Shown here: piece by piece, positions 1 to 64,000 of the stretch | Layout of the letters: each line of letters opens with the position of its first letter | How positions within the stretch are numbered: position 1 is the stretch's first letter | The notes under the pieces: model-generated | Seen by the model: the letters and a program-made list of their open reading frames with translations, nothing else | Databases searched by the model: none | What the model was told of the DNA's origin: nothing | Translations under genes and position numbers: made by a program | Assembly: GCA_965237955.1 (NCBI GenBank) | Contig: OZ250169.1 | Location: 1,792,001 to 1,856,000, forward strand | DNA length: 64,000 bases | Direction of reading: 5' to 3' | From: Candidatus Marinacidobacterales bacterium | GTDB lineage: Bacteria > Acidobacteriota > Vicinamibacteria > Marinacidobacterales > SMYC01

Positions 1-80
1 TTCTCCGCAGCGTCACCATGGCCGATATGCTGGAAGCTCCCCATCAGCAGCAAGGGCCGGTCACGATAAAAACGATCTGA
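1..80 (+). CDS. 3' end of a gene entering the window, possibly an Rrf2/IscR-family regulator
   Basis: Frame starting at 3 reads LRSVTMADMLEAPHQQQGPVTIKTI*. It resembles the Rrf2 C-terminal 'L.xITLADL' motif and Fe-S genes are adjacent, but the fragment is very short. Confidence 0.3.
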   Translation, partial: LRSVTMADMLEAPHQQQGPVTIKTI

Positions 81-150
81 AGGGAATTTACAATTCCAAT
101 TCTCAATTTCCAATGTCCAAGTCGAGCCGTACTCGGATGTTGGGGATTCT

Positions 151-606
151 TTAGCCGCCCGCTTCGTACTCTTCAGCGGTGTGCATGTCGAAAGGCCCAT
201 GTGCCTCGTTCGGGACGAAACCTCGAAGCTCGGCATGACATCGATAGCACACGGTGACGTCGCTCAAGCGGTGATAGAGCGTATAGTCGGCGATGGACGC
301 GAGCATGAGGACGGCCAACGCGGCTGGAAAATGCCATAGCGCGTAGGCGATCGACGACAAGACCACCGTCGCCGTCACCGCGGCGCAACCGAGCTGCTGT
401 GGGAAATCCTTCCGCCGGTAGAGATGAAGATTGTCGCACTGCGGGCAGCGGTCGATAGGGCCACCTTCGACGAGGGCTGGGCTCAAGTGCACTTCATCGC
501 GATGTCCGCAATGCTCGCACCGGCCCGCGCTTTCGGAAGGGGGAAGTGTGTACAGGTTATAGAGCGAGCAGCTGCCGCAAAAATACCCGACCGAGCAATC
601 GTTCAT
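151..606 (-). CDS. Zn-ribbon membrane protein (several CxxC pairs plus 2 TM helices)
   Basis: ATG at 606 overlaps the upstream stop. Motifs CGSC, CEHC, CPQC and CYRC, plus two hydrophobic segments. Confidence 0.7.
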   Translation of the reverse strand: MNDCSVGYFCGSCSLYNLYTLPPSESAGRCEHCGHRDEVHLSPALVEGGPIDRCPQCDNLHLYRRKDFPQQLGCAAVTATVVLSSIAYALWHFPAALAVLMLASIADYTLYHRLSDVTVCYRCHAELRGFVPNEAHGPFDMHTAEEYEAGG

Positions 607-1382
607 AGAGGATAGCCGGTCCTGACGAGCAGAAATTGCGAAACCAGCTCGCCGAAGAGCACGAGAATCAGGGCGACGTAGAGGAGACCGGTCGCGGATT
701 GCGTCGAGCGCATTTTCACGGTTTGCCAGATCAGCCCCGATAGCAAGAGCGGTGCTGCGAGTCCCATGAGACTTCGGAACAAAAAAAAGAGTCCGTTCGT
801 CGAGAAAATGAAATCCGCCGCTCGGCTCACGTGCAGCACTTCCCATCCACCGTAACCGAGGACGGACAGAACCGCCGCCCAGCGAAGCACGACCGCGATG
901 GAAAACCAAAGAGCCCCGTCGCGGAGCGGGGCAATGGAGAGGCTCGTGTCAACGAGGTACCAGTGCCCGAGAATCATCGTGACCGTGACCGTGCCGAGAA
1001 GGAGCGAAGAGCTCATGGCACCGGCCACCGCAAGCCCCTCGCCGCTCTCGCCGCTGTTGCCGCTATTGGATGACAAAAGCGCCGCGAGGATGGGTGCGCC
1101 CACCGACGCGAGGGCGGCGAGCCCCGCGGCGAGCTTCCCACTGCCAGCTCCTTTGCGAAGTGCGATGTGCCAGACTCCGCTAGCCACGGCCAAGCCGAAC
1201 CACACCCACCGAATCGACCCGGCATCGAGAAATCCCGCGAGCGCGGCCGCCCCTGCGGCGGACGCGGTACAAAACAGGAGAAAAGCTCCCGGGAGCTGGT
1301 TGGAGAATGCAAGGGCGGCGGTAACGAAGAGCCCACCCGCTGCGAGATGGCTCGCAAAATGGGCGGTTACACGCCAAAGCAT
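603..1382 (-). CDS. Polytopic membrane protein of unknown function
   Basis: About 7-8 hydrophobic segments; conserved-looking MILGHWYL and TQSATGLLY stretches. Confidence 0.7.
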   Translation of the reverse strand: MLWRVTAHFASHLAAGGLFVTAALAFSNQLPGAFLLFCTASAAGAAALAGFLDAGSIRWVWFGLAVASGVWHIALRKGAGSGKLAAGLAALASVGAPILAALLSSNSGNSGESGEGLAVAGAMSSSLLLGTVTVTMILGHWYLVDTSLSIAPLRDGALWFSIAVVLRWAAVLSVLGYGGWEVLHVSRAADFIFSTNGLFFLFRSLMGLAAPLLLSGLIWQTVKMRSTQSATGLLYVALILVLFGELVSQFLLVRTGYPL

Positions 1383-1407
1383 GTTGTGTACAGCACCCGC
1401 GTTCGCG

Positions 1408-1716
1408 CTAGGGCTTGGTTGAACCTAGTTGCCCAAGCTTGTACTGGATCCAGTAGCGGAGGTCGGGGGTCAAATCCGAGATCCGCATGCCGTCTTCGAC
1501 GGCGGTTTGGCATCCGCGGGTCCGAGTCGGCAGCAAACTGTCGGCTTTCGCCACGCTCATCTCGCAGTTGCCGCACTCGTTGCTCCAACAAAATCTTCCC
1601 AGGACCGGGACTTCGTCCCTAACTATATATTGGATGCGCGCGAGGAGCACTTCGCCTTTAGGGACGGCGAAAGTCGCGCCTTCGATCTCGATGTGAACGA
1701 GATCGAAGGCGCTCAA
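1408..1716 (-). CDS. 2Fe-2S ferredoxin-like protein
   Basis: FCWSNECGNC...RGCQT cysteine pattern of the NuoG/FdhF N-terminal 2Fe-2S type. Confidence 0.75.
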   Translation of the reverse strand: MSAFDLVHIEIEGATFAVPKGEVLLARIQYIVRDEVPVLGRFCWSNECGNCEMSVAKADSLLPTRTRGCQTAVEDGMRISDLTPDLRYWIQYKLGQLGSTKP

Positions 1717-1767
1717 GCGAGTGTTACTGGGAGTTTGGCCTGCCGTCGGCGAGGCAGGCCGCGTTCG

Positions 1768-2091
1768 TCAGACCTGGAACGACTCACCGCAGCCGCAGCT
1801 GCCGGTGGAGTTCGGATTGCTGAAACGAAAACCCGAGCCCATGATGTCTTCCACGTAGTCGATCTCGGTGCCATCAAGATAGAGGAAGCTTCTAGAATCG
1901 ATGAAGAGCTTGACGCCCTCTTGTTCGAAAACCTCGTCGCCCTCGGACGCGCTGTCATCGAGCGCGAGCTGGTATTGGAAACCGGAGCAGCCGCCGCCGA
2001 CGACGCGGACACGCAGTCCAGCGTCGGGACGTCCGTTCTGCTGCAAGAACTCTTGCACCTTCGTGGCGGCCAGAGACGTGATCTTGAGCAT
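1768..2091 (-). CDS. iscA: A-type Fe-S carrier (IscA/ErpA/HesB family)
   Basis: GGGCSG and C-terminal CGCGESF motifs. Confidence 0.93.
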   Translation of the reverse strand: MLKITSLAATKVQEFLQQNGRPDAGLRVRVVGGGCSGFQYQLALDDSASEGDEVFEQEGVKLFIDSRSFLYLDGTEIDYVEDIMGSGFRFSNPNSTGSCGCGESFQV

Positions 2092-2159
2092 GCGTTGTTC
2101 TCCTAAGTCCTTTAGCTGAGCGTGATTCGGGAAATCTAACCGAAACGCTCAGACATCCT

Positions 2160-2260
2160 AGTATAGACAGGCGCCAAAATCCGTGTCAAGCGGTTAGTTT
2201 CGGCCTCACTTTCAATGGTGCTGCGTGCGTTTGACAACACCGCTCACGCTTTCCTACCAT
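2160..2260. promoter_or_regulatory. Divergent sigma70-like promoters for iscA and the PHP gene
   Basis: Minus strand TTGACA-N18-TATACT (2189-2160); plus strand TTGACA-N18-TACCAT (2231-2260). Confidence 0.55.
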
Positions 2261-2278
2261 GAACGGTTCTCGATTGTT

Positions 2279-3112
2279 ATGCCCGCTGAGAGTAGTCAAG
2301 GTCTCTACGACCTACATGCGCACACGACCGCGTCGGAGGGGACGCTCTCGCCTGCCGAGCTCGTACGGATGGCGAGCGAGCTTGGGTTGCGCGCCCTTGC
2401 GGTGACCGACCACGATACCGTCGAAGGCGTTCCCGAGGCGATTGCACAAGCCGATGCGCTCGGCATCGAGCTCGTTCCCGGGGTCGAGATCAGCGCGAAC
2501 TTCGGGGACGTTCCTGTTCATGTCCTCGGGCTGTTCGTAGAGTATCGGGAACCTCGGCTCGTCGAGTTTTTCGCCCAAGCGGGCAAACGACGCGTAGACC
2601 GAGTGCACCAGATGGTGGAAAAGCTCGCGAAGCTCGGGATCGACATCGAGCCCGAATGGGTTTTCGCGCGCTCGAGCCACGGCACAATAGGACGACCTCA
2701 CGTCGCCGAAGTGCTCATCGAGCGAGGCGTCGTCGCGAGCTTGACGGAAGCGTTCACTCGCTATCTCGGCGAGGACGGTCCTGCGTACGTGGGCTACGAA
2801 AAAGTATCGCTCGAGGACGCGATCGCTCTCATCCAGCGAGCGGGAGGTTTGGCTTCTCTTGCGCATCCGTACGTGCTCGATGACGATGGACTCATTGCCG
2901 ACATGGCGGCGAGCGGGCTGCCAGCGCTCGAGGTCTACCACCGGGATCACTCGCCCGAAAAGATCGCAGACTACGAAGCGCTTGCCGAGGAGCTCGGCCT
3001 ACTGGCAACGGGAGGGTCGGACTTCCATCGACCGAACGGGGACGACCGAGAGCTCGGCTGCGCTCAGCTTACCGAAGAAGCGTTCGAGCGACTCCGCGCC
3101 GCGGCAAAATGA
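2279..3112 (+). CDS. PHP-domain phosphoesterase (YciV/TrpH-like)
   Basis: DLHAHT, TDHD, GRPH, AHP and GGSDFH motifs. Confidence 0.92.
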   Translation: MPAESSQGLYDLHAHTTASEGTLSPAELVRMASELGLRALAVTDHDTVEGVPEAIAQADALGIELVPGVEISANFGDVPVHVLGLFVEYREPRLVEFFAQAGKRRVDRVHQMVEKLAKLGIDIEPEWVFARSSHGTIGRPHVAEVLIERGVVASLTEAFTRYLGEDGPAYVGYEKVSLEDAIALIQRAGGLASLAHPYVLDDDGLIADMAASGLPALEVYHRDHSPEKIADYEALAEELGLLATGGSDFHRPNGDDRELGCAQLTEEAFERLRAAAK

Positions 3113-3411
3113 CGCAGCATCGGGTCGCATCCACGGGTGACGTCCCGGAGGGTTCCGGCATCGCCGTCGATATCGGTGACCGACGCATCGCGATTTTTCG
3201 CTACCGCGACGAGTTCTTTGCCCTCGACGAAACCTGCCCGCACCGAGGTGCTCCACTACACGAAGGGAGCATCACCAACGGCATCCTGATGTGCCCCTGG
3301 CACCAGTGGCGCTTCGAGCTCGCAAGCGGTTGCTCTCCAGTGAATCCGTTGTCGCGGGTAAACCGCTATCCAGTTCGCGTCGTTGACGATGCGATCTGGA
3401 TATCGGTTTAG
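3109..3411 (+). CDS. Rieske (2Fe-2S) ferredoxin, NirD-like
   Basis: CPH...CPWH Rieske motif. Confidence 0.9.
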   Translation: MTQHRVASTGDVPEGSGIAVDIGDRRIAIFRYRDEFFALDETCPHRGAPLHEGSITNGILMCPWHQWRFELASGCSPVNPLSRVNRYPVRVVDDAIWISV

Positions 3412-3458
3412 CTACACCTACCGGCACGGCTTGATGTGGACGGAATGCCGTATACCGT

Positions 3459-4742
3459 CTAATCGAATGCCGCTTTCAAACTCTGGCGGGCGCCGGCCAG
3501 AGTGCGGTCGAGATCATCGGGCTCGTGGGCGAGGGAGACGAAGAGGGCTTCGAACTGAGAGGGCGGCAAGTGGACGCCGCTTTCGAGCATCGAGCGAAAA
3601 AAGCGGGCGTGACGTTTCGTGTCCGAGCGGGTCGCGCTCTCGAAATCGGTGACCGGGCCTTCGGTGAAGAACAGCGTCAGCATCGAGCCCACCCGATTCA
3701 CCGTCAGCGGCAAGCTCAGCTCCGAGAGGATACCCTCGAGCCCGACCTCGAGATGATGGGAGCGTGTTTCGAGTCGATCCCACGCGTTGGCTTCTTCCAA
3801 TGCTTCGAGTTGGGCGAGCCCGGCGCTCATCGCTAACGGGTTTCCCGACAACGTGCCGGCCTGGTAAACAGGACCCGCCGGCGCGATCTGCTCCATGAGA
3901 TCACGTCGGCCTCCATAGGCGCCGACCGGGAGGCCGCCGCCAATCACTTTGCCGAGCGTGGTCAGGTCCGGGTTTACACCGTAGAGCTCTTGCGCGCCCC
4001 CACGGCTCACTCGAAACCCCGTCATGACTTCGTCGAAGATCAGGAGCGCGCCGTGCTGCTCGCTCACCTGCCGTAGACCTTCGAGGAATCCTTCGGCCGG
4101 CGGCACGACCCCCATGTTGCCTGCCACGGGCTCCACGATGACACAGGCGATGGTCTCGGGCGAGGCTTCGAACGCGCGGCGAACGGAGTCGAGATCGTTG
4201 AAGCGAGCGAGCGACGTCAACGCGGCGAGTGATGCCGGGACTCCGGGGCTGTCGGGAACGCCCATCGTCAACGCGCCCGATCCGGCCTGAATCAGGAAAG
4301 AATCGCCGTGTCCGTGATAACACCCTTTGAACTTGAGGATTCCATCCCGGCCGGTTGCGGCGCGTGCCAGGCGAATCGCAGAAAGCGTCGCCTCGGTTCC
4401 CGAGTTGACCATGCGCACCATGTCGACGGACGGCACGAGGGAGGTGAGCTTCTTGGCCATCTCCACCTCGAGCGCCGTGGGCGTACCGAAGGCCGTGCCC
4501 TTCTTGGCCGCGTCCTCGAGCGCGTCGACGACGCGTGGATGAGCGTGTCCAAGAATCAGCGGACCATAGGCGCCGATGTAGTCGATGTACTCACGACCGT
4601 CTTCGTCGGTGATGCGGCAACCACGCGCGCCCGTGATGAACCGCGGAGCCATGTCGATGCCGCGGAAGGCGCGGACGGGCGAGTTGACGCCGCCGGGCAA
4701 GTAGCGCTTCGCCTCTTCGTAGAGCTGTTCGCTTCGACTCAT
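3459..4742 (-). CDS. hemL: Glutamate-1-semialdehyde 2,1-aminomutase
   Basis: [27 protein letters not shown] and GKVIGGG motifs. Confidence 0.97.
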
Positions 4743-4765
4743 TGTGCTTATCGGCCTTGGGGGGC

Positions 4766-5542
4766 TCAGGCGAGCTCCCGAGAAAAATGCTGCCGAATGG
4801 CTTCGACCAACCCTTCGGTGGTGTAGCGTTCGGCTTCGATGACGGGCTCGACGTTCTCCTCGCGGAGCGCGTCGCTGGTGATCGGACCAATGCTTGCGGG
4901 AGCGACGTGAGCGCGCAGGTTGTCGTCCGCCGAAGCAAAAAAACTGCGCACCGTGGAGCCCGACGTGAACGTGACCGCGTCCACCGAGCCGTCGCGGACC
5001 AAGGCGGTGGCGCGCTCGATGTCTTCGCTCGAGGCAACGGTCCGGTACGCGGCGACGTCGTCGACGTCACAACCGGCGTCGCGCAAGAGGTTCGGCAACG
5101 CCTCCCGGGCGATGTCGGCCCGAGGGAGGAGAATCTTCTTACCCGATAAGTCGGTGTGCCGCGACAGCGCTTCGAACACTTCTTCGGCCACGAAACGTTC
5201 CGGAACCACGGTAGCCTCGACGCCCCGCTCAGACAGCGCGTCCGCGGTCGCGGGGCCGATGGCGGCGAATGCGGAGCCCAACGTTGAGTGACGCGTAGAC
5301 GCGATGCGATCGAAAAAAGCTTCGACCCCGTTGACACTGGTGAAAACGATCCAATCGTAGTCATCCGCGTGCGCGAGGGCGGCATCGAGGGCTGCCCAGT
5401 CGGCCGGAGGCTCGATACGGATAGCGGGAGCGACGACGACGTCGGCACCGAGTGCGGCGAGAGCGTTCTTCAGAGATTCGGCCTGGTGGCGGGGACGGGT
5501 GACGACGATGCGGCGTCCGCTCAGAGGCCTTTGTTCCGTCAC
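4766..5542 (-). CDS. hemD: Uroporphyrinogen-III synthase
   Basis: [21 protein letters not shown] and FTSGSTV motifs; position in the hem operon. Confidence 0.93.
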
Positions 5543-6456
5543 CGATCGTCACCCGGTCGCGCCACCTCGCGCATGATCTCGGCGGCTCCCATCTCTAGCA
5601 TCTCCTCGGCGAGCGCGAGCCCCAATGCTTCCGGCACGTCTCCCATCGCCTCACGCCTCAAGTGGCGCGCGCCGTCGACGGAGCCCACGTACCCGCGGAG
5701 CCGTAGCCGGTCGCCGTCCGTGTAGGCATAAGCCCCCATGGGAACTTGACACCCACCTTCGAGGCGTCCGAGAAAAGCACGCTCGCAAGCGACCGACCGC
5801 TGGCTGTCGACGTGATTCAACCGCGCGACAACCGCGAGAACATCTCGATCGTCGGTGCGGGTCTCGATGGCGAGAGCGCCCTGTCCTACCGCGGGGATCA
5901 TGTCTTCGATGGGGATCAGGGCGCCAATGCGCTCGACCAGGCCGAGTCGAACCAGCCCGGCTGCGGCGAGCACGATCGCGTCCCACGACGAGGCGTCGAA
6001 TTTGCCGAGGCGGGTCAAAACGTTACCGCGCAAATCCTCGACGTTCATGTCGGGGCGAGTGGCAAGAAGCTGCGAGCGCCGCCGCAAGCTCCCGGTGGCG
6101 AGCCGCGCCCCTCGGGGTAGCGAGGCGATGGAGTCGGCGCTCCGGCTGACGAGGGCGTCGCGCGCGTCCAAACGCTCGAGCGTTGCGGCGAGAGTCAGCC
6201 CGTCGGGCACGACCGAGGGAACGTCTTTCATGCTGTGGACGGCGATGTCGATACGCTCGTCGAGCAAAGCGGATTCGATCTCTTTGGTGAATAAACCTGA
6301 GGGTCCCACTTGGCTCAGAGGCCGGTCGGTGACCCGATCACCGTGGGTCTCGATGATCACGAGCTCGCTCTCGCCCTCGAGTGCTTGCATCGTCGAGCGC
6401 GCTTGGATGAGCGCCAGGTCGCTCCCGCGACTTCCGACGCGGATGGCGCGCGTCAT
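5539..6456 (-). CDS. hemC: Hydroxymethylbilane synthase
   Basis: GSRGSDLA, FTKEIE, AVHSMKD and LEGGCQVP motifs; start trimmed to MTRAIRVG. Confidence 0.96.
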   Translation of the reverse strand: MTRAIRVGSRGSDLALIQARSTMQALEGESELVIIETHGDRVTDRPLSQVGPSGLFTKEIESALLDERIDIAVHSMKDVPSVVPDGLTLAATLERLDARDALVSRSADSIASLPRGARLATGSLRRRSQLLATRPDMNVEDLRGNVLTRLGKFDASSWDAIVLAAAGLVRLGLVERIGALIPIEDMIPAVGQGALAIETRTDDRDVLAVVARLNHVDSQRSVACERAFLGRLEGGCQVPMGAYAYTDGDRLRLRGYVGSVDGARHLRREAMGDVPEALGLALAEEMLEMGAAEIMREVARPGDDR

Positions 6457-6469
6457 TATGTTCTCAGTG

Positions 6470-7771
6470 TCATCGAGACTTCTTTTGGTTCGACGCGTCC
6501 GGTCGCTCGAGGTCGAACGCTTCGTAGAGCGTGTCGATGCGAAGAGCGTCGAATTCTCCCGCGTCACTCTCAGTCTCAGTCCAATCACGAACGTGGCCCA
6601 TGAGCGGATGGAGGATCTTGTTGACCAAACTTTCCGTCAACAGATCCAATTGCTCGCGATCTTCTCGGCAGAATCGTTTTCGATGGCGGGAGAGCTCTAG
6701 AGCCCGGATCTTCTCGACCCGCTCCCGAATCTTCTTGATGAGCGGGGTCGCCGCGAGTGAGTTGCGCCAGGTGACGAAGCTCTCGAGCTCGTGCTCGACG
6801 ATGGACTCGACCTTGGGAATCTCGGTACGTCGCTTTTCCAAACTGCGATCGACGAGCACGTTCATGTCGTCGATGTCGTGCAGGAACACGTCCTCCATCT
6901 CACCGATGCTGCCCTCGAAATCCCGGGGCACGGCGATGTCGATGACATAGATCGGTCGGCCGCCCCGCCGGCTCAAAATGGGCGCCATCATCTCGCGGCT
7001 GACGATAGGGGCGGTCGCGGCGGTGGAGCTGATTACGATATCGGCCGATGCGAGCGCCTCTTCGAGTCGATGGAGCGGCATGGCGCGACCACCGAGCTCT
7101 CGGGCCAACTCCTCGGCCTTTGCGAACGTGCGGTTCGCGATCACGAGCGACGTGACCCCTCGTTCGATCATGTGCCGCGCGGTGAGCGTACCCATCTCCC
7201 CGACCCCGATCAGAAGCACAGTGCGGGAAGAGAGGTCCTCGAAGATTTTGCCGGCGAGCTCGGACGCGGCACTGGCGATCGAGACCGCTCCCGCGCCGAT
7301 TTTGGTCTCGTTTCTGGCGCGCCGTCCCACTGCGACCGCCGATTGGAGGATGCGGTTCAAAACGATCCCACAGGCGCGGCTTTCGAGGGAAAGCTCATGG
7401 GCCCGCCGCACTTGACCCAAGATCTGAGCTTCTCCGAGAACGAGCGAGTCCAATCCCGCTGCGACGCGCAACAAGTGTCGTACGGATTCGTTCCGGGTAA
7501 GCGTGTACGCATAGCCGGGGTGAGCGTCGAAGTCGATGTTCTTCCGGTGCGCAATCAACTTGCGGATGTACATCTCCGCCGCGCCGTTATCCGTCGATAG
7601 TCCATAGAACTCGGTCCGGTTGCACGTGGACAACAGAATCGCTTCCGCGAGCGTGGGCTCTTCGCGCGCGCGTTTGAGCACATCGAGGATCTCGTCTTCC
7701 GAAAAAGCGACCTTCTCGCGCACCTCGACCGGTGCGGTGCGGTGGTTCATACCGACGACGATGAGATCCAT
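6470..7771 (-). CDS. hemA: Glutamyl-tRNA reductase
   Basis: LSTCNRTE, GLDSLVLGEAQILGQV and DIAVPRD motifs; start trimmed to MDLIVVG. Confidence 0.96.
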   Translation of the reverse strand: MDLIVVGMNHRTAPVEVREKVAFSEDEILDVLKRAREEPTLAEAILLSTCNRTEFYGLSTDNGAAEMYIRKLIAHRKNIDFDAHPGYAYTLTRNESVRHLLRVAAGLDSLVLGEAQILGQVRRAHELSLESRACGIVLNRILQSAVAVGRRARNETKIGAGAVSIASAASELAGKIFEDLSSRTVLLIGVGEMGTLTARHMIERGVTSLVIANRTFAKAEELARELGGRAMPLHRLEEALASADIVISSTAATAPIVSREMMAPILSRRGGRPIYVIDIAVPRDFEGSIGEMEDVFLHDIDDMNVLVDRSLEKRRTEIPKVESIVEHELESFVTWRNSLAATPLIKKIRERVEKIRALELSRHRKRFCREDREQLDLLTESLVNKILHPLMGHVRDWTETESDAGEFDALRIDTLYEAFDLERPDASNQKKSR

Positions 7772-7773
7772 AC

Positions 7774-8598
7774 TCACACGAACGCGTGAAAGCGCGTGAA
7801 CACCAGGTTCACGAACACCAGAGAAAAGAGGATGACGGCAAAGCCGGCGATCGACGTGAACGCGACGCGTTTCGCCGACCAACCCCAGAATCGAGTCGCG
7901 CCGACGCAAAGACCGTAGATCAACCACGCGATGAAGGTGATCATGAGCTTCGGATCCCAGCTCCAATAGGTTCCATAGACCTTCACCAGGAGTACCAACC
8001 CACCGACCATGGCGACGCTCAGGAAAACGAGGCCGAGGATTGCCGAGCGGTAGGTGAAGTTCGCCATCACTTCGAGAGACGGCAACTGTTTGTAAATGAG
8101 GCCGAAGCGGTGCTGCTTGATGTCGTAAAAGAGCATCAAGTAGAGAACGCCGTACATTGCCGAGATCGCCATTCCCGAGTATCCGAGAAGCGCCGTCGAC
8201 ACGTGTAGCATGAACGCCGGCTCCCACAGGAGCGCGCTGAAGCTCTCGGGTTCCTGCACGAAAGCCGACGAAATGATCTGGAAAAGGAACACGATGCCGA
8301 TGATGAAAAAGCCGGTCGTCGAGACGCCGATGCGGGACTCGATGAGCAGGTACAGGGCGATCACGGAAAAGGCGAGAACCGAGCACGCCTCGAATACGGT
8401 GGCGGCGGGGAAGTGATGGTACACAACCGTCCTGAGGACCAGGTAGAAGGCGTGTGTCAAGACCGCGAACCGGAGGAGGTGTTTTGCGGTCTTCTCCGCG
8501 AACGGGTCGTTTCGGAAGAACAGGAGCGCATAGTCAGCCCACAAAAGCGCATAGAGGGTCGGCAGAACGATATTGAGAGCTCGGATGGCGCTTTCCAT
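7774..8598 (-). CDS. ccsA: Cytochrome c assembly protein, CcsA/HemX-like
   Basis: 8 TM segments with a WSWDPK motif, directly upstream of hemA. Start uncertain (8598-8628). Confidence 0.85.
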   Translation of the reverse strand: MESAIRALNIVLPTLYALLWADYALLFFRNDPFAEKTAKHLLRFAVLTHAFYLVLRTVVYHHFPAATVFEACSVLAFSVIALYLLIESRIGVSTTGFFIIGIVFLFQIISSAFVQEPESFSALLWEPAFMLHVSTALLGYSGMAISAMYGVLYLMLFYDIKQHRFGLIYKQLPSLEVMANFTYRSAILGLVFLSVAMVGGLVLLVKVYGTYWSWDPKLMITFIAWLIYGLCVGATRFWGWSAKRVAFTSIAGFAVILFSLVFVNLVFTRFHAFV

Positions 8599-8725
8599 GA
8601 CCTCGGGCCGCATCGCTTCAAGCGGCACTATAGCAATCCTTGTCGATTGTTGTCGCGTGCGCGGGCGGGGATGCTAGTATCACGGGCACGTTTTCGTAGA
8701 TCCCGGAAAAGTTAGGAGAACTGCC

Positions 8726-10435
8726 ATGCGACGTGGCCTTTTCTTCTGCGTTCTCGTCACCATCGGGGGATTGGTCGCGGGATGCGGGTCGCCTCCTGCG
8801 GCGGACGAGGGCGTTTTGCGCGTGGCCCTGTCACGCGAGCCGGCCACGTGGAACCGCTTGCTGGCCGCGGACTACCCCACTCATGTCGTCACCGATCAGC
8901 TCCACGCTCCGTTGATTCGTTTGAACCAGGAGACGCAGCTAATGGAGCCGGCGCTGGCGGAGTCGTGGGAGTTTTCGGAAGATGGCGGCGAGCTCGTGTT
9001 TTACTTGCGGGACGGCGTGCGGTTTTCGGATGGCGAGCCGTTCACCGCGGACGACGTGGCGTTCACGTTCCGGGTTCTCCATGACCCCGGGGTGGCGAGC
9101 CAACTGAAAGACTCGGCGGTGATCGACGGTGAGAACATCGTCGCCCACGTCATCGACGAGACGACTGTCGGCTTCCGGCTGCCGCGCCGCACGGCTACGG
9201 TGGAGAGGATCTTCGACAGTATTCGGATCCTCCCCGAGCATCGTCTGGCGGAGAGCCTCGCCGCCGGCACGCTCGCCGCCGATACCGGACTCGGTGCGCC
9301 CATCGAGAACATCGTCGGTCTCGGAGCGTTCCGTCTGCGCGAGCACGTTCCAGGCCAGCGTATCGTCCTCGAGAAAAACCCGCATTACTTTCGATCGGGC
9401 GACGACGTGTACCCGCGACTGTCGGGAATAGTTTTCGACGTCGTACCGGACACGAACGCCCAAGTTCTCAAGCTCCGCGCCGGCGAGTTCGACCTGCTCG
9501 AGCCCATCGCGCCGGAAGCGTTTCGCGAGCTTCGACGAGAGAGTCCCGCGTCGGTCACTTTGAATGACCTCGGTCCGAGCACGGTTTCCGAGCGCCTGTG
9601 GTTCAACTTGAACCCGGCGAGCCCTATCGATGCGTACAAGAAAAAGTGGTTCGAAGACGTTCGTTTCCGTCGCGCCGTCTCCCTCGCGATCGACCGCAAG
9701 AACATGGCGCGGGTCGTGTTCGGCGGCCTGGCTTCTGCGGCGTCCGGTCCGGTGTCACCCGCCAATCATTTCTGGAGAGACGAGAGCATCCAACCGATGA
9801 AGCGTGACGTCGACAGAGCCCGACGACTCCTCGTCGACGCGGGGTTCCGGTGGGAGGACGAAAACCTCTGCGATCGCGAAGGGAACCCGGTCCGGTTCAC
9901 GATCATCACCAACGCGGGGAGCGATCAGAGACGCCAGGAGGGCGCGTTCATCCAGGAAGATTTGAGGGAGCTCGGCATCGAGACCGTCCTGGCGCCGATC
10001 GAGGGAAGTGCTTTGCTTGCTCGGATCACCGGCACGTTCGACTACGACGCATGTCTACTCGGCTTGACGCAAACGGATCCGGATCCGTCTGCGGAGATGG
10101 CGCTGTGGCTGAGTCGCGCACCGCTTCATTTGTGGCATCCGGCGCAATCGCAGCCTGCGACCGAGTGGGAAGCCCGCATCGACCACCTCATGGAGTCCCA
10201 AATGACTTCGACCGACGACGAGCACCGCAAAGCGTGCTATCACGAAGTGCAACGGATCGTTTTGGAGAACCTGCCGCTGCTCGATCTCGTGGTGCCGCAT
10301 GCGCTCGTTGGTTACAGCTCCGGATTGATGGGCGTCCGGGCGACGCCGTTCTGGCACATTTTATGGAACAGTGACGAGCTTTTCCTCGAACGAGCGACAA
10401 TCCCACGAAATTCAAACCGTGACAGAAGTCACTGA
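8726..10435 (+). CDS. ABC peptide/nickel substrate-binding lipoprotein (OppA/DppA family 5)
   Basis: Lipobox VAGC and LRDGVRFSDGEPFTADDVAFT signature; no permease genes adjacent. Confidence 0.92.
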   Translation: MRRGLFFCVLVTIGGLVAGCGSPPAADEGVLRVALSREPATWNRLLAADYPTHVVTDQLHAPLIRLNQETQLMEPALAESWEFSEDGGELVFYLRDGVRFSDGEPFTADDVAFTFRVLHDPGVASQLKDSAVIDGENIVAHVIDETTVGFRLPRRTATVERIFDSIRILPEHRLAESLAAGTLAADTGLGAPIENIVGLGAFRLREHVPGQRIVLEKNPHYFRSGDDVYPRLSGIVFDVVPDTNAQVLKLRAGEFDLLEPIAPEAFRELRRESPASVTLNDLGPSTVSERLWFNLNPASPIDAYKKKWFEDVRFRRAVSLAIDRKNMARVVFGGLASAASGPVSPANHFWRDESIQPMKRDVDRARRLLVDAGFRWEDENLCDREGNPVRFTIITNAGSDQRRQEGAFIQEDLRELGIETVLAPIEGSALLARITGTFDYDACLLGLTQTDPDPSAEMALWLSRAPLHLWHPAQSQPATEWEARIDHLMESQMTSTDDEHRKACYHEVQRIVLENLPLLDLVVPHALVGYSSGLMGVRATPFWHILWNSDELFLERATIPRNSNRDRSH

Positions 10436-10444
10436 TCCCAGGGT

Positions 10445-10649
10445 CGGGCGGGAGTAGCTTGCACCCGTACAGTGAAGTTAGAATCTTGATTCGCGGGGGC
10501 GAGGAGGTGAGCCCGGGATAACGGTTGACGTAGGGGTGGCCCCACAGCAAAGCGGCGCAAGGAAACGCGATCCTAAATCTTCTTATTCTCGTTTTTCCCG
10601 CTCTTGCTCCGGAGTCATCGAACTCTCCGTGAGCTGAACGTCCCGCCCG
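10445..10649 (+). ncRNA. Putative structured RNA (long rod-shaped hairpin, ~205 nt)
   Basis: Nested complementary segments: CGGGCGGGA/TCCCGCCCG, AGCTTGC/GTGAGCT, TGATTC/GAGTCA, GGGGCGAGGAG/CTCTTGCTCC, CGGGATAACG/CGTTTTTCCCG, TAGG/CCTA. G-U pairs favour the + strand. Confidence 0.45.
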
Positions 10650-10816
10650 TTAGTTACATCATCTTGAGCCCCGGCGCTCGGCGTCGTTCGGCCGATCTGC
10701 CGTCTATCGCGACAAAAGGAGGTTCCCCATGCAGGGTATTCTTTGGGTTTATAATTTCAGATTGACGAATAATTATTCTTCATGTGTTTTATTCCGTTAC
10801 ATTTAAGGAGAACATC

Positions 10817-10921
10817 TTGGATAACATACAAGAAGTTCAGGAAATCTTAGAACTTACCGTCGAAGAGCTCGAAGAGCGCACGGCGCCCGGCTTGGTTGTT
10901 GTTTGGATTCCATATCCATAG
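10817..10921 (+). CDS. 34-aa putative precursor/signal peptide MDNIQEVQEILELTVEELEERTAPGLVVVWIPYP
   Basis: AAGGAG RBS at 10805-10810, TTG start and TAG stop. Acidic leader with ELxxEELEERxAP, hydrophobic core, downstream hairpin. Confidence 0.7.
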   Translation: MDNIQEVQEILELTVEELEERTAPGLVVVWIPYP

Positions 10922-10957
10922 GGACATAACAAGATTCCCCGCCTAGATGTTGATTCG

Positions 10958-10981
10958 GGAGGCCGCTCGGGGGCGGTCTCC
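10958..10981 (+). terminator. Stem-loop downstream of the peptide gene
   Basis: GGAGGCCGCT-CGGG-GGCGGTCTCC hairpin with no clear U-tract. Confidence 0.5.
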
Positions 10982-11180
10982 TAAACTTCCTCCCTCGGTT
11001 TTGCTTTCCGTTTGACCCGATCCCAATACCTGTGGTAGTTTGCTTGACCTTGGGTTTTTAGATTTTCAATTGCATGGCTCCGAATAAGGGTTGGGCGCTT
11101 TTTCTACCGGCACTTTTTTCGGTTATTAATAATTTCGCTAACCCGCAGGTGCCGCCTGCAAACGTGATCCGGAGTCGCAC

Positions 11181-13681
11181 TTGGCTTGGCGTAAAGGGCC
11201 CATCGGTGTCCGCTTCTTCTCCTACACGATAGCCGGTCTGGGAGCTCTGACTCTCGGATGGGCGGCCCTGTCCGTCGGCGATTTCGTGGAAAGCCTCCCG
11301 CTCTCCGAAGGGGTCGCGTTTCTGAGCGTCGTCGCCGTCGCGTGCGTGAGCGCGCGCTGGGTCGTGCGGGTGCCACGCACGGACAACTACATGGCGGTGG
11401 CGGATTCCCTGATGCTTGCCGTGACGATGATCTACGGCGTGGTGGCGGGGGTCCTCGCGAACGGTCTCTTCTATCTCGTCAGCTATTGGTGCGTCACTCG
11501 GTCGTCGCCGCTTAGCCCCCGCCGCGACTACGCGTAGAACAATCTACAGGCGGCGTTCAACATCGGGGCGGGGGCGCTCTACGCGCTCGCGTTCGGAGTG
11601 GTCTTCTTCGCTGCGCTCCCGGAGGGTCCCATAGGCGCTCGGCAGCTGGTTATCCCCGTTGTGTTGATGGCGGGGACGTACTTCCTCGTGAACTCCGTGC
11701 TCACGGACGCCGTCCAGGCGTTAGCCGGCCGCGACGCCTTCCGGCAGCTGTGGCTCCAGAACCTCCCGCTGGTGCCGCTCTACTTTCTCGCGTCTGCCGG
11801 CGGCGCCGCCATCGTTCACCTCTTTCATGCCTTCGCAGGCCCGTGGTCATTCGTCCTGGCGTTGCCCATCCTCGTCGTCGCGTACTACGCGCATCTCTTC
11901 TACAACGAGAAGTACGAAGAGCTGTCGCGGCTCCACAAGCAAACGCTCGAAGCGTTCGCGTTTTGTATCGACGCGATGGAGCTGCACACGGACTTCAAGC
12001 ACCACACCCACACGCACATCCAACGCACCCAAGTGCTGGCGCTCTCTCTCGCGCGAGCAGTCAACGTGGACGAGACCACGTACGAGGGGCTGAGCTACGC
12101 GTCGGTCTTGCACGACGTCGGGAAGATCTCCATCCCCTCGTACATTCTTCACAAACCGACGCGGTTGACCGAGAGAGAGTTTCAGAAGATGAGCACCCAC
12201 CCTGCGGTGGGCGCACAGATAATTTCTTCGATCGATTTTCCGTTTCCCGTCGTGGAGATCGTCAGACACCACCACGAGAACTGGGACGGCTCGGGTTATC
12301 CAGATGGGCTCAAGGGAAACTCGATCCCGTTGGGCTCGCGGGTTCTCGCGCTGGCGGATTGCTACGAAGCATTGACCGCACGGCGCGTCTACCGCCGCTC
12401 GTTGTCGCGCGATGCCGCGCTCACGATCATGAAGCGCGAGAAGAACAAGTTCGATCCGGAAATCTTCAAAAAGTTTCTCGAGGTGATCCCCCAGCTTGAG
12501 CAAGAGCTGAAATCCATCGAAGTGCGCTCGCTCGAGGACCCGAGAGAGCATCGCGACCAAAAGAGAGCGCCCGACATCGTAGGAACACCGAAGGCGATGA
12601 CGTTGAGAAGCTCGATCTCGGAACCACAACAAGAGATCTTCACGCTGTTCGAGATTCTGCAGAACATCGGCAACTCGCTCTCGAGCACCGATACCCTCAC
12701 GATTCTCGCGTCCAAGCTCGAGAAGATCGTTCCGTTCACGACGCTCGTCATCTACCTTGCCGAGGAGGGGACCGAAGAGCTCAAGCCCGCCCACATTGCC
12801 GGTGAGCACAAGGAGGCGTTCGCCGAGCTTTCGATCGAGATTGGTACCCGCCTCGCCGGCTGGGTGGCGGCGAACAACCGCTTCCTCTACAACGTGCATC
12901 CGGGGCCCGACACCATGGCGCTGCCGGAGGAGATCAAGAGCCTTTATGGCAACTCGCTCCTGGCGCCGCTTGTGCACGAAGACCGACCGCTCGGCACCAT
13001 CGCGCTCTACGTGACCGGGGACGAACGCTATTCCGACGACCACATTCGCTTGATGGAGATCGTTTCTAACCGCGCGTCGATCGCGCTCTTCAACGCGACC
13101 CGATTCGAGGAGACCCAAGAAGACGCTTTTACCGATCGATTGACCGGGCTTCCGAACTCGAGGTTCCTTTACATTTTCTTCGAGCAGACGCTATCCGAGG
13201 CCAAGCGCTACGGCGAGCCGCTCACCGTGATCGAGCTCGATCTCGACGACTTCAAAGCGGTCAACGATCGGCACGGGCATCACACTGGCGATCGATTCCT
13301 CAAGGAAGTCGGCCGCATCCTCAAAGGTCACATGCGCGACGCCGACGTGCTGGTACGCTACGCTGGCGACGAGTTCATCGCGATCTTGCCGAAGACGACC
13401 TACGAGCAGGCGCGCAATTCTCCTACCGGCTTCAGGAAGCGGTCGAAGAGACCGAGCTCGATGTCGGTATCGGTTCGATGCTCAAAGTCGGCATCTCGCT
13501 CGGGCTCGCTTCTTACCCTGCCGCCGGACAGGACTTGGAATCGCTTCTCATGGCCGCGGACAAGGCCATGTACGAGGACAAAGCTCGTCGGAAGGGCCGA
13601 AAGCGCGGCAGCTCCAAATCGGACAGCTACCAGCCAAGCCTATTCGAATCGGAAGAGCTACATAGTCAGCGTCCGAATTAG
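11181..13681 (+). CDS. Membrane sensor with HD-GYP, GAF and GGDEF domains (c-di-GMP turnover); interrupted as assembled
   Basis: ORFs 11181-11537 and 11598 onward share one frame, separated by a single TAG (11535-11537). Motifs HDVGKI, HHENWDGSGYP, a GAF domain, DLDDFK and RYAGDEF. The GGDEF tail (SLGLASYP...AADKAMY) continues in another frame after ~13412. Confidence 0.88.
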
Positions 13682-13871
13682 ACCGGCATACGGCATACGG
13701 CAGAATGCGCAGTATCGCCTCACGGCAGCGCCTTCGATGAGCACGCCTTGCGGCCGCGATGAATAGGGATGGCCACAGATCAACCTACCGGCAAAACGGT
13801 GCTCGATGTGTGACACTGCCATTTACCGGCAGAGCGAGAATAGACCGGAATGCCGGATGCCGAATACCGTC
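13681..13871. repeat. Heptamer (GGCATAC/GGCATCC) inverted-repeat intergenic element
   Basis: CCGGCATACGGCATACGGCA ... TGCCGGATGCCGAATACCG between convergent genes; a related half-element is at 3440-3460. Confidence 0.6.
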
Positions 13872-14490
13872 AGCCTGCTGAACTGGGCTTTTTCAGCGGC
13901 TCAACAATCTCGTCGCGTTTTTGATCTTCTTCCACTTCCGGCTTGAAGCATCGGCGGCAGCGCGCTTCATAAGCGCCGGTGCCGCCGACGACCACCCGAT
14001 CCTGGGACGCGACGAGACGCTGCGTCTGATTCGCCGGGCTCCCGCAGCGCATGCAGATCGCGAGCGTCTTGGTGATGTACTCGGCGACCGCCAGCAATTG
14101 CGGCATCGGCTCGAACGGTTTTCCGAGGAAGTCCGTGTCGAGTCCGGCGACGATGACGCGCTTTCCGGCGTTGGCGAGTTGGTTGCAGACGTCGACGAGC
14201 GTCGTATCGAAGAACTGGCCTTCGTCGATGCCTGTTACTTCGGTGCGGTGGTTCAACTTCTCCAGGATCTGGCTCGCGTGTTCAACGAGCTCCGCGTCGA
14301 TCCGCATGTCGCTGTGCGAGACGATGTGCTCGCGGCTGTAACGTCCGTCGATGATCGGCTTGAAAATCTGAACGCGCTGGCGCGCGATCTGTGTGCGCCG
14401 CAACCGGCGGATGAGCTCCTCGCTCTTGCCGCTGAACATACTTCCGGTGATGACTTCGATCCATCCGGGATGGGAATGAAAAACATCCAT
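13870..14490 (-). CDS. tdk: Thymidine kinase
   Basis: [24 protein letters not shown] and YEARCRRC motifs. Confidence 0.96.
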
Positions 14491-14500
14491 AACTGTCCAG

Positions 14501-15094
14501 CTATATTAGCGAATACGCACCTGCATTATAGAACGGCGCGAGCGCGTGCAACATGGAGCGCGCAAATGCTTCCTCGCGCGTGACAACACCGCCCGTGAGA
14601 ACGCCGAACGTGCCCTCGTGACCGGCGACGTCGCGCCGCTCGAAGTAGTGGTCGGCGGCAGGACCTAGATCTTCCCCTCGTTCGAGCACGGCGGCGGCGA
14701 GCTCGTCGGGGAGCGGGATCCGACCGCTGCCCCCGAAAAAGCCGTGCTCGCCGTCCGTCGCGAATGCCCAGGATTCCAGGAACACGGTGCGGCCTTCGGT
14801 GGCAACACCACCTTCGAGACCGATGCTCAGCGAGGGCGTGAGCCCGTCGTCTCGTACCGCGACGAGCGCGGCGTGCGCGCGATTTTTCGCGCCGAGCATC
14901 GTCGCTTCCGTCGCCGTCGGGGTGGACGGCGCTCCCGAAGGCACTTGCCGCGGCTCGACTCTGAGCTCACCCGGTAGAAAATCGGGAAAGCGCGCACGCA
15001 ACTCCGCCAGAACGCGCTCGACGGCCTGAACCTTGGGACGCCTGGTCGTCCCGACAGAGACGATTGAGGCCGGCGCAGGGTCAAGTCTCTTCAA
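14501..15094 (-). CDS. yjjX: Non-canonical purine NTP phosphatase (YjjX/DUF84)
   Basis: PKVQAV, GAKNRA, GLEGG, GEDLG and GVLT motifs. Confidence 0.85.
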
Positions 15095-16085
15095 TTACGA
15101 GCTCCAATCCTCGGGGCGCCAGGTGGTACTCCAACACCGAGCCGCCTGCCTCGACGACGGCATCCGCGACCTTTTTCCGCTTGCCCCCCGGGACCGCGAG
15201 GATCATGCACCCACCACCACCGGCACCGCACACTTTCGCTGCGGTGGCCCCGCCTTCGTGAGCTGCGGCAATGAGCTCTTCCAGCTCCGGGCTCGAGACC
15301 GCGGGTGCCATCTCGCGCCGCGCCTGCCAGTCCTCGCCGATGAGCTTCGCGACGCGATTCAAATCGGAGGCGACGAGGGCGTCGCGCACCGCGACTGCAG
15401 TACGACCACTGCGCTCGACCGCTGCGACCGTCTTTGCGTCGTCCTCGATGAAGCGTTTGACCACTTCCCAGTTCGTGGCGCCCGAGCGATGCGGTTGATG
15501 GGAATACGCCAGGAGGAAACGTTCACGAAAGGCTTCCGCGTCGACGGGCAGAGCTTCGCGACGATGGCCGAGCTTCTGCTACCACAGGCATGCCGCTCCG
15601 CCGAATACCGGAGGGTAATGATCCTGGGCGCCGGTCATGGTGCGAAGGAGCTCGACTTCGACGTCCTTGACGATGTCGATCAGCTCGTGCGATCGGTAAC
15701 GAAATCCAGTCAGCCCGTTCAACGCCCCGGCAATCGAGATCCCGAGTGACGACGATGCGCCGAGGCCGGCCTGGGGCGGCGCTTCCGAATGGATCGTAAG
15801 CGTGAGCGGGCGCTCGGGTGCGAAAAACGCGAGGAGCCGTCCCGCGATTTCTGAGCCCTCCATGTGGGCGAGCTCGTCGGGCGAGGCCGCCGAGACGCTA
15901 CGGCCCGACCGACGCTCACGAACGTGCCAGGCATCGTCGGGAGAGAGGTCGATGGCCGCTTCCGTGTAGAGATCGATCGCGATATTGACCGTCGCCGCCT
16001 CGTCGATGAGGAGGTACAGCGGCCACAGATCGACGGTGCCTCCCGCGAGATCGATCCGCGTCGGGGCGTGGGCCCGAAGGGTCAT
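15081..16085 (-). CDS. GHMP-family sugar kinase (HddA-like) with an in-frame TAG
   Basis: APTRIDLAGG, AGLGASSS, GAQD and KVCGAGGGG motifs. The two ORFs share a frame and are split by TAG at 15579-15581. Confidence 0.88.
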
Positions 16086-16088
16086 CGC

Positions 16089-16625
16089 CTACCAGACGAA
16101 CCCGGCGTAGAGGGAGTAGGTCGTGTTCGACCCAAACTGGTTGACCGTCGCTGCGTCGGAGCTGAACGATCGCTGTAGCTGTAGCTCGACGCTCAGGCGG
16201 CCGAGCTCGACGCCGCCCACCAAATGGAATCCGAAATCGCTCTTCCAATCGTTTCCGCCGGACAAGAGGATGAACGTGCTGATCAGGCCGAGGCCACCGC
16301 CGCCGTAAGGGCGCACCCCTATGTTGCCCGACTTGTACTTCACGTTGACGAAGCCGTTGGCCGGGAACAGAGTCGCGGTTCGGGGTGTGTCGGCGACGTC
16401 CTGGCGGAAGACCGACGTCTGGAGCTCGAAGCCCAGGTAGATGGTCTCCTCGAAGTTCACCGGGTAGTCGGATCCGAAACCGATGCGCCAGCGCCCTTCG
16501 AACCCGATGTCGCGCGGGGAGACGATGACGCCGCCTCTGAGAAACGCGTCACCCGCACCAGCGGGCGTCGACCACAATGCCAGAAACACGACCGCGACAG
16601 CGGCGCTGCTTATCCGTTGACTCAT
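16089..16625 (-). CDS. Outer-membrane beta-barrel protein
   Basis: Signal peptide, PYGGGGLG motif, alternating beta pattern, C-terminal aromatic residues (GFVW). Confidence 0.8.
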   Translation of the reverse strand: MSQRISSAAVAVVFLALWSTPAGAGDAFLRGGVIVSPRDIGFEGRWRIGFGSDYPVNFEETIYLGFELQTSVFRQDVADTPRTATLFPANGFVNVKYKSGNIGVRPYGGGGLGLISTFILLSGGNDWKSDFGFHLVGGVELGRLSVELQLQRSFSSDAATVNQFGSNTTYSLYAGFVW

Positions 16626-16699
16626 GTGTTCCGGATTATATCGAAGCCTCGCGTGGACCTTCAACGGATGAGGTTTCATCGCGGTGCTATCCTCTTTGG

Positions 16700-17263
16700 G
16701 TGAGCAAGCTCGTCGAACAGGTGCGGCGCCGATTGGCGGCGCGGGTCCCACGGCGAGGTCCGAGCGGCCTTCGCGCCGCGGCGGTGCTGGTGCCGATCGT
16801 GGTGAACCCGGAGCCTCGAGGCGAGAGACTGCTCCTGACCCGACGCTCGCAATCCTTGCGGCGCCAGCCGGGAGATATCGCGTTTCCTGGCGGAGCGGTG
16901 GATCCCGAGGACCCGTCTCCGCTCGCGACCGCTTTGCGAGAAACCCACGAAGAAGTCGGCCTCTCGTCGGACGACGTCACCGTTCTCGGTCAGATGGACG
17001 AGAGGGGAACGGTGACCGGGTTTTGCATCACGCCCTTCGTCGCCTCAGTGGCTGGTCCTTATCCGTTTCGAACGAACCACGAGGTCGATGCGCTTCTCGA
17101 AGTGCCCATCGGGGCGTTGACGGCTCCCGACGTTCTCGAAGTCGAGAAGCGCCGCTTACCGGATGGATCGTTTGTAGCCGTATACCATTATTACTTCGAG
17201 GGGCACGATATCTGGGGAATCACGGGTCAGTTGATCAAGGAATTCTTGGAGTTGATTGAGTAG
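16700..17263 (+). CDS. Nudix CoA pyrophosphatase (NudL-like)
   Basis: AAVLVP, LLTRRS, FPGG..D...ALRETHEEVGL and IWGITG motifs. Confidence 0.92.
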   Translation: MSKLVEQVRRRLAARVPRRGPSGLRAAAVLVPIVVNPEPRGERLLLTRRSQSLRRQPGDIAFPGGAVDPEDPSPLATALRETHEEVGLSSDDVTVLGQMDERGTVTGFCITPFVASVAGPYPFRTNHEVDALLEVPIGALTAPDVLEVEKRRLPDGSFVAVYHYYFEGHDIWGITGQLIKEFLELIE

Positions 17264-17264
17264 C

Positions 17265-17417
17265 CAGCATCCAGCATTCAGCATCCAGCATTCGGTTCAC
17301 ATCACGGCCTGCCGGTAAGTGCCGTTGTCGCTCCTCGACCACCGTCGTGCCACAAACCAAAACGTCTGCTACAGGCACGTCGTCGAAATGAACTGAATGC
17401 TGAATGCTGGATGCTGA
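17265..17417. repeat. MITE/REPIN-like element with (AGCATYC)n heptamer arms, copy 1
   Basis: Inverted heptamer arrays around a ~95-bp core homologous to copies 2 and 3. Confidence 0.8.
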
Positions 17418-18377
17418 TCATCGACGAGGAAACCTGCATTCCTGCGGATCCTTCTGTACGAAGCCAATGAACACCGGGTGGCGTAATCGGTGGTCCATGG
17501 TCAGCTCCGCGTACTCCACTCTCACGACGAGGGCTGGTTTCAGCCAGTCGATCTCGCCCGGGGCGTCCGCTGCGAAATTCGAAGGCCGCTCGGCTTTCAA
17601 CGGTCCCAGCTCCGTGCCGAGCTCGGCGACGGTCTTCTGATCGAGCCCGCTACCGACGTTTCCGAGCCACACGAGCGCGTCGTTCTCGTACACGCCCAAC
17701 ACCAACGATTTTACGCGACGGGTGCGGTGCTCGCGCACGATCCCGACTAGGACCCCGTCGGTGCGCCGCCTTACCTTGAGCTTCAACCAATCGTTCGAGC
17801 GCTCGCCGCACAGGTAGCGGCTTTCTAAAACCTTCGCCACCACACCCTCGAGCCCGCGCTCGTCGGCTTCCTTGAATAGCGCCTTGCCTTGGCTCAACAC
17901 GTAGGTGCTCTCGACGATCGGAGAGGGTGGTTCTTTCAAGAGATCGGACAAGAGCCGCTTGCGCTCTTCGAGCGGGCGATCGAACAACGGCTCACCGTCG
18001 CGAAACAGAAGATCGAAAGCAACATAAATGACCGGGTGTTGCCGCGCTTTGAGAAGAGCCGCATCTCGTGAAGCCGTCTGCTCACGGGTCAAGACCCGTT
18101 GGAAGTTGGGTCGACCATCGTCGTCGAGGACGATGACTTCACCGTCGAGGATGCCCTCTCCGGGCAGTTTCTCCAGCGTCGCCACGACCTCGGGATAGCG
18201 CGCGGTCGCATCCGTGAGCTTTCGCCCCTGAAGTCGAGCGACGCCGTTGCCGAAAAAAGCGAGGACGCGAATGCCGTCCCACTTGATCTCGAAGAGGTGC
18301 TTGTCGGAATCGAAAGGAGACCCCGTCCTCGCCAGCATGGGCGCAATTTTTTTGTTCAACCAGTGGTTGTGTTGCAT
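17418..18377 (-). CDS. ligD: NHEJ ATP-dependent DNA ligase (LigD ligase domain only)
   Basis: EIKWDG, LDGEV, VAFDLL, EGVVAK, WLKLK and LRHPVF motifs; adjacent to Ku. Confidence 0.9.
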   Translation of the reverse strand: MQHNHWLNKKIAPMLARTGSPFDSDKHLFEIKWDGIRVLAFFGNGVARLQGRKLTDATARYPEVVATLEKLPGEGILDGEVIVLDDDGRPNFQRVLTREQTASRDAALLKARQHPVIYVAFDLLFRDGEPLFDRPLEERKRLLSDLLKEPPSPIVESTYVLSQGKALFKEADERGLEGVVAKVLESRYLCGERSNDWLKLKVRRRTDGVLVGIVREHRTRRVKSLVLGVYENDALVWLGNVGSGLDQKTVAELGTELGPLKAERPSNFAADAPGEIDWLKPALVVRVEYAELTMDHRLRHPVFIGFVQKDPQECRFPRR

Positions 18378-18382
18378 GGTGC

Positions 18383-18499
18383 GCCATCGGCCATCAGCCG
18401 TCAGCCATCGGCCCGACCACGGTGAGTCGCGCGTGCCGGCATGGGGCGATTGAAAGGACCAAGGAAACAGCTGACGGCTGATGGCCGATGGCTGAAGGC
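18383..18499. repeat. (GCCRTCR)n heptamer inverted-repeat element
   Basis: GCCATCGGCCATCAGCCGTCAGCC ... GCTGACGGCTGATGGCCGATGGC between ku and ligD. Confidence 0.75.
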
Positions 18500-18516
18500 G
18501 GATCCGTGCGCACGAT

Positions 18517-19335
18517 CTACTCGTTCGCAGCTTTCGCGCGCTCTTCGCCCGCTTCCCTTGGAGCCAGCTCACTCTTTTCCAGACTCGACTTGAGGGCATC
18601 CATCAGATTAATGACTTTGCCCGTTTCCACTTCCGGCGGCTCCACGATCTCTTTGCCCTCGGCCTTGGCTTTGACGATGTCGAGGAGAGCTTTTTTGTAG
18701 TTGTCCGCGAATTCCTCGGGATGGAAAGGCTTGGTGATCGACTCGATGAGCTCGCTCGCGAGCTTCAGCTCGTCGGGATTGACCTCGGGATTGGCGTCGA
18801 GCTCTTCGATTCCCGAAAGCGCGCGGACCTCATCCGCGAAGTAGAGAGCCGACATCACGAACACCTTCTCGCGTGGCCGGATGGCGACGACTTGCTCTTT
18901 ACCGTTCATGACGACGCGCGCGAGCCCGATGCGCTCTTTTTCCTCCGTCGCGTGCAGGATCGTCGCGAAGCTTTCGATCGCGACGGGTCCATCCGGGACC
19001 ACGTAGTGCGAGCCGTGGTAGTAGAGTGGATCGATCTCGCCCCGGTTGACGAACTGGACGATATTGATGGACTTCGTGCTTTCGAGGCGCACTTTGGTGA
19101 AGTCTTCCTCGTCCATGATGACGTACTGTTCTTTGGCGTATTCGTAGCCTTTGACGATCTCATCGCTCGAAACGCTGCGCTCGCACGTGGGGCAACGCTT
19201 GTCGTACTTGACGCGAGAGTTGCACTCTTTGTGAATCTGATTGAAGGATAGTGATTGGGATCGCGCTGCGGGGTACAGGCGAACGGGGATGTTCACGAGC
19301 GAAAGCTTGAGGAAACCCTTCCATGTCGGTCTCAT
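18517..19335 (-). CDS. ku: NHEJ DNA end-binding protein Ku
   Basis: MRPTWKG.L..SLVNIPV.LY, IVKGYEY and INLMDALK motifs. Confidence 0.96.
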   Translation of the reverse strand: MRPTWKGFLKLSLVNIPVRLYPAARSQSLSFNQIHKECNSRVKYDKRCPTCERSVSSDEIVKGYEYAKEQYVIMDEEDFTKVRLESTKSINIVQFVNRGEIDPLYYHGSHYVVPDGPVAIESFATILHATEEKERIGLARVVMNGKEQVVAIRPREKVFVMSALYFADEVRALSGIEELDANPEVNPDELKLASELIESITKPFHPEEFADNYKKALLDIVKAKAEGKEIVEPPEVETGKVINLMDALKSSLEKSELAPREAGEERAKAANE

Positions 19336-19442
19336 CGTGCGTCCCTCCGATCCGAAGTGTAGAAGGGCAGTCGACTGCGTGTCAACGCTTTGGTCAGGAG
19401 ATCCGATGCAAGACACGCTATGTCAATTTGGAGATAAGAAAA

Positions 19443-19699
19443 TGCAATAATTGCAGAATTCGGGTACCGTGCGTGGAAAAACCTGCGCGATCATTGTAAG
19501 TTGTTGATTGACTATAGGTTACTCTGCTCTCTCGAGGCGTCGATCGCCGCGTTGATGTGCCGATGAACCCGAGCTAAGATGGGCGTGTATGCAAAGAATG
19601 CAGTTTCCCGGTGAGCGCCGTTCGTTTCGCTGCGCTCATCCTGTAACTGATTGATTCCAAGTGCATTAAACGCGTCATGCATATGGCACGGCAATTGCT
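19443..19699 (+). promoter_or_regulatory. sigma54 promoter with IHF sites and enhancer-like palindromes
   Basis: TGGCAC-GGCAA-TTGCT at 19684-19699. WATCAA-N4-TTR matches on the minus strand at 19497-19509 and 19644-19656. TGCA-N5-TGCA at 19443 and 19590. Confidence 0.8.
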
Positions 19700-19783
19700 A
19701 GGTTTAACGTTCCGGTAGAAAGGACACGGACGAAACATGTTCTCATGGCAACGCAACTTCGGGCGCGTCTCGGCTGAACCGGA

Positions 19784-21169
19784 ATGACCGAGCTGTCTGA
19801 ACGCGTTCTCGTGCTCGATTCCATCGCGGGAGAACGCACGAACATCGCGGCCTGGTTGACGAGCCGGGGGTTGAAAGTCGACGTGGCCGAGCGCCTGCAA
19901 GGACCCGAGCTTTCCCGCTACGGTCTGGTCGTGCTCGACATGGATTTGCTGCAATCCGATTGGTCACGTCAGTTGTCGGGGTTGAAGCACTCCGCTCCCG
20001 AGACCGAAGTCATTCTCACGACCCAGGCAGGTGAGGGCTCCGTGGAAGCTGCGGTGTCGGCAATCCGCGAGGGAGCGTACGACTACTTGGTCAAGCCCCT
20101 CGACCCGAACCGACTACCCGTTCTCGCTCACAAAGCTCTCGAGCGCTGTCGCCTATCCGAGGAGAACCGAACCCTGCGTCAGCGTCTGTCGATGAAGGAT
20201 GAGTACGGAAACGTCGTTGGCAAGAGCCGGGCGATCACCGCGGTCTACGAAGTTGCTGGCCAGGTCGCGGGCACGTCCGCGACGGCGCTCCTCAGCGGCG
20301 AAAGCGGCACCGGGAAGGAGCTCGTCGCGAAAGCGATCCACAAGCGGAGCCCGCGCCGGGACCGCCCGTTCGTTTCCATCAACTGCGGCGCACTCCCGGA
20401 AGGGCTCCTCGAAAGCGAGCTCTTCGGGTTCGAGCGCGGTGCGTTCACCGGCGCCGTCGGCTCCAAACCGGGAAGGTTCGAGATCGCGGACGGTGGCACG
20501 CTGTTTCTGGACGAAGTCGGAGAGATGAGCGCCAAGACTCAAGTGGAGTTTCTCCGGGTGTTGCAGGAGAGGGAGTTTCGGCGACTCGGTGGCAGCAAGC
20601 TCATCCGCGTCGACGTGCGGATCATCGCAGCAACGAACAAGGATTTGCTCGAAGAAGTGCAGGCGGGGCGTTTTCGGCAAGACCTCTACTATCGGTTGGC
20701 GGTGGTGCCGATCCATCTGCCGTCGCTCCGCGAGCGACGCGAGGACATCCCGCTGCTCGTCGATGCGTTCTTGAAGGAATTTGCCGGCTCCAGCGGGAAG
20801 GCGCCCAAGCGGCTCTCGCGCGAGGCGATGGAAGCGCTCTCACATTACCATTGGCCGGGCAACATCCGCGAGCTCAGAAACGTCATCGAGCGGCTCACCG
20901 TCACCGTCCACGCGAGCACCGTCCGAGCGGAGCATTTACCCGAGGAGCTCTCCGATGGACAAAGCTCGACAGGCCAGATCTTCATCCGCCTCGGAACGCC
21001 GCTGCGCAAAGTGGAAGAGATCGTCATCCGGCGCACGCTCGAAGAGCTCACCGATCACCGCCAGAAAGCGGCGTGCATCCTCGGTATCAGCCCGCGCGCG
21101 CTCCACTACAAACTCGCTCGCTACGGGGTTCCGAGAAAACGATCACAAGCCTCACAGAGGGGAACATGA
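19784..21169 (+). CDS. NtrC/AtoC-family sigma54-dependent response regulator
   Basis: Receiver domain, GESGTGKE, ESELFG, GAFTGA, LFLDEV, WPGNIREL and a Fis-type HTH. Confidence 0.95.
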   Translation: MTELSERVLVLDSIAGERTNIAAWLTSRGLKVDVAERLQGPELSRYGLVVLDMDLLQSDWSRQLSGLKHSAPETEVILTTQAGEGSVEAAVSAIREGAYDYLVKPLDPNRLPVLAHKALERCRLSEENRTLRQRLSMKDEYGNVVGKSRAITAVYEVAGQVAGTSATALLSGESGTGKELVAKAIHKRSPRRDRPFVSINCGALPEGLLESELFGFERGAFTGAVGSKPGRFEIADGGTLFLDEVGEMSAKTQVEFLRVLQEREFRRLGGSKLIRVDVRIIAATNKDLLEEVQAGRFRQDLYYRLAVVPIHLPSLRERREDIPLLVDAFLKEFAGSSGKAPKRLSREAMEALSHYHWPGNIRELRNVIERLTVTVHASTVRAEHLPEELSDGQSSTGQIFIRLGTPLRKVEEIVIRRTLEELTDHRQKAACILGISPRALHYKLARYGVPRKRSQASQRGT

Positions 21170-21302
21170 TAAGCCGTAAACCCTGGAGAAAATTGGGCTT
21201 TCGGGTGTCGAACTTTTTCGACAACCGCGCTCTTTTTGGTATGATTTCTAGTAAGGACGCCGAGCACACGAGCAGATTCACCCTCGCGACTGGAGACTCC
21301 AC

Positions 21303-23150
21303 ATGTCAACGCAGGCCCTCGTAGGTGAGACGGAATCCGGCGCCAAGCCTACCATCGTCAACGACCTTTCCATCCAAGTCGCGACTATCAACGGCTCGGG
21401 AAGCCAATCGTCCAACAGCGTGCTGATGCGCGCCATCTTTCAGATGGGCGTTCCCGTCAGCGGCAAGAACCTCTTTCCGTCGAACATCCAAGGGCTACCG
21501 ACGTGGTTCACCATCCGCGCGAGCAAGCACGCCTACATCGCCCGCAAGAGAGACGTCAACATGCTCATCGCGATGAATCCCCAGACCGCGCGCGAGGATG
21601 CCCAATCCCTGAAGCCCGGCTCGGCAGTCATCTACGAACAAAGCCTCGGTCTCGACAAGCTTCGTGACGACCTCATTTTCTATCCAGTTCCCTTCGCCGA
21701 GCTCGCCAAGGACGTGATCGACGAGTCCCGACTGCGCAAGCTCCTCGCCAACATGATCTACGTCGGCGTCGCCGGTCAATTGCTGTCGATCGACAAGGAA
21801 GAGATCCGAGCGGCGATCACCAAACAGTTCAAAGCGAAGGCGAAGGCCGTCGAGCTCAACGTCAAAGCGGTCGACGTGGGCTTCGACTTCGCGCAGAAAA
21901 ACCTCACGAAATCCGATCCGCTCAAGATCGAGCGCATGAACGAGACCGCGGGCAAGATCCTCATCGACGGCAACGCCGCCGGCGCGCTCGGTTCCATGTT
22001 CAACGGCGTCACCGTGGTCACTTGGTACCCGATCACGCCGTCGTCGAGCCTGGTCGAGTCGCTCATCGACTACATGAAGGTCTACCGTGTCGACGAGAAG
22101 ACCGGCAAAGCGACGTTCGCCGTCGTGCAGGCCGAAGACGAGCTGGCCGCCGCCGGCATGGTGTTCGGCGCGGGCTGGGCGGGCGCTCGGGCGATGACCT
22201 CTACCAGCGGACCGGGCATCTCGCTGATGTCCGAGTTCGTCGGACTCGGTTACTTCGCCGAGATTCCCGCAGTCATTTGGGACATCCAGCGGGTGGGTCC
22301 ATCCACGGGACTCCCGACGCGGACCGCGCAGGGTGATGTTCTCAGCACCTACTTGTTATCGCACGGTGACACGAAACACATTCTGCTGTTCCCGGCGTCG
22401 GTCGCGGAGTGCTTCGAGTTCGGAGGTACGTCTTTCGATCTCGCCGAGCGTTTCCAAACGCCGGTGTTCGTCATGTCGGACCTCGACCTGGGGATGAACA
22501 TTTGGATGTCGGACGCGTTCGACTACCCGGACAAGCCGCTCGACCGAGGAAAAGTGCTCAGCGCCGAGGACCTGGAAAAGGTGAGCGATTGGGGACGCTA
22601 TCGCGACGTCGACGGCGACGGCATTCCCTACCGGACCCTTCCAGGTACGAACCATCCCGGCGCCGCGTATTTCACTCGCGGCAGCGGCCACAACGACTAT
22701 GCGGAGTACACGGAACGCCCGGAGGACTACGAGAACACGATGAGGCGTCTCTTGAGAAAGCTCGAGACCGCGCGCAAATACGTTCCTGCGCCGGTGGTGG
22801 ACGAAGAGGACGGTGCCGAGATCGGCATCATCGCTTACGGCACGACCCATTGGGCGATCGTCGAATCGCGCGATCAACTTCGCGACGAGAATGACCTGGG
22901 CACGAGCTACATGCGTGTGCGCGCGCTTCCGTTCAACGACGAGCTCGAGTCTTTCGTGAACAAACACGATCGCGTCTACGTCGTCGAGCAGAACCGTGAC
23001 GCGCAGATGTTTCAGTTGATCCAATTGGAGTTGGCCAAGCGTCCGGAGCTCCTCGCCAAACTACGGAGCATTCTGTATTTCGCCGGACATCCGATCGACG
23101 CGCGCACCGTGACCGAGAAACTTCTCGACCAGGAACGCCCGTCCGACTGA
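21303..23150 (+). CDS. korA: 2-oxoacid:ferredoxin oxidoreductase alpha subunit
   Basis: YPITPSS, QAEDE, TSGPG and QRVGPSTG motifs; substrate not determinable. Confidence 0.92.
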   Translation: MSTQALVGETESGAKPTIVNDLSIQVATINGSGSQSSNSVLMRAIFQMGVPVSGKNLFPSNIQGLPTWFTIRASKHAYIARKRDVNMLIAMNPQTAREDAQSLKPGSAVIYEQSLGLDKLRDDLIFYPVPFAELAKDVIDESRLRKLLANMIYVGVAGQLLSIDKEEIRAAITKQFKAKAKAVELNVKAVDVGFDFAQKNLTKSDPLKIERMNETAGKILIDGNAAGALGSMFNGVTVVTWYPITPSSSLVESLIDYMKVYRVDEKTGKATFAVVQAEDELAAAGMVFGAGWAGARAMTSTSGPGISLMSEFVGLGYFAEIPAVIWDIQRVGPSTGLPTRTAQGDVLSTYLLSHGDTKHILLFPASVAECFEFGGTSFDLAERFQTPVFVMSDLDLGMNIWMSDAFDYPDKPLDRGKVLSAEDLEKVSDWGRYRDVDGDGIPYRTLPGTNHPGAAYFTRGSGHNDYAEYTERPEDYENTMRRLLRKLETARKYVPAPVVDEEDGAEIGIIAYGTTHWAIVESRDQLRDENDLGTSYMRVRALPFNDELESFVNKHDRVYVVEQNRDAQMFQLIQLELAKRPELLAKLRSILYFAGHPIDARTVTEKLLDQERPSD

Positions 23151-23175
23151 CGGATAACGAGATTGGGAGATAGAC

Positions 23176-24228
23176 ATGGCGACAACGACTAAAGAACCCC
23201 CTGCACCGTCGAAGAAGGTCAACCGGCTCGGGCTCGTCCACGCGGATTACAAGGGCAAGCCCTCGACGTTGTGCAAGGGGTGCGGTCACGACTCCATCAG
23301 CAGCCAGCTCATCAAAGCGTTCTACGAGTACGGCGTCGAGCCCCACCGGGTGGCGAAGCTCTCCGGCATCGGTTGCTCGTCGAAAACCCCCGCCTACTTC
23401 TTGAGCAAGAGTCACGGCTTCAACACGGTCCACGGCCGCATGCCGTCGGTCGCGACCGGTAGCGTGGTGGCGAACCGCGACTTGGTCGCGGTAGGTGTTT
23501 CCGGAGACGGTGACACAGCGTCTATCGGCATCGGCCAGTTCGTGCACCTTCTCCGACGGAACCTTCCGGTCGTCTACATCATCGAGAACAACGGCGTGTA
23601 CGGGTTGACCAAAGGCCAGTTCTCGGCGACGGCCGATGTGGGCTCCAAGTTGAAGACCGGGGTCATCAACGACTTGCCCGCGGTGGACCTGTGCGGGTTG
23701 GCGGTCGAGCTCGGTGCAACCTACGTCGCGCGCTCGTTCGCGGGCGATCCGAAGCAGGTGGGCACGCTCATGAAGGGAGCGTTCGGGCACAACGGCACGG
23801 CCGTCCTAGACATCATCAGCCCATGCGTGACGTTCAACAACCATGCAGGCTCCACCAAGAGCTACACCTGGGGCAAAGAGAACGAAGAGCTCATCCAGGA
23901 AGTCGATTTCGTTCCGTTCTTCGAGGACATCGATGTCGACTACGAAGAAGGCGAAGTTCGAGAAGTCGAGCTACACGACGGTTCCCACATCGTTCTCAAG
24001 AAACTCGAGCGTGACTACGATCCCACGAATCGACGAGGTGCTCTCGACCTACTCCTGGACGCCGATGAGAAGCAGCAGTTCCTAACCGGGCTCATCTACT
24101 TGGATACGAAAAAGAAGAACCTGATCGAGCTTCTGAACGTCGTCGACGAGCCGCTAGCGACCCTTCCTCTCGATCGCGTCCGCCCGCCCAAGACGGCGTT
24201 GGACGATATTATGGAATCCCTGAAGTAG
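23176..24228 (+). CDS. korB: 2-oxoacid:ferredoxin oxidoreductase beta subunit
   Basis: CKGCG, SGIGCS, HGR and GDGD...NN TPP-binding motifs. Confidence 0.92.
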   Translation: MATTTKEPPAPSKKVNRLGLVHADYKGKPSTLCKGCGHDSISSQLIKAFYEYGVEPHRVAKLSGIGCSSKTPAYFLSKSHGFNTVHGRMPSVATGSVVANRDLVAVGVSGDGDTASIGIGQFVHLLRRNLPVVYIIENNGVYGLTKGQFSATADVGSKLKTGVINDLPAVDLCGLAVELGATYVARSFAGDPKQVGTLMKGAFGHNGTAVLDIISPCVTFNNHAGSTKSYTWGKENEELIQEVDFVPFFEDIDVDYEEGEVREVELHDGSHIVLKKLERDYDPTNRRGALDLLLDADEKQQFLTGLIYLDTKKKNLIELLNVVDEPLATLPLDRVRPPKTALDDIMESLK

Positions 24229-24241
24229 TTGATGTAGTTCG

Positions 24242-24396
24242 ATCGGCCATCGGCCGTCAGCCGTCAGCCATCAGCAGGTCGGAGCTGCCTTCACCTTTAG
24301 ACGGCGCGGTGGTGTTGCGATCGGAGCGTACCGTCCGAAGGTGAGGGCAGCTCCATTCTGCTGACGGCTGATGGCTGATGGCTGATGGCCGATGGC
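24242..24396. repeat. (GCCRTCR)n heptamer element with a long internal hairpin
   Basis: Inverted heptamer arms around GGAGCTGCCTTCACCTTTAGACGG...CCGTCCGAAGGTGAGGGCAGCTCC; lies between convergent genes. Confidence 0.8.
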
Positions 24397-24443
24397 GCCG
24401 CAATAGGACGTCCATGGCTGATGGCGCCCGCGCTCAAATTCGA

Positions 24444-26610
24444 CTAAAAGTCGAATTTGAGCTCGCCTAACACCTGACGCTTCAGAACGTCTCCGAAGAT
24501 GTGCTGTTGGGCATCGGCGTTTCCGAGGTTGGTGAACTTGACCGATAGCGTCATCCGTTGCTCGGCGAAACGAACGCCGACGCCGCCGTTCACCATCGTG
24601 TAGCGCTCGGTGGGACCGTGGAAACGTGCGTCCAGCACGTCGGTCCAGAAGGCCGAATCGGTGAAGTTCAGGCTGAGATTGGCGAACCATTGGCCGCGGT
24701 CGTAGTTGACACCTGCGTTGAATCGATTCGCTGGCGCGATGTTGAACTCGCCAAAGTCGTCCGGGTTGTCCGGCACGGGCGCGGCCTGCCAGGAGTAGTT
24801 GGCGAACAGACTCAACTCCTGCGACATTCGGATGTTCAGCCCAAGCTCGACTCCTTTGTCGCGCACTCCCTCGAAGTTCAAATACGTGAACTGGGCAGAA
24901 GGATCCCTTGTGCGGCCAAGAGGTCGAGCACCTGGGGTGGTAGGGGCCAGCGTGGCGGCGGATTCGCGCTGGTGTACACGCCCGACGTGGTGAAGAAGAT
25001 GTTGTCGGTCGTGTCGTTGATGTAGAAGGCGGCGCTCACCGTGTACCGGTTCGCAAGCGTTCCCGTGTAGCCGACTTCGTAAGCCGTCAAGCTTTCTTCG
25101 TCCAAGCCCGTGTTCCCGTCGGCTCGGACCGGAAAGATGAATCGCCCGATGCCGGGAAGCGGGACCGGTTGCAGGATGGTAACGTCGAGGAAACTGTTGA
25201 CGAACGATGGCGCTCGGAACGCGCGGTTGTAAGACACCCGAAACGCGTGGTCCGGAGTCGGTTTGATCATGAACGTGGTTCGTGGCGAGAACACGAATTT
25301 GTCGATTACGCTGAACCCGTCCACGCGGCCGCCACCGAGCCAACGGAAATGATCGGAGAGGAAGATCTCGTCCTGGATGTAGAACCCGCCTTCGGTACGA
25401 CTGTTGCCGCCCGGGGCGATCGAGAGGTCGAACGTGTTGTACCGGAAATTACCGCCGTAGTTGATGAGATGCTTCGTGCCTATTAGCTGTGAGTTCCCGA
25501 GCTCCACGTCGTAGGTGTTGTTCTTGAACAAAAAGTTAATCGGCTGGCCATCGGTTCCGATCGCGAGCAGAGCCGGAGCGTCGCCGTCGAGGATGTTGGT
25601 GAAGAAGTTGACCCTCAAGTTGTCGCGCTGATAGTTGACCTTCCCGTACCCCATCACCGTGCCCGATTGGATGTCGAACGGGCCGATCCCGGTATGCATG
25701 ATTCCTTGCGTTCCCGCGATCCCACCGGCGAAGATGACTTTCTGGCGTCCGTCAGGATGGTCGTAGTCCACCCGCACGTCGAACTTCGGCTGCGTCGTGC
25801 CCGCGTTGGTGTAGGCGGGGTACTCGCCGCCGCCAGTTCTGCCTCGCTCGGGATCGTCGACGATGGGCACTTGCCCGACGGGTCGCGCGAGCGGATCCAT
25901 GTCGAAAAACCGCCCGAGACCTTGAAAGCCCAACGGTCGTTCAATGCCTGCGCGTGACGGACGTTCACGTGGTAGCTCGTCCCCGTGTCCAAGTCTTGAC
26001 CCGCGCTTCGGTTGATGGCGCCGAAGCCGAGCGTCACCGCCGTACCGTCGAGCTCTCGGGGCGTCTTGGTGATCACGTTGACCACACCCGTCATCGCGTT
26101 CGGCCCCCAGACCGCGGAGGCCGGGCCATTGATGATCTCGATCTGAGCGATCTCGCTGGTGTCGATAGGCAAGAAGTCCCAGCCGACGAAACCGAAAAAG
26201 TCCTGATAGATCGTGCGGCCGTCCAATAAGGCTAGCTGGGTCGTGGACAGCGTCGATGTAGCCCCTCGACTGGTGATGTTGATGTCCCGTGCGGAAGTCT
26301 GAGCAACGTTCGCCCCCGGCACGGACCTGATGAGGTCTCCATAGTTTTGAGCGCCCGCGTTCTCGATGAAGTCGGAGCCGATTACCGAGACCGTGGCGGG
26401 TGCGTTGATGATCTGCGTGTCCACTTTCGACGCGCTAACGACGACCGTCTCGGAATACGTCATGAGCTCTTCAGGTTGCTCTTCTTGCTGCGGCTGATCT
26501 TGTTCGTCATCTTGTTCCACTGGGGGCTGGTCCTGGAAAGCGACCAGGGGGGTAGGCACGATGAACGTGATCGTGCCGAACAGGAAAACTGCGATGAGTG
26601 TGCGGGTCAT
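24444..26610 (-). CDS. TonB-dependent receptor (two apparent homopolymer frameshifts)
   Basis: Signal peptide, TonB box ETVVVSA, plug motif IEIINGPASAVWG..AMTGVVN and C-terminal KFDF. Frame changes at A5 25905-25909 and G3 24893-24895. Confidence 0.9.
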
Positions 26611-26684
26611 GACAACCTCCTGGGTGGGGCACCAATAGAACCGACGAGCCGTTATCTCATAAAAGCGGAGAAGTATACAATTGA

Positions 26685-26863
26685 TCAGCATCCAGCATTC
26701 AGCATTCAGTTCAAACGAGGCCGTGCCAGTAGAGGAGGGTGCCGCGCTCACCATGGGCAAAGCCGGTAGGTAATGTTTCTGGTCGGCAAGGCGGTCGCCG
26801 TTTACGCGGTCCTTCTTACCGGCGACGTGCGGTGTGAGCTGGATGCTGAATGCTGGATGCTGA
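26685..26863. repeat. MITE/REPIN-like (AGCATYC)n element, copy 2 (reverse orientation, longer core)
   Basis: Same arms. The reverse-complemented core starts CACACC..GCCGGTAAG and ends TACTGGCAC..TTGAAC, like copies 1 and 3. Confidence 0.75.
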
Positions 26864-26884
26864 GCAACGTCCTATAATGCGAAT

Positions 26885-28267
26885 ATGCTGACTGAGAAAG
26901 ACGTTCTCGATAAGTTGTCTGTGGTGCGAGACCCGGAGTTGGGCCGCGACGTGGTGTCCCTCGAATACGTGAAGAACATCCGTATTTGTGCGCCCATCGT
27001 GAGCTGTGACATCGAGCTCGCGAACCCCGTGAGCGCGGCCAAGGACCGTATCCGTGAGGAAGCGCAAAAGGCCCTCCTCGAGCTTCCTGATATCAACGAA
27101 GCCAACGTGGAGGTCAAGTGGCGTGTGACCGCTTCCCCCGAAGGCGTGAAGCGGGTGTTGCCGGGAGGGCAAGTCGCGCCGGCTCCACAAAAGCCCGAGG
27201 GAGTCAAAAACCTCGTCGCCATTGCTTCGGGGAAGGGAGGCGTTGGCAAGTCGACAGTCGCGGCGAATCTCGCCGTGGCGCTGCGGCAAAGTGGTGCGTC
27301 TGTAGGGCTCTGCGATGCCGACGTGTACGGACCGTCGCAGGGCACCATGTTCGGCTTGTCTGCGCGACCTGAGGCTGACTCCGAACAGCGTCTGATCCCG
27401 CTCGAGGCGCATGGAGTTCGGATCATGTCGATGGGGCTCCTCACCACGAAGGAGACACCGGTGATTTGGCGCGGCCCTATGGCGACCAAATTGATCCAGC
27501 AGTTCATGGGCGGTGTCCTTTGGGGTGAGCTCGACTACCTCATCATCGACTTGCCACCCGGCACCGGCGACGTGCAGCTCACGCTGACACAAAGCGTGCC
27601 GTTGACGGGCGCCGTCATCGTCACTACGCCCCAGGACGTCGCCCGCACGATCGCCGAGAAAGGGCTCCGGATGTTCCGTCCCGTGCAAGTTCCCGTTCTC
27701 GGTATCATCGAGAACATGAGCTATTTCCAATGTTCTCACTGTGACGAGCGGACCTACATTTTCAGCCAAGGGGGAGGCGAGACCATCAGCCAAGAGCTCG
27801 GTGTTCCGTTCCTCGGTGGAATCCCCATCGACCCCGAAGTGGTCTCGGCAGGCGATCAAGGCGAGCCGATCGTGGCCAAGAACCCAAACGCGCCTGCTTC
27901 CGTTGCCTACCGCGAGATTACCGCCCGGGTCGCCGCCGCGGTCGCCCGCGCCAACTTCGACAGCGACATCGCCTGCCGACCGAAAGAGATTTTGGAAGAA
28001 GACGGCAAGCTCAAGATTGTCTGGACCGATGGCTCGGATTCGAGCTTCCCGTTCGACTTCCTCAGAAACCGCTGCCCGTGCGCGGTGTGCGTCGACGAGT
28101 GGACCGGCAAGCGAAAGAACTTGATCCTGCTATTGCCATCGAACTTCCGCCCCATAACGGTAGAACCCGTGGGTAACTACGCCATCCAGATCAACTGGTC
28201 GGACGGGCACAATACGGGGATTTATAGCTTTCGTTCACTGAAAGAGATGGAGTCGGTGAAGAAGTAG
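26885..28267 (+). CDS. mrp: Mrp/ApbC Fe-S cluster carrier ATPase with DUF59 N-terminus and DUF971-like C-terminus
   Basis: DPEL, SGKGGVGKS, DADVYGPS, DLPPGTGD, ENMS..C..C; C-terminal LR..CPCA.C and VGNYA.....WSDGH.TGIY. Confidence 0.93.
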   Translation: MLTEKDVLDKLSVVRDPELGRDVVSLEYVKNIRICAPIVSCDIELANPVSAAKDRIREEAQKALLELPDINEANVEVKWRVTASPEGVKRVLPGGQVAPAPQKPEGVKNLVAIASGKGGVGKSTVAANLAVALRQSGASVGLCDADVYGPSQGTMFGLSARPEADSEQRLIPLEAHGVRIMSMGLLTTKETPVIWRGPMATKLIQQFMGGVLWGELDYLIIDLPPGTGDVQLTLTQSVPLTGAVIVTTPQDVARTIAEKGLRMFRPVQVPVLGIIENMSYFQCSHCDERTYIFSQGGGETISQELGVPFLGGIPIDPEVVSAGDQGEPIVAKNPNAPASVAYREITARVAAAVARANFDSDIACRPKEILEEDGKLKIVWTDGSDSSFPFDFLRNRCPCAVCVDEWTGKRKNLILLLPSNFRPITVEPVGNYAIQINWSDGHNTGIYSFRSLKEMESVKK

Positions 28268-28271
28268 CGGA

Positions 28272-28411
28272 TCAGCATTCAGCATTCCAGTTCACACCAC
28301 GCCCTGCCCGTAAATAGCGTCGTCGCATATCGGGCACCGTTCCGCCGGTAAGCGACACGCTTGTTACAGGCACAACGCGAATTGAACCGGATGCTGAATG
28401 CTGGATGCTGA
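28272..28411. repeat. MITE/REPIN-like (AGCATYC)n element, copy 3
   Basis: Core colinear with copy 1; lies between convergent mrp and ridA. Confidence 0.8.
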
Positions 28412-28795
28412 TCAGCCCGAGGCAATCACTTCAATCTCTATGCGCGCATCCCTCGGCAATCTCGCAGGCTGCACGGCGGCGCGCGCGGGGCGGATTTCCA
28501 CACTTTCGAAATACGATCCATAGGCTTCGTTCATCGCGCCGAAGTCGCTCATGTCGGCCAGGTAAATGTTGGTCTTGACGATGTGGCTTGCGTTCAAGTC
28601 CGCGGCTTCCAGTATCCCCAGCACGCTGTCCATGCACCGGCGAGTCAGGGTTCCGATGTCTCCTTCAATCATCTCTCCGGTCACGGGATCGGATGGCACT
28701 TGGCCCGAGACGAAGACCAAGTTTCCGACACGCACCGCCTGGCTGTAGGGGCCGATAGGGGTGGGCGCTTTATCGCTTTCGATCGCTTTCTTCAT
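28412..28795 (-). CDS. ridA: RidA/YjgF imine deaminase
   Basis: AP.PIGPYSQA, VSGQ, PAR and LP....IEIE motifs. Confidence 0.93.
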   Translation of the reverse strand: MKKAIESDKAPTPIGPYSQAVRVGNLVFVSGQVPSDPVTGEMIEGDIGTLTRRCMDSVLGILEAADLNASHIVKTNIYLADMSDFGAMNEAYGSYFESVEIRPARAAVQPARLPRDARIEIEVIASG

Positions 28796-30978
28796 GCTAG
28801 TGTGCTCCTATCACTTTCTTCCTTCTGAGAGCCGGGTCTGGCGACATCGAGCACGCCGTCCACGGCACGGATCGAGCGCGTGATGCGCTCGAGTTCCTTG
28901 ACGTTGGTGATCGAGACGGTGACGTCGATGGATCCTTTCTGGTCCTCGAACGTCTTGGCCTCGACGGTTCGGATATCGGTGTTCGTCTCCGCGATGATCG
29001 ACGTGATGTCGGCGAGGATGCCTTTACGATCCTCGACGTTGACCGAGAGGGTGATGTCGTACTTCGTACCCTTCTCAGATTCCCAGGAGACGTCGATGCG
29101 CCGCTCGGGGTCCACCATGAGGTTCAGCAGGTTGGAGCAGTTCACCGAGTGCACCGACACGCCCTTGCCGCGCGTGATGTAGCCGGTGATATTCTCGCCC
29201 GGAACGGGGTTGCAGCATTTGGCGCGGTAGACCATGAGGTCGTCCATCCCGTTGACTTTGATCTTGTCCTCGGTACCCCTTAGAACCCGCCGGACCGCTC
29301 GGGCCAAGCTTGCGCCCGCGCCAGGCTTTTCCTCGAGCTCTTCGGAGGGCACGAGCCGGGAGAGCAACTTGCGCGGTGAGACTTTGCCGTAGCCGAGAGC
29401 GGCGTAGAGATCGTCGGCCTGGGAGCAACCGTACTCTTGAAGGACTTCATCGAATTGCTCTGACTCGGTCGCGTGCTTGACGCTCACGTCCAGACGGCGA
29501 GCCTCCTTGTCGAGCAATCTCTTGCCGATCTCGATGCTTCGAAGCTTCTCGGTCGCGTTCAAGAACGTGCGGATCTTGTTGCGTGCGCGCGACGTCGCTA
29601 CGAAGCTCAACCAGTCGCGGCTCGGCTTGTGGCCGCGGTTGGTGAGCACTTCGACGATGTCACCGTTTTTGAGATGGTAGCGAAGCGGCACCATCAACCC
29701 GTTGACGCGTGAGCCCACGCACTGGTGGCCGACGTCAGTATGGATGGAGTAGGCGAAGTCGACAGGAGTCGCGCCACGCGGAAACGACTTCACGTCGCCT
29801 TTAGGCGTAAAGCAGAAGACGTCTTCTGGGTACAGGTCGACCTTCAGCTCGTTCAAGAACTCGTGGGGGTCGTCGACTTCGTGCTGCCATTCGATCATCT
29901 GGCGAAGCCACGCGAAGTTCTTGATGTCATCCTCTTCGAGGGGACGGCCTTCTTTGTATTTCCAGTGCGCAGCAATGCCTTGTTCGGCGACGCGGTCCAT
30001 TTCCGGAGTGCGGATCTGCACTTCGAACGGAACTCCGGAATCGGTGATGACACTGGTGTGGAGTGAACGGTACCCGTTCGGCCGCGGCATCGCGATGAAA
30101 TCCTTGATGCGACCTGGGACGGGACGCCACGTGTTGTGGATGATGCCCAACGTGCCGTAACAGTCTTTGACGCTGTCGGTAGTGATGCGCAACGCGATGA
30201 AGTCATACACTTGGTCGAGCTCGATCCGCTGGCGCTTCATCTTCTGGTGGATGCTGTAGATACTCTTCGTGCGTCCCTTGATCTCGGCGACGATGTCGTT
30301 TTCTTGCAGGGTTTTCTCGAGAGTGGCTTGGATCTCGTCAATGAACTCGTGCGCCCACTTTTGTTTGGCTTCCACCCGAGCGGCGAGGACACCGTAGGCC
30401 TTCGGATCGAGGTTCTTGAGACACAGCTCCTCGAGCTCGGACTTCATGCGGCCGATCCCGAGCCGGCCAGCGAGAGGTGCATAAATCTCGAGGGTCTCGT
30501 TCGCGATCCGGGCCCGCCGATCCTCGGAAAGGTGTCTGAGCGTCCGCATGTTGTGCAACCGGTCGGCGAGCTTGATGAGGATGATCCGGATGTCGTCGAC
30601 CATCGCCATGAGCATCTTGCGGAAGTTCTCGGCTTGGTGCTCCTCCACCGACGAGAAATTCATCTTGCTGATCTTGGTGAGACCGTCGATGATGTGCGCC
30701 ACTTCCTTGCCGAAGTACTCCTCGACGGTCTCGGTCGTCGTGAGCGTGTCTTCGACCACGTCGTGGAGGAGACCGCCGACGACGCTCACGACGTCGAGCT
30801 TCATCTCGGCGAGGATGTTGGCGACTTCGAGCGGGTGGATCAGATAGGGCTCGCCGGACTTTCTCAGCTGGCCTCGGTGTTCCCTGGCGGAGAAAACGTA
30901 CGCGCGGCGGAGGAGCTCGACGTCGCCATCCGGGTGGTACGCACGGACTTTCTCCAGGATATTCTCGAAGCGGATCAT
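28792..30978 (-). CDS. spoT: Bifunctional (p)ppGpp synthetase/hydrolase (long RSH)
   Basis: SGEPY..HP, LHDVVED, KLADRLHN, GR.K..YSI, NGYRSLHT, EVQIRT, TGS and ACT domains. Confidence 0.96.
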   Translation of the reverse strand: MIRFENILEKVRAYHPDGDVELLRRAYVFSAREHRGQLRKSGEPYLIHPLEVANILAEMKLDVVSVVGGLLHDVVEDTLTTTETVEEYFGKEVAHIIDGLTKISKMNFSSVEEHQAENFRKMLMAMVDDIRIILIKLADRLHNMRTLRHLSEDRRARIANETLEIYAPLAGRLGIGRMKSELEELCLKNLDPKAYGVLAARVEAKQKWAHEFIDEIQATLEKTLQENDIVAEIKGRTKSIYSIHQKMKRQRIELDQVYDFIALRITTDSVKDCYGTLGIIHNTWRPVPGRIKDFIAMPRPNGYRSLHTSVITDSGVPFEVQIRTPEMDRVAEQGIAAHWKYKEGRPLEEDDIKNFAWLRQMIEWQHEVDDPHEFLNELKVDLYPEDVFCFTPKGDVKSFPRGATPVDFAYSIHTDVGHQCVGSRVNGLMVPLRYHLKNGDIVEVLTNRGHKPSRDWLSFVATSRARNKIRTFLNATEKLRSIEIGKRLLDKEARRLDVSVKHATESEQFDEVLQEYGCSQADDLYAALGYGKVSPRKLLSRLVPSEELEEKPGAGASLARAVRRVLRGTEDKIKVNGMDDLMVYRAKCCNPVPGENITGYITRGKGVSVHSVNCSNLLNLMVDPERRIDVSWESEKGTKYDITLSVNVEDRKGILADITSIIAETNTDIRTVEAKTFEDQKGSIDVTVSITNVKELERITRSIRAVDGVLDVARPGSQKEESDRSTLA

Positions 30979-31180
30979 GGCGTCAGGAGGAAGCGCAAAC
31001 CTCTTGCTCTGAGTAGCTTACTCCCCGGTCCCATGATAGGCTTCGCCCTTCCGGGGATCAAGAGCGGAGTTCGAGGCTCGCGCCGAGCCGAATGGTTGAG
31101 TTTCTTGACTGGCGATGTCACCGCATAATATACTGCGCTCCCCAGTTGTGGAACGCCTTGAGGAAGAGGGGGTTTTGATT

Positions 31181-32230
31181 ATGAGGACCCATCGAATCGC
31201 ATTCATATTGCTAGCTTTGTTCGCACTGACGAGCTTGATGAGCTGCGGCGTCGGGAGCAAGTGGAACATGCTGAAGTCGCGGCGCGCGTTCAAGCAGGCC
31301 AACGTGGCCTACGGGCAGAAGGACTACCCGCGAGCCATCGAATTTTACAATCAGACGCTCGAGATCGATCCCGATCCGGACCCGAGAGTTCTGGTGACGA
31401 CCTATTTCTACCGAGGTAGCAGTTACCATCTCCAGTTTCGGCCGGGCCGGCCCGACGAACCCGAGAACGAGGCATATTTGGAAGCCGGCATCGAGGACTA
31501 TGAGGTGGCGCTCGAGCTGGCGCGGGAGCACGCATCTGAATACGAGATGCTGGCTCCCTATGAGCAGTACGCGATGGAACAGCTCGCCGCGATCTATCGA
31601 GACAACCTCGTTGATTTCCAGAACGCAGAGTACTACTTCAAGGCACTCATCGAGCTCGATCCCGACACCCCCGAGCGATACTACGCGCTCGCGGATGTCT
31701 ACGAGCGGTTCGACGATCCCGAAGAGATGCCGTTACTCGAGCAGGCGTTAGAGGCCTACAAGAAACCGGTCGAGATGAACCCCGACGAGCCGCTCGGGTA
31801 TCGTCAGGTGGCGAACCTTCTCAACTCGCCCAGCTACGCGCGGTTCGAAGACACGATGGACTGGCTCGGGAAGGCTCGGGACGTGGACACCGCCAATCCG
31901 GAAGGCTACTACCTGATCGCCGTTCACTACTGGGACAAGGTCTATCGGGATCCCGATCTAACGACGGGTGAGAGGGGCGACTACATCGAGCTGGGCATCG
32001 CCCAGCTCGACCAGTCGCTCGAGATCAACGATGAGTATGTCGATGCGCTGATTTACAAGAACCTACTTCTCCGCGAGAAGGCCAAAGTCAACCCGCGCGA
32101 CAAAGACGAGCTCACCGCGCAGGCGAATGAGCTCCGGGACAAGGCCATGGCGCTGCGCGAGGAGCAGGAAGAGGCGGCTCGGTCTGCAGCCGCGACTGAC
32201 GCTGAGGAGGCTCAGCAGGCGAGCCAATAA
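31181..32230 (+). CDS. TPR-repeat lipoprotein
   Basis: Lipobox LMSC followed by multiple TPR-like repeats. Confidence 0.85.
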   Translation: MRTHRIAFILLALFALTSLMSCGVGSKWNMLKSRRAFKQANVAYGQKDYPRAIEFYNQTLEIDPDPDPRVLVTTYFYRGSSYHLQFRPGRPDEPENEAYLEAGIEDYEVALELAREHASEYEMLAPYEQYAMEQLAAIYRDNLVDFQNAEYYFKALIELDPDTPERYYALADVYERFDDPEEMPLLEQALEAYKKPVEMNPDEPLGYRQVANLLNSPSYARFEDTMDWLGKARDVDTANPEGYYLIAVHYWDKVYRDPDLTTGERGDYIELGIAQLDQSLEINDEYVDALIYKNLLLREKAKVNPRDKDELTAQANELRDKAMALREEQEEAARSAAATDAEEAQQASQ

Positions 32231-32270
32231 GCACGAAGGAACCTCTCTTCTCCTCTTCGGGCGGCTCGTT

Positions 32271-32311
32271 GGGCGAGACAGTGCTTTCGGGCGCTGCCGC
32301 GCCCCTTTTTT
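32271..32311 (+). terminator. Intrinsic terminator
   Basis: GGGCG..CAGTGCT-TTCG-GGCGCTG..CGCCC followed by T6. Confidence 0.75.
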
Positions 32312-32319
32312 GTCGGGAC

Positions 32320-32409
32320 ATGACCGACTGCGTTCTCATCATCGATGACGATGAGTGCCTGGCCGCCATGTTGGCCGAATACCTCAAAGTCGAGGGGGAG
32401 CTGCGTTGA
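32320..32409 (+). pseudogene. Truncated response-regulator receiver N-terminus
   Basis: MTDCVLIIDDDECLAAMLAEYLKVEG-ELR* matches beta1-alpha1 of OmpR/CpxR receivers and then stops. Confidence 0.65.
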
Positions 32410-32412
32410 AAC

Positions 32413-33096
32413 CTAAGTCGGTGCCTTTTCCTTGATGTCGACGATGATCCAACGCGAGGCCTCGGTGCGATCGCTCTGCGGACCAGAAAGGTCGTACTTT
32501 CGAAGCGTAACCGTATAGGGCTTCTCGTCGGCATCCGGGAGTTTGAGCATGAGCAGCATTTCCGTCACCGCGACGTCTCCATCCAAGTTCTCGATGGTCA
32601 CCTGTCTGATCACTGACCTAGTGGCGAGCCTGGTTTCGGTGTCGACGGCCCGTTCGAGCTCTTGAAATTTGTGTTCCGTCGTTTTGCGCTCTTCAACCCG
32701 CTTCGACCACTCCTCTTGAATCTCACCAAGCTCTCCGCTGAACTTGAACTGTGAGTCCTGTTTCTGCTTCCGGATGATCCGATCGAGAGCTTTTCCGTTG
32801 TCCGCGAGATACACTCTGCCTTCCTCCAACGCAGCGTCTCGTTCCTTCTCGGCGGCCTCTAACCGAACGAGCAGCTCTGGCAACGTGAAAGACTCAGTCG
32901 ATTCGGAGCTGACGTCCACCACCTGCCACGACTCTGCCGGCCCGGGAGGGCTGACGGCCGACATGGCGGCAAGCGTAGCGCTGTCGTTGCTCCGGGCGGC
33001 AAGGAAGAATTGGTCGATGGTCGCTTGCTCCGGACTACCGCAGGCCCAGAGACACGCTAGGATCGCACCCACCACCCATTCTCTGTGGTTCGTCAT
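32413..33096 (-). CDS. Hypothetical lipoprotein with a coiled-coil insert
   Basis: GGAGG RBS, lipobox LWAC, central helical charged region. Confidence 0.75.
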   Translation of the reverse strand: MTNHREWVVGAILACLWACGSPEQATIDQFFLAARSNDSATLAAMSAVSPPGPAESWQVVDVSSESTESFTLPELLVRLEAAEKERDAALEEGRVYLADNGKALDRIIRKQKQDSQFKFSGELGEIQEEWSKRVEERKTTEHKFQELERAVDTETRLATRSVIRQVTIENLDGDVAVTEMLLMLKLPDADEKPYTVTLRKYDLSGPQSDRTEASRWIIVDIKEKAPT

Positions 33097-33208
33097 CGGA
33101 TCCTCCTTTGGAAAAGCAGACAGAAGCTTGTCCCACGAGCTGGAATTATAGTCCCGATCGGTTAAAAAGGAAAAGCCTCCCAACCGAACTGGTGCGGGGG
33201 ATTATTAG

Positions 33209-34924
33209 GGTTCTCCTGTCGTTTCGGGGGATCTGATTTGTGTTGGAGGGCATGGCCTATGGACGCTGCCGCGATTGTGGAAAACGCCGGAAACTCCGGG
33301 CGAGAGAGGCGTTTAGGGAAAGGTTGTGAGCACGTACAAACGTGGAGCGGCGTTTTCCACAATCGCTTGGAAAACGCTTCGCGTTTCCCACGAGCGCCCA
33401 CAGGCCCCTCCTGATATATATACAAGAAAGATTAATTCATATGGGATAAGGAAGGGGGGGCTCGATTAGTGGAGGCTATGGAAAACGCCCTTCCAGGCTT
33501 CGAAGAGAACTCAGTCGTGAGCAAGGTCTGAACGACCAGAACCGTGGGGGCGTTTCCCACAGCCTCGTCTCCCGCTGAGGGGCAGTGGCATTTGGTGAGG
33601 CCCGTGGGTTGAGAGGGTAAGCCATGTGTAGATGCGCATCGGCGAGAACGCTAGAATCTTTTTTTCCGAAAGAGAAAAGAGCGTTCCCGCGATGCGCGTT
33701 ACTACGTTAGTCAACAAGCTCATCGGATTGCAAGGCCTGTGGGTCCGAGGTTTCCACTTCCAGGCGGACAAAGCCAGAGTGGTGGTGGATGTAGTACCAC
33801 GGAGGAGGAAGCCTCTGTGCGGGATTTGCGGACGAAAGGTCCGCAAGAACAAAGATCGCTACAATCGCTACTGGCGGCACTTGGACCTGTTCGGAGTCCG
33901 GACCTATCTTCGCTACTCGATCCGACGAGTGGTATGTCGGCGGTGTGGAGTGGTCAGAGAAAAGGTGCCTTGGGCCGACAAGGGAAGCCGCTTTACCAAA
34001 AGCTTCGAACAAGAGGTAGCGTGGCTGGCACAGAGGACGGACGTCAGCGCCGTAGCGAACTATTTCCGAGTGACGTGGCGTTCGGTGCGACGGATCATCC
34101 AGCGAGTGGTTGCCGAGCAGCGGGATGAGCGGCGCGAGCTCGATGGATTGCGGGTGATTGGGATGGACGAGATCAGCTACCGCAAACGCCACAAGTACTT
34201 AACAGTGGTAATAGACCATCTCAGCGGCCGGGTCGTCTGGGCGGGAAAGGAGCGCAAGGCCAAGACGCTGCTGCGGTTTTTCCGCAAGCTCGGACCACAA
34301 AGAGCCGCGGAGCTCGAAGCGGTCAGCATGGACATGTGGGAGCCGTACAGAACTGTCGTCGGCAAAAAGGCTCCTCAGGCACGGGTGATCTTTGACCGCT
34401 TCCACATCGTCAAGCATCTGAACGAGGCCGTGGATAAGACCCGGCGCGAGCTGGTGCGCGAGCTCAAAGGGACTGCCCGGCGCAACCTCAAGAACACCAA
34501 GTTTCCCCTTCTCAAGGCCAAACACAACCGCAGCGCGAAAGACAAACGGGTGCTCCGCGAGCAGGTGCGAGCTAATCGTCGCCTCTACCGCGCCATGCTT
34601 CTGCGCGACAACTTCATGGACCTCTACACCTACAAAACCGAGACATGGGCCAAGAAGTTTCTCCGAGGATGGCTGCGGCGCGCTATGAGCTCGAGGATAG
34701 AGCCCGTCAAACGCGCGGCGAAGATGAGCAGCCACTTCGATGGCGTCATCGCGTGGGTCACGTGGAGACTCAGCAACGGCCGACTCGAAGGAATGAACAA
34801 CAAAATCAGGCTGCTGAGCCACCGCAGCTTTGGACTCCACTCTGCCGAAGCTCTCATCAGTCTCGTCTACCTAAACTGTGGCGGTCTCACCCTCGAGAGG
34901 ATCCACTGAAATGGCAGGAGAGGC
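33209..34924 (+). mobile_element. ISL3-family insertion sequence
   Basis: 8-bp direct repeat ATTATTAG at 33201-33208 and 34925-34932; imperfect 24-bp terminal IRs (18/24). Confidence 0.92.
33692..34909 (+). CDS. ISL3-family transposase
   Basis: CxxC zinc finger, GMDE, SMDMW.PY, FDRFHI and EGMNNKI motifs. Confidence 0.95.
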   Translation: MRVTTLVNKLIGLQGLWVRGFHFQADKARVVVDVVPRRRKPLCGICGRKVRKNKDRYNRYWRHLDLFGVRTYLRYSIRRVVCRRCGVVREKVPWADKGSRFTKSFEQEVAWLAQRTDVSAVANYFRVTWRSVRRIIQRVVAEQRDERRELDGLRVIGMDEISYRKRHKYLTVVIDHLSGRVVWAGKERKAKTLLRFFRKLGPQRAAELEAVSMDMWEPYRTVVGKKAPQARVIFDRFHIVKHLNEAVDKTRRELVRELKGTARRNLKNTKFPLLKAKHNRSAKDKRVLREQVRANRRLYRAMLLRDNFMDLYTYKTETWAKKFLRGWLRRAMSSRIEPVKRAAKMSSHFDGVIAWVTWRLSNGRLEGMNNKIRLLSHRSFGLHSAEALISLVYLNCGGLTLERIH

Positions 34925-34982
34925 ATTATTAGAAACAGAGCGCTGAGAGGCGGCGGACGCCACCTCCCAGCGAAGACCGAAT

Positions 34983-35429
34983 CTAAGGGCTACCGCCGCG
35001 GCCCGCGGGCGCGTACGGATCCGGCGGAACGATGCCGACACGTTCGACACCGTTGCCGCGCGCCACATCCAATATCGCGACGACCTCTCCGTACTTCAGC
35101 GTAGGCGCTGCCCGCAAGAAGATCGTCTTGTCCGCGCGCGTCTCGAAGATGTCGCGTATGCGAAGGGGTAACTCATCCCTAGTGACCGGCTGCTTGTTGA
35201 TGGTCACCTGGCCTCCCGCGTCGATATCGAGCACGAGCTGGTTCGGATCGGGTTCTTGGTTCTCCTGGAGGTCATCGGCCGATTCCGGCAGCTCCACGTC
35301 GTGGCCCGCCTGGGTGAGTGGCGTCACCACCATGAAGATGATGAGCAGCACCAACATGACGTCGATAACCGGCGTCACGTTGATGTCCTTCATCGCGCCT
35401 TCGCTACCTGCAGCTTGTGACATTCCCAT
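34983..35429 (-). CDS. exbD: ExbD/TolR-family protein
   Basis: INVTPVIDVMLVLLIIFMV motif. Confidence 0.92.
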   Translation of the reverse strand: MGMSQAAGSEGAMKDINVTPVIDVMLVLLIIFMVVTPLTQAGHDVELPESADDLQENQEPDPNQLVLDIDAGGQVTINKQPVTRDELPLRIRDIFETRADKTIFLRAAPTLKYGEVVAILDVARGNGVERVGIVPPDPYAPAGRGGSP

Positions 35430-35464
35430 AAGAGTGCTCCTTGTAAATCGTCCGAAACGACTGC

Positions 35465-35875
35465 TTAGCCTGTTTTTTTCTCCGTGATCAGGCCGATTTC
35501 GTCAGCGCCGCCGTCGCGGCAAAGCTCCATTACCCGCATGACGTCGCGGTACTCCAAGCCCTCGTCTGCTTTGAGAAAGAGGATCTTCTCCGCCTTTCCT
35601 TCGAATGCCTCCGAAAGCTTGGTGACGAGCTCCGCTTCCGCTATCGGTACCAGGTTGAGGTAGATGGCATTGTCCAACCGGATGGCCACGTTGACGACAT
35701 CTTCGCTGTCCGGCTTGTCGCGAGAAAATTGCGCTTCCGGCAGCTTCACGTCGACACCTTTTTGGAGCAGCGGGGTGATGACCATGAAGATGATGAGCAG
35801 CACCAGCATGACGTCGGCGAGCGGCGTCACATTGATGTTGCTATTGAGTTGGGTCGTGGCTGTGTTCGTTCCCAT
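35465..35875 (-). CDS. exbD: ExbD/TolR-family protein
   Basis: INVTPLADVMLVLLIIFMV motif. Confidence 0.92.
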   Translation of the reverse strand: MGTNTATTQLNSNINVTPLADVMLVLLIIFMVITPLLQKGVDVKLPEAQFSRDKPDSEDVVNVAIRLDNAIYLNLVPIAEAELVTKLSEAFEGKAEKILFLKADEGLEYRDVMRVMELCRDGGADEIGLITEKKTG

Positions 35876-35912
35876 AGCCGTGTCTCCTTAGTAGATAAAC
35901 AACGACGACAGC

Positions 35913-36593
35913 CTAGTTGCTAACCGTCTTCTTGGCCATGTAGTCGATGAGCTCAGAGGCGCTGTTGTCCATCTCCACGGTGAAGCCTTCCACGCGCGCG
36001 ATGAGGTAGTTGAACGCCCACACGGCCGGGATGGCCACGAAAAGCCCGAACGCCGTCGCCACGAGAGCCTCCGCGATTCCGGCCGAGACCGCGCCGATAC
36101 CGCCGGAGCCCGTGAGAGCCATGCCGCGGAAAGCGTTGATGATGCCGGCAACCGTTCCGAACAGTCCCACGAACACGGCGGTCGCACCCACCGTGGCGAG
36201 GCCCGAGAGGCCGCGCTTGAGATCGGTGAGGTTCAGCGCGGTCGCGCGCTCGATGGCCCGGTGTGCCGCTTCCATCATGTCGGAACGGCTGCCTTCACCG
36301 CTCTCCTTCTGGTACTGGTATTCCTGGAGACCGGCGAGAAGAACTTTGGCCAAGTGGCTGTTCTTCACGTCCTTTTGGCTCGAAGACTTGATGGCTTCTT
36401 GAATCTTGCCGTCCTTCAGGAGCTTCGCCACCCTGGGTGCATAAGCTCGGGACTGCTTCTTGGCCTTGCGGAACGTCATGTACCGCTCGATCATCACGCT
36501 CAAGGAATAAATGGACATGAGCAACAGCGTGAAGTTCACAGCCCTCGCGGTGAATCCCATGTGCTGCCAAATATCGATTAAGCTGAACGACAT
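35913..36593 (-). CDS. exbB: MotA/TolQ/ExbB proton channel
   Basis: FVGLFGTV.GI and GIAEALVATAFGLFVAIPA motifs. Confidence 0.93.
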   Translation of the reverse strand: MSFSLIDIWQHMGFTARAVNFTLLLMSIYSLSVMIERYMTFRKAKKQSRAYAPRVAKLLKDGKIQEAIKSSSQKDVKNSHLAKVLLAGLQEYQYQKESGEGSRSDMMEAAHRAIERATALNLTDLKRGLSGLATVGATAVFVGLFGTVAGIINAFRGMALTGSGGIGAVSAGIAEALVATAFGLFVAIPAVWAFNYLIARVEGFTVEMDNSASELIDYMAKKTVSN

Positions 36594-36707
36594 TATTTCC
36601 TCCTGTTTGCCCTTTGGCTTAGTGCTTTGACTTTTGAACCGCCACGTTGGTGGGGCCACGTGGTGATGAACTGGACATCGAAAAACTCGGCGAAAAACTC
36701 AATTCGA

Positions 36708-37448
<741 letters not shown>

Positions 37449-37781
37449 GGCGTTCGGCGCTCCTTTCGAGAGATTATGAACGACTCTGATTAAATGTATA
37501 GGCTCGCTCTAATCCGTATCGTACTCACACCAAGCGAGATATGAGCGATATCCCATCTTGGTTAAAGCCCTTAGACACCTGACGCCGCAAAAGGTTCCTG
37601 TCGGATCGGAGAGAACATGAACGCTACGGTCCCGCGAACCAGCCACGGCGTCGGGCAGCTCGCACACCTCCCGCATGTCAATGGCATGCGACGGGTGCGG
37701 CATGGATAATGTGAAGCCCAATCCATTGTCAGATAATTAAGACAGCGGCTTGGAGGAGCCACTGCCCCATTCGAGCGGGCT

Positions 37782-37810
37782 ATACTAATCCTCAGTTTGC
37801 GGGCTGTCAA
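37782..37810 (-). promoter_or_regulatory. sigma70-like promoter for tonB-exbB-exbD-exbD
   Basis: TTGACA-N17-TAGTAT about 330 nt upstream of the tonB start. Confidence 0.5.
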
Positions 37811-37834
37811 GCATTTACCCGTGGCAGCTGGTGA

Positions 37835-37891
37835 CCCAGCTTCGCCGTTGGCTTCGGCGGGCCAGCCGAAGCTTTGAGCGAAGGCTGGCTG
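37835..37891. repeat. REP-like palindromic unit, left copy flanking the second tonB
   Basis: 57 bp, 48/57 identical to 38724-38780. Confidence 0.8.
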
Positions 37892-37901
37892 GCAGCTTCA
37901 G

Positions 37902-38660
37902 CTAATACAAGTTAAACCTGACGACTAGGTCGCTCAGGCAAGGGATGGGGCGGCCGTTCTTCATCGCTGGCTCGAAGCGCCAGCTCGATTCCACGGTGCG
38001 GATTGCCGCGTCGTCGAGCTCGGGAATGGAGCGGAGTATCTCGAGGACGTGGACTTTCCCTTGCTCGTCGATCACGACACGCAATTTCACGGAGCCTTTG
38101 ACGTTTTGCCGGATCGCTTCTACGGTGTAGCTCGGCAGGGGCATACGGAGAGGCCTCGGTTGGACATCGGGAGTAGGGAATTTGCCGGTGCCACCGATGA
38201 CGCCGCCTACGAGGCCGCCCGGGACGCCACCGACCACGCCGCCCGGCATCCTGCCGCCTATCCCGTTAATGTCACCGTCGTCGAAACCGTTTTCGACACC
38301 GATCGGGATATCGCTCATCGGGAGCGTGGCGGTGAGCATCTCGACGGGGATCACGAAGGTCGGCGTCGGGACGAACGTCCTGGCATCGGGGTCCACGGGG
38401 CGAGGGGCCGCTCGTGAGCTTTGCTCGAGCGATACACCTCGACGCAAAGCGGGCGGAGGCGGTGGCGCGAATTGAAGAAACGTCGTCGACGGGGCGTTGG
38501 GCGTCAAGTGCTCCGGCACGGAGAACAACGACATGACGGTGATTGCCGCGAGGGCGAAACCATGGGCGGCGAATCCGAGCGGCCCACTCAGCCCGTATCG
38601 CAGGCGCGCTCCGTCTCGACCCGCGGACAGCGTGTCAGAGAAAAAGCTCGGCTCCGGCAT
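37902..38660 (-). CDS. tonB: Second TonB-family protein
   Basis: AAGGAGG RBS, TM segment, PPPPP, GGVVGGVPGG and TonB C-terminal domain. Confidence 0.88.
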   Translation of the reverse strand: MPEPSFFSDTLSAGRDGARLRYGLSGPLGFAAHGFALAAITVMSLFSVPEHLTPNAPSTTFLQFAPPPPPALRRGVSLEQSSRAAPRPVDPDARTFVPTPTFVIPVEMLTATLPMSDIPIGVENGFDDGDINGIGGRMPGGVVGGVPGGLVGGVIGGTGKFPTPDVQPRPLRMPLPSYTVEAIRQNVKGSVKLRVVIDEQGKVHVLEILRSIPELDDAAIRTVESSWRFEPAMKNGRPIPCLSDLVVRFNLY

Positions 38661-38694
38661 GGGCCCCTCCTTGGGCCATTGTACCGCCATCGGT

Positions 38695-38780
38695 CCGCCT
38701 CCGCGCCAGAAGGCTACGGCGGACCCGCCTTCGCCCTTGGCTTCGGCGCGCCAGCCGTAGCTGCACGCGAAGGCTGGCTG
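38695..38780. repeat. REP-like palindromic units, right copy
   Basis: CCGCCTCCGCGCC..GGCTACGGCGG followed by the 57-bp unit. Confidence 0.8.
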
Positions 38781-38795
38781 AGAGCTGGAAGCCGG

Positions 38796-39749
38796 CTAAA
38801 CTCGCGCTTCCCGAGCGTCCGGTTTGTCGCGATCTCTCACGGGGCGGTCACGGAGCCCGCGCCACCACAACACGATCGGTGAGGCGATGGCGATCGACGA
38901 ATAGGTGCCGATGATCACCCCCGCGACGAGCACGAAAGAAAAGGCTCTCAGGACGGCGCCGCCCATGACGTACAACGCGACGACCACGAACAGCGTGAGC
39001 CCCGAGGTGAGGACGGTACGCCGGAGCGTCTGGTTGATCGAGAGGTTCATGATGTCTCGAAGCGATTTTTTCCGGACGAGCTTCCGGTTCTCGCGCACGC
39101 GGTCGAAAATCACGATGGTGTCGTTGACCGAGTAGCCGACGAGAGTCAAGAACGCGGCGATCAAGTACAACGTAATCTCGAGGTTGAAGATCGATACCAG
39201 CGCGAGCGTGAGCACCACGTCGTGGATGACCGCGAGGGTAGCGCCCACTCCGTACACGAGCTCGAAGCGGAAACCGATGTAGCCGAGCATCGCCACGAGC
39301 GCGAACAGCGTCGCGTTTCTCGCTTGGCGGCGCAGCTCGGCACCGACGACGGGGCCGACGATCTCCGTGCTCGCGTCCGCCAGGGCGTTTCCAGAAATAT
39401 CCTCTCTGAGGGTTCGGAGAATGGTGTTGGCACTGGCATCGAGCTCGCCTTCGTTTCCCTCCGCACGCTCGACCCGGATCATGACCATGTTGAGCTCGTC
39501 ACGGTCGTAGCGCTGGATCACCGCATTGCCGAGGCCGGCTCCTCGCAGTTGCTGGCGGATGACGTCTACTTCCGGCGTGGCTTCGAACTTCGCGTAAACA
39601 ATGGTGCCTTCGGAGAAATCGATGCCGTAGCGTAGCCCGCCCTTTCGGGCGATGTCGAGGGCACCGATGAGGGCCACGATGACGGAGATGGTGATGAAGT
39701 GCCAGCGGTACTTCAGCCAGTCGATTTTGGTATCGCCAATGAAATCCAT
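38796..39749 (-). CDS. secF: Protein translocase subunit SecF
   Basis: GIDFSEG, VGPVVG.EL, GYSVNDTIVIFDRVRE and GTYSS motifs. Confidence 0.96.
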   Translation of the reverse strand: MDFIGDTKIDWLKYRWHFITISVIVALIGALDIARKGGLRYGIDFSEGTIVYAKFEATPEVDVIRQQLRGAGLGNAVIQRYDRDELNMVMIRVERAEGNEGELDASANTILRTLREDISGNALADASTEIVGPVVGAELRRQARNATLFALVAMLGYIGFRFELVYGVGATLAVIHDVVLTLALVSIFNLEITLYLIAAFLTLVGYSVNDTIVIFDRVRENRKLVRKKSLRDIMNLSINQTLRRTVLTSGLTLFVVVALYVMGGAVLRAFSFVLVAGVIIGTYSSIAIASPIVLWWRGLRDRPVRDRDKPDAREARV

Positions 39750-39761
39750 GTTGGTCGCGTC

Positions 39762-41291
39762 CTAAATACTGAGGGCTTCGACCTGGCGGCGCCCGCCGAG
39801 TACGAGATCGAAGATGAACCGTGAAACGAAAATAGCGGTGAACATGTTCGCGATGAGCCCGATGCTCAACGTTACCGCGAATCCTTGGATGGGTCCGGTG
39901 CCGAATTGAAAGAGAATGGCGGCGGCAACGAGGCTGGTAACGTTCGCGTCGACGATGGTCCAAAACGCCTTGCCGAAGCCGGCGGAGATCGCGGTGCGCG
40001 GTGTTTTTCCAGCGCGCATCTCTTCCTTGATGCGCTCGAAGATGAGAACGTTGGCGTCCACGCCCATGCCGATCGTGAGAATGACGCCGGCGATGCCCGG
40101 GAGCGTGAGCGTGGCAGCGAAGTACGCGAGCGCGCCCACGAGGATCAGCAAGTTGAGCATGAGTGCTACCACCGCGTTGACGCCCGCCAACCGGTAATAC
40201 AGAAGGATGAAGAGCACGACCGATGCGAAACCCAAGGCGGATGCGGTGATCCCGCTACGAATCGAATCCGCGCCGAGGCTGGGCCCGACCGTTCGTTCTT
40301 CCTGGTACTCGAGCGAAGCAGGAAGCGCGCCCGATCGCAGTTTCAGAGCGAGGTCGTACGCTTCCTGGGACGTGAAGCTCCCGGTGATTTGTCCTTGATC
40401 GTAGATCACGCCCTGTATTACCGGCGCTGAGATGACGATACCGTCCAAGATGATGGCGAGCCGCTCGCCGAGGTTCTCGCGGGTGGCGGTCCGAAACTTG
40501 TTGGCTGACTCTGCTTTCAGCGTGAAGCTGATGTCCGGTTGGTTGGTTTGCGGATCGACTCCGGGGCGGGCGTTTTTCAGATCGCGACCGGTGATCACGG
40601 GGATGCGATCCAACAGGAAGTATTCAATGTTGCCGCCCGCGTCCGGCTCGCCGGGCAGTATCTCGGTGCCCGGCAGGGCCTGCGGTTCGGATGGCCCCGA
40701 GCTTCGGACGATACGGAGCTCGAGCTTCGCGGTCGATTTGATGACTTCTTTGGCGCGGGCGACGTCCTCGAAGCCAGGAAGCTGCACGAGAATCTGGCTG
40801 CTTCGGTCTCCGTGGGGAGCGATGACTGGCTCGGCGACGCCGAGAGCGTCGACGCGTCGCCGGATCGTCTGGATGGCCTGGGTGACGGTTTCTTCTTGCA
40901 GGATGCCGACGTCGGACGGACGCATCTCGAGCTCCCAGCCGCCACCTGCGAGGCTTCGGACGTCCCACGCCGGGAAACTCTGGTCCATGATGAGCCGGAA
41001 CGCGGCATCTTCATTGGTGTCCAGTCCCTCGAGGGCGAGCTTGCCGGGCTCGACGTCGTAGATGTTCGCGAACGCGATGCTCTGATCGTCGAGGATCTCG
41101 GAAAGGCCGTCCGCCACCTCACGGGTCACGGCGACGAGAGCATCCTCGGTGTTCACCTTCATGATGAGATGGATGCCGCCTTTGAGATCCAGGCCGAGCT
41201 TGATTTTCTCCTCGGGTGGGTAGAATGCCCAGGTGGACCCGACCACAACGGCAAGGATCAATAGGGCCTTCCAACGCAGATTCTTCTTCAT
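39762..41291 (-). CDS. secD: Protein translocase subunit SecD
   Basis: LGLDLKGG, LGVAEP, VGPSLG and IGMGVDANVLIFERIKEE motifs. Confidence 0.97.
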   Translation of the reverse strand: MKKNLRWKALLILAVVVGSTWAFYPPEEKIKLGLDLKGGIHLIMKVNTEDALVAVTREVADGLSEILDDQSIAFANIYDVEPGKLALEGLDTNEDAAFRLIMDQSFPAWDVRSLAGGGWELEMRPSDVGILQEETVTQAIQTIRRRVDALGVAEPVIAPHGDRSSQILVQLPGFEDVARAKEVIKSTAKLELRIVRSSGPSEPQALPGTEILPGEPDAGGNIEYFLLDRIPVITGRDLKNARPGVDPQTNQPDISFTLKAESANKFRTATRENLGERLAIILDGIVISAPVIQGVIYDQGQITGSFTSQEAYDLALKLRSGALPASLEYQEERTVGPSLGADSIRSGITASALGFASVVLFILLYYRLAGVNAVVALMLNLLILVGALAYFAATLTLPGIAGVILTIGMGVDANVLIFERIKEEMRAGKTPRTAISAGFGKAFWTIVDANVTSLVAAAILFQFGTGPIQGFAVTLSIGLIANMFTAIFVSRFIFDLVLGGRRQVEALSI

Positions 41292-41343
41292 GGGGTCTCG
41301 ACTCCAACGGCCTCCCCGTCATCGAGGGCCGGCGTATGTGAAT

Positions 41344-41658
41344 TCAGGAGCGCTTGGACGGCTCCTCGACGCGCTGGGCGACGGCTGACTTGGCGAACTG
41401 GATCTTGACGCTGTCGGCAACGCGCACCTGGATCTGATCGTCCGAAACGCCCACGACGGTTCCGTAGATACCTCCGCTCGTCAGGACGCGATCGCCGTTT
41501 TTGAGCTGGTCTCGCATGGTCTCCGTGTCCTGTTGAGACTTGCGTGCGGGCCGAATGACGATGAAGTAGAAGACCACGCAGATGATGAGGATCAGGTAGA
41601 GCGGGTTGCCGAAAGGCGAAAGCGAGCTCTGCCAAGGAGCGAACCAAGCGGTGAACAT
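41344..41658 (-). CDS. yajC: Preprotein translocase subunit YajC
   Basis: FYFIVIRP and LKNGDRVLTSGGIYG motifs; tgt-yajC-secDF synteny. Confidence 0.93.
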   Translation of the reverse strand: MFTAWFAPWQSSLSPFGNPLYLILIICVVFYFIVIRPARKSQQDTETMRDQLKNGDRVLTSGGIYGTVVGVSDDQIQVRVADSVKIQFAKSAVAQRVEEPSKRS

Positions 41659-41690
41659 CTTAGTAATGATAGTGCAGCGGTTTTCGGGCT

Positions 41691-42833
<1,143 letters not shown>

Positions 42834-42954
42834 CTAAAAAAACAGGATATGGCCAGGACCCGCTGTTGATACGGGTTTTCGTGCACTTTCCGCTGCCGCT
42901 CCTGCTAACGCGTTCAATACAAAGCATCAAGTTCTCGAGCCACCGACAAAAGGG

Positions 42955-43026
42955 TTGACAGGCCCCTCAGCCCTTCCTTATCCTACATCTAGTATGTCAA
43001 GCCTGGACTCAGACAACTGCTAGTTG
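42955..43026 (+). promoter_or_regulatory. sigma70-like promoter overlapped by tandem NrdR-like boxes
   Basis: TTGACA(42955)-N18-TATCCT(42979). Box 1 ATCCTACATCTAGTAT (42980-42995) and box 2 AGACAACTGCTAGTTG (43011-43026) start 31 bp apart. Confidence 0.6.
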
Positions 43027-43202
43027 TTACTGCTCTTCGAGCGGATGGCGCCCCTTGGTGCTTCTGTCCGAAGAACGGTGGTTTGGGTTTTCCGGCATGC
43101 GAGCGGAAGACCGAGATGTCATTAAGAAATTTTGAACTTTCAAAATGCAGTGACTCCCTCGGGCACCTCTGCTCTATCCCCTAAGGAGAGGAGGCGATAA
43201 GC

Positions 43203-43271
43203 ATGGCAAAAAAGAGAAAGAAAGCTACCAAGAAGAAAGCGGCCAAGAAAAAGGCTGCAAAAAAGAAATAG
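43203..43271 (+). CDS. 22-aa Lys/Ala-rich histone-H1-like micropeptide MAKKRKKATKKKAAKKKAAKKK
   Basis: AAGGAGAGGAGG RBS, ATG...TAG, with its own promoter and terminator. Confidence 0.8.
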   Translation: MAKKRKKATKKKAAKKKAAKKK

Positions 43272-43296
43272 CGACTTCCTCAGGGGTATCGAGAGC

Positions 43297-43325
43297 GGGG
43301 GTGAGAGCTTCACCCCCTTTTTTTT
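43297..43325 (+). terminator. Intrinsic terminator
   Basis: GGGGGTGA-GAGCT-TCACCCCC followed by T8. Confidence 0.9.
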
Positions 43326-43369
43326 CTCAGCTACCAGTCAAAAGCGGCCAGCTTCCAGCTGGCCGCAAA

Positions 43370-44200
43370 TCAATCCTTTAGCACGTAGCGGTGGATTGCG
43401 TCGGCAACTCCGGCGTCGTCGTTGCTTCTTGTTTCGGCGAAGCCTTTGTTTTGCAATTCTTCGACGGCGTTGGCCATCACCACGCCTAGACCTGCCGCCT
43501 CCAGCATGTCTAGGTCGTTCCAGTTGTCGCCCATGGCGAGGGTTTCGCTCATCGGGGCTCCGACATGCGTGCTCAAGAACTTCAAGGCCGATGATTTGTT
43601 GGCGTCGGCCGCTAAAACGTCGAGTAGGGCGAGATCCTCTTTGGGATACTCGGTTTTGATGATGCTCACGCTTGCGCCGGAGAGCGCGCTCGTCAGATGT
43701 TCGGCGAATTCGCGGATCTCGGTTAGTCCGGCGGCGAAGCCGATTTGTACGGGATCACGCTCGAGCACGAGGGACGGAACCCAGTTCGGAGGCGGGATCG
43801 TTTGATTCAAGTACCGTCCGACGTGGGGAAGCAGCTTGGCGTCTTCGCGAAGAATCAAGCGTCCTTCCCCGTTGGGACCGTCGTGCACGACGGGCTCGAT
43901 CCCGGCTTCGGTGGCAATGTCGAGAACCGCTTCCGCGACGTCGCGCGGCAAGAGGCAAACTCTCAGGAGCCGCCCGGCGACGCCGTTTTTGATAATGGCC
44001 CCGCTGTTCGCGACGACGAACGGATCGATCGGAAGCTTGGCGACATAGGGACGAGCTGACGGGAAGCGGCGGCCGGTGACGATCGCCACCGCCACGCCGG
44101 CATCGACGCACGCGCCAAGAGCTTGTCTGTTTTCTTCCGCGATGTCGCGCGTCGAGCTGAGTAGAGTGCCGTCGAGATCGACGGCGACGAGCCGGAACAC
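43370..44200 (-). CDS. Cof-type HAD-IIB hydrolase
   Basis: DLDGTLL, VTGR, K, and GDNWNDLDML motifs. Confidence 0.93.
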   Translation of the reverse strand: MFRLVAVDLDGTLLSSTRDIAEENRQALGACVDAGVAVAIVTGRRFPSARPYVAKLPIDPFVVANSGAIIKNGVAGRLLRVCLLPRDVAEAVLDIATEAGIEPVVHDGPNGEGRLILREDAKLLPHVGRYLNQTIPPPNWVPSLVLERDPVQIGFAAGLTEIREFAEHLTSALSGASVSIIKTEYPKEDLALLDVLAADANKSSALKFLSTHVGAPMSETLAMGDNWNDLDMLEAAGLGVVMANAVEELQNKGFAETRSNDDAGVADAIHRYVLKD

Positions 44201-44202
44201 TT

Positions 44203-46254
44203 CTAGGGCTCACGGTAGGGAGACGTGAAACCGTCCCAGATCGTGACGTCGACGATGGGGTCGCCGGGCTCGAGTCGGTCGACGATCTCCATCCCCGAGG
44301 TCACTTGCCCGAAAACGGTGTTGCGACCGTCGAGATCGGGTCGCGGCAAGTGGGTGATGAAGAACCGGCTTCCGCCCGTGTCCTTCCCGTGGTTCGCCAT
44401 CGCGACCGTGCCTCGCAGGATGGGGCGCCTGTTGATCTCGGAGCGAATCACATAACCAGGCCCGCCGTTGCCGTCACCTCTCGGGTCTCCTGCCTGAATG
44501 TATCCGTTGGGAACGACGTCGTGAACCGAGAGCCCGTTGTAAAAGCCGTCGCGGGCGAGCCGTACGAAGTTCCGCACCGTCATCGGCGCATCGAGCACGA
44601 AGAGCTCGAGCTCTATGACCCCAAGCTCGGTGCGAATGAAGGCCTGCGGTGAATAGCGAGGGCTAACGTAAGGTCGGTAGGTGTCGAGGCTCAATTCGCT
44701 GGGTCGAGCGCGAATCGCCGCGTTGGCGTCGCCGGCCTGCCTGGAGATCGCTGCCGCCTGGCGTCGGACGAGATAGCTCGTGTCATCGATCGCTCTGCGC
44801 GCGCTTTCAAGTCCTGACTCTGGCTCGAGCGCCGCGAACACCGCGAGAAGCCCCGCTTTGACACGCGGCTCGTCCTCGTCCGCGACGAGAAAAGCCTCGT
44901 GGACCGGCGCGGCGGCTTCGGACGCCCCGATGCTCCCGAGCGCCACCGCGGCCGCAAGTTTCTCAAACGGATCGTCCGCGGACAGATGCTGTATGAGCAC
45001 GGTCACCGCACCTTCCGGGTCGCGTCGTGCCAAAGCGGTGAGCCCGTGCGAGCGAACGCGCGCGTCCGGCTCGAGAGAGGCATCGACCATGGTGCGCAAT
45101 AGCTCCACCGCTCTTTCGCCGGTCATGCGCCCGAGTAGATCCGCGAGTGCGGCTCGCACCTCCCAGTCTAGGTCCGCGCCCACGCCCGCGAGCAATAGCC
45201 AGAAGCCCGCCGGGTCTTGTCGCGCCAACGCCGGCAAGACGAGTGCGCGTAGCCAACGGCTTTCGCTCCCCAGCCGATCCAAGAGCGGCTCGATAGCAGC
45301 CGGCGCCGACAGGGTCGTCAGCGCCTTGAGAACCACCGCTTGAACGTAGCGCGTGTCCCTTTCCAGCAACGTCAGAAGAGCCGGCACGACTTCCGGGAGT
45401 CCAATCGATGTCGCCGCACGCACCGCGGCAATGCGAACCCGCTCGTTGGGATCGGACAACATCACCCGGATGGGATCACGTGCGGTCGCGCTCGCCACCG
45501 TGCGAAGCCCGCGAGCGCTCCACAACCGAAACTCTGGATTCCTCTCGCCGGCGTAGTACGCCAGAAGCGGCGCGCGCTGATCGCCTTCGAGCTCGCTCAG
45601 CGCCCACGCGGCGGGCCACCAGACGAAGCGCGGTGTCCCGCCTTCGGTCGCGAGAATGTCCCAGCTCCAACGCAGACTTTCGAGGCGAGCCAAAGCAAGG
45701 ATTGCGAGCCTCAAGTCGTGGTGAGGATGGCGAAGCGCTGACACGTCCATGTCGTCGGCCCACTCGTAAGGCTCGGCTCCGCGCGGGACCGAGCTCGAGA
45801 TCGCCGTCGCGATCGTCTCGGCAGCGGCATCCCTTCCCTTCTTGCCGATCGTCTCGTACGCCCGCGCACGGACGGACGGGTCGTCGTCACGCGTCGCTTC
45901 CGTCAACCGGCGGAGGGCGTCCTCGGGAAGCTCCTCCTCCAACAAGCCGAGCGAGAAAGCTGCTGTCGCGCGTACGTAGGCTGTACCGTCATCGAGCAGA
46001 GGAGCGATCGCCGCCGCGGCGCCGGGCTCACCGATGCGGGCCAGCACCAGGGCGGCCCGCGCCCGGACTCGCCCGGCCTGGTCGCTCAGGTGCGCGTGCA
46101 CCTCGCCGTCCCCGAGGGAGCGTTCGTCCTCGAGCTTGAGCAAGCGAGCGAGCTTGTCTTCGAGTGTGGGCTCGACCGGGTTCGGTGTCGATGCGCAGCC
46201 GACGGTGAATAAGGCCAAAAAAAACGCGCCCGTAAGGCGCTGACGCTGTTTCAT
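44203..46254 (-). CDS. HEAT-repeat lipoprotein with a C-terminal cyclophilin-like domain
   Basis: Lipobox TVGC, HEAT repeats, AP.TV.NF..LA..GFY and GDP.GDG.GGPGY. Confidence 0.88.
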   Translation of the reverse strand: MKQRQRLTGAFFLALFTVGCASTPNPVEPTLEDKLARLLKLEDERSLGDGEVHAHLSDQAGRVRARAALVLARIGEPGAAAAIAPLLDDGTAYVRATAAFSLGLLEEELPEDALRRLTEATRDDDPSVRARAYETIGKKGRDAAAETIATAISSSVPRGAEPYEWADDMDVSALRHPHHDLRLAILALARLESLRWSWDILATEGGTPRFVWWPAAWALSELEGDQRAPLLAYYAGERNPEFRLWSARGLRTVASATARDPIRVMLSDPNERVRIAAVRAATSIGLPEVVPALLTLLERDTRYVQAVVLKALTTLSAPAAIEPLLDRLGSESRWLRALVLPALARQDPAGFWLLLAGVGADLDWEVRAALADLLGRMTGERAVELLRTMVDASLEPDARVRSHGLTALARRDPEGAVTVLIQHLSADDPFEKLAAAVALGSIGASEAAAPVHEAFLVADEDEPRVKAGLLAVFAALEPESGLESARRAIDDTSYLVRRQAAAISRQAGDANAAIRARPSELSLDTYRPYVSPRYSPQAFIRTELGVIELELFVLDAPMTVRNFVRLARDGFYNGLSVHDVVPNGYIQAGDPRGDGNGGPGYVIRSEINRRPILRGTVAMANHGKDTGGSRFFITHLPRPDLDGRNTVFGQVTSGMEIVDRLEPGDPIVDVTIWDGFTSPYREP

Positions 46255-46330
46255 GAGGCGCAATTATAGCCCGGAGCCGAGCAAGTCGACCCGTTCCCCT
46301 GCCCTTGCCTCTGCCCCTGCCCGTCCCCGT

Positions 46331-47417
46331 TGCCTTGGTGCACAACTCGCGATCTCGGTCCACAATTGTCCTTTACTCACGGATTCGAGGTTCCCCATGA
46401 GCATTTTCAAACGCACTCAGCGGAAGTATGTGAAGAAGGCCTATCGCGTGAGGAATTGGCGTGAATATGAGGCGGGTCTACGCAACCGTGGGAGCCTGAC
46501 CGTCTGGATCTCGCTCACCGCCGGCAAGCTTGTGAACTGGGACGCGCCCCGGCCGAGGAGGAGGAAACCGGGCCGTCAACGCAAGTACTCGAACCACGCC
46601 ATCGAGACGGCTGTCACCCTGGGCATGGTGTTTCATCTGTCATCTAGGCAGAGCGAGGGATTGCTGCGATCGTTGTTCGCTCTGATGAAGCTAGACAATG
46701 ATGTGCCCGATCACACCACGATTTCGAGGCGCAAGGCGAAGCTGGGTAAGGTCCCCTTCTACCAAGACAAGCAGAAGACGCCGTTGCACATCTTGATCGA
46801 CAGCAGCGGTCTCGCTGCCCACGCCGGCCAGCTGCGCAGAGCACCAAAGAGCAGGGACTATCGCAAGCTCCATCTGTGTGTCGACGAGCAGAGTGGCGAA
46901 GTCGTCGCCGGCGAGCTGACGAGCAAAAGAGCCCGCGATTCATCGCGGGTTGCATCGCTTGTCGGACAGATCGACAGTCCCATCTCATCGGCCAGAGCTG
47001 ACACCGCATACGACGCCAGCGGCGTCTATGAGGCGATCGAGAATCACAGCGCTCATCGCTCGCCGAGGGTGCTGATACCGCCGCGCAAGGGCGCCCAGCT
47101 CGCATCGGGGCCGGCGAGCAGCCGACAGCGCAATCGCAACATTGCAGCACAAGCTCGGCTCGGCAAACGAAAGTGGCACACAGAATCGGGCTACAGCAAA
47201 CGGAGCAAAGTCGAGACAACGTTCCATCGCTACAAGGCTATCGTGGGCTCAGCGATGCGAGCGAGAGGGTTGGCGGCACAGAGAGTCGAGGCAAGGATCG
47301 GGTGCAAGATTCTCAACACCATGACGGCGCTCGGGATGCCTGATAGCGAGATGATCGGATGATGGGAGTCGGGGCCAAGCGAGCTCTCGGCCTCTATCGG
47401 AGTTGTGCACCAAGGCA
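46331..47417 (+). mobile_element. IS5-family (IS903-type) insertion sequence
   Basis: Perfect 18-bp IRs TGCCTTGGTGCACAACTC (46331-46348 and 47400-47417); no target duplication visible. Confidence 0.9.
46397..47362 (+). CDS. IS5-family transposase
   Basis: NW.EY..GL..RGSLTVW, PDHTTISRR, IDSSG, RKLHL, D.AYD and Y..RS.VET...RYK motifs. Confidence 0.94.
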   Translation: MSIFKRTQRKYVKKAYRVRNWREYEAGLRNRGSLTVWISLTAGKLVNWDAPRPRRRKPGRQRKYSNHAIETAVTLGMVFHLSSRQSEGLLRSLFALMKLDNDVPDHTTISRRKAKLGKVPFYQDKQKTPLHILIDSSGLAAHAGQLRRAPKSRDYRKLHLCVDEQSGEVVAGELTSKRARDSSRVASLVGQIDSPISSARADTAYDASGVYEAIENHSAHRSPRVLIPPRKGAQLASGPASSRQRNRNIAAQARLGKRKWHTESGYSKRSKVETTFHRYKAIVGSAMRARGLAAQRVEARIGCKILNTMTALGMPDSEMIG

Positions 47418-47683
47418 GCATAAAGGCCTCCGCTGAGCTCGAAGCACTCCCGAGCGCAGAAAAGAAAGGATGTATGGTTCCCCGAGCTCACAACCGTCCC
47501 AGTCATTCTGGCGCGGGCTGTTCGATAATAGTGACATCTGCTTCAGCCAGAAGGCTCGAACAGCGATCTGGCCGTTGGGGAGAACCGGAGGGTTCCCGAT
47601 CCCGCACCCGGGCGCGTCGCTCCCGCGCTTGAGTTATCCCTGCAGGCGCCGTTACAATCGCGTGTCAGGGAGGACTTATCGCG

Positions 47684-47995
47684 ATGGGAACCTTTCACAA
47701 GGTCGCAGAGACAAAGAACCTTGCCCCCGGGCAGGGTATGGCCGTCGAGGTCGCCGGAAACAAGATCGCTCTTTTCAACGTAGATGGGACCTGCTACGCG
47801 ATCGCGGACACCTGCACGCACCGTGGAGGCCCTCTGTCCGAGGGATCACTCGAGGGCAGCACGGTGACCTGTCCGTGGCACGGAGCCAACTTCGATGTCT
47901 GCACTGGCAAGAACCTGACGCCACCCGCGCCAGCGGAAGTGACATCCTACAACGTGCGAGTCGAAGGGGACGACGTCGAAGTCGAGATATCGTAG
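47684..47995 (+). CDS. Rieske-type ferredoxin
   Basis: CTH...CPWHG motif. Confidence 0.92.
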   Translation: MGTFHKVAETKNLAPGQGMAVEVAGNKIALFNVDGTCYAIADTCTHRGGPLSEGSLEGSTVTCPWHGANFDVCTGKNLTPPAPAEVTSYNVRVEGDDVEVEIS

Positions 47996-48001
47996 GAATT
48001 C

Positions 48002-48346
48002 ATGGGTACGTTGATTCAGGAAAAGTGCGTCGCCTGCCGACGCGACGCGCCAAGGCTCAACGACTCAGAGATCGCGCACCTGAAGCCCGAAACCCCGGAG
48101 TGGCAGGTCCTGTCTGAGGAGAACATCCCGCGCCTCAACCGCGTCTTCAGCTTCAAGAACTTTGCCGAAGCGCTGGCGTTTACGCAGAAGGTCGCCGAGC
48201 TGGCTGAAAGCGAGGGTCACCATCCAGCGATCCTCACCGAGTGGGGTCGCGTCACGGTCTCTTGGTGGACCCACAAGATACAAGGCCTACACCGCAACGA
48301 TTTCATCATGGCCGCCAAGACCGACGCCTTTTACGGCATGCACTGA
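48002..48346 (+). CDS. phhB: Pterin-4a-carbinolamine dehydratase
   Basis: AE.EGHHP and [18 protein letters not shown] motifs. Confidence 0.94.
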
Positions 48347-48471
48347 TGACCGGCGACGCGTGCTGTCCTCACCGAGGGGAGGATTCCAGGCGAGCGACTA
48401 CCCTCAAGGATGAGTGGAAAAGCGTCGCTCAGGAACTCGCTGCCGAAGCGACCTTGAGAGTCCGAGCCTAA

Positions 48472-50397
48472 GGGCCGCCGACAAAATAACTGTCTAGTTT
48501 TGAGCACACTCTTCCTGTTTCAGATCGTGATCGCGATGTCGTCTGGCATCACGAGAGCCTGGCAAGCTCCCTAGAAACGGAACATTTGTAGATCTTCAGC
48601 AACCAGCGCGTGTTTGACAAACGGTCCTCATTTTAGGGAGGATTACGCCTATCAAGGAGCACTTCTCCTATTATGAGACCTACGAGCTATCAGTCTGAAG
48701 ATCTCGACCGCCTGTTGAGGAAGCACAAAATAGCTACCCTCGATGATTTGAAGGCAGTGTTGGGTACCGATGTGGACTCGACCGTCTTCCGAAAGCTCAA
48801 TGAGTTGGCGTATCGGACAAGCTACTCCCACCGTGGTAGCTACTACACGTTGGACGAGATCGCCCAGTTCGATCGAAAAGGTCTTTGGTCGTTGCGCTCA
48901 GTGTGGTTCTCGAAGTACGGGACGTTGCTTGCGACGGTAAAAGCGTTGGTCGCGGCCTGTGAGGCAGGCTACTACGTCGACGAGCTCGAGGACGTGGTGC
49001 AGGTTGACGTCAAGGCTCCTCTGTTGAAACTGGTCCGAGAGAAAAGATTGGCGCGCGAGCAGGTGTTCGGCCGATATCTGTATCTGGCCACCGATGTGAG
49101 CACGCGCAAGCAACAGCTCTCGGCCCGCCAGGTACATGAGGCGTCACCTTCCACGTTGGGCTGGGTCGGGGGAGTCCGCGTGCTCCCCGTGGAGTTGAAG
49201 GCTGCGATCGTTCTTTTCTACAGCCTGCTCGATGAAAAGCAGCGCCGTCTCTACGCGGGAGTCGAGGCCATGAAGCTCGGTCACGGTGGCGACCAACAGA
49301 TTGCCGAACTGCTCGGGATGGATCCGAGCACGGTAGCCAGAGGTCGTAGGGAATTGCTAATGAGAGATGTTGAGCTCGACGGAGTTCGGCGAAAGGGTGG
49401 CGGACGGCGCGCCGTGCAAAAAAAACGCCAGAAGTCATCGCCAAGATCGAAGAACTCATGAAGCACGACACCGCGGGCGATCCGATGACGGGAGTGAAAT
49501 GGACGCGGCGGACCACCGACAAGATTGCTTGCGAGCTAAGAAGCCTCGGTGTGAACGTCAGCAGCAAAACCGTCGGTCGACTGCTCAAACAGCTCGGCTT
49601 CTCGTTGCGGGTGAACCACAAGAAGCTGTGCGGTGCCACGTCCGAAGATCGCGATACCCAATTCGCGTGTATCGCCGAACTGCGCGAGCGTTTTGCCGCA
49701 GCTGGTCATCCCATCATCAGCGTAGACACGAAGAAACGGGAGCTGGTGGGATTATTCAAAAACGGCGGGCAGGCCTGGAACCGCGAGCCGACTCTCGTCA
49801 AAGACCATGACTTCCGTTCCGAATCGAACGGCATCGCAATCCCCTACGGCGTCTACGATCTGCTCGCGAACCGCGGGACAGTGTTCATTGGTACCTCGTA
49901 CAACACCCCGGACTTCGCCGTGAATGCCATCGAGAAGTGGTGGCGAACGGAAGGACGGCGACGCTATCCTGCAGCCCGTGACCTCGCGATATTGGCAGAC
50001 GCCGGGGGCAGCAATGGCTATCGGTGTCGGGGTTGGAAGCACGGGCTTCAAACGCGGATTTGCAATCGCCACGACATCGCTATCACCATAGCCCACTATC
50101 CGTCCGGTACATCCAAGTGGAATCCAGTGGAGCACCGTCTGTTCAGCGAGATCAGCAAGAACTGGGCGGGCAGGCCTCTCGACAGCTACGAAACCATCCT
50201 CAAATACATCCGCACGACCACCACCTCTTCCGGTTTGCGGGTACGCGCACACCTTATCCGGCGTCGTTATCCGAAGGGCGTCAAAATCACTGACGAGCGG
50301 ATGCAGGCGCTTTCCGTTACAAAGGACCAGACTCTACCCAAATGGAACTACACCATCCGACCGTCTTGAAAACGGGAACTTATTTTGTCGCCGGCCC
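48472..50397 (+). mobile_element. ISAzo13-family insertion sequence
   Basis: IRs GGGCCGCCGACAAAATAA / TTATTTTGTCGCCGGCCC (17/18); 3-bp direct repeat TAA at 48469-48471 and 50398-50400. Confidence 0.92.
48673..50369 (+). CDS. ISAzo13-family transposase (two ORFs joined by a -1 frameshift at A8 49418-49425)
   Basis: LDEKQRRLYAG and R..GGGR in ORF1; GDPM, ISVDTKKRELVG, DHDF, DAGGSN and TSKWNPVEHRLFS in ORF2. Confidence 0.92.
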
Positions 50398-50462
50398 TAA
50401 GGGAAATTCTTAGGCTAAACTCATTTCAAAGGTTTGTCCGTCTTTTCCAATCCAGAGTCACC

Positions 50463-52043
50463 ATGATCCCGAACGCCGAGCAGTTGAGAGCCATCTCGCA
50501 GATGACCAAGGGGGACTTGGGCGAGATCCCCTTTCCGGTGCTCTTACAAGCGCTCGCCGTCCACAAACGCTCGGTAGTCCTCAGTATCGAGAGACGGCAG
50601 CTCAAAAAAGAGATCATTCTCGAGAACGGGATTCCTGTCGACTGCCATTCCAACCTGCTCCAGGACACCCTCGGGAAGTTCATGGTGGCGCGGGGCGCCC
50701 TTCATGGTGAGCAGAATCATCAAACTCTCAGCCAGAGCGCCACCACCGGGCAGCCGTTCGCTGAGATCCTGGTCGCGGACGGTCTGATCAACGCCTCCGA
50801 GCTCTACAAGATCCTCCAGCAGAACCTGGCGAAAAAGCTCCTCGACGGCTTCTCGTGGCGAAGCGGTACGTTCCAAGTTTCCACCAACTTGCCGCAGGTC
50901 GACTCACCGCTCAAGGTCAAAGCGCCTCAGCTCGTGCTCACCGGAATCTCGAAGTTCGCTCCCGAGGACGAGATCGCGGAAGCGATCGCCGGCCTCGAGG
51001 GAAAGCGGATCCTGTTCAACCCCAGACCCCCGTTCCCGCTCAAGGAGCTCCGCCTCACCAAGGATCATCAGGAGATTCTCGGGCTGGTCTCGCTCGGGAA
51101 GACGACCGAGGAGCTCGAGGCGGAATCGGGAATGGAGAAGGCCAAAGTGTTGCGCCTGCTCTACGCTCTCGCCGTGATTGGCGTGGCCTTGCCTGAAGAC
51201 TGGATCGTTCACGACGCCGTCGAGGCCACACCCGATATGGATTTTGCCGGGGTTGGTGGACGCTGAGCCAGAACCGGCTCCCGCGGCTACGACGCCGGCC
51301 GTGGACGTCGACAAGCTCAAAAACGAAGTCATGGAGGCTTATCTGCTTCACCGCAAGCAAGACGCGTTCGATCTTCTCGGTATCGCGGACGATGCGACCC
51401 GGGACCAGGTCGACGAGGCGTATTTGGCATTCGGTGAGAAATACGCTCCGTGGACTATGAGCCAGCCGGGCCTCGAAAGCCTGACAGAGAAGGCGCGCGA
51501 CCTGTTCATCGCTGGCGGCCGAGCGTTCGGCGAGCTGTGTAACCCGAAGACGCGGAACTCGCTCGTCGCGCGGCGCAACAGCGCGTTCAAGGAGAAGCTC
51601 GTTCCGGAAGAGGCGCGGAACGCTTTCGCCATCAAGTCGAACCTTCTCGATTCCGAAACGCAGTTCAATAAGGGCGTCGAGCTCATGAAGGAGGGCCAGT
51701 ACGCCGACGCCATCGAGCAACTACAATTCGCGTACGACTGTGAGCCCCAGAACAGCGAGTACCGTGCCGAGCTCGCTTTCTGCAAATACCGCAAGGACTC
51801 TCAAATCGAAAAGGACAACTCCCTCCAAGAGCTACGAGAGACGCTGCGCATCGAACCGGACTCCGGGCTCGCGCTCTACTATGCCGGCACGATCTACGGC
51901 GAGACTGGAGACTTCGCGAACGCCGAGCCGTTCCTGCAACGAGCGATCAAGCTCATGCAACCCGATCGCCGTCCTATCGATGCGCTGAGGCAATTCAAAA
52001 CCGCCGAGAGAGACAAACCTTTAAAAAGCGCCGCTTCTTTTAG
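50463..52043 (+). CDS. DUF4388-like + DnaJ-like + TPR protein (apparent homopolymer frameshifts)
   Basis: N-terminal KGDL...PFP.LL..L (DUF4388-like), J-like FDLLGI...A....V..AY lacking HPD, and TPRs. An extra G at 51249-51252; a probable missing A at 52023-52027 would give a KKRRFF* end. Confidence 0.75.
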
Positions 52044-52057
52044 CTACGAAAAGACTC

Positions 52058-52153
52058 AACGCAAAGGCGCAACGTCGCCAAGGCGCAAAGAGGTCCTCGC
52101 CGAGAGAGAACACTTTGCGTCCTTGCGTCCTTGCGTCTTGGCGTCTTTGCGTT
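52058..52153. repeat. Octamer (CGCAAAGG / CCTTGCGT) inverted-repeat element
   Basis: AACGCAAAGGCGCAACGTCGCCAAGGCGCAAAG ... TTTGCGTCCTTGCGTCCTTGCGTCTTGGCGTCTTTGCGTT between convergent genes. Confidence 0.8.
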
Positions 52154-52177
52154 AGTTCTTTTACGCGGCGAATGAGG

Positions 52178-53011
52178 TCACTTGCGGCGGGTGGTTTTTG
52201 GGGCCCTTTTAGGCTGGGGGACGAAATCCTTGCCGATCTTGGTCTCGAAGCCGGCCGCCTGGCGGTGGCCTCCGTTTTGAAACTGCTGCGCGATGCGAGA
52301 CACATCGAAGTCTTCACGAGAGCGAAGCGACCACTGCCGAATCCCGTCTCCGCGATCGAAATAGATGACGGCAAAAGGAGCGTCGTGGCGCTTCAAGAGC
52401 TCTGCGCCTACTTCGGAGCCGAGCACGGCGGCATTCACGACCGGAACCCGATATCCCGCTAGGGTCTCGAAACGAACCTGATCACACAGAAGTGCGACTT
52501 GCTGGCGCTTGTACCGCAAGATGGGCTCGCCCTCGTCCGCGAGCTCGGCGATGTCGAGGTCGTTCCAGACTCGGAAATCCATGCGGTAAGCGCTCAGCGC
52601 GGCGAATACCTCGCGGCTTCGGGGTAGCTGGTGAAGCCAAAGATCGCTATCCATCACATAGCGTAGAAGCTCGGGTACCGGTCTTCCGGTGTTGAAGAAC
52701 TCCCACGCGAGCACCGCGCCGCTCTTTTCGTTGTCGAAGATCGCGTATTCGAGCCCCTCGAGCTCCTCCTCCGCCGTTTGGTGATGGTCGATCACGGTGA
52801 GCGCTTCGAAGCGCTCTCGCATCTTCACGATGACGTGGCGCGGGTAGCAGAAGTCCAGAATATAGACGGTCGCGCCGTCTGGCAGCGCGGGCGGGGGATT
52901 GCCGTGGCGCACGGGAAGATAGTCGGCGTCGTCGCCGAGCTTCTGCCAGGCGGCCCACGCCGCGCCGAATCCGTCAGCGCAATGCGCATGGTAGAGGACG
53001 ATGGGTTGCAC
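52178..53011 (-). CDS. DHH/DHHA1 phosphoesterase (NrnB-like)
   Basis: YH..C.DG, LDF, IDHH, SLRS and GGH..AAGF motifs. Confidence 0.9.
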   Translation of the reverse strand: MQPIVLYHAHCADGFGAAWAAWQKLGDDADYLPVRHGNPPPALPDGATVYILDFCYPRHVIVKMRERFEALTVIDHHQTAEEELEGLEYAIFDNEKSGAVLAWEFFNTGRPVPELLRYVMDSDLWLHQLPRSREVFAALSAYRMDFRVWNDLDIAELADEGEPILRYKRQQVALLCDQVRFETLAGYRVPVVNAAVLGSEVGAELLKRHDAPFAVIYFDRGDGIRQWSLRSREDFDVSRIAQQFQNGGHRQAAGFETKIGKDFVPQPKRAPKTTRRK

Positions 53012-53160
53012 AGGCTCGATCCTAACTCAAGATGTGGCCGTCAGCAGAGCGCTGTGCTAGGATTCCGGGTTCTGGCGCCGTATCCTCGCGGTTCTCGCAC
53101 AGGGCCTAGATACCCAAAAATGACACCTGAGAAACTCTCTAGGAAAGGATGACTCCCAGC

Positions 53161-54201
53161 ATGAAACGTGGTCTTGCGTTTTTCTTGTCGTCGATGCTCC
53201 TCGTGACGCTCATCATCGGCTGTGGCGCCGATGGCGGCAGCTCGCCCACCACACCAACGACACCCCAACCACCTACTACGGATTCCTCGCTGACCGCTCC
53301 CACGATCCGCTCGCCCGAGCAGGGTGAGCAGCTCGAAGAGCTCAAACCCGAGCTCGAGATCGGAAACGCCACCGGCGGTTCCGGAGCGCGGACTTACACT
53401 TTCGAGGTCGCCCGCGATGGGGCGTTCCAACAGATTGTCGCGATGGAGACCGGCGTCCGCGAAGGCCGCGGCGGCATTACCGCCTGGCAAGTCAGTGAAA
53501 CGCTCGAGGCGGACTCGAAGTATTTTTGGCGCGCGCGCGCGCGCACGAGCGCCGGTAGCGGACCGAGCTCCGCGAGCTCGGAGTTTCGCATCAAGTCAGG
53601 CTTTACCCGAGACCGCCCCTCCGGCGGTCTCGTGGTTTTCGATCCGCTGACCGGCGGCTCCATCGGTCAGGTGATGGGCGGGCGGTTCGTCGCCGGAGGC
53701 TGGCAAGCGCAATCCAAGGCCGATTGTATTCGCTACCAGATACCGGTACTCCCCGAGGGGAGGATCGAGCTCGAAACGACGAACCTGGGCACGCCCAACC
53801 CGTTCCCCGGAAAACGCATGCTCATCAGCATGTGGGACCCCTCGAAGGGCGAGTACACGACGAACCCGTTCCGGATGCACCTGCAGAAGCTCGACCGCTC
53901 CACGGTACGAGTGAACGACGTGCGCCTTCGCTGGATCTCCCGCGGCCAAGAAACGAACGTCGGGATCACGTTTTTCGACTTCGAGCCCAGCATCGTCTAC
54001 TCGTGGCGTATCGAATGGGGCACGTTTCCCGGTATCCCTTCGCAGCATGTGAAGGTGTTTCTCGAGGGTCTCGAGATCCTCAACCGCAACTACGATAGGC
54101 CCTACCGCCCGAACCCCCACTGGGTCGAGCTCGGCAACTGCGATCGTGAAGAGACGCTCGAGCAAGCTATCTGGTCCAATTTGAGAATCGGGACGCGTTA
54201 A
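53161..54201 (+). CDS. Hypothetical lipoprotein with an Ig/Fn3-like region and a beta-rich C-terminal domain
   Basis: Lipobox IIGC, Pro/Thr linker, YTFEVA...F and YFWRARA. An alternative start is at 53149. Confidence 0.75.
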   Translation: MKRGLAFFLSSMLLVTLIIGCGADGGSSPTTPTTPQPPTTDSSLTAPTIRSPEQGEQLEELKPELEIGNATGGSGARTYTFEVARDGAFQQIVAMETGVREGRGGITAWQVSETLEADSKYFWRARARTSAGSGPSSASSEFRIKSGFTRDRPSGGLVVFDPLTGGSIGQVMGGRFVAGGWQAQSKADCIRYQIPVLPEGRIELETTNLGTPNPFPGKRMLISMWDPSKGEYTTNPFRMHLQKLDRSTVRVNDVRLRWISRGQETNVGITFFDFEPSIVYSWRIEWGTFPGIPSQHVKVFLEGLEILNRNYDRPYRPNPHWVELGNCDREETLEQAIWSNLRIGTR

Positions 54202-54294
54202 TAAGCTCCCGATCCTTATTCCCCTTTCATAGAAGGGGAAAGGGTGGCTCAATCCGAGTGCAGCGCCGGGTGAGCGGCTACTCCTGGGATTCGT

Positions 54295-55680
54295 CTACTC
54301 GTCCGTCTCGTCCGCGTCTTCCTTCACTTGAATCAGATCACCCCGCACCAGATGAATCTTGTCGAAGCTCTCCGCTGAGATGACGTAGTACCAGGGGGCG
54401 AAGCGCTCGGAGAGCTCTTCCGACGTCTCCTGACCCTCTGCGATCTCGTCCTCCCAGCTCTTGTGGTCGTCCGCGAGTTTCTTGTTCTCTTTGTCGTCGT
54501 CCGACCATTCGCTTTGTTCTTTGTCCTCGAAGTCGCGGTTCGCCGGTCGCGGAGGCTCCGGGAGTGCCGAGCCGTCGAAATCGGCGGTGATGAAGAGATA
54601 GCGGTTCTCTCCCGGTCCAGCTTCCTCTTCGCCGGTCGAGTCGTCGCCGGCGCTGATGGCTTCACCGCTTCCGTACAAAATCTCTCCGAAGCGAAGCGTG
54701 TAGAAGACTCCTTCGTCGGTTCGCACCTGTAGCTCGCCTTCGTTCGACAGGAGGTCGCCGGTACGGGTCAGATAGAAGCCACGACTCTGCAACGACAAAA
54801 CGTCCGCGCGAGAGATCGTCAGTCCCGACAACCGTTCGTCGATGCCTTCGGGCTTGGGCCGAACGCCGACGATGGAGAGATTATCCACCGCGCGCAACAA
54901 GTCGTTCATTTTCGTCGAGTCGACTTCCTGGTTGGCGCGCATGCCGTTCGCGGTCCAGGTGCCGTCGTTCTTGTCGAGGGTGACGGTATCGCGTTCATCG
55001 ACCATGAGCGTGCGCTCGTTGATCGAGTAGTCTTTCAGGATCACGTGGCCGATGTTCGTTTGCTGAACTTCGAGAAGATCGCTCTCGATCCAGTCTTCGA
55101 ACTTCGTCGAAATGTCGACGTCGATCTTGGCTGCGTAGACACGCTTTTGTCCTGGTACCCGAACGAAGTGGAAGTTCTCGCGACCTTCGATCTCGTTCCC
55201 GACGATGATGTCGGCGAGGATCTTGTCGTTTTCGCCCTTGATGGTGACACGCTTGCCCCGGCCGCGGAGGCTCGTCGCCGTTTCGTCGAGCGGGTCGAGG
55301 ACACCGAGTGTTTCGTGGTCGGCGACGTTGTCCGAGCGAAAGTCGTCTTTGGTGACGGTGATGATGCCGGCGGCCGTCTCGGCGAGTCGATCTTCGCCAT
55401 CGGCGACGTAGTTGTGGTGCGACGGGATTGTCCACAGCCCGTTCTGATTGGTGACCTTGAACGGTCGCGCTGCCGCGGTATCCTCGTCGAACTCGATCAC
55501 CTCGAGCGTGGTCGCGACGTTGGGATCTTCGAAGTCCGGAAAAAACGGCTCACCTTGGTCGAGGAAAGCGCTCGGCGTCACGTTGCGGGGTGCGGTGACG
55601 ATGGCGACGATCATAAGGAGCAGCGCGGCGCCCGCCAGTGTTTTGGTGAGCTTCAGCTCGCTCTCTCGTTCTTCTACCAT
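54295..55680 (-). CDS. DUF4340-like protein of the Gld-type ABC operon
   Basis: N-terminal TM segment, W..PS...Y.AD; operonic with the GldFG-like and GldA-like genes. Confidence 0.75.
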   Translation of the reverse strand: MVEERESELKLTKTLAGAALLLMIVAIVTAPRNVTPSAFLDQGEPFFPDFEDPNVATTLEVIEFDEDTAAARPFKVTNQNGLWTIPSHHNYVADGEDRLAETAAGIITVTKDDFRSDNVADHETLGVLDPLDETATSLRGRGKRVTIKGENDKILADIIVGNEIEGRENFHFVRVPGQKRVYAAKIDVDISTKFEDWIESDLLEVQQTNIGHVILKDYSINERTLMVDERDTVTLDKNDGTWTANGMRANQEVDSTKMNDLLRAVDNLSIVGVRPKPEGIDERLSGLTISRADVLSLQSRGFYLTRTGDLLSNEGELQVRTDEGVFYTLRFGEILYGSGEAISAGDDSTGEEEAGPGENRYLFITADFDGSALPEPPRPANRDFEDKEQSEWSDDDKENKKLADDHKSWEDEIAEGQETSEELSERFAPWYYVISAESFDKIHLVRGDLIQVKEDADETDE

Positions 55681-58389
55681 TTACGCTCCCTCCCTCAGAC
55701 GATGGGCCGCTAGGGCGCCTTCTCGCTCGCGTTCTCTGCGACGGATGAAGATGTAAACGCCGAGCAAAAATACCGGAATCGGCGGCAGCAGTACCGCCAA
55801 CGTGCGGATGCCGCTCTGAATGCGCCGAATCTGGGACTCCATTCTTTGCTCGCTCGCTCGAATCTCGGCGTCCTTCTCGGCGTCGATGTTGGTCTTGAGC
55901 ACGTCGAGCTTTCGGTTTTCGACCTCTTCGAGGTTGCGCGCCATGATTTGCTTTGTCTGGGCGTCCACGTCGTCGCGGACCCGCACTTCGGCGACTTTCT
56001 CGTCCAGCCGGCGTTGTGCCGCGGCGAGCGCCTGCTCGGCGCGCATCTCGGCTTGCGACTCTTCCTGCGTGCGCTGCTCGATGAAATCGCGGGTCTGATT
56101 CTCCACGCGCTCCAGTGTTCGGTGCCGAACCCGCCGGTTCCGGAGAGCCACAAAGGACTCGTCGCCGACGAGCGTGTCCATGGCGTTGAGGAAGAACGTG
56201 ACGTTGTCGAAGTTCAAGTTGCCGGGGCCAATCCGCCGGATCTCGAAGAACTGCTCCGAGATGAAGTCGAGGTCGGCGATGGCGATGACGTGAAGTGGCG
56301 GCCGGGCGGCGACAGCGTTCTCATCGTCGTCCTTGTCGGGCTCGTCGGGCTCGCCCGCGTCCTCTGTGCTGCGCACTTCGGCTGCGAGCGTGTACGTCAT
56401 CGGGTCCGGTTGGTGCGGCAAGTTGCGATTCAACTGAGAGCCCAGGAAATTCCGTTGGACCATCTGGAAATAAGGAAAGCGTCCCGAGATCGCGCCCGAC
56501 TGCAACAAAGCACGATAGGTCAGACCCTCGGCGGAAGCCGAATCGATGTGACCTGGATAGAGCAGCACCAGCTGTTGGAGCTTGGCGCTGGCCGCGTGGG
56601 CTTCGTTGAAGACTTCCGGGTTCTGATTACCGTGACCGAGGAACACGACTTCGGGTGGCAAGTGCGCCAAGTCCGGATGGGGGTTGTAGGTGTCCCACGT
56701 GATCATGGCCGGATCCCACCGGAAACCCAGGCCGGTGAGAAAGCCGCGGATATCGCCTTTCGGCTGTGCGGGTGGCTGTTGCTGCCGCATGAACGGGTTC
56801 TGGCTCGCTCCGGGCTGCTCCGATGGAGCGAGACTCAAGTTCACGATGGGAAGCGGATCCACGAGCAGAAGCGCCGGCGTGCCTAGTCGTATAAAGTCGG
56901 CCACGTTGTCCATTTGCTCTTGGGTGAGCGACGAGGGTAGGGCCACGAGGAGGCCGTCGACGTCTTCGGTGACGGGATTATCCGGCGTGATCTGAACGAC
57001 CTCGTACTGCTTGCGAAGCTCTTCGACCACCGACCACGACGGCGTCGACTGCATCGTCTGAAAGTCCAGCCCGCCGAACAGGCGCAGCGCGGTGTTGATG
57101 ACCCCTATTGTCTTCCGTTCGGTGTTGGCAACGACGCGAATGCTGCGCGCGATCTCGTACTCGGCCGGCAGCCCGCGATCGAAGAACGGGATGACCTGCT
57201 CCTCACCGCCGCAGGTAAAAGCGAGACCCAGGAAGACTTCGCTGAAGCCGGCGCGCGCTCTCTGGTGGTTCGGGATCTGCCGCGGCCCAATACCGAACTT
57301 CTCTCTTGCTTCCCGGGCCTCCTCGCTGAACGGCTCGGTATCGTAGATTGCGATCTGAACGCGTCCGCCGCTCGCCGATGCCACGTCCTTGAGGAGGCCA
57401 ACGACGTTCGCCCGCGTCTGCACGTACTGCTCGGGAACCGTCGGGCTGATGTAGGCCTGCACGAACACCGGCCGATCCCTGTCGATCTGGCCAACCAACG
57501 CCTTGGTCTCGCGGTTCAACGAGTGGAGCCGCTCGGCGGTTCCATCGACACGGAGGCCGAGTCGGCTCACGATCGAAACGCCAGCGACGAGGATGACGAC
57601 GACGGACACGGCGCGCACGAGATGATGTGTCGACATGCGAACCCCGTCTGCCTCACGCGGCCAGTGACGCTGGCTGACGAGGAGCACGTTCAGGTACAGG
57701 AACACGCCGGTGACCGAAACGAAGTAGAGAGCTCCGGTGAAGCTTACGACACCGCGCGCGAAGTCCTCGAAGTGATGGAAGATGCCGAGAGGCGCCACGA
57801 TCCGCGCGAGATCGACGCTCAACGTCCCCGCCATCGCTTCGATGAAAACGCCCATGCTGCAAAAAACAGCGCCGAGAATGAAAGCGATGGTCACGTTCGA
57901 AGAGAGCTGCGACGCCAGCATACCGACCGCGATGAGCGTCGCGCCTATTAGCCAGTAGCCCAGGTAGTTCACCAACATCAGGCCCAAGTCGGGGCTGCCG
58001 AGGAAAAGAAGCACGACGACGTGGCTGAGCGAGAGCACGAGCGACACGGTATAGATGCCGAGCGCCGCGCCGTATTTCCCGAGCACGACTTCTAGATCCG
58101 TCGCCGGCAGCGTGAACAGCAGCTCGTCCGTACCCTGCTTCTTCTCTTCCGCCCATATCGACATGGTGAGCGCGGGCACGAAGAACACGAGGAGGTACGG
58201 AAAGACCGCGTTCAGCTGGTCGAGGTTGGCGAGGTTGTTCAGGAAGAAGCGATCCTGCCAGAAAGCAGCCGCCGCGCTCAAGAAAATGAAAAGGGTAATA
58301 AAGACATAACCAGTGGGATTGCTGAAGTACATGCGCAGATCCCGCTTGGCGATGGCGCGGACGATGTTCCAATTCACGTCTTTGATCAT
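55681..58389 (-). CDS. GldF/GldG-like fused ABC-2 permease and auxiliary domain
   Basis: YF.NP.GY, PALTM..WAEE...GT.ELL.TLP, D.T....HSL...T, EYEIARSI and DLDF motifs. Confidence 0.88.
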   Translation of the reverse strand: MIKDVNWNIVRAIAKRDLRMYFSNPTGYVFITLFIFLSAAAAFWQDRFFLNNLANLDQLNAVFPYLLVFFVPALTMSIWAEEKKQGTDELLFTLPATDLEVVLGKYGAALGIYTVSLVLSLSHVVVLLFLGSPDLGLMLVNYLGYWLIGATLIAVGMLASQLSSNVTIAFILGAVFCSMGVFIEAMAGTLSVDLARIVAPLGIFHHFEDFARGVVSFTGALYFVSVTGVFLYLNVLLVSQRHWPREADGVRMSTHHLVRAVSVVVILVAGVSIVSRLGLRVDGTAERLHSLNRETKALVGQIDRDRPVFVQAYISPTVPEQYVQTRANVVGLLKDVASASGGRVQIAIYDTEPFSEEAREAREKFGIGPRQIPNHQRARAGFSEVFLGLAFTCGGEEQVIPFFDRGLPAEYEIARSIRVVANTERKTIGVINTALRLFGGLDFQTMQSTPSWSVVEELRKQYEVVQITPDNPVTEDVDGLLVALPSSLTQEQMDNVADFIRLGTPALLLVDPLPIVNLSLAPSEQPGASQNPFMRQQQPPAQPKGDIRGFLTGLGFRWDPAMITWDTYNPHPDLAHLPPEVVFLGHGNQNPEVFNEAHAASAKLQQLVLLYPGHIDSASAEGLTYRALLQSGAISGRFPYFQMVQRNFLGSQLNRNLPHQPDPMTYTLAAEVRSTEDAGEPDEPDKDDDENAVAARPPLHVIAIADLDFISEQFFEIRRIGPGNLNFDNVTFFLNAMDTLVGDESFVALRNRRVRHRTLERVENQTRDFIEQRTQEESQAEMRAEQALAAAQRRLDEKVAEVRVRDDVDAQTKQIMARNLEEVENRKLDVLKTNIDAEKDAEIRASEQRMESQIRRIQSGIRTLAVLLPPIPVFLLGVYIFIRRREREREGALAAHRLREGA

Positions 58390-59141
58390 GATGCCGGTGC
58401 CTCTGCCGTGTTCTCGTTCTGGGTCAGACGATAGAACGGTTCCTCGAGCGAGCCGCCTTCTTTGAGCTCGTCGGCGGTGCCTTCGAACACCAGCCGGCCG
58501 TTGTGAACGAACAGCACGTGGTCGGCGATCGCCGCGACCTCTTGAAGAATGTGCGTCGAGATGAGGATGGTCTTGTCACGCCCGAGCTTCTTGATGTTGT
58601 TGCGAAAATGACGAATCTGGTTGGGGTCGAGCCCCGCGGTGGGCTCGTCCATGATGAGGACGTCCGGGTCGTGAAGAAGCGCTTGCGCGAGCCCGACGCG
58701 CTGGCGCAAGCCGCGCGACAGCTTGCTGATGGGCTTTTCCAGAACCTCGTGGAGCGCACACAGGTCGCGAACGTCGGCGATCCGCCTTTTGAGCGTCGTC
58801 GGGTCGATCTCGCGCGCCTCGCCGAAGAACTCGAGGAGCTCGAGCGGCGTCATATCGAGATAGAGCGGTCCGTTCTCGGGCAGATAGCCGAGTCTCTTCG
58901 ACGCCGCGATCCGTTCTTTGTGGACATCGAGTCCCGCGATCCGAGCGGAGCCTGCGCTCGGCGCGAGATAGCCGGTGAGCATTTTCATCGTCGTCGTCTT
59001 GCCGGCGCCGTTCGGCCCTAAAAAGGCCACGATCTGCCCCTCGGGTATCGAGAAGCTGATGTTGTCCGTCGCGACGAAAGGCCCGTAGTACTTGGTCAGG
59101 CCACAGGCTTCGATCATCGTTTTCGAAGATGCTTCCTCCAT
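58386..59141 (-). CDS. ABC transporter ATP-binding protein (GldA-like)
   Basis: GPNGAGKTT, LSRG, MDEPT.GLDP.Q and STHIL.EV motifs. Confidence 0.92.
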   Translation of the reverse strand: MEEASSKTMIEACGLTKYYGPFVATDNISFSIPEGQIVAFLGPNGAGKTTTMKMLTGYLAPSAGSARIAGLDVHKERIAASKRLGYLPENGPLYLDMTPLELLEFFGEAREIDPTTLKRRIADVRDLCALHEVLEKPISKLSRGLRQRVGLAQALLHDPDVLIMDEPTAGLDPNQIRHFRNNIKKLGRDKTILISTHILQEVAAIADHVLFVHNGRLVFEGTADELKEGGSLEEPFYRLTQNENTAEAPAS

Positions 59142-59341
59142 CGAACGAATACCTCCTGAGCGATCGTTGTCGTTAACGGTCGGCAGGCGGGAGCGCGCGC
59201 GACCGAACCAGATTCTACTCAAAGCGTTTCGCGGAGACAAGTCGATTGCACGCTGTAAGCGATACAAATAAAAGATTTAAACCCAGGTAGTGAAATAACC
59301 CTTTGAAAAAGCTTAGTATTCGAGCCTAAGCCGTCGACCAC

Positions 59342-62005
59342 ATGTCCCAGCGCAAACGCTTTCTCGTGCCCGAGGTCGTCCAATCGTCGGGGATGGACTG
59401 TGGTCCAGCCGCGCTCAAAGCGTTCGTCGAGGGCCACGGAGTGTCGGTGAGCTATGGCCGACTGCGCGAAGCCTGCCAGACCGACGTCGACGGGACTGCG
59501 ATCGAGACCCTCGAAGAGATCGCGAACGAGCTCGGCGTTCTCGTGGAGCAAGTCATGCTCCCGAAAGATCTCGTGCTGCTCGAAGAGGCTGAAGCGCTGC
59601 CGTGCATTGCAGTCATGCGGCTTCCGAACGGCAACACCCACTTCGCGGTGATTTGGAGCGTGGTCGCAGGCATCGTCCAGGTGATGGATCCAGCGACGGG
59701 ACGCCGGTGGATGACGCGTGGCCAGCTCGTGCACGAGCTCTACGAGCACAACCTGCCGGTGCCGGCCGGAGACTGGCGTGAGTGGGCGAGCTCTGAGCAG
59801 GGACTGGGCCTCCTCACAAGACGTCTTTCCGCATTGAATGTTTCGAAGGGCACGGTCGACGAGCTCATCAGGAAGGCGCTGTCGGATCCCAGCTGGCGAT
59901 CGCTCGCGGCGCTCGACGCGGCCGTGCGCGCGGTGCGATCCATGCTCGATGCCGGCGCGTGCCGCAGTGGTGACGAAGCGGCGTCCCTCGTCGCTACGTT
60001 ATTCAAAGATGCCGACTCCATCCCCAGGAGCTACTGGTCTACGAAAGCGTTGCCGGATGCGCCTGGGCCAGATACTGATAACGACGTCGTGGACGAGATC
60101 ATGATCAGGGGCGCGGTACTCCTGCGACTCGACCGATCGCCCGCGAGCGAGAGAGTTTCCTCGCCGTCGCTTTCGCGGGCAATCGAGGCGGCGCGTGACG
60201 AAGAGCCGGCCCGGCCGGGGTGGGAGCTTTGGTCGCGGATCCGTGAAGACGGGCTCCTCACGCCGGCGGTCCTTGTCGCGGCGTTTGCCGGCGCCGCCGC
60301 AGCGGTTGTCATCGAGGCTCTTTTGTTCCGGTCTCTTCTCGAGCTCGCGCCGCTCTTCGGGCTTTCCGAGTATCGCGTCGGCATCGTCGGCGCCCTTCTC
60401 GCGTTCATGTTGGTAGCACTCGTGATCGACTACGCCGCGATCACCGGCGAGCTTCGTATCGGCCGGCGCTTGGAGGCGCGACTTCGGGTCGCGTTTCAAG
60501 AGAAAATCCCGCGGCTCGGAGATCGCTACTTCGGCAGCCGGCTCATCTCCGACATGGCGGAGCGCAACCACAGCATCCACTTGTTGAGGACGCTGCCCAA
60601 GCTCGCGGGCCAGCTCCTGCGGACGAGTTTCGAGATGGTTCTCACCACGGCGGCGATTATCTGGCTGGAGCCCGGGACGAGTGTGGTGGTGCTGCTCGTC
60701 GTGGCCGCGTCGCTTGTGATCCCGCTCGCGGGCCAGCCCGTGTTTCAAGAGCGCGATCTTCGGGTGCGAAGCCACGTCGGAGCGCTGAGCCGGTTCTATC
60801 TCGATGCGCTCTTAGGACTGATTCCGCTACGCGTCCACGGCGCGCAGAAACCGATTCGGACCGAGCACGAGAGTCTCCTCGTCGAGTGGGCGCGCGCGCG
60901 GCTCGGATTGCAACGGATGGCCACAGGCCTCGAAGCCGCGCAGTTTTGCGTCGGCTACGGTTTGATTGTGCTGTTGCTGCTCTCGTACTTGAATCAAGGC
61001 GGTGAGCCGGCGGCGGTGTTGCTCCTCGCTTACTGGGCGTTGAATCTTCCCGTGCTCGGTCTTCAGCTCGTTCGGCTCGCGTGGCGCTACCCGGAGCAGC
61101 GGAATACGGCTCTGCGTGTGACTGAGCCGCTCCGCGCGAGCGAGGAGTCTGAGCAAGCGCCCGTCGCTGACCGCACCCCCTTGGGCACGGGTCCTATTGC
61201 TATTCGATTGGAGAACGCCACGGTACGCAGGGCGGGTCACGTCATTCTCGACAACCTCGACGTCGACATCGACGCTGGCAGCCACGTCGCGATCGTCGGC
61301 CGATCGGGCTCGGGCAAGACGAGTCTGTTCGGTCTTCTGCTCGGCTGGCACTTTCCCGACGAAGGCCGAGTCCTCGTCGACGGTTCCATTCTGGGCGGCG
61401 AGCGTTTAGACGAGATGCGGGCGCGTACCGCCTGGGTCGACCCCGCAGTGCAGATCTGGAATCGCAGTCTCATCGAGAACCTTCGCTATGGGAACGACAA
61501 CCGCGCGGAGTTTCCGCTGGCAACGATCGTCGAGCAAGCCGAGCTCTTGCCGGTGCTCGAGATGTTGCCCCAAGGACATCAGACGCTGCTTGGTGAGGGA
61601 GGCGGCCTCGTTTCCGGCGGTGAAGGCCAACGAGTTCGGCTGGGACGAGCCCTGTTGCGGCCGGATGTTTCCCTCGTGCTCCTCGACGAGCCGTTTCGCG
61701 GTCTCGGGCGTGAGCTGCGCGCGGTGCTTCTGCGACGAGCGCGCGCGCATTGGCGGGAGGCCACGCTTTTGTGCATCACCCACGATATGAGCGAGACCGA
61801 GGGATTCGATCGCGTGCTCGTCCTCGACGGGGGCCGTATCGTCGAAGACGGACCACCGGGCGAGCTCTTGTCTCGGAAGAGCTCGCGATACCGCGCGCTC
61901 GTCGATTCCGAACGTGAGCTCAGGTCGCTTTGGTCCGACGGTTCGTGGCGCAAGTGGGAAATCCGCGACGGTGCGATTCACGAGCGTGAGCATGAGGCCC
62001 TTTGA
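59342..62005 (+). CDS. Peptidase C39-containing ABC exporter (PCAT)
   Basis: Q...DCG, HF and MDPA triad; TM domain; GRSGSGKT, VSGGE, LLDE and ITHD. Confidence 0.93.
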   Translation: MSQRKRFLVPEVVQSSGMDCGPAALKAFVEGHGVSVSYGRLREACQTDVDGTAIETLEEIANELGVLVEQVMLPKDLVLLEEAEALPCIAVMRLPNGNTHFAVIWSVVAGIVQVMDPATGRRWMTRGQLVHELYEHNLPVPAGDWREWASSEQGLGLLTRRLSALNVSKGTVDELIRKALSDPSWRSLAALDAAVRAVRSMLDAGACRSGDEAASLVATLFKDADSIPRSYWSTKALPDAPGPDTDNDVVDEIMIRGAVLLRLDRSPASERVSSPSLSRAIEAARDEEPARPGWELWSRIREDGLLTPAVLVAAFAGAAAAVVIEALLFRSLLELAPLFGLSEYRVGIVGALLAFMLVALVIDYAAITGELRIGRRLEARLRVAFQEKIPRLGDRYFGSRLISDMAERNHSIHLLRTLPKLAGQLLRTSFEMVLTTAAIIWLEPGTSVVVLLVVAASLVIPLAGQPVFQERDLRVRSHVGALSRFYLDALLGLIPLRVHGAQKPIRTEHESLLVEWARARLGLQRMATGLEAAQFCVGYGLIVLLLLSYLNQGGEPAAVLLLAYWALNLPVLGLQLVRLAWRYPEQRNTALRVTEPLRASEESEQAPVADRTPLGTGPIAIRLENATVRRAGHVILDNLDVDIDAGSHVAIVGRSGSGKTSLFGLLLGWHFPDEGRVLVDGSILGGERLDEMRARTAWVDPAVQIWNRSLIENLRYGNDNRAEFPLATIVEQAELLPVLEMLPQGHQTLLGEGGGLVSGGEGQRVRLGRALLRPDVSLVLLDEPFRGLGRELRAVLLRRARAHWREATLLCITHDMSETEGFDRVLVLDGGRIVEDGPPGELLSRKSSRYRALVDSERELRSLWSDGSWRKWEIRDGAIHEREHEAL

Positions 62006-64000
62006 TGTCGATGCGACATAGCTGGCCGCGCGCTCGGCTGGGCGAAGGGCTGAAAGCGCTTGCGCGGAAGAGCGGGATGCCGGTTTCGAGACCAGACTCG
62101 AACGAAGACGCGCCCCCGCCTCCGGCGGAAGGAGAAAATCTAGGCGAGTGGATGGACGCCGGGGCGCGCTGGCTCGGCATCGAAGCTACGGCGTTGAGCT
62201 TGCCGCACCCCGAGCTCGCGAGTTTTCTCCGCGCTCCCGGGCCCGCCATCGTGCGGGTGGCGGACGATGAGTTCCTCCTGGTGATGTCGGCGACGCGGCG
62301 TGAGCTTCGAGTTCTCGGCGATGACGGCCAGCCGCATCGCGTGGCTCGAGACGCCGTCGCGCGCGCCCTCGAAGAGCGGATTGGTGGCGACGCGGAGGGC
62401 GAAGTCGAAGCGCTCCTCGAGAGCGTTTCCTTGTCGGCTCCCGACAAGGCACGTGCTTACATGATCGAAGAGCGTCTGAACGACGAGACCATCGACGATA
62501 TCTGGCTCGTGCGCTCGCCGCCCGGCGCGAGCGTCGCCGAAGATGTGCGGCAATCGCGCGTTTTGCGATTTTTGGCGGCGTTCGTGGGCACCTACTTCAT
62601 CGACTACAGCCTGTTCATCGCTTCGTGGTGGCTCATCGGCCGCGGTGCGCTGCGCGGACAGATCGATTGGGGCTGGCTCACAGCGTGGGCGCTCTTGTTC
62701 GCCACCATGGTGCCGTTCCGCATGATGTCGACGTGGTACCAGGGACGAACCGCGGTCGCGGCGGGTGGGCTCCTCAAGCAGAGGCTCTTGCTCGGCGCCA
62801 TGCGCCTCGATCCGGACGAGACCCGTCAGGATGGATTCGGCCGCCATCTCGCCCGCGTCCTCGAATCCGAGGCCGTCGAATCGTCGGCGATGAGCGGCGG
62901 TCTGCTCTCGGCAGCAGCCAGCATGGAGCTCGTCATCGCGGCGGTGATCCTGTCGTTCGGCTCCGGCGGTCTCCTCCACGTCTTCCTTCTCGTCCTCACC
63001 GTGTTCGCGTGCTTCCTGGTCGCGTGGCGGTATTTCGTATCGCGGCGCGCGTGGACAGGAGCGCGCTTTCGCATCAGCCACGATGTGCTCGAGCGCATGG
63101 TGGGTTATCGCACACGACTGGCGCAGTTGCGCCCCGACGCCCGGCACGAGCGCGAAGACGAAAGCCTGGCGACGTATCTGGAAGTCTCCCGCGACGCCGA
63201 CCGTCTGTACGGCTGGCTAGCGGTGTTCGACCGGCTGTGGTTGCCGATCGGTGTGTTGGGTCTCGCGCCGGGCTTCATTGTTGGTCAAGCGACGCTCGGA
63301 CGGTTGGCGGTCGCACTCGGCGGCACCGTCCTCGCTGCGCGCGGACTGCAAAAGCTCGCGGACGGGCTCGCGGATCTGCTCGATGCCTGGATCGCGTGGG
63401 AGCGCATCGCTCCGCTCTTTCATGCTGCAGGCAGACGACCAGCTCCCGGCGACCCGAACGTGTTGAGTCTAGCGCGCCGACAAGGGGCGACGTCGAACGG
63501 ACGGCCGCTCCTGGAAGTGAAAGAGCTCAGCTACCGCTACGCCAATCGAAGCGAGCTGGTGATTCGCGGCGCTAGCTTCGGCGTCAAGACGGGCGACTGC
63601 ATTCTGCTGACGTCGCGATCCGGTGGTGGAAAATCGACGTTGGTTTCGCTCGTCAACGGACTGCGGACTCCCGCCACCGGAACGTTGCTCCTCGATGGCG
63701 TCGATCGGTTGAGTCTTGGCGCCGAAGCGTGGACGCGCCGGATCGCGACCGCACCGCAGTTTCACGAGAACCACGTCTTCACCGAAGTGTTCGCGTTCAA
63801 TCTCCTCATGGGCCGTCGCTGGCCTCCGACCGCCGAAGATTGGCGTGAAGCCGAAGGCCTCTGCCGTGAGCTCGGGCTCGGCGAGCTCCTCGACAAGATG
63901 CCCGGCGGGATGAACCAAATCGTCGGCGACACCGGCTGGCGACTCTCGCACGGCGAGCGCAGCCGGCTTTACTTGGCGCGCGCGTTGTTACAAGGAGCCG
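62005..64000 (+). CDS. Second ABC exporter subunit (TMD+NBD, no peptidase Cys motif), runs off the window
   Basis: TGATG overlap with the upstream gene; frame starts MSMRHSWPRARLGEG; Walker A SRSGGGKST at ~63613 and signature LSHGE at ~63946. Absent from the ORF track, consistent with having no stop in the window. Confidence 0.9.
   Translation, partial: MSMRHSWPRARLGEGLKALARKSGMPVSRPDSNEDAPPPPAEGENLGEWMDAGARWLGIEATALSLPHPELASFLRAPGPAIVRVADDEFLLVMSATRRELRVLGDDGQPHRVARDAVARALEERIGGDAEGEVEALLESVSLSAPDKARAYMIEERLNDETIDDIWLVRSPPGASVAEDVRQSRVLRFLAAFVGTYFIDYSLFIASWWLIGRGALRGQIDWGWLTAWALLFATMVPFRMMSTWYQGRTAVAAGGLLKQRLLLGAMRLDPDETRQDGFGRHLARVLESEAVESSAMSGGLLSAAASMELVIAAVILSFGSGGLLHVFLLVLTVFACFLVAWRYFVSRRAWTGARFRISHDVLERMVGYRTRLAQLRPDARHEREDESLATYLEVSRDADRLYGWLAVFDRLWLPIGVLGLAPGFIVGQATLGRLAVALGGTVLAARGLQKLADGLADLLDAWIAWERIAPLFHAAGRRPAPGDPNVLSLARRQGATSNGRPLLEVKELSYRYANRSELVIRGASFGVKTGDCILLTSRSGGGKSTLVSLVNGLRTPATGTLLLDGVDRLSLGAEAWTRRIATAPQFHENHVFTEVFAFNLLMGRRWPPTAEDWREAEGLCRELGLGELLDKMPGGMNQIVGDTGWRLSHGERSRLYLARALLQGA

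Follow-up and report, generated by a model that had tools for sequence, protein, structure and literature searches.

What does a very short open reading frame, placed directly before a gene for a membrane-bound enzyme of cyclic di-GMP metabolism, do for that enzyme? The question is raised by a stretch of 64,000 nucleotides of Candidatus Marinacidobacterales bacterium (contig OZ250169.1, positions 1,792,001 to 1,856,000; here the window), for which the original prediction was of a peptide signal and its receptor in working order. An intact system was not borne out in this strain, which carries lesions in these genes and misses a likely processing fusion; what the window contains is a damaged version of a cassette conserved in Vicinamibacteria. 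The best reading of that cassette, held with moderate confidence, is peptide-gated control of c-di-GMP, in which peptides are presumed to bind the receptor.

The 34-amino-acid frame (10817-10921, forward strand) follows an AAGGAG ribosome binding site at 10805-10810 and has the sequence and the TTG start first reported; sister strains have ATG. Its surroundings are AT-rich, as described (intergenic GC is 51% against 61% in the window, and 29% at 10740-10830), and 259 bp separate it from the next gene, a gap previously given as 260 bp. The frame is real and not due to chance, since it is the single short EELEERxAP frame in the whole 8.13-Mb genome, the leader frame is found at 11/11 close orthologue loci, and its codon-position differences are 0.12/0.05/0.45. 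In the upstream regions of homologues the leader is constant and the hydrophobic core varies, as expected. The last residues of the leaders are [AS]P, and G comes next (13 aligned copies; 22 copies); a predicted cut after Ala-Pro would release the core GLVVVWIPYP. Pfam and NCBIfam named no family for the leader-core peptide.

A second conserved micro-ORF, overlooked in the original prediction, lies at 10729-10752 on the same strand behind its own AAGGAGG (10716-10722). It encodes MQGILWV in seven codons and is present in 20/20 cassette genomes. Its consensus is M-x-GILWV, with all five GILWV residues conserved, and its codon-position differences are 0.21/0.00/0.50. Of its 23 copies, 22 run straight into a stop codon, with all three stop codons in use, and it is found both before and after the leader gene. 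In this strain the stop has been lost and reading continues to 10806; sister strains have TAG at 10750-10752. Both tiny peptide genes are under selection as protein.

The cassette has the order oppA, micro-ORF, precursor of EELEERxAP leader and hydrophobic core, hairpin, and MASE9-like HD-GYP-GAF-AGDEF enzyme, and it is kept across two families of Acidobacteria. Leader and micro-ORF are both present at 11/11 close loci. In a sample of 301 genomes of the class, the leader was found at this locus in 20, each with a close receptor and both peptides; these come from two related families and are not independent. The 21st close receptor of the sample lies at a contig edge. The peptide is thus conserved and tightly linked to the receptor clade, as had been anticipated.

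The first gene of the syntenic block (8726..10435, forward strand) encodes an OppA-like family-5 solute-binding lipoprotein of 569 amino acids (PF00496, E 1e-75). It has a long match upstream of the peptides at 10/11 close loci and a contig-cut end at the other, L003. This protein was taken for an orphan, which does not hold in most relatives, where oppB follows the receptor (9/11 loci). Both oppB and oppC are absent from the window's own subclade, in which L001 and L002 keep peptides and receptor intact. No ABC ATPase motif was found in frame at the nine oppBC loci, and one match lay on the opposite strand; an Opp ATPase could act in trans. One genome (G089) retains oppA and has lost the peptides and the receptor. 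The joint losses in G074 and G080 are each one deletion of adjacent DNA and thus do not show functional coupling.

The enzyme gene (11181..13681, forward strand) encodes a MASE9-like membrane domain followed by HD-GYP, GAF and AGDEF cyclase domains. It was first described as intact; here it is a pseudogene, interrupted by an in-frame TAG at 11535-11537, within the membrane domain, and by a 1-nt frameshift at 13413 that cuts the cyclase domain within GGDEF. Together with the lost stop of the micro-ORF and the change from ATG to TTG in the precursor, the cassette has four lesions in this strain, and the sister strains are intact. Assembly error was rejected as their source, as short-read contigs of run X1 (perhaps the source sample) match letter for letter. 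Recoding of TAG was ruled out by TGG at that codon in sister strains. A tblastn comparison with relatives' frames found a frameshift in 4/68 rows, the receptor in every one. The lesions are read as real decay because the X1 contigs are identical and the frameshifts are confined to the receptor. Intact homologues are 830-846 amino acids long with all motifs present. For HD-GYP, defined by the motifs HD, HHExh(D/N)GxGYP and RxY[K/R], HDVGK and HHENWDG[ST]GYP are found in 29/29 long homologues and RVYR in the window. AGDEF and the RxxD site are likewise found in 29/29, and AGDEF is active in VCA0965 according to the available text of PMC3974145.

The membrane domain, originally counted at six to seven helices, has eight in the structural model. 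Scores against MASE9 (PF20972) are 14.4-19.9 bits in six close orthologues and 16.0-23.6 in three distant ones, under the Pfam cut-off of 24.3; the search gave no match for L001 or L002, and a close homologue, P0088, carries PF20972. In a quick tree the receptor clade forms a subgroup on a long branch (stem 3.89). In its available text, the preprint of Galperin and Chou (bioRxiv 10.1101/2021.11.05.467447) describes MASE9 as an orphan sensor of unknown ligand, and proposes that the ligand is bound within the membrane. The clade shares with that account's MASE9-HD-GYP-GAF-GGDEF proteins their domain order, eight membrane segments (two of them short) and conserved aromatic and Asn residues, here F128, N129, Y169, F170, N173 and W193. 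Unlike them, it scores below the cut-off and comes with two candidate peptide ligands.

The modelled membrane domain matches ECF S-components, best NikM (4m5c; Z 14.7, rmsd 3.1, 194 aligned) and with Z 13.1 for RibU; matches to NikM 4m5c, RibU 5kbw/3p5n and CbiM 5x3x span Z 12.6-14.7 and rmsd 2.9-4.1 over 163-195 residues. The fold alone, though common to both, shows no function, and the domain differs from S-components in its predicted inverted orientation, its fusion to an enzyme, the lack of an ECF module and an identity of 8-15%. Lys and Arg number 2.0-3.8 on the lid loops against 0-0.5 on the opposite side, and the sensor is predicted to be an inverted S-component fold with its pocket facing the cytoplasm. 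On this model, the ComD/AgrC-like, outside-facing receptor first envisaged would have its pocket on the wrong side. When the L001 membrane domain was modelled together with its 33-residue precursor frame, the score was 0.02 in both runs and the controls did not fold, an outcome that weighs on neither side of the binding question.

A repeated xxxWx unit of the xIVW type, such as SIVWS, GIIWG or QILWS, occurs near 64/72 distant receptors, mostly in the tail of an S8 protease encoded ahead of the receptor. At 24/72 there is a micro-ORF led by a ribosome binding site (for example MRTIIVWD), in all cases 89-250 nt before the membrane-domain segment, against a single-strand background for such micro-ORFs of 0.0086 per 10 kb. 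A short hydrophobic-Trp motif therefore travels with the sensor. Neither an S8-repeat gene nor a further MASE9-like receptor was found in this genome.

These distant loci also lend themselves to another explanation, in which only the leaderless micro-peptide is a ligand or small subunit of the receptor inside the cell, and the leader-core peptide is a separate exported product (a minimal RiPP or a surface-active peptide) that shares a promoter and goes unsensed by the enzyme. The micro-ORF is the nearly invariant element shared with the distant S8 loci. Numerous cores lack Trp (GIIIGL, GMIVVL, GVIVAF), so that the core may not share the micro-peptide's site, and the leader family bears many unrelated cores elsewhere. 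In one genome (G155) an additional leader gene lacks any receptor within 1.5 kb, and in another (G143) YcaO-TfuA is inserted after the leader gene. This explanation is nevertheless doubtful. The leader gene occupies the position held by the S8-repeat gene in the distant loci, and several cores are themselves units of the xxxWx type (GIVWGG, GLVWT, GIIWGD, GIVWAE). The leader is kept at the receptor in all 20 leader-bearing cassette genomes, and cores are common to members of receptor subclades, although kin share labels. As to modification, thioamitide loci have YcaO and TfuA with the precursor, which is not the case at this locus; YcaO is absent from this genome, and TfuA occurs in 2/19 family genomes, adjoining the precursor only in G143.

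How the precursor would be processed bears on a further alternative. Double-glycine leaders have GG or GA at positions -2/-1, and the original prediction placed the leader in this class, with a cut after TAPG. In that scheme, modelled on ComC/ComD, cleavage after Gly and export of LVVVWIPYP would both be the work of a C39-ABC transporter, and the receptor would sense the product at its periplasmic face. The genome has a single C39 peptidase-ABC transporter (59342..62005, forward strand), behind which comes a second ABC half. The transporter is encoded within the window at a distance of 48 kb, and its range is nearly that of the peptide (15/18 genomes of family f1, 7/8 of f3 and 0/28 of f2; 18/20 cassette genomes). 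The precursor has no GG or GA site, however. None of 19 transporter neighbourhoods holds such a peptide, none of 78 leader loci from metagenomes has C39, and the transporter also occurs in 10 genomes with no peptide found at this locus or anywhere. With the pocket also predicted to face the cytoplasm, this scheme is improbable and is not favoured.

The leader, judged by its sequence, is daptide-like rather than double-glycine. Daptide ELExMEAP leaders, in the available text of bioRxiv 10.1101/2023.03.08.531785, have Pro(-1) as their last residue and are taken off by the RRE-site-2 protease MpaP/DapP, an M50 (PF02163) intramembrane peptidase with a fused RRE; this precedent places the cut after AP. 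ELEERTAP fits ELExxxAP at E(-8), L(-7), E(-6), A(-2) and P(-1), and the core is aliphatic in both. In contrast to the daptides of that text, the locus has no DapB/C/D/M enzymes, 1/22 cores ends in the Thr that is invariant at the C-terminus of daptides, and the genes alongside are oppA and that of the receptor instead of an ABC exporter; the candidate peptidase carries an HlyD adaptor and is encoded elsewhere.

This candidate peptidase is an RRE-M50-HlyD fusion; matches to its HlyD half were checked at 20 loci and, in 10 genomes, with the RRE-M50 half as well. The RRE-M50 half was matched in 18/78 of the metagenome leader loci, which belong to other clades. An orthologous fusion with no peptide beside it is present in 18/20 cassette genomes, where it sits behind a TonB-like barrel gene and is 33% identical over its length to a peptide-adjacent fusion. 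It is absent from the syntenic site in this genome; the fusion is present in relatives and lost here, a co-decay with the cassette that counts in favour of the best reading. As the C39 transporter is likewise present in 18/20, co-occurrence does not separate the two routes. Single genomes depart from the pattern: in G107 the receptor is open and both peptides are kept, with no fusion; in G059 the fusion is intact and an assembly gap falls on the cassette; in G080 and G089 broken copies of the fusion remain, with no cassette. A similar type-I-secretion-like module of M50, HlyD and GAF, with HlyD and a weak Peptidase_M50 and no ABC pump, has been proposed to act in secretion (Kamneva, Poudel and Ward 2015, PMC4452313). 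As presented in the available text, that module is SecA_DEAD-linked with no small-peptide cargo named; here there is an orphan single fusion with a putative leader-peptide cargo.

The region between the peptides and the receptor contains the GC-rich hairpin noted at the outset (10957-10982, forward strand), which is followed by a pyrimidine tract. A stem is kept at this place in 16/19 genomes with changed stem sequences, and the hairpin is likely the terminator of the peptide transcript; taken alone it is no better than shuffles (z -1.1). A promoter-like element, TTGACC-18 nt-TGnTAGTTT, follows on the same strand at 11012-11041, its TGnTAnnnT columns invariant in 12/12 aligned sequences, and by its sequence is likely a separate promoter of the receptor gene. 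A forward-strand consensus scan for promoters and terminators made no call, these two elements included. Against Rfam nothing matched 10380-11250 at E<=1 or any of 19 orthologous loci at E<=0.5, which leaves no known riboswitch. Contigs from RNA libraries of a sister strain reach over the peptide region to 10883 and 10940, a hint from the contigs of a single study without a silent-stretch control, whose runs contain just 0.06 of the words of 10400-13800; no contigs of run X16 lie over it.

A 7-codon frame with a conserved Trp codon upstream of a gene resembles leader-peptide attenuators, and a hairpin follows here, but that the small frames are cis-acting translational elements or structural small subunits carrying no signal is very unlikely, given that conservation covers all five GILWV residues and not Trp alone, that the micro-ORF is found on either side of the leader gene, that S8 protein tails carry repeats of the motif, in a place where attenuation would have no meaning, and that the receptor seems to own a promoter after the hairpin.

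Peptide-gated control of c-di-GMP would, in intact relatives, run from translation through cleavage, export, return and binding of the core to an effect on activity. The precursor would be cut after Ala-Pro and exported by the RRE-M50-HlyD protein encoded elsewhere. The exported core would then return, probably via the adjacent OppA/OppBC, in an export-reimport loop like that of Gram-positive Phr or SHP. The short hydrophobic peptides probably bind the membrane domain and so would shift the balance between making and breaking c-di-GMP. The micro-peptide, which has no leader, would come to the pocket from the cell interior, as a constant agonist or brake, while the variable exported core would be a population-level, lineage-specific input.

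Gram-positive peptide signalling is known from ComC/ComD and AgrD/AgrC, and from export and re-import via Opp in Phr/Rap and SHP/Rgg. As in the former, a small precursor gene lies beside the receptor and the core is short, hydrophobic and lineage-variable; as in the latter, Opp genes nearby suggest re-import. RRNPP and Rgg/SHP receptors are cytoplasmic TPR or HTH proteins, and those of the ComD/AgrC type have a histidine kinase output. In contrast, the cassette belongs to a diderm host, its receptor is a membrane enzyme with an S-component fold in place of an HPK10 kinase or TPR regulator and with HD-GYP, GAF and GGDEF output to c-di-GMP, and the unit includes a second peptide that lacks a leader. 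No description of such a system was found in the literature, in which subscription journals were thinly covered; a precedent for peptide and c-di-GMP in Thermotoga (TM0504) did not come up in that search.

In its fullest form the proposal, which is tentative and possible rather than probable, is of a quorum-type circuit in a diderm lineage, a hybrid of two otherwise separate, undescribed modules. The S8-repeat tail of a MASE9 module would have been swapped for a daptide-like leader peptide. After pump-less export by RRE-M50-HlyD and re-import by Opp, a core of 5-10 residues would then be read against a constant internal peptide of seven residues. The reading would take place in an S-component pocket facing the cytoplasm, which would switch a bifunctional enzyme of c-di-GMP.

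This strain is unsuited to functional study, with a pseudogene copy and without the likely processing gene, and an intact relative is needed. The cassette offers two candidate MASE9 ligands, a 7-mer and a 5-10-mer, together with a cognate enzyme that has a simple read-out, and its conserved 7-codon gene is one that no annotation would call. If the proposal is true, peptides of the GILWV type would be the first ligands of MASE9, RRE-M50-HlyD proteins would gain a signalling cargo, and a double-membraned bacterium would have peptide signalling wired directly to c-di-GMP.

The AT-rich gap ahead of the receptor gene (11181–13681) contains a ribosome-binding site (RBS; 10805–10810), a TTG-started leader–core precursor of 34 aa (10817–10921) and a hairpin behind it (10957–10982), all on the plus strand, read from the sequence and as originally noted. 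The genome, a single contig of 8.13 Mb, has no other short EELEERxAP ORF. The precursor is preceded on the same strand by a micro-ORF that has lost its stop (10729–10752), recognised by a strong RBS and the conserved pattern M-x(1-2)-G[IV][LV]W[VI]. Among the best 80 of 592 relatives in a genome scan with the receptor there are 11 full-length close orthologues (59–89% identity), in records labelled Acidobacteriota, Vicinamibacteria and Ca. Marinacidobacterales. Inspection of the regions upstream of the homologues revealed the leader peptide at all 11 close orthologues; a search of the 1.2 kb ahead of 67 distant homologues among the same 80 did not find it. All 11 close loci also have the 7–8-codon micro-ORF with its strong RBS, which precedes the leader gene and in some loci follows it as a copy. 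The leader is frameshifted at one locus (L008), triplicated at L010 and duplicated at L011. The gene order is hem genes, oppA, micro-ORF, leader, hairpin, receptor, oppB, oppC, tdk; oppB is present in 9 of the 11 loci and missing from the window's subclade.

Insertions split the leader from the receptor at two loci. At L003 (777–3784; genome G143) these are YcaO and TfuA genes, which siblings sharing its GIIIGL core do not have at that place, so thioamidation would be lineage-specific. No general modifying enzyme was found: the genome has no YcaO, and TfuA occurs in 2/19 family genomes. At L006 (2050–3720) a ~1.7-kb insertion breaks the second micro-ORF region and holds small mobile-element-like ORFs and a repeated TATACTAG-like end. 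A second leader gene elsewhere (L109; G155:C7:42875–42958) has the hydrophobic core GIVIVIY and no receptor within 1.5 kb.

In a class sample of 301 genomes, those 11 included, the peptide profile matches in 23, at the oppA–receptor locus in 20 and elsewhere in three; the close receptor occurs in the same 20 genomes and in one more at a contig edge. The micro-ORF accompanies it in 20/20 cassette genomes, 19 by pattern and one (G107) as MNGILWA. For GILWV (23 copies) the pairwise differences at the three codon positions are 0.21/0.00/0.50, and for the leader motif (22 copies) they are 0.12/0.05/0.45. The micro-ORF is followed immediately by a stop in 22/23 copies, with TGA, TAG and TAA all used; these patterns indicate that both small ORFs are selected as peptides. 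Of the family and order genomes that lack the cassette, five were compared, leaving out G146 (84% complete). Peptides and membrane domain are gone in one deletion in two (G074, G080), oppA is kept but peptides and receptor are lost in G089, and the absence reflects assembly gaps in the others (G059, G083).

The downstream enzyme had been described as intact, which does not hold for this strain: its gene has an in-frame TAG (11535–11537) and a frameshift that truncates GGDEF past profile position 100 of 161. Both lesions recur, with no other letters, in the contigs of X1, a run that may come from the source sample. Near-identical strains from three other studies (runs X3, X8 and X14) have TGG at 11535 and an extra G at 13413, together with an ATG peptide start and a TAG at 10750–10752; the core GLVVVWIPYP is identical in X8. 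A rough comparison against ORFs from relatives shows frameshifts in the receptor only (4/68 rows). Against the sister-strain contigs, the strain's cassette is therefore a decaying copy with four lesions. In another assembly's call, a 63-aa ENA protein (P0004) joins the read-through micro-ORF in frame to the ATG-started leader gene, reflecting either an intermediate decay stage or a homopolymer error. IS elements are numerous in the genome (L082), and a small ORF ending EWVVEDRNTLIVRRTPKAKRGRKRGKRG, present in 13 copies, probably belongs to an insertion sequence. Adjacent ATP-dependent DNA ligase and Ku-like genes, by their translations, lie at 17418–19416 (minus strand).

Sister-strain contigs over the peptide region stop at 10883 and 10940 in two RNA-library runs of one study, which contain 0.06 of the words of 10400–13800; this hints weakly at a short, separate transcript for the peptides. 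A TGnTAnnnT sequence at 11033–11041, invariant in 12/12 sequences, suggests a separate promoter for the receptor. Close to the RNA-contig start lies a conserved GGC[GA]AGGAGGTGA-CCCGGGAT element (10495–10519), RBS-like, with no ORF behind it and no Rfam match, which is present in several orthologous loci.

The HDVGK, HHENWDG[ST]GYP, RxxD and AGDEF motifs are kept in 29/29 long intact homologues, and the window receptor has RVYR, a c-di-GMP-type RxY[K/R] motif. An AGDEF cyclase can be active (PMC3974145). The membrane domain matches MASE9 weakly. A model of residues 1–270 of the subclade receptor L001 (pLDDT 87.6, 87 sequences) shows eight membrane helices plus a beta-hairpin; its best structural matches include ECF S-components (NikM, Z 14.7, rmsd 3.1, 194 aligned; RibU, Z 13.1). 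In 18 close sequences, three pocket-capping loops carry 2.9, 3.8 and 2.0 K+R and the opposite loops 0.5, 0, 0.5 and 0.3. By analogy with S-components, and from the helix count back from the cytoplasmic HD-GYP domain, the pocket-capping loops are predicted to be cytoplasmic; conserved F128, N129, F170, N173 and W193 lie on their side.

Tandem hydrophobic-hydrophobic-W-[GSD] repeats occur in 43/67 distant-receptor loci (28–40% identity; among the best 80 of 592), mostly at the C-terminal end of an S8 subtilase encoded immediately upstream. By a looser pattern the unit is repeated at least three times in 64/72 tree rows, two rows being omitted as second paralogues; units at distant receptors include SIVWS, TIVWG, GIIWG, QILWS and GLVWS. 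An RBS-led micro-ORF (such as MRTIIVWD, MRKLIIWGE or MKTLIVWGD) occurs in 24/72 rows, the genome background being 14 in 8.13 Mb. All those at distant loci are 89–250 nt ahead of the membrane-domain segment and, where both are visible, between protease and receptor. In a quick tree the clade that includes the window's receptor (18 rows, support 100) has a long stem; it retains the micro-ORF, and the leader gene occupies the place of the S8 gene in others. Some cores match the family unit (GIVWGG, GLVWT, GIIWGD, GIVWAE) and some are Trp-free (GIIIGL, GMIVVL, GVIVAF). Judged by sequence, the hydrophobic-Trp motif travels with the sensor. That the micro-peptide alone acts, with the leader gene a passenger, is unlikely.

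Processing by a double-glycine C39 route, with sensing outside, had been proposed. A double-glycine site is absent from the leader. The single C39 transporter of the genome, a C39 peptidase-ABC protein with a second ABC half (window 59342–62005 and L082:4003–6114), is of a type whose range resembles that of the peptide (29/301 class genomes, 18/20 cassette genomes), but 0/19 transporter neighbourhoods hold an EELEERxAP peptide. Scanning metagenomes for EELEER[IT]APG turned up at least 124 stretches; among those listed, 78 loci were analysed, mostly short and a few of them chance matches. C39 was found at 0/78, the N-terminal half of an ~800-aa RRE(PqqD)-M50-HlyD fusion at 18/78, any M50/HlyD query at 23/78 and this receptor locus at 7/78. 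The three class genomes with a leader elsewhere also have it adjoining such a fusion. Relatives have an orthologous fusion with intact HExxH (18 loci), 33% identical along its length to a peptide-adjacent one, in most relatives behind a TonB-like barrel gene, and with no peptide in the fetched flanks. Of the 20 cassette genomes 18 have it, G056 in a fragmented form; it was not found in G107 or this strain, whose barrel gene (C1:7631690–7634536) is followed by unrelated DNA. The barrel may give the peptide a way through the outer membrane. M50 and C39 are not told apart by co-occurrence alone. The M50 route is preferred by neighbourhood and by precedent, daptide leaders (ELExMEAP, Pro at −1) being removed by an RRE-site-2 protease (bioRxiv 10.1101/2023.03.08.531785). 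On that precedent the cut would fall after AP, and the core would begin with Gly, as the micro-peptide does. The C39 reading is very improbable, as is one in which the small ORFs are cis-acting or structural.

Related leaders occur in other settings. At L180 (G286), L221, L216, L230 and L258, EELEERIAP precursors stand in arrays, have cores rich in Gly/Asn/Pro (GYEGQPGNQ, NPGNNN) and adjoin an RRE-M50-HlyD fusion, often with a 2OG-Fe(II) oxygenase; they are likely a RiPP family. At L202, L233, L186, L195 and L210, leaders in tandem, whose cores are short and basic, adjoin GAF-HlyD, RRE-M50-HlyD and a divergent transcriptional-activator-like gene. Multi-core precursors sharing the leader (P0021, P0028, P0029, P0032, P0033 and ~25 more) have repeated VEELEEVIAPG-xxx-NHNETL units.

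The preferred mechanism starts from what is observed, namely the genes, their selection, linkage, lesions and neighbourhoods, and from the predicted fold and orientation of the receptor. The RRE would bind the precursor; cleavage after AP and export would follow. The core would return, probably via OppA/OppBC and an ATPase from elsewhere, and with the micro-peptide would act on the inward-facing pocket, tilting the enzyme between HD-GYP and AGDEF activity. As a whole, this putative peptide-to-c-di-GMP mechanism is judged somewhat probable; the original observation is partly confirmed, and the original interpretation is partly supported, in its signal rather than its processing. Re-import and M50 dependence are the weakest steps: the window's subclade has lost oppBC and oppA outlives the cassette in G089, and G107 has no fusion.

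Export–reimport peptide signalling exists in Gram-positive bacteria, and the cassette would work alike. It belongs to none of the ComC/ComD, RRNPP, daptide and thioamitide families, lacking defining features that were tested for. In the available text of each source, MASE9-type receptor architecture is published without a ligand (bioRxiv 10.1101/2021.11.05.467447) and the M50/HlyD module without small-peptide cargo (PMC4452313). A literature search, with most subscription journals outside it, found no description of the peptides or the pairing. What is new is the reading of the cassette as a hybrid of S8/MASE9 and LEERIAP/RRE-M50-HlyD modules, together with the finding of an orphan peptidase in trans, the comparison with a C39 route and the decay of both parts in this strain. 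An orphan sensor family gains two testable candidate ligands.

Follow-up and report, generated by a model that had tools for sequence, protein, structure and literature searches.

In the 64,000-nucleotide stretch of DNA from a Candidatus Marinacidobacterales bacterium analyzed here (the window), the plus-strand segment 42955–43325 is a complete small unit comprising a promoter, a ribosome-binding site (RBS), a 22-codon open reading frame rich in Lys and Ala, and a terminator. This micro-gene unit is a real, conserved, and unannotated gene family, and its operator in the window has all testable features of an NrdR site. NrdR counts as a repressor devoted to ribonucleotide reductase (RNR) genes. 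A target outside RNR that is preceded by paired boxes looks new, and a paired NrdR operator on a non-RNR gene in over half of a bacterial class would widen the reach of the dATP signal. On balance, and with modest confidence, we favor the reading that a stand-alone gene for a Lys/Ala peptide is repressed through its paired NrdR operator by dATP and that the peptide coats or compacts DNA like the tail of a linker histone. If true, this would add one of the smallest nucleoid-associated peptides, occurring in abundant soil, marine, and sponge bacteria. Lys/Ala micropeptides of this kind escape gene callers and tryptic proteomics.

The micro-gene unit and its paired boxes

The layout of the unit (Table 1) agrees with the original prediction, which had described promoter, RBS, reading frame, and strong terminator at this place and had counted the residues of the peptide correctly (13 Lys, 1 Arg, and 6 Ala, to which 1 Thr is to be added). 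It did not include the structured 212-nt leader, the 3' segment that is complementary to the surroundings of the RBS, or the two other boxed copies in the host genome. TTGACA and TATCCT form the sole sigma-70-like promoter within 42300–44000 (one found, 0.5 expected), and 94.7% of the cells of the terminator stem are paired across 35 homologs. Two regions near the unit, at window positions 46253–47362 and 48673–50369, we take from their translations to be transposase-like.

Table 1. Features of the micro-gene unit and of its neighbors (positions within the window).
Feature	Position	Strand	Remarks
Sigma-70 -35 element TTGACA	42955..42960	+	Kept in the class-wide promoter pattern
-10 element TATCCT	42979..42984	+	Spacer 18 bp here, 17 in most relatives
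NrdR box 1 (predicted)	42980..42995	+	Overlaps the -10 element and the predicted start site
NrdR box 2 (predicted)	43011..43026	+	31 bp past box 1; weak by matrix; C4, A6, T11, and G13 kept
Predicted 5' leader, 212 nt	42991..43202	+	Strongly folded; about 80 to 230 nt in homologs
5' arm including Shine-Dalgarno GGAGG (43190-43194)	43167..43196	+	Complementary to the post-stop segment
Lys/Ala micro-ORF, 22 aa	43203..43271	+	
Conserved 3' segment	43272..43298	+	Can pair back onto the RBS arm
Intrinsic terminator	43297..43325	+	9-bp stem 43297-43317, then 8 T
tgt, divergent neighbor	41691..42815	-	TIGR00430 above cut-off
Cof-type HAD hydrolase, convergent neighbor	43370..44200	-	Own terminator 43344-43366

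The nrdR gene on which the proposed control depends is present in the genome with Zn ribbon and ATP cone (TIGR00244, 188.7 bits, over the cut-off), and its product keeps D15 and R17, which the accessible part of PMC13584703 gives as DNA-contact residues. The genome carries one class II reductase gene, nrdJ, and has no match to nrdD. A motif matrix was learned de novo from the upstream regions of nrdJ in 30 relatives, using neither the window locus nor the published consensus. All 30 nrdJ promoters gave paired 16-mers, 31 or 32 bp apart, with the consensus CCACAACATGTTGTGG, and nrdJ ranks first in the genome by this matrix. Scoring with such a matrix had been suggested together with the original prediction, and by it box 1, which does overlap the -10 element, attains 17.4 bits, which places it 14th among about 8.13 million positions; its positions 4–16 equal the sequence that Table 1 of PMC13584703 lists for E. 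coli nrdEF box 2. The weaker second box that had been announced 31 bp downstream lies exactly at +31, which is the best offset at the window among those from +14 to +60, and scores -0.6 bits by itself (rank 21,631). C4, A6, T11, and G13 are present in both boxes (all eight positions), the AT fraction between C4 and G13 is 0.69 over both boxes, and the linker measures 15 bp. By the strand-specific matrix the pair is 12th of 33 pairs, and its summed score is reached by 16 positions genome-wide and in 8 of 6,401 windows upstream of long ORFs. Given the overlap of box 1 with the -10 element, its conservation may in part be that of promoter sequence.

The accessible portion of PMC13584703 states that both boxes are required, that C4 and G13 play a critical part and A6 and T11 an important one, and that the middle AT is dispensable as long as the stretch between C4 and G13 has an AT content of 63% or more; the spacer rules, with a linker of 15–16 bp between NrdR boxes, derive from the accessible portion of PMC12051234. 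The NrdR operators of RNR operons (E. coli nrdHIEF, nrdAB, and nrdDG, and S. coelicolor nrdRJ) resemble the one in the window in having two 16-bp boxes 31 bp apart, in keeping C4, A6, T11, and G13, and in the position of box 1 over the -10 element. In contrast, the target in the window is a non-RNR micro-gene. In what is accessible of a recent preprint (bioRxiv 10.1101/2025.03.28.645925), paired boxes of E. coli and P. aeruginosa are described only at RNR operons, and the non-RNR candidates dnaA and topA have single boxes; a single box at topA is also given in the accessible text of PMC4409342. The pair at the window promoter is set apart by its target, and it is very probably an operator bound by NrdR, as the nrdR gene with D15 and R17, the likeness to the nrdJ boxes, and the conservation of box 2 at +31 lend comparative support to the NrdR-like control that was originally proposed.

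By DNA search, the host's own family has the unit in 18 of 18 genomes, and a second family has it in 7 of 8. Homologs are kin, and the counts of conservation are therefore non-independent. Scanning 185,579 genomes with only the promoter pattern gave 86 matches; a Lys-rich ORF with a Shine-Dalgarno (SD) sequence follows in all 70 whose record titles read Acidobacteriota, Vicinamibacteria, or Ca. Marinacidobacterales, against 1 of the 16 others. Among 41 non-redundant homologs, box 2 scores best at +31 in 35, with a mean of +0.6 bits at this offset versus -16 to -36 at other offsets, and a score peak at +31 is absent from 14 unrelated matches. In the same 41 homologs C4 (37/41), A6 (37/41), T11 (39/41), and G13 (39/41) of box 2 are conserved while its middle varies; the four positions are kept in 57 of the 70 homologs, 33 of which also pass the 63% AT limit.

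Of 251 genomes of the class (Vicinamibacteria, as judged from record titles), 138 carry paired-box promoters with a spacing of 31 bp, compared with 0 of 251 for a control spacing of 32 bp and none for the reversed pattern. The inspected matches, 50 of the 144 promoter-pair matches, 20 of them picked to span families, lead without exception to a Lys/Ala micro-ORF within 365 nt, and 29 lead to two copies. A test blind to the promoter, with loci chosen by ORF start (at least 30 loci from 33 genomes, 4 of which were dropped for long or non-Lys-rich ORFs), found TTGAC plus both boxes with the four positions at +31 in 21 of 26 Lys-rich micro-gene loci, and 0 of 193 control windows scored 8 bits or more. 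The ORF-start patterns are insensitive (22/401 and 33/251 genomes, missing the host genome), and no prevalence is taken from them. As to the four-position pair pattern alone, it is not enriched genome-wide (115 and 114 occurrences at 31 and 32 bp versus 83–183 at other spacings), and high-scoring pairs exist at 34 and 36 bp as well (five each versus four and seven).

The distribution has gaps. The paired pattern was found in 0 of 28 genomes of family f3, in 0 of 18 of family f103, and in 5 of 31 of family f9, which indicates that the unit is not essential across the class; a Lys-repeat pattern for which there was no positive control also gave 0 of 25 in f3 genomes. Conservation of boxes and peptide next to tgt across the phylum had been put forward as a check, and the outcome is divided: boxes and peptide go together throughout much of the class, as counted above, but the link to tgt does not hold, since tgt and the HAD gene abut without the unit in 6 of 6 cases in f3, and boxing is not phylum-wide, since similar stand-alone micro-genes exist in other classes of the phylum with 4 of 23 boxed. 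When the HAD gene served as the anchor of a search, the micro-ORF appeared at 0 of 21 loci of f3 and other families, so that the neighborhood is not class-wide. In the small genomes of f3, where the HAD gene leads directly into tgt, nrdJ still has its boxes. A unit nearly identical to those of family f2 is seen on a 2.5-kb contig titled Gemmatimonadota (L112), which is probably misbinned.

The encoded peptide and its likely partner

Among ATG-started ORFs of 10–250 aa in the 8.1-Mb genome, 23 of which reached a Lys fraction of 0.30, the 22-aa ORF is the most Lys-rich short one (0.59 Lys). Homologous peptides measure 13–41 aa (median 18), and 59 distinct ones are composed of 60% Lys, 26% Ala, 7% Thr, and 1% Pro. 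An SD sequence sits 7–11 nt ahead of the start in 70 of 70 homologs. Codon positions 1, 2, and 3 differ 48, 20, and 164 times in 44 close pairs, with 127 synonymous versus 59 non-synonymous codon changes, and this bias towards the third position together with in-frame changes in length supports the protein-coding reading of the micro-ORF, which is very probably translated. Amino-acid attenuation by a leader peptide was considered and rejected, as the next gene is convergent and there are consequently no downstream co-oriented biosynthetic genes; in other families, the gene after the micro-gene often is a second copy. Lys-rich ORFs without boxes are present at G000:C1:1902766 and 1976391 (23 aa and 148 aa), and L031 has a relative of the 23-aa ORF in the same context.

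Sequences of Pfam, NCBIfam, and PDB provide no match for the 22-aa peptide. Members of 22, 24, and 41 aa likewise gave no Pfam or NCBIfam match at E values up to 10, a search that has little power with short low-complexity queries, and exact look-up of five family members among 15 billion catalogued proteins returned 0 of 5. Among named Atlas clusters, HC2 comes closest, with a score of 0.90 for 17% of its members, and serves as a lead only. With a charge of +14, the peptide is predicted to be a disordered polycation, and no fold, recognition motif, or hydrophobic segment was found in it. It thereby resembles Chlamydia Hc1/Hc2 (PF07382), the tail of mycobacterial HupB/MDP1, Pseudomonas AlgP, and Streptomyces DdbA, which share variable numbers of Lys/Ala repeats and the predicted disordered, polycationic character. 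It differs from these histone-H1-like proteins in having 13–41 aa in all, no folded domain, and almost no Pro, and histone-H1-like family models (e.g., PF07382) gave no HMM match with these short low-complexity queries. Our search of the open-access literature retrieved no paper that links NrdR to a histone-like peptide or describes this peptide family.

As to function, Lys/Ala tails compact bacterial DNA according to the accessible part of PMC5974015, and by analogy with such tails we consider it rather probable that DNA is the main partner of the peptide; the proposal of compaction is drawn from its composition and from the MDP1 tail. When dATP is plentiful, dATP-loaded NrdR would occupy boxes 1 and 2, lying across the -10 element and the start site, and would block RNA polymerase, as it does at RNR operons. 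Once dNTPs are drained by DNA synthesis or repair, the micro-gene would be expressed along with nrdJ, and the disordered +14 peptide would bind the DNA backbone, so that newly made DNA might be compacted or shielded. Families f1 and f2 have the operator also in front of nrdJ, recA, and a second lexA-like gene, and the host genome has it in front of parAB, so that the peptide would be produced together with functions for DNA precursors, repair, and segregation. MDP1 differs in that its compaction goes with growth arrest or stationary phase, so far as the accessible text on it tells, whereas NrdR control predicts expression of the peptide during DNA synthesis.

A different partner is conceivable for the same regulation. 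NrdR might control the gene while the peptide mainly binds another polyanion, be it polyphosphate or storage granules, as in the case of AlgP, or RNA, and we regard this as unlikely. A polycation of +14 in which neither fold nor recognition motif was found would have no built-in preference for DNA, and in the accessible part of PMC9239181 the KPAA tail of AlgP localizes to polyphosphate granules, so that such tails can serve these instead. However, AlgP possesses a separate domain besides its tail, whereas the peptide consists of a tail only, and the occurrence of the operator also at nrdJ, recA, parAB, and smc speaks for a link with the chromosome cycle.

Transcript and RNA fold

The unit is covered by metatranscriptome contigs of three studies, which attest that it is present but do not give its strand, ends, or level; the comparison comprised 7 of 18 RNA-type runs. 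The contigs extend over 43002–43286, 43002–43253, and 43002–43252 in study P1, over 43019–43292 and 43002–43292 in study P2, and over 43010–43160 in study P4. Three RNA contigs over the unit bear an in-frame insertion of 12 bases, and run X12 holds only short Lys-repeat pieces, which may come from other organisms. Contig ends are not read as transcript ends because contigs of X19, an unlabelled run that is DNA-like, also break at 42938–43033, and missing RNA cover on the flanks of the unit is not counted as evidence.

None of 100 shuffles folds as well as the whole unit (z -3.66). Its conserved 3' segment and the arm around the RBS can form a duplex of -30.0 kcal/mol (z -3.6), which would loop out the ORF; this pairing has p<0.05 in 42 of 71 homologs, and pairing of the SD sequence with the 3' segment amounts to 0.76 in the full transcript. 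These properties, and the depth of RNA contigs in size-fractionated libraries, would suit a situation in which the RNA is the active molecule, or in which the mRNA silences itself in the manner of type I toxin mRNAs, with an ORF whose main use is to load ribosomes or to open a 5'/3' helix. Such a role of the RNA appears very unlikely to us, as the covariation of the RBS/3' helix in 35 sequences is not above that of shuffles (2 double-change pairs versus 2.9 expected) and the full transcript shows no family-wide rise in the energy for opening the RBS (median 7.5 versus 7.8 kcal/mol; a rise of more than 1 in 7 of 35). Furthermore, the type of peptide is kept while leader and trailer wholly differ between families, Rfam holds nothing above chance for the unit (seven related loci yielded only a tRNA), no antisense promoter was found within 42300–44000, and the peptide is not hydrophobic. 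Silencing of translation by the 3' end was accordingly rejected as a family trait, since access to the RBS is not lost family-wide. A type I toxin-antitoxin locus was rejected as well, given that neither an antisense RNA nor a hydrophobic peptide was found and that the results for covariation and accessibility are negative.

There is some likeness to the Chlamydia hctA/IhtA system and to type I toxin mRNAs, consisting in a gene for a polycation (hctA) and in an RBS region that can be paired. Translation of hctA is blocked by an sRNA, according to the accessible account of that system, whereas the pairing in the micro-gene occurs in cis with its 3' end. A 5'/3' helix around the ORF may form and might be stabilizing. 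The middle of the leader has little sequence conservation, and when 22 long leaders were folded to a consensus, only 11 pairs resulted. Leader positions 43101–43109 can pair with the arm 43167–43176 that the 3' segment could also use, which would result in two mutually exclusive helices, and the former helix displays double changes in the alignment of the 22 long leaders.

Further copies and other boxed genes

Three boxed copies of the micro-gene exist in the host genome, and the two outside the window rank 5th and 8th of 30 pairs. Their locations are G000:C1:4114161-4114415 (L063) and G000:C1:6941580-6942030 (L069); one of them encodes a 24-aa peptide with a GTG start and adjoins a gene of the enolase superfamily, and the other encodes an 83-aa Lys/Arg/Ala protein, adjoins a tRNA, and has the same terminal repeats, 3' segment, and terminator.

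NrdR-type pairs with a spacing of 31 or 32 bp and at least 10 bits also precede recA in 14 of 16 genomes of families f1 and f2 (outside these, 0 of 11) and a second lexA-like gene in 14 of 16 f1/f2 genomes (other lexA genes, 0 of 17). The boxes might therefore be bound by another factor, namely a second LexA-like protein, or represent just conserved promoter sequence, and pairs before recA and the second lexA are what autoregulation by LexA would give. We judge this to be highly improbable. In f1/f2, 15 of 17 genomes yielded the second LexA-like protein, which is lineage-specific, against 0 of 12 other genomes, yet pairs are present at nrdJ in families f3, f6, and f7 and, across many other families, at the peptide gene, and a 31–32 bp pair with C4 and G13 is the signature of NrdR. 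The main lexA has no NrdR-type box and carries a GAAC-N7-GAAA repeat instead, which we take to be the acidobacterial LexA repeat. Pairs at nrdJ and at the micro-gene far outside f1/f2, together with the unboxed main lexA, make NrdR the simpler reading, in which case this repressor may have come to control part of the SOS network in f1/f2. That the peptide is a small basic ribosomal protein of the bS22/COX24 type, short, basic, and probably abundant in a genome where 0 matches to PF08213 leave this role unfilled, is extremely improbable in view of its lack of a match to PF08213, any ribosomal family, or any PDB chain, its length of 13–41 aa varying through gain and loss of repeats, its 2–3 copies per genome, the three families in which the unit was not found, and a control by NrdR that would be unexpected for a ribosomal protein.

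Returning to the NrdR-controlled, DNA-binding peptide, sequence comparison suggests that the NrdR regulon of the host genome reaches parAB and perhaps smc. A wider and tentative possibility, which we would not count on, is that Vicinamibacteria possess multi-copy peptides consisting only of a linker-histone tail, expressed from a paired NrdR operator, within an NrdR regulon that has been extended to the chromosome cycle (nrdJ, recA, the second lexA, parAB, and probably smc), as a counterpart of replication-coupled histone supply. The replication-dependent histones of eukaryotes are small, multi-copy, basic proteins whose synthesis follows DNA synthesis. The comparison of their genes with the micro-gene is an analogy only, with no histone fold, no homology, and a bacterial sensor of dATP.

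In the host genome, strong box pairs lie ahead of a DUF151-parA-parB operon (G000:C1:5972108, L066) and near a lytic transglycosylase gene (4689499-4689558, L073), and two boxes 44 bp apart are located upstream of smc (2587360, L065). Tandem pairs of micro-genes are seen in many other families of the class, with the boxed promoter ahead of the first copy (14/26 and 29/50 loci). Three genomes of other classes (L234/L253, L242/L255, and L238/L254) have one boxed and one unboxed copy, an arrangement reminiscent of replication-dependent and replication-independent histone variants, and in G436 the peptides of the boxed and the unboxed copy are identical. Unboxed copies in two families (L245–L250) have a different leader, which is conserved and apparently structured; the two that were compared with Rfam gave no match.
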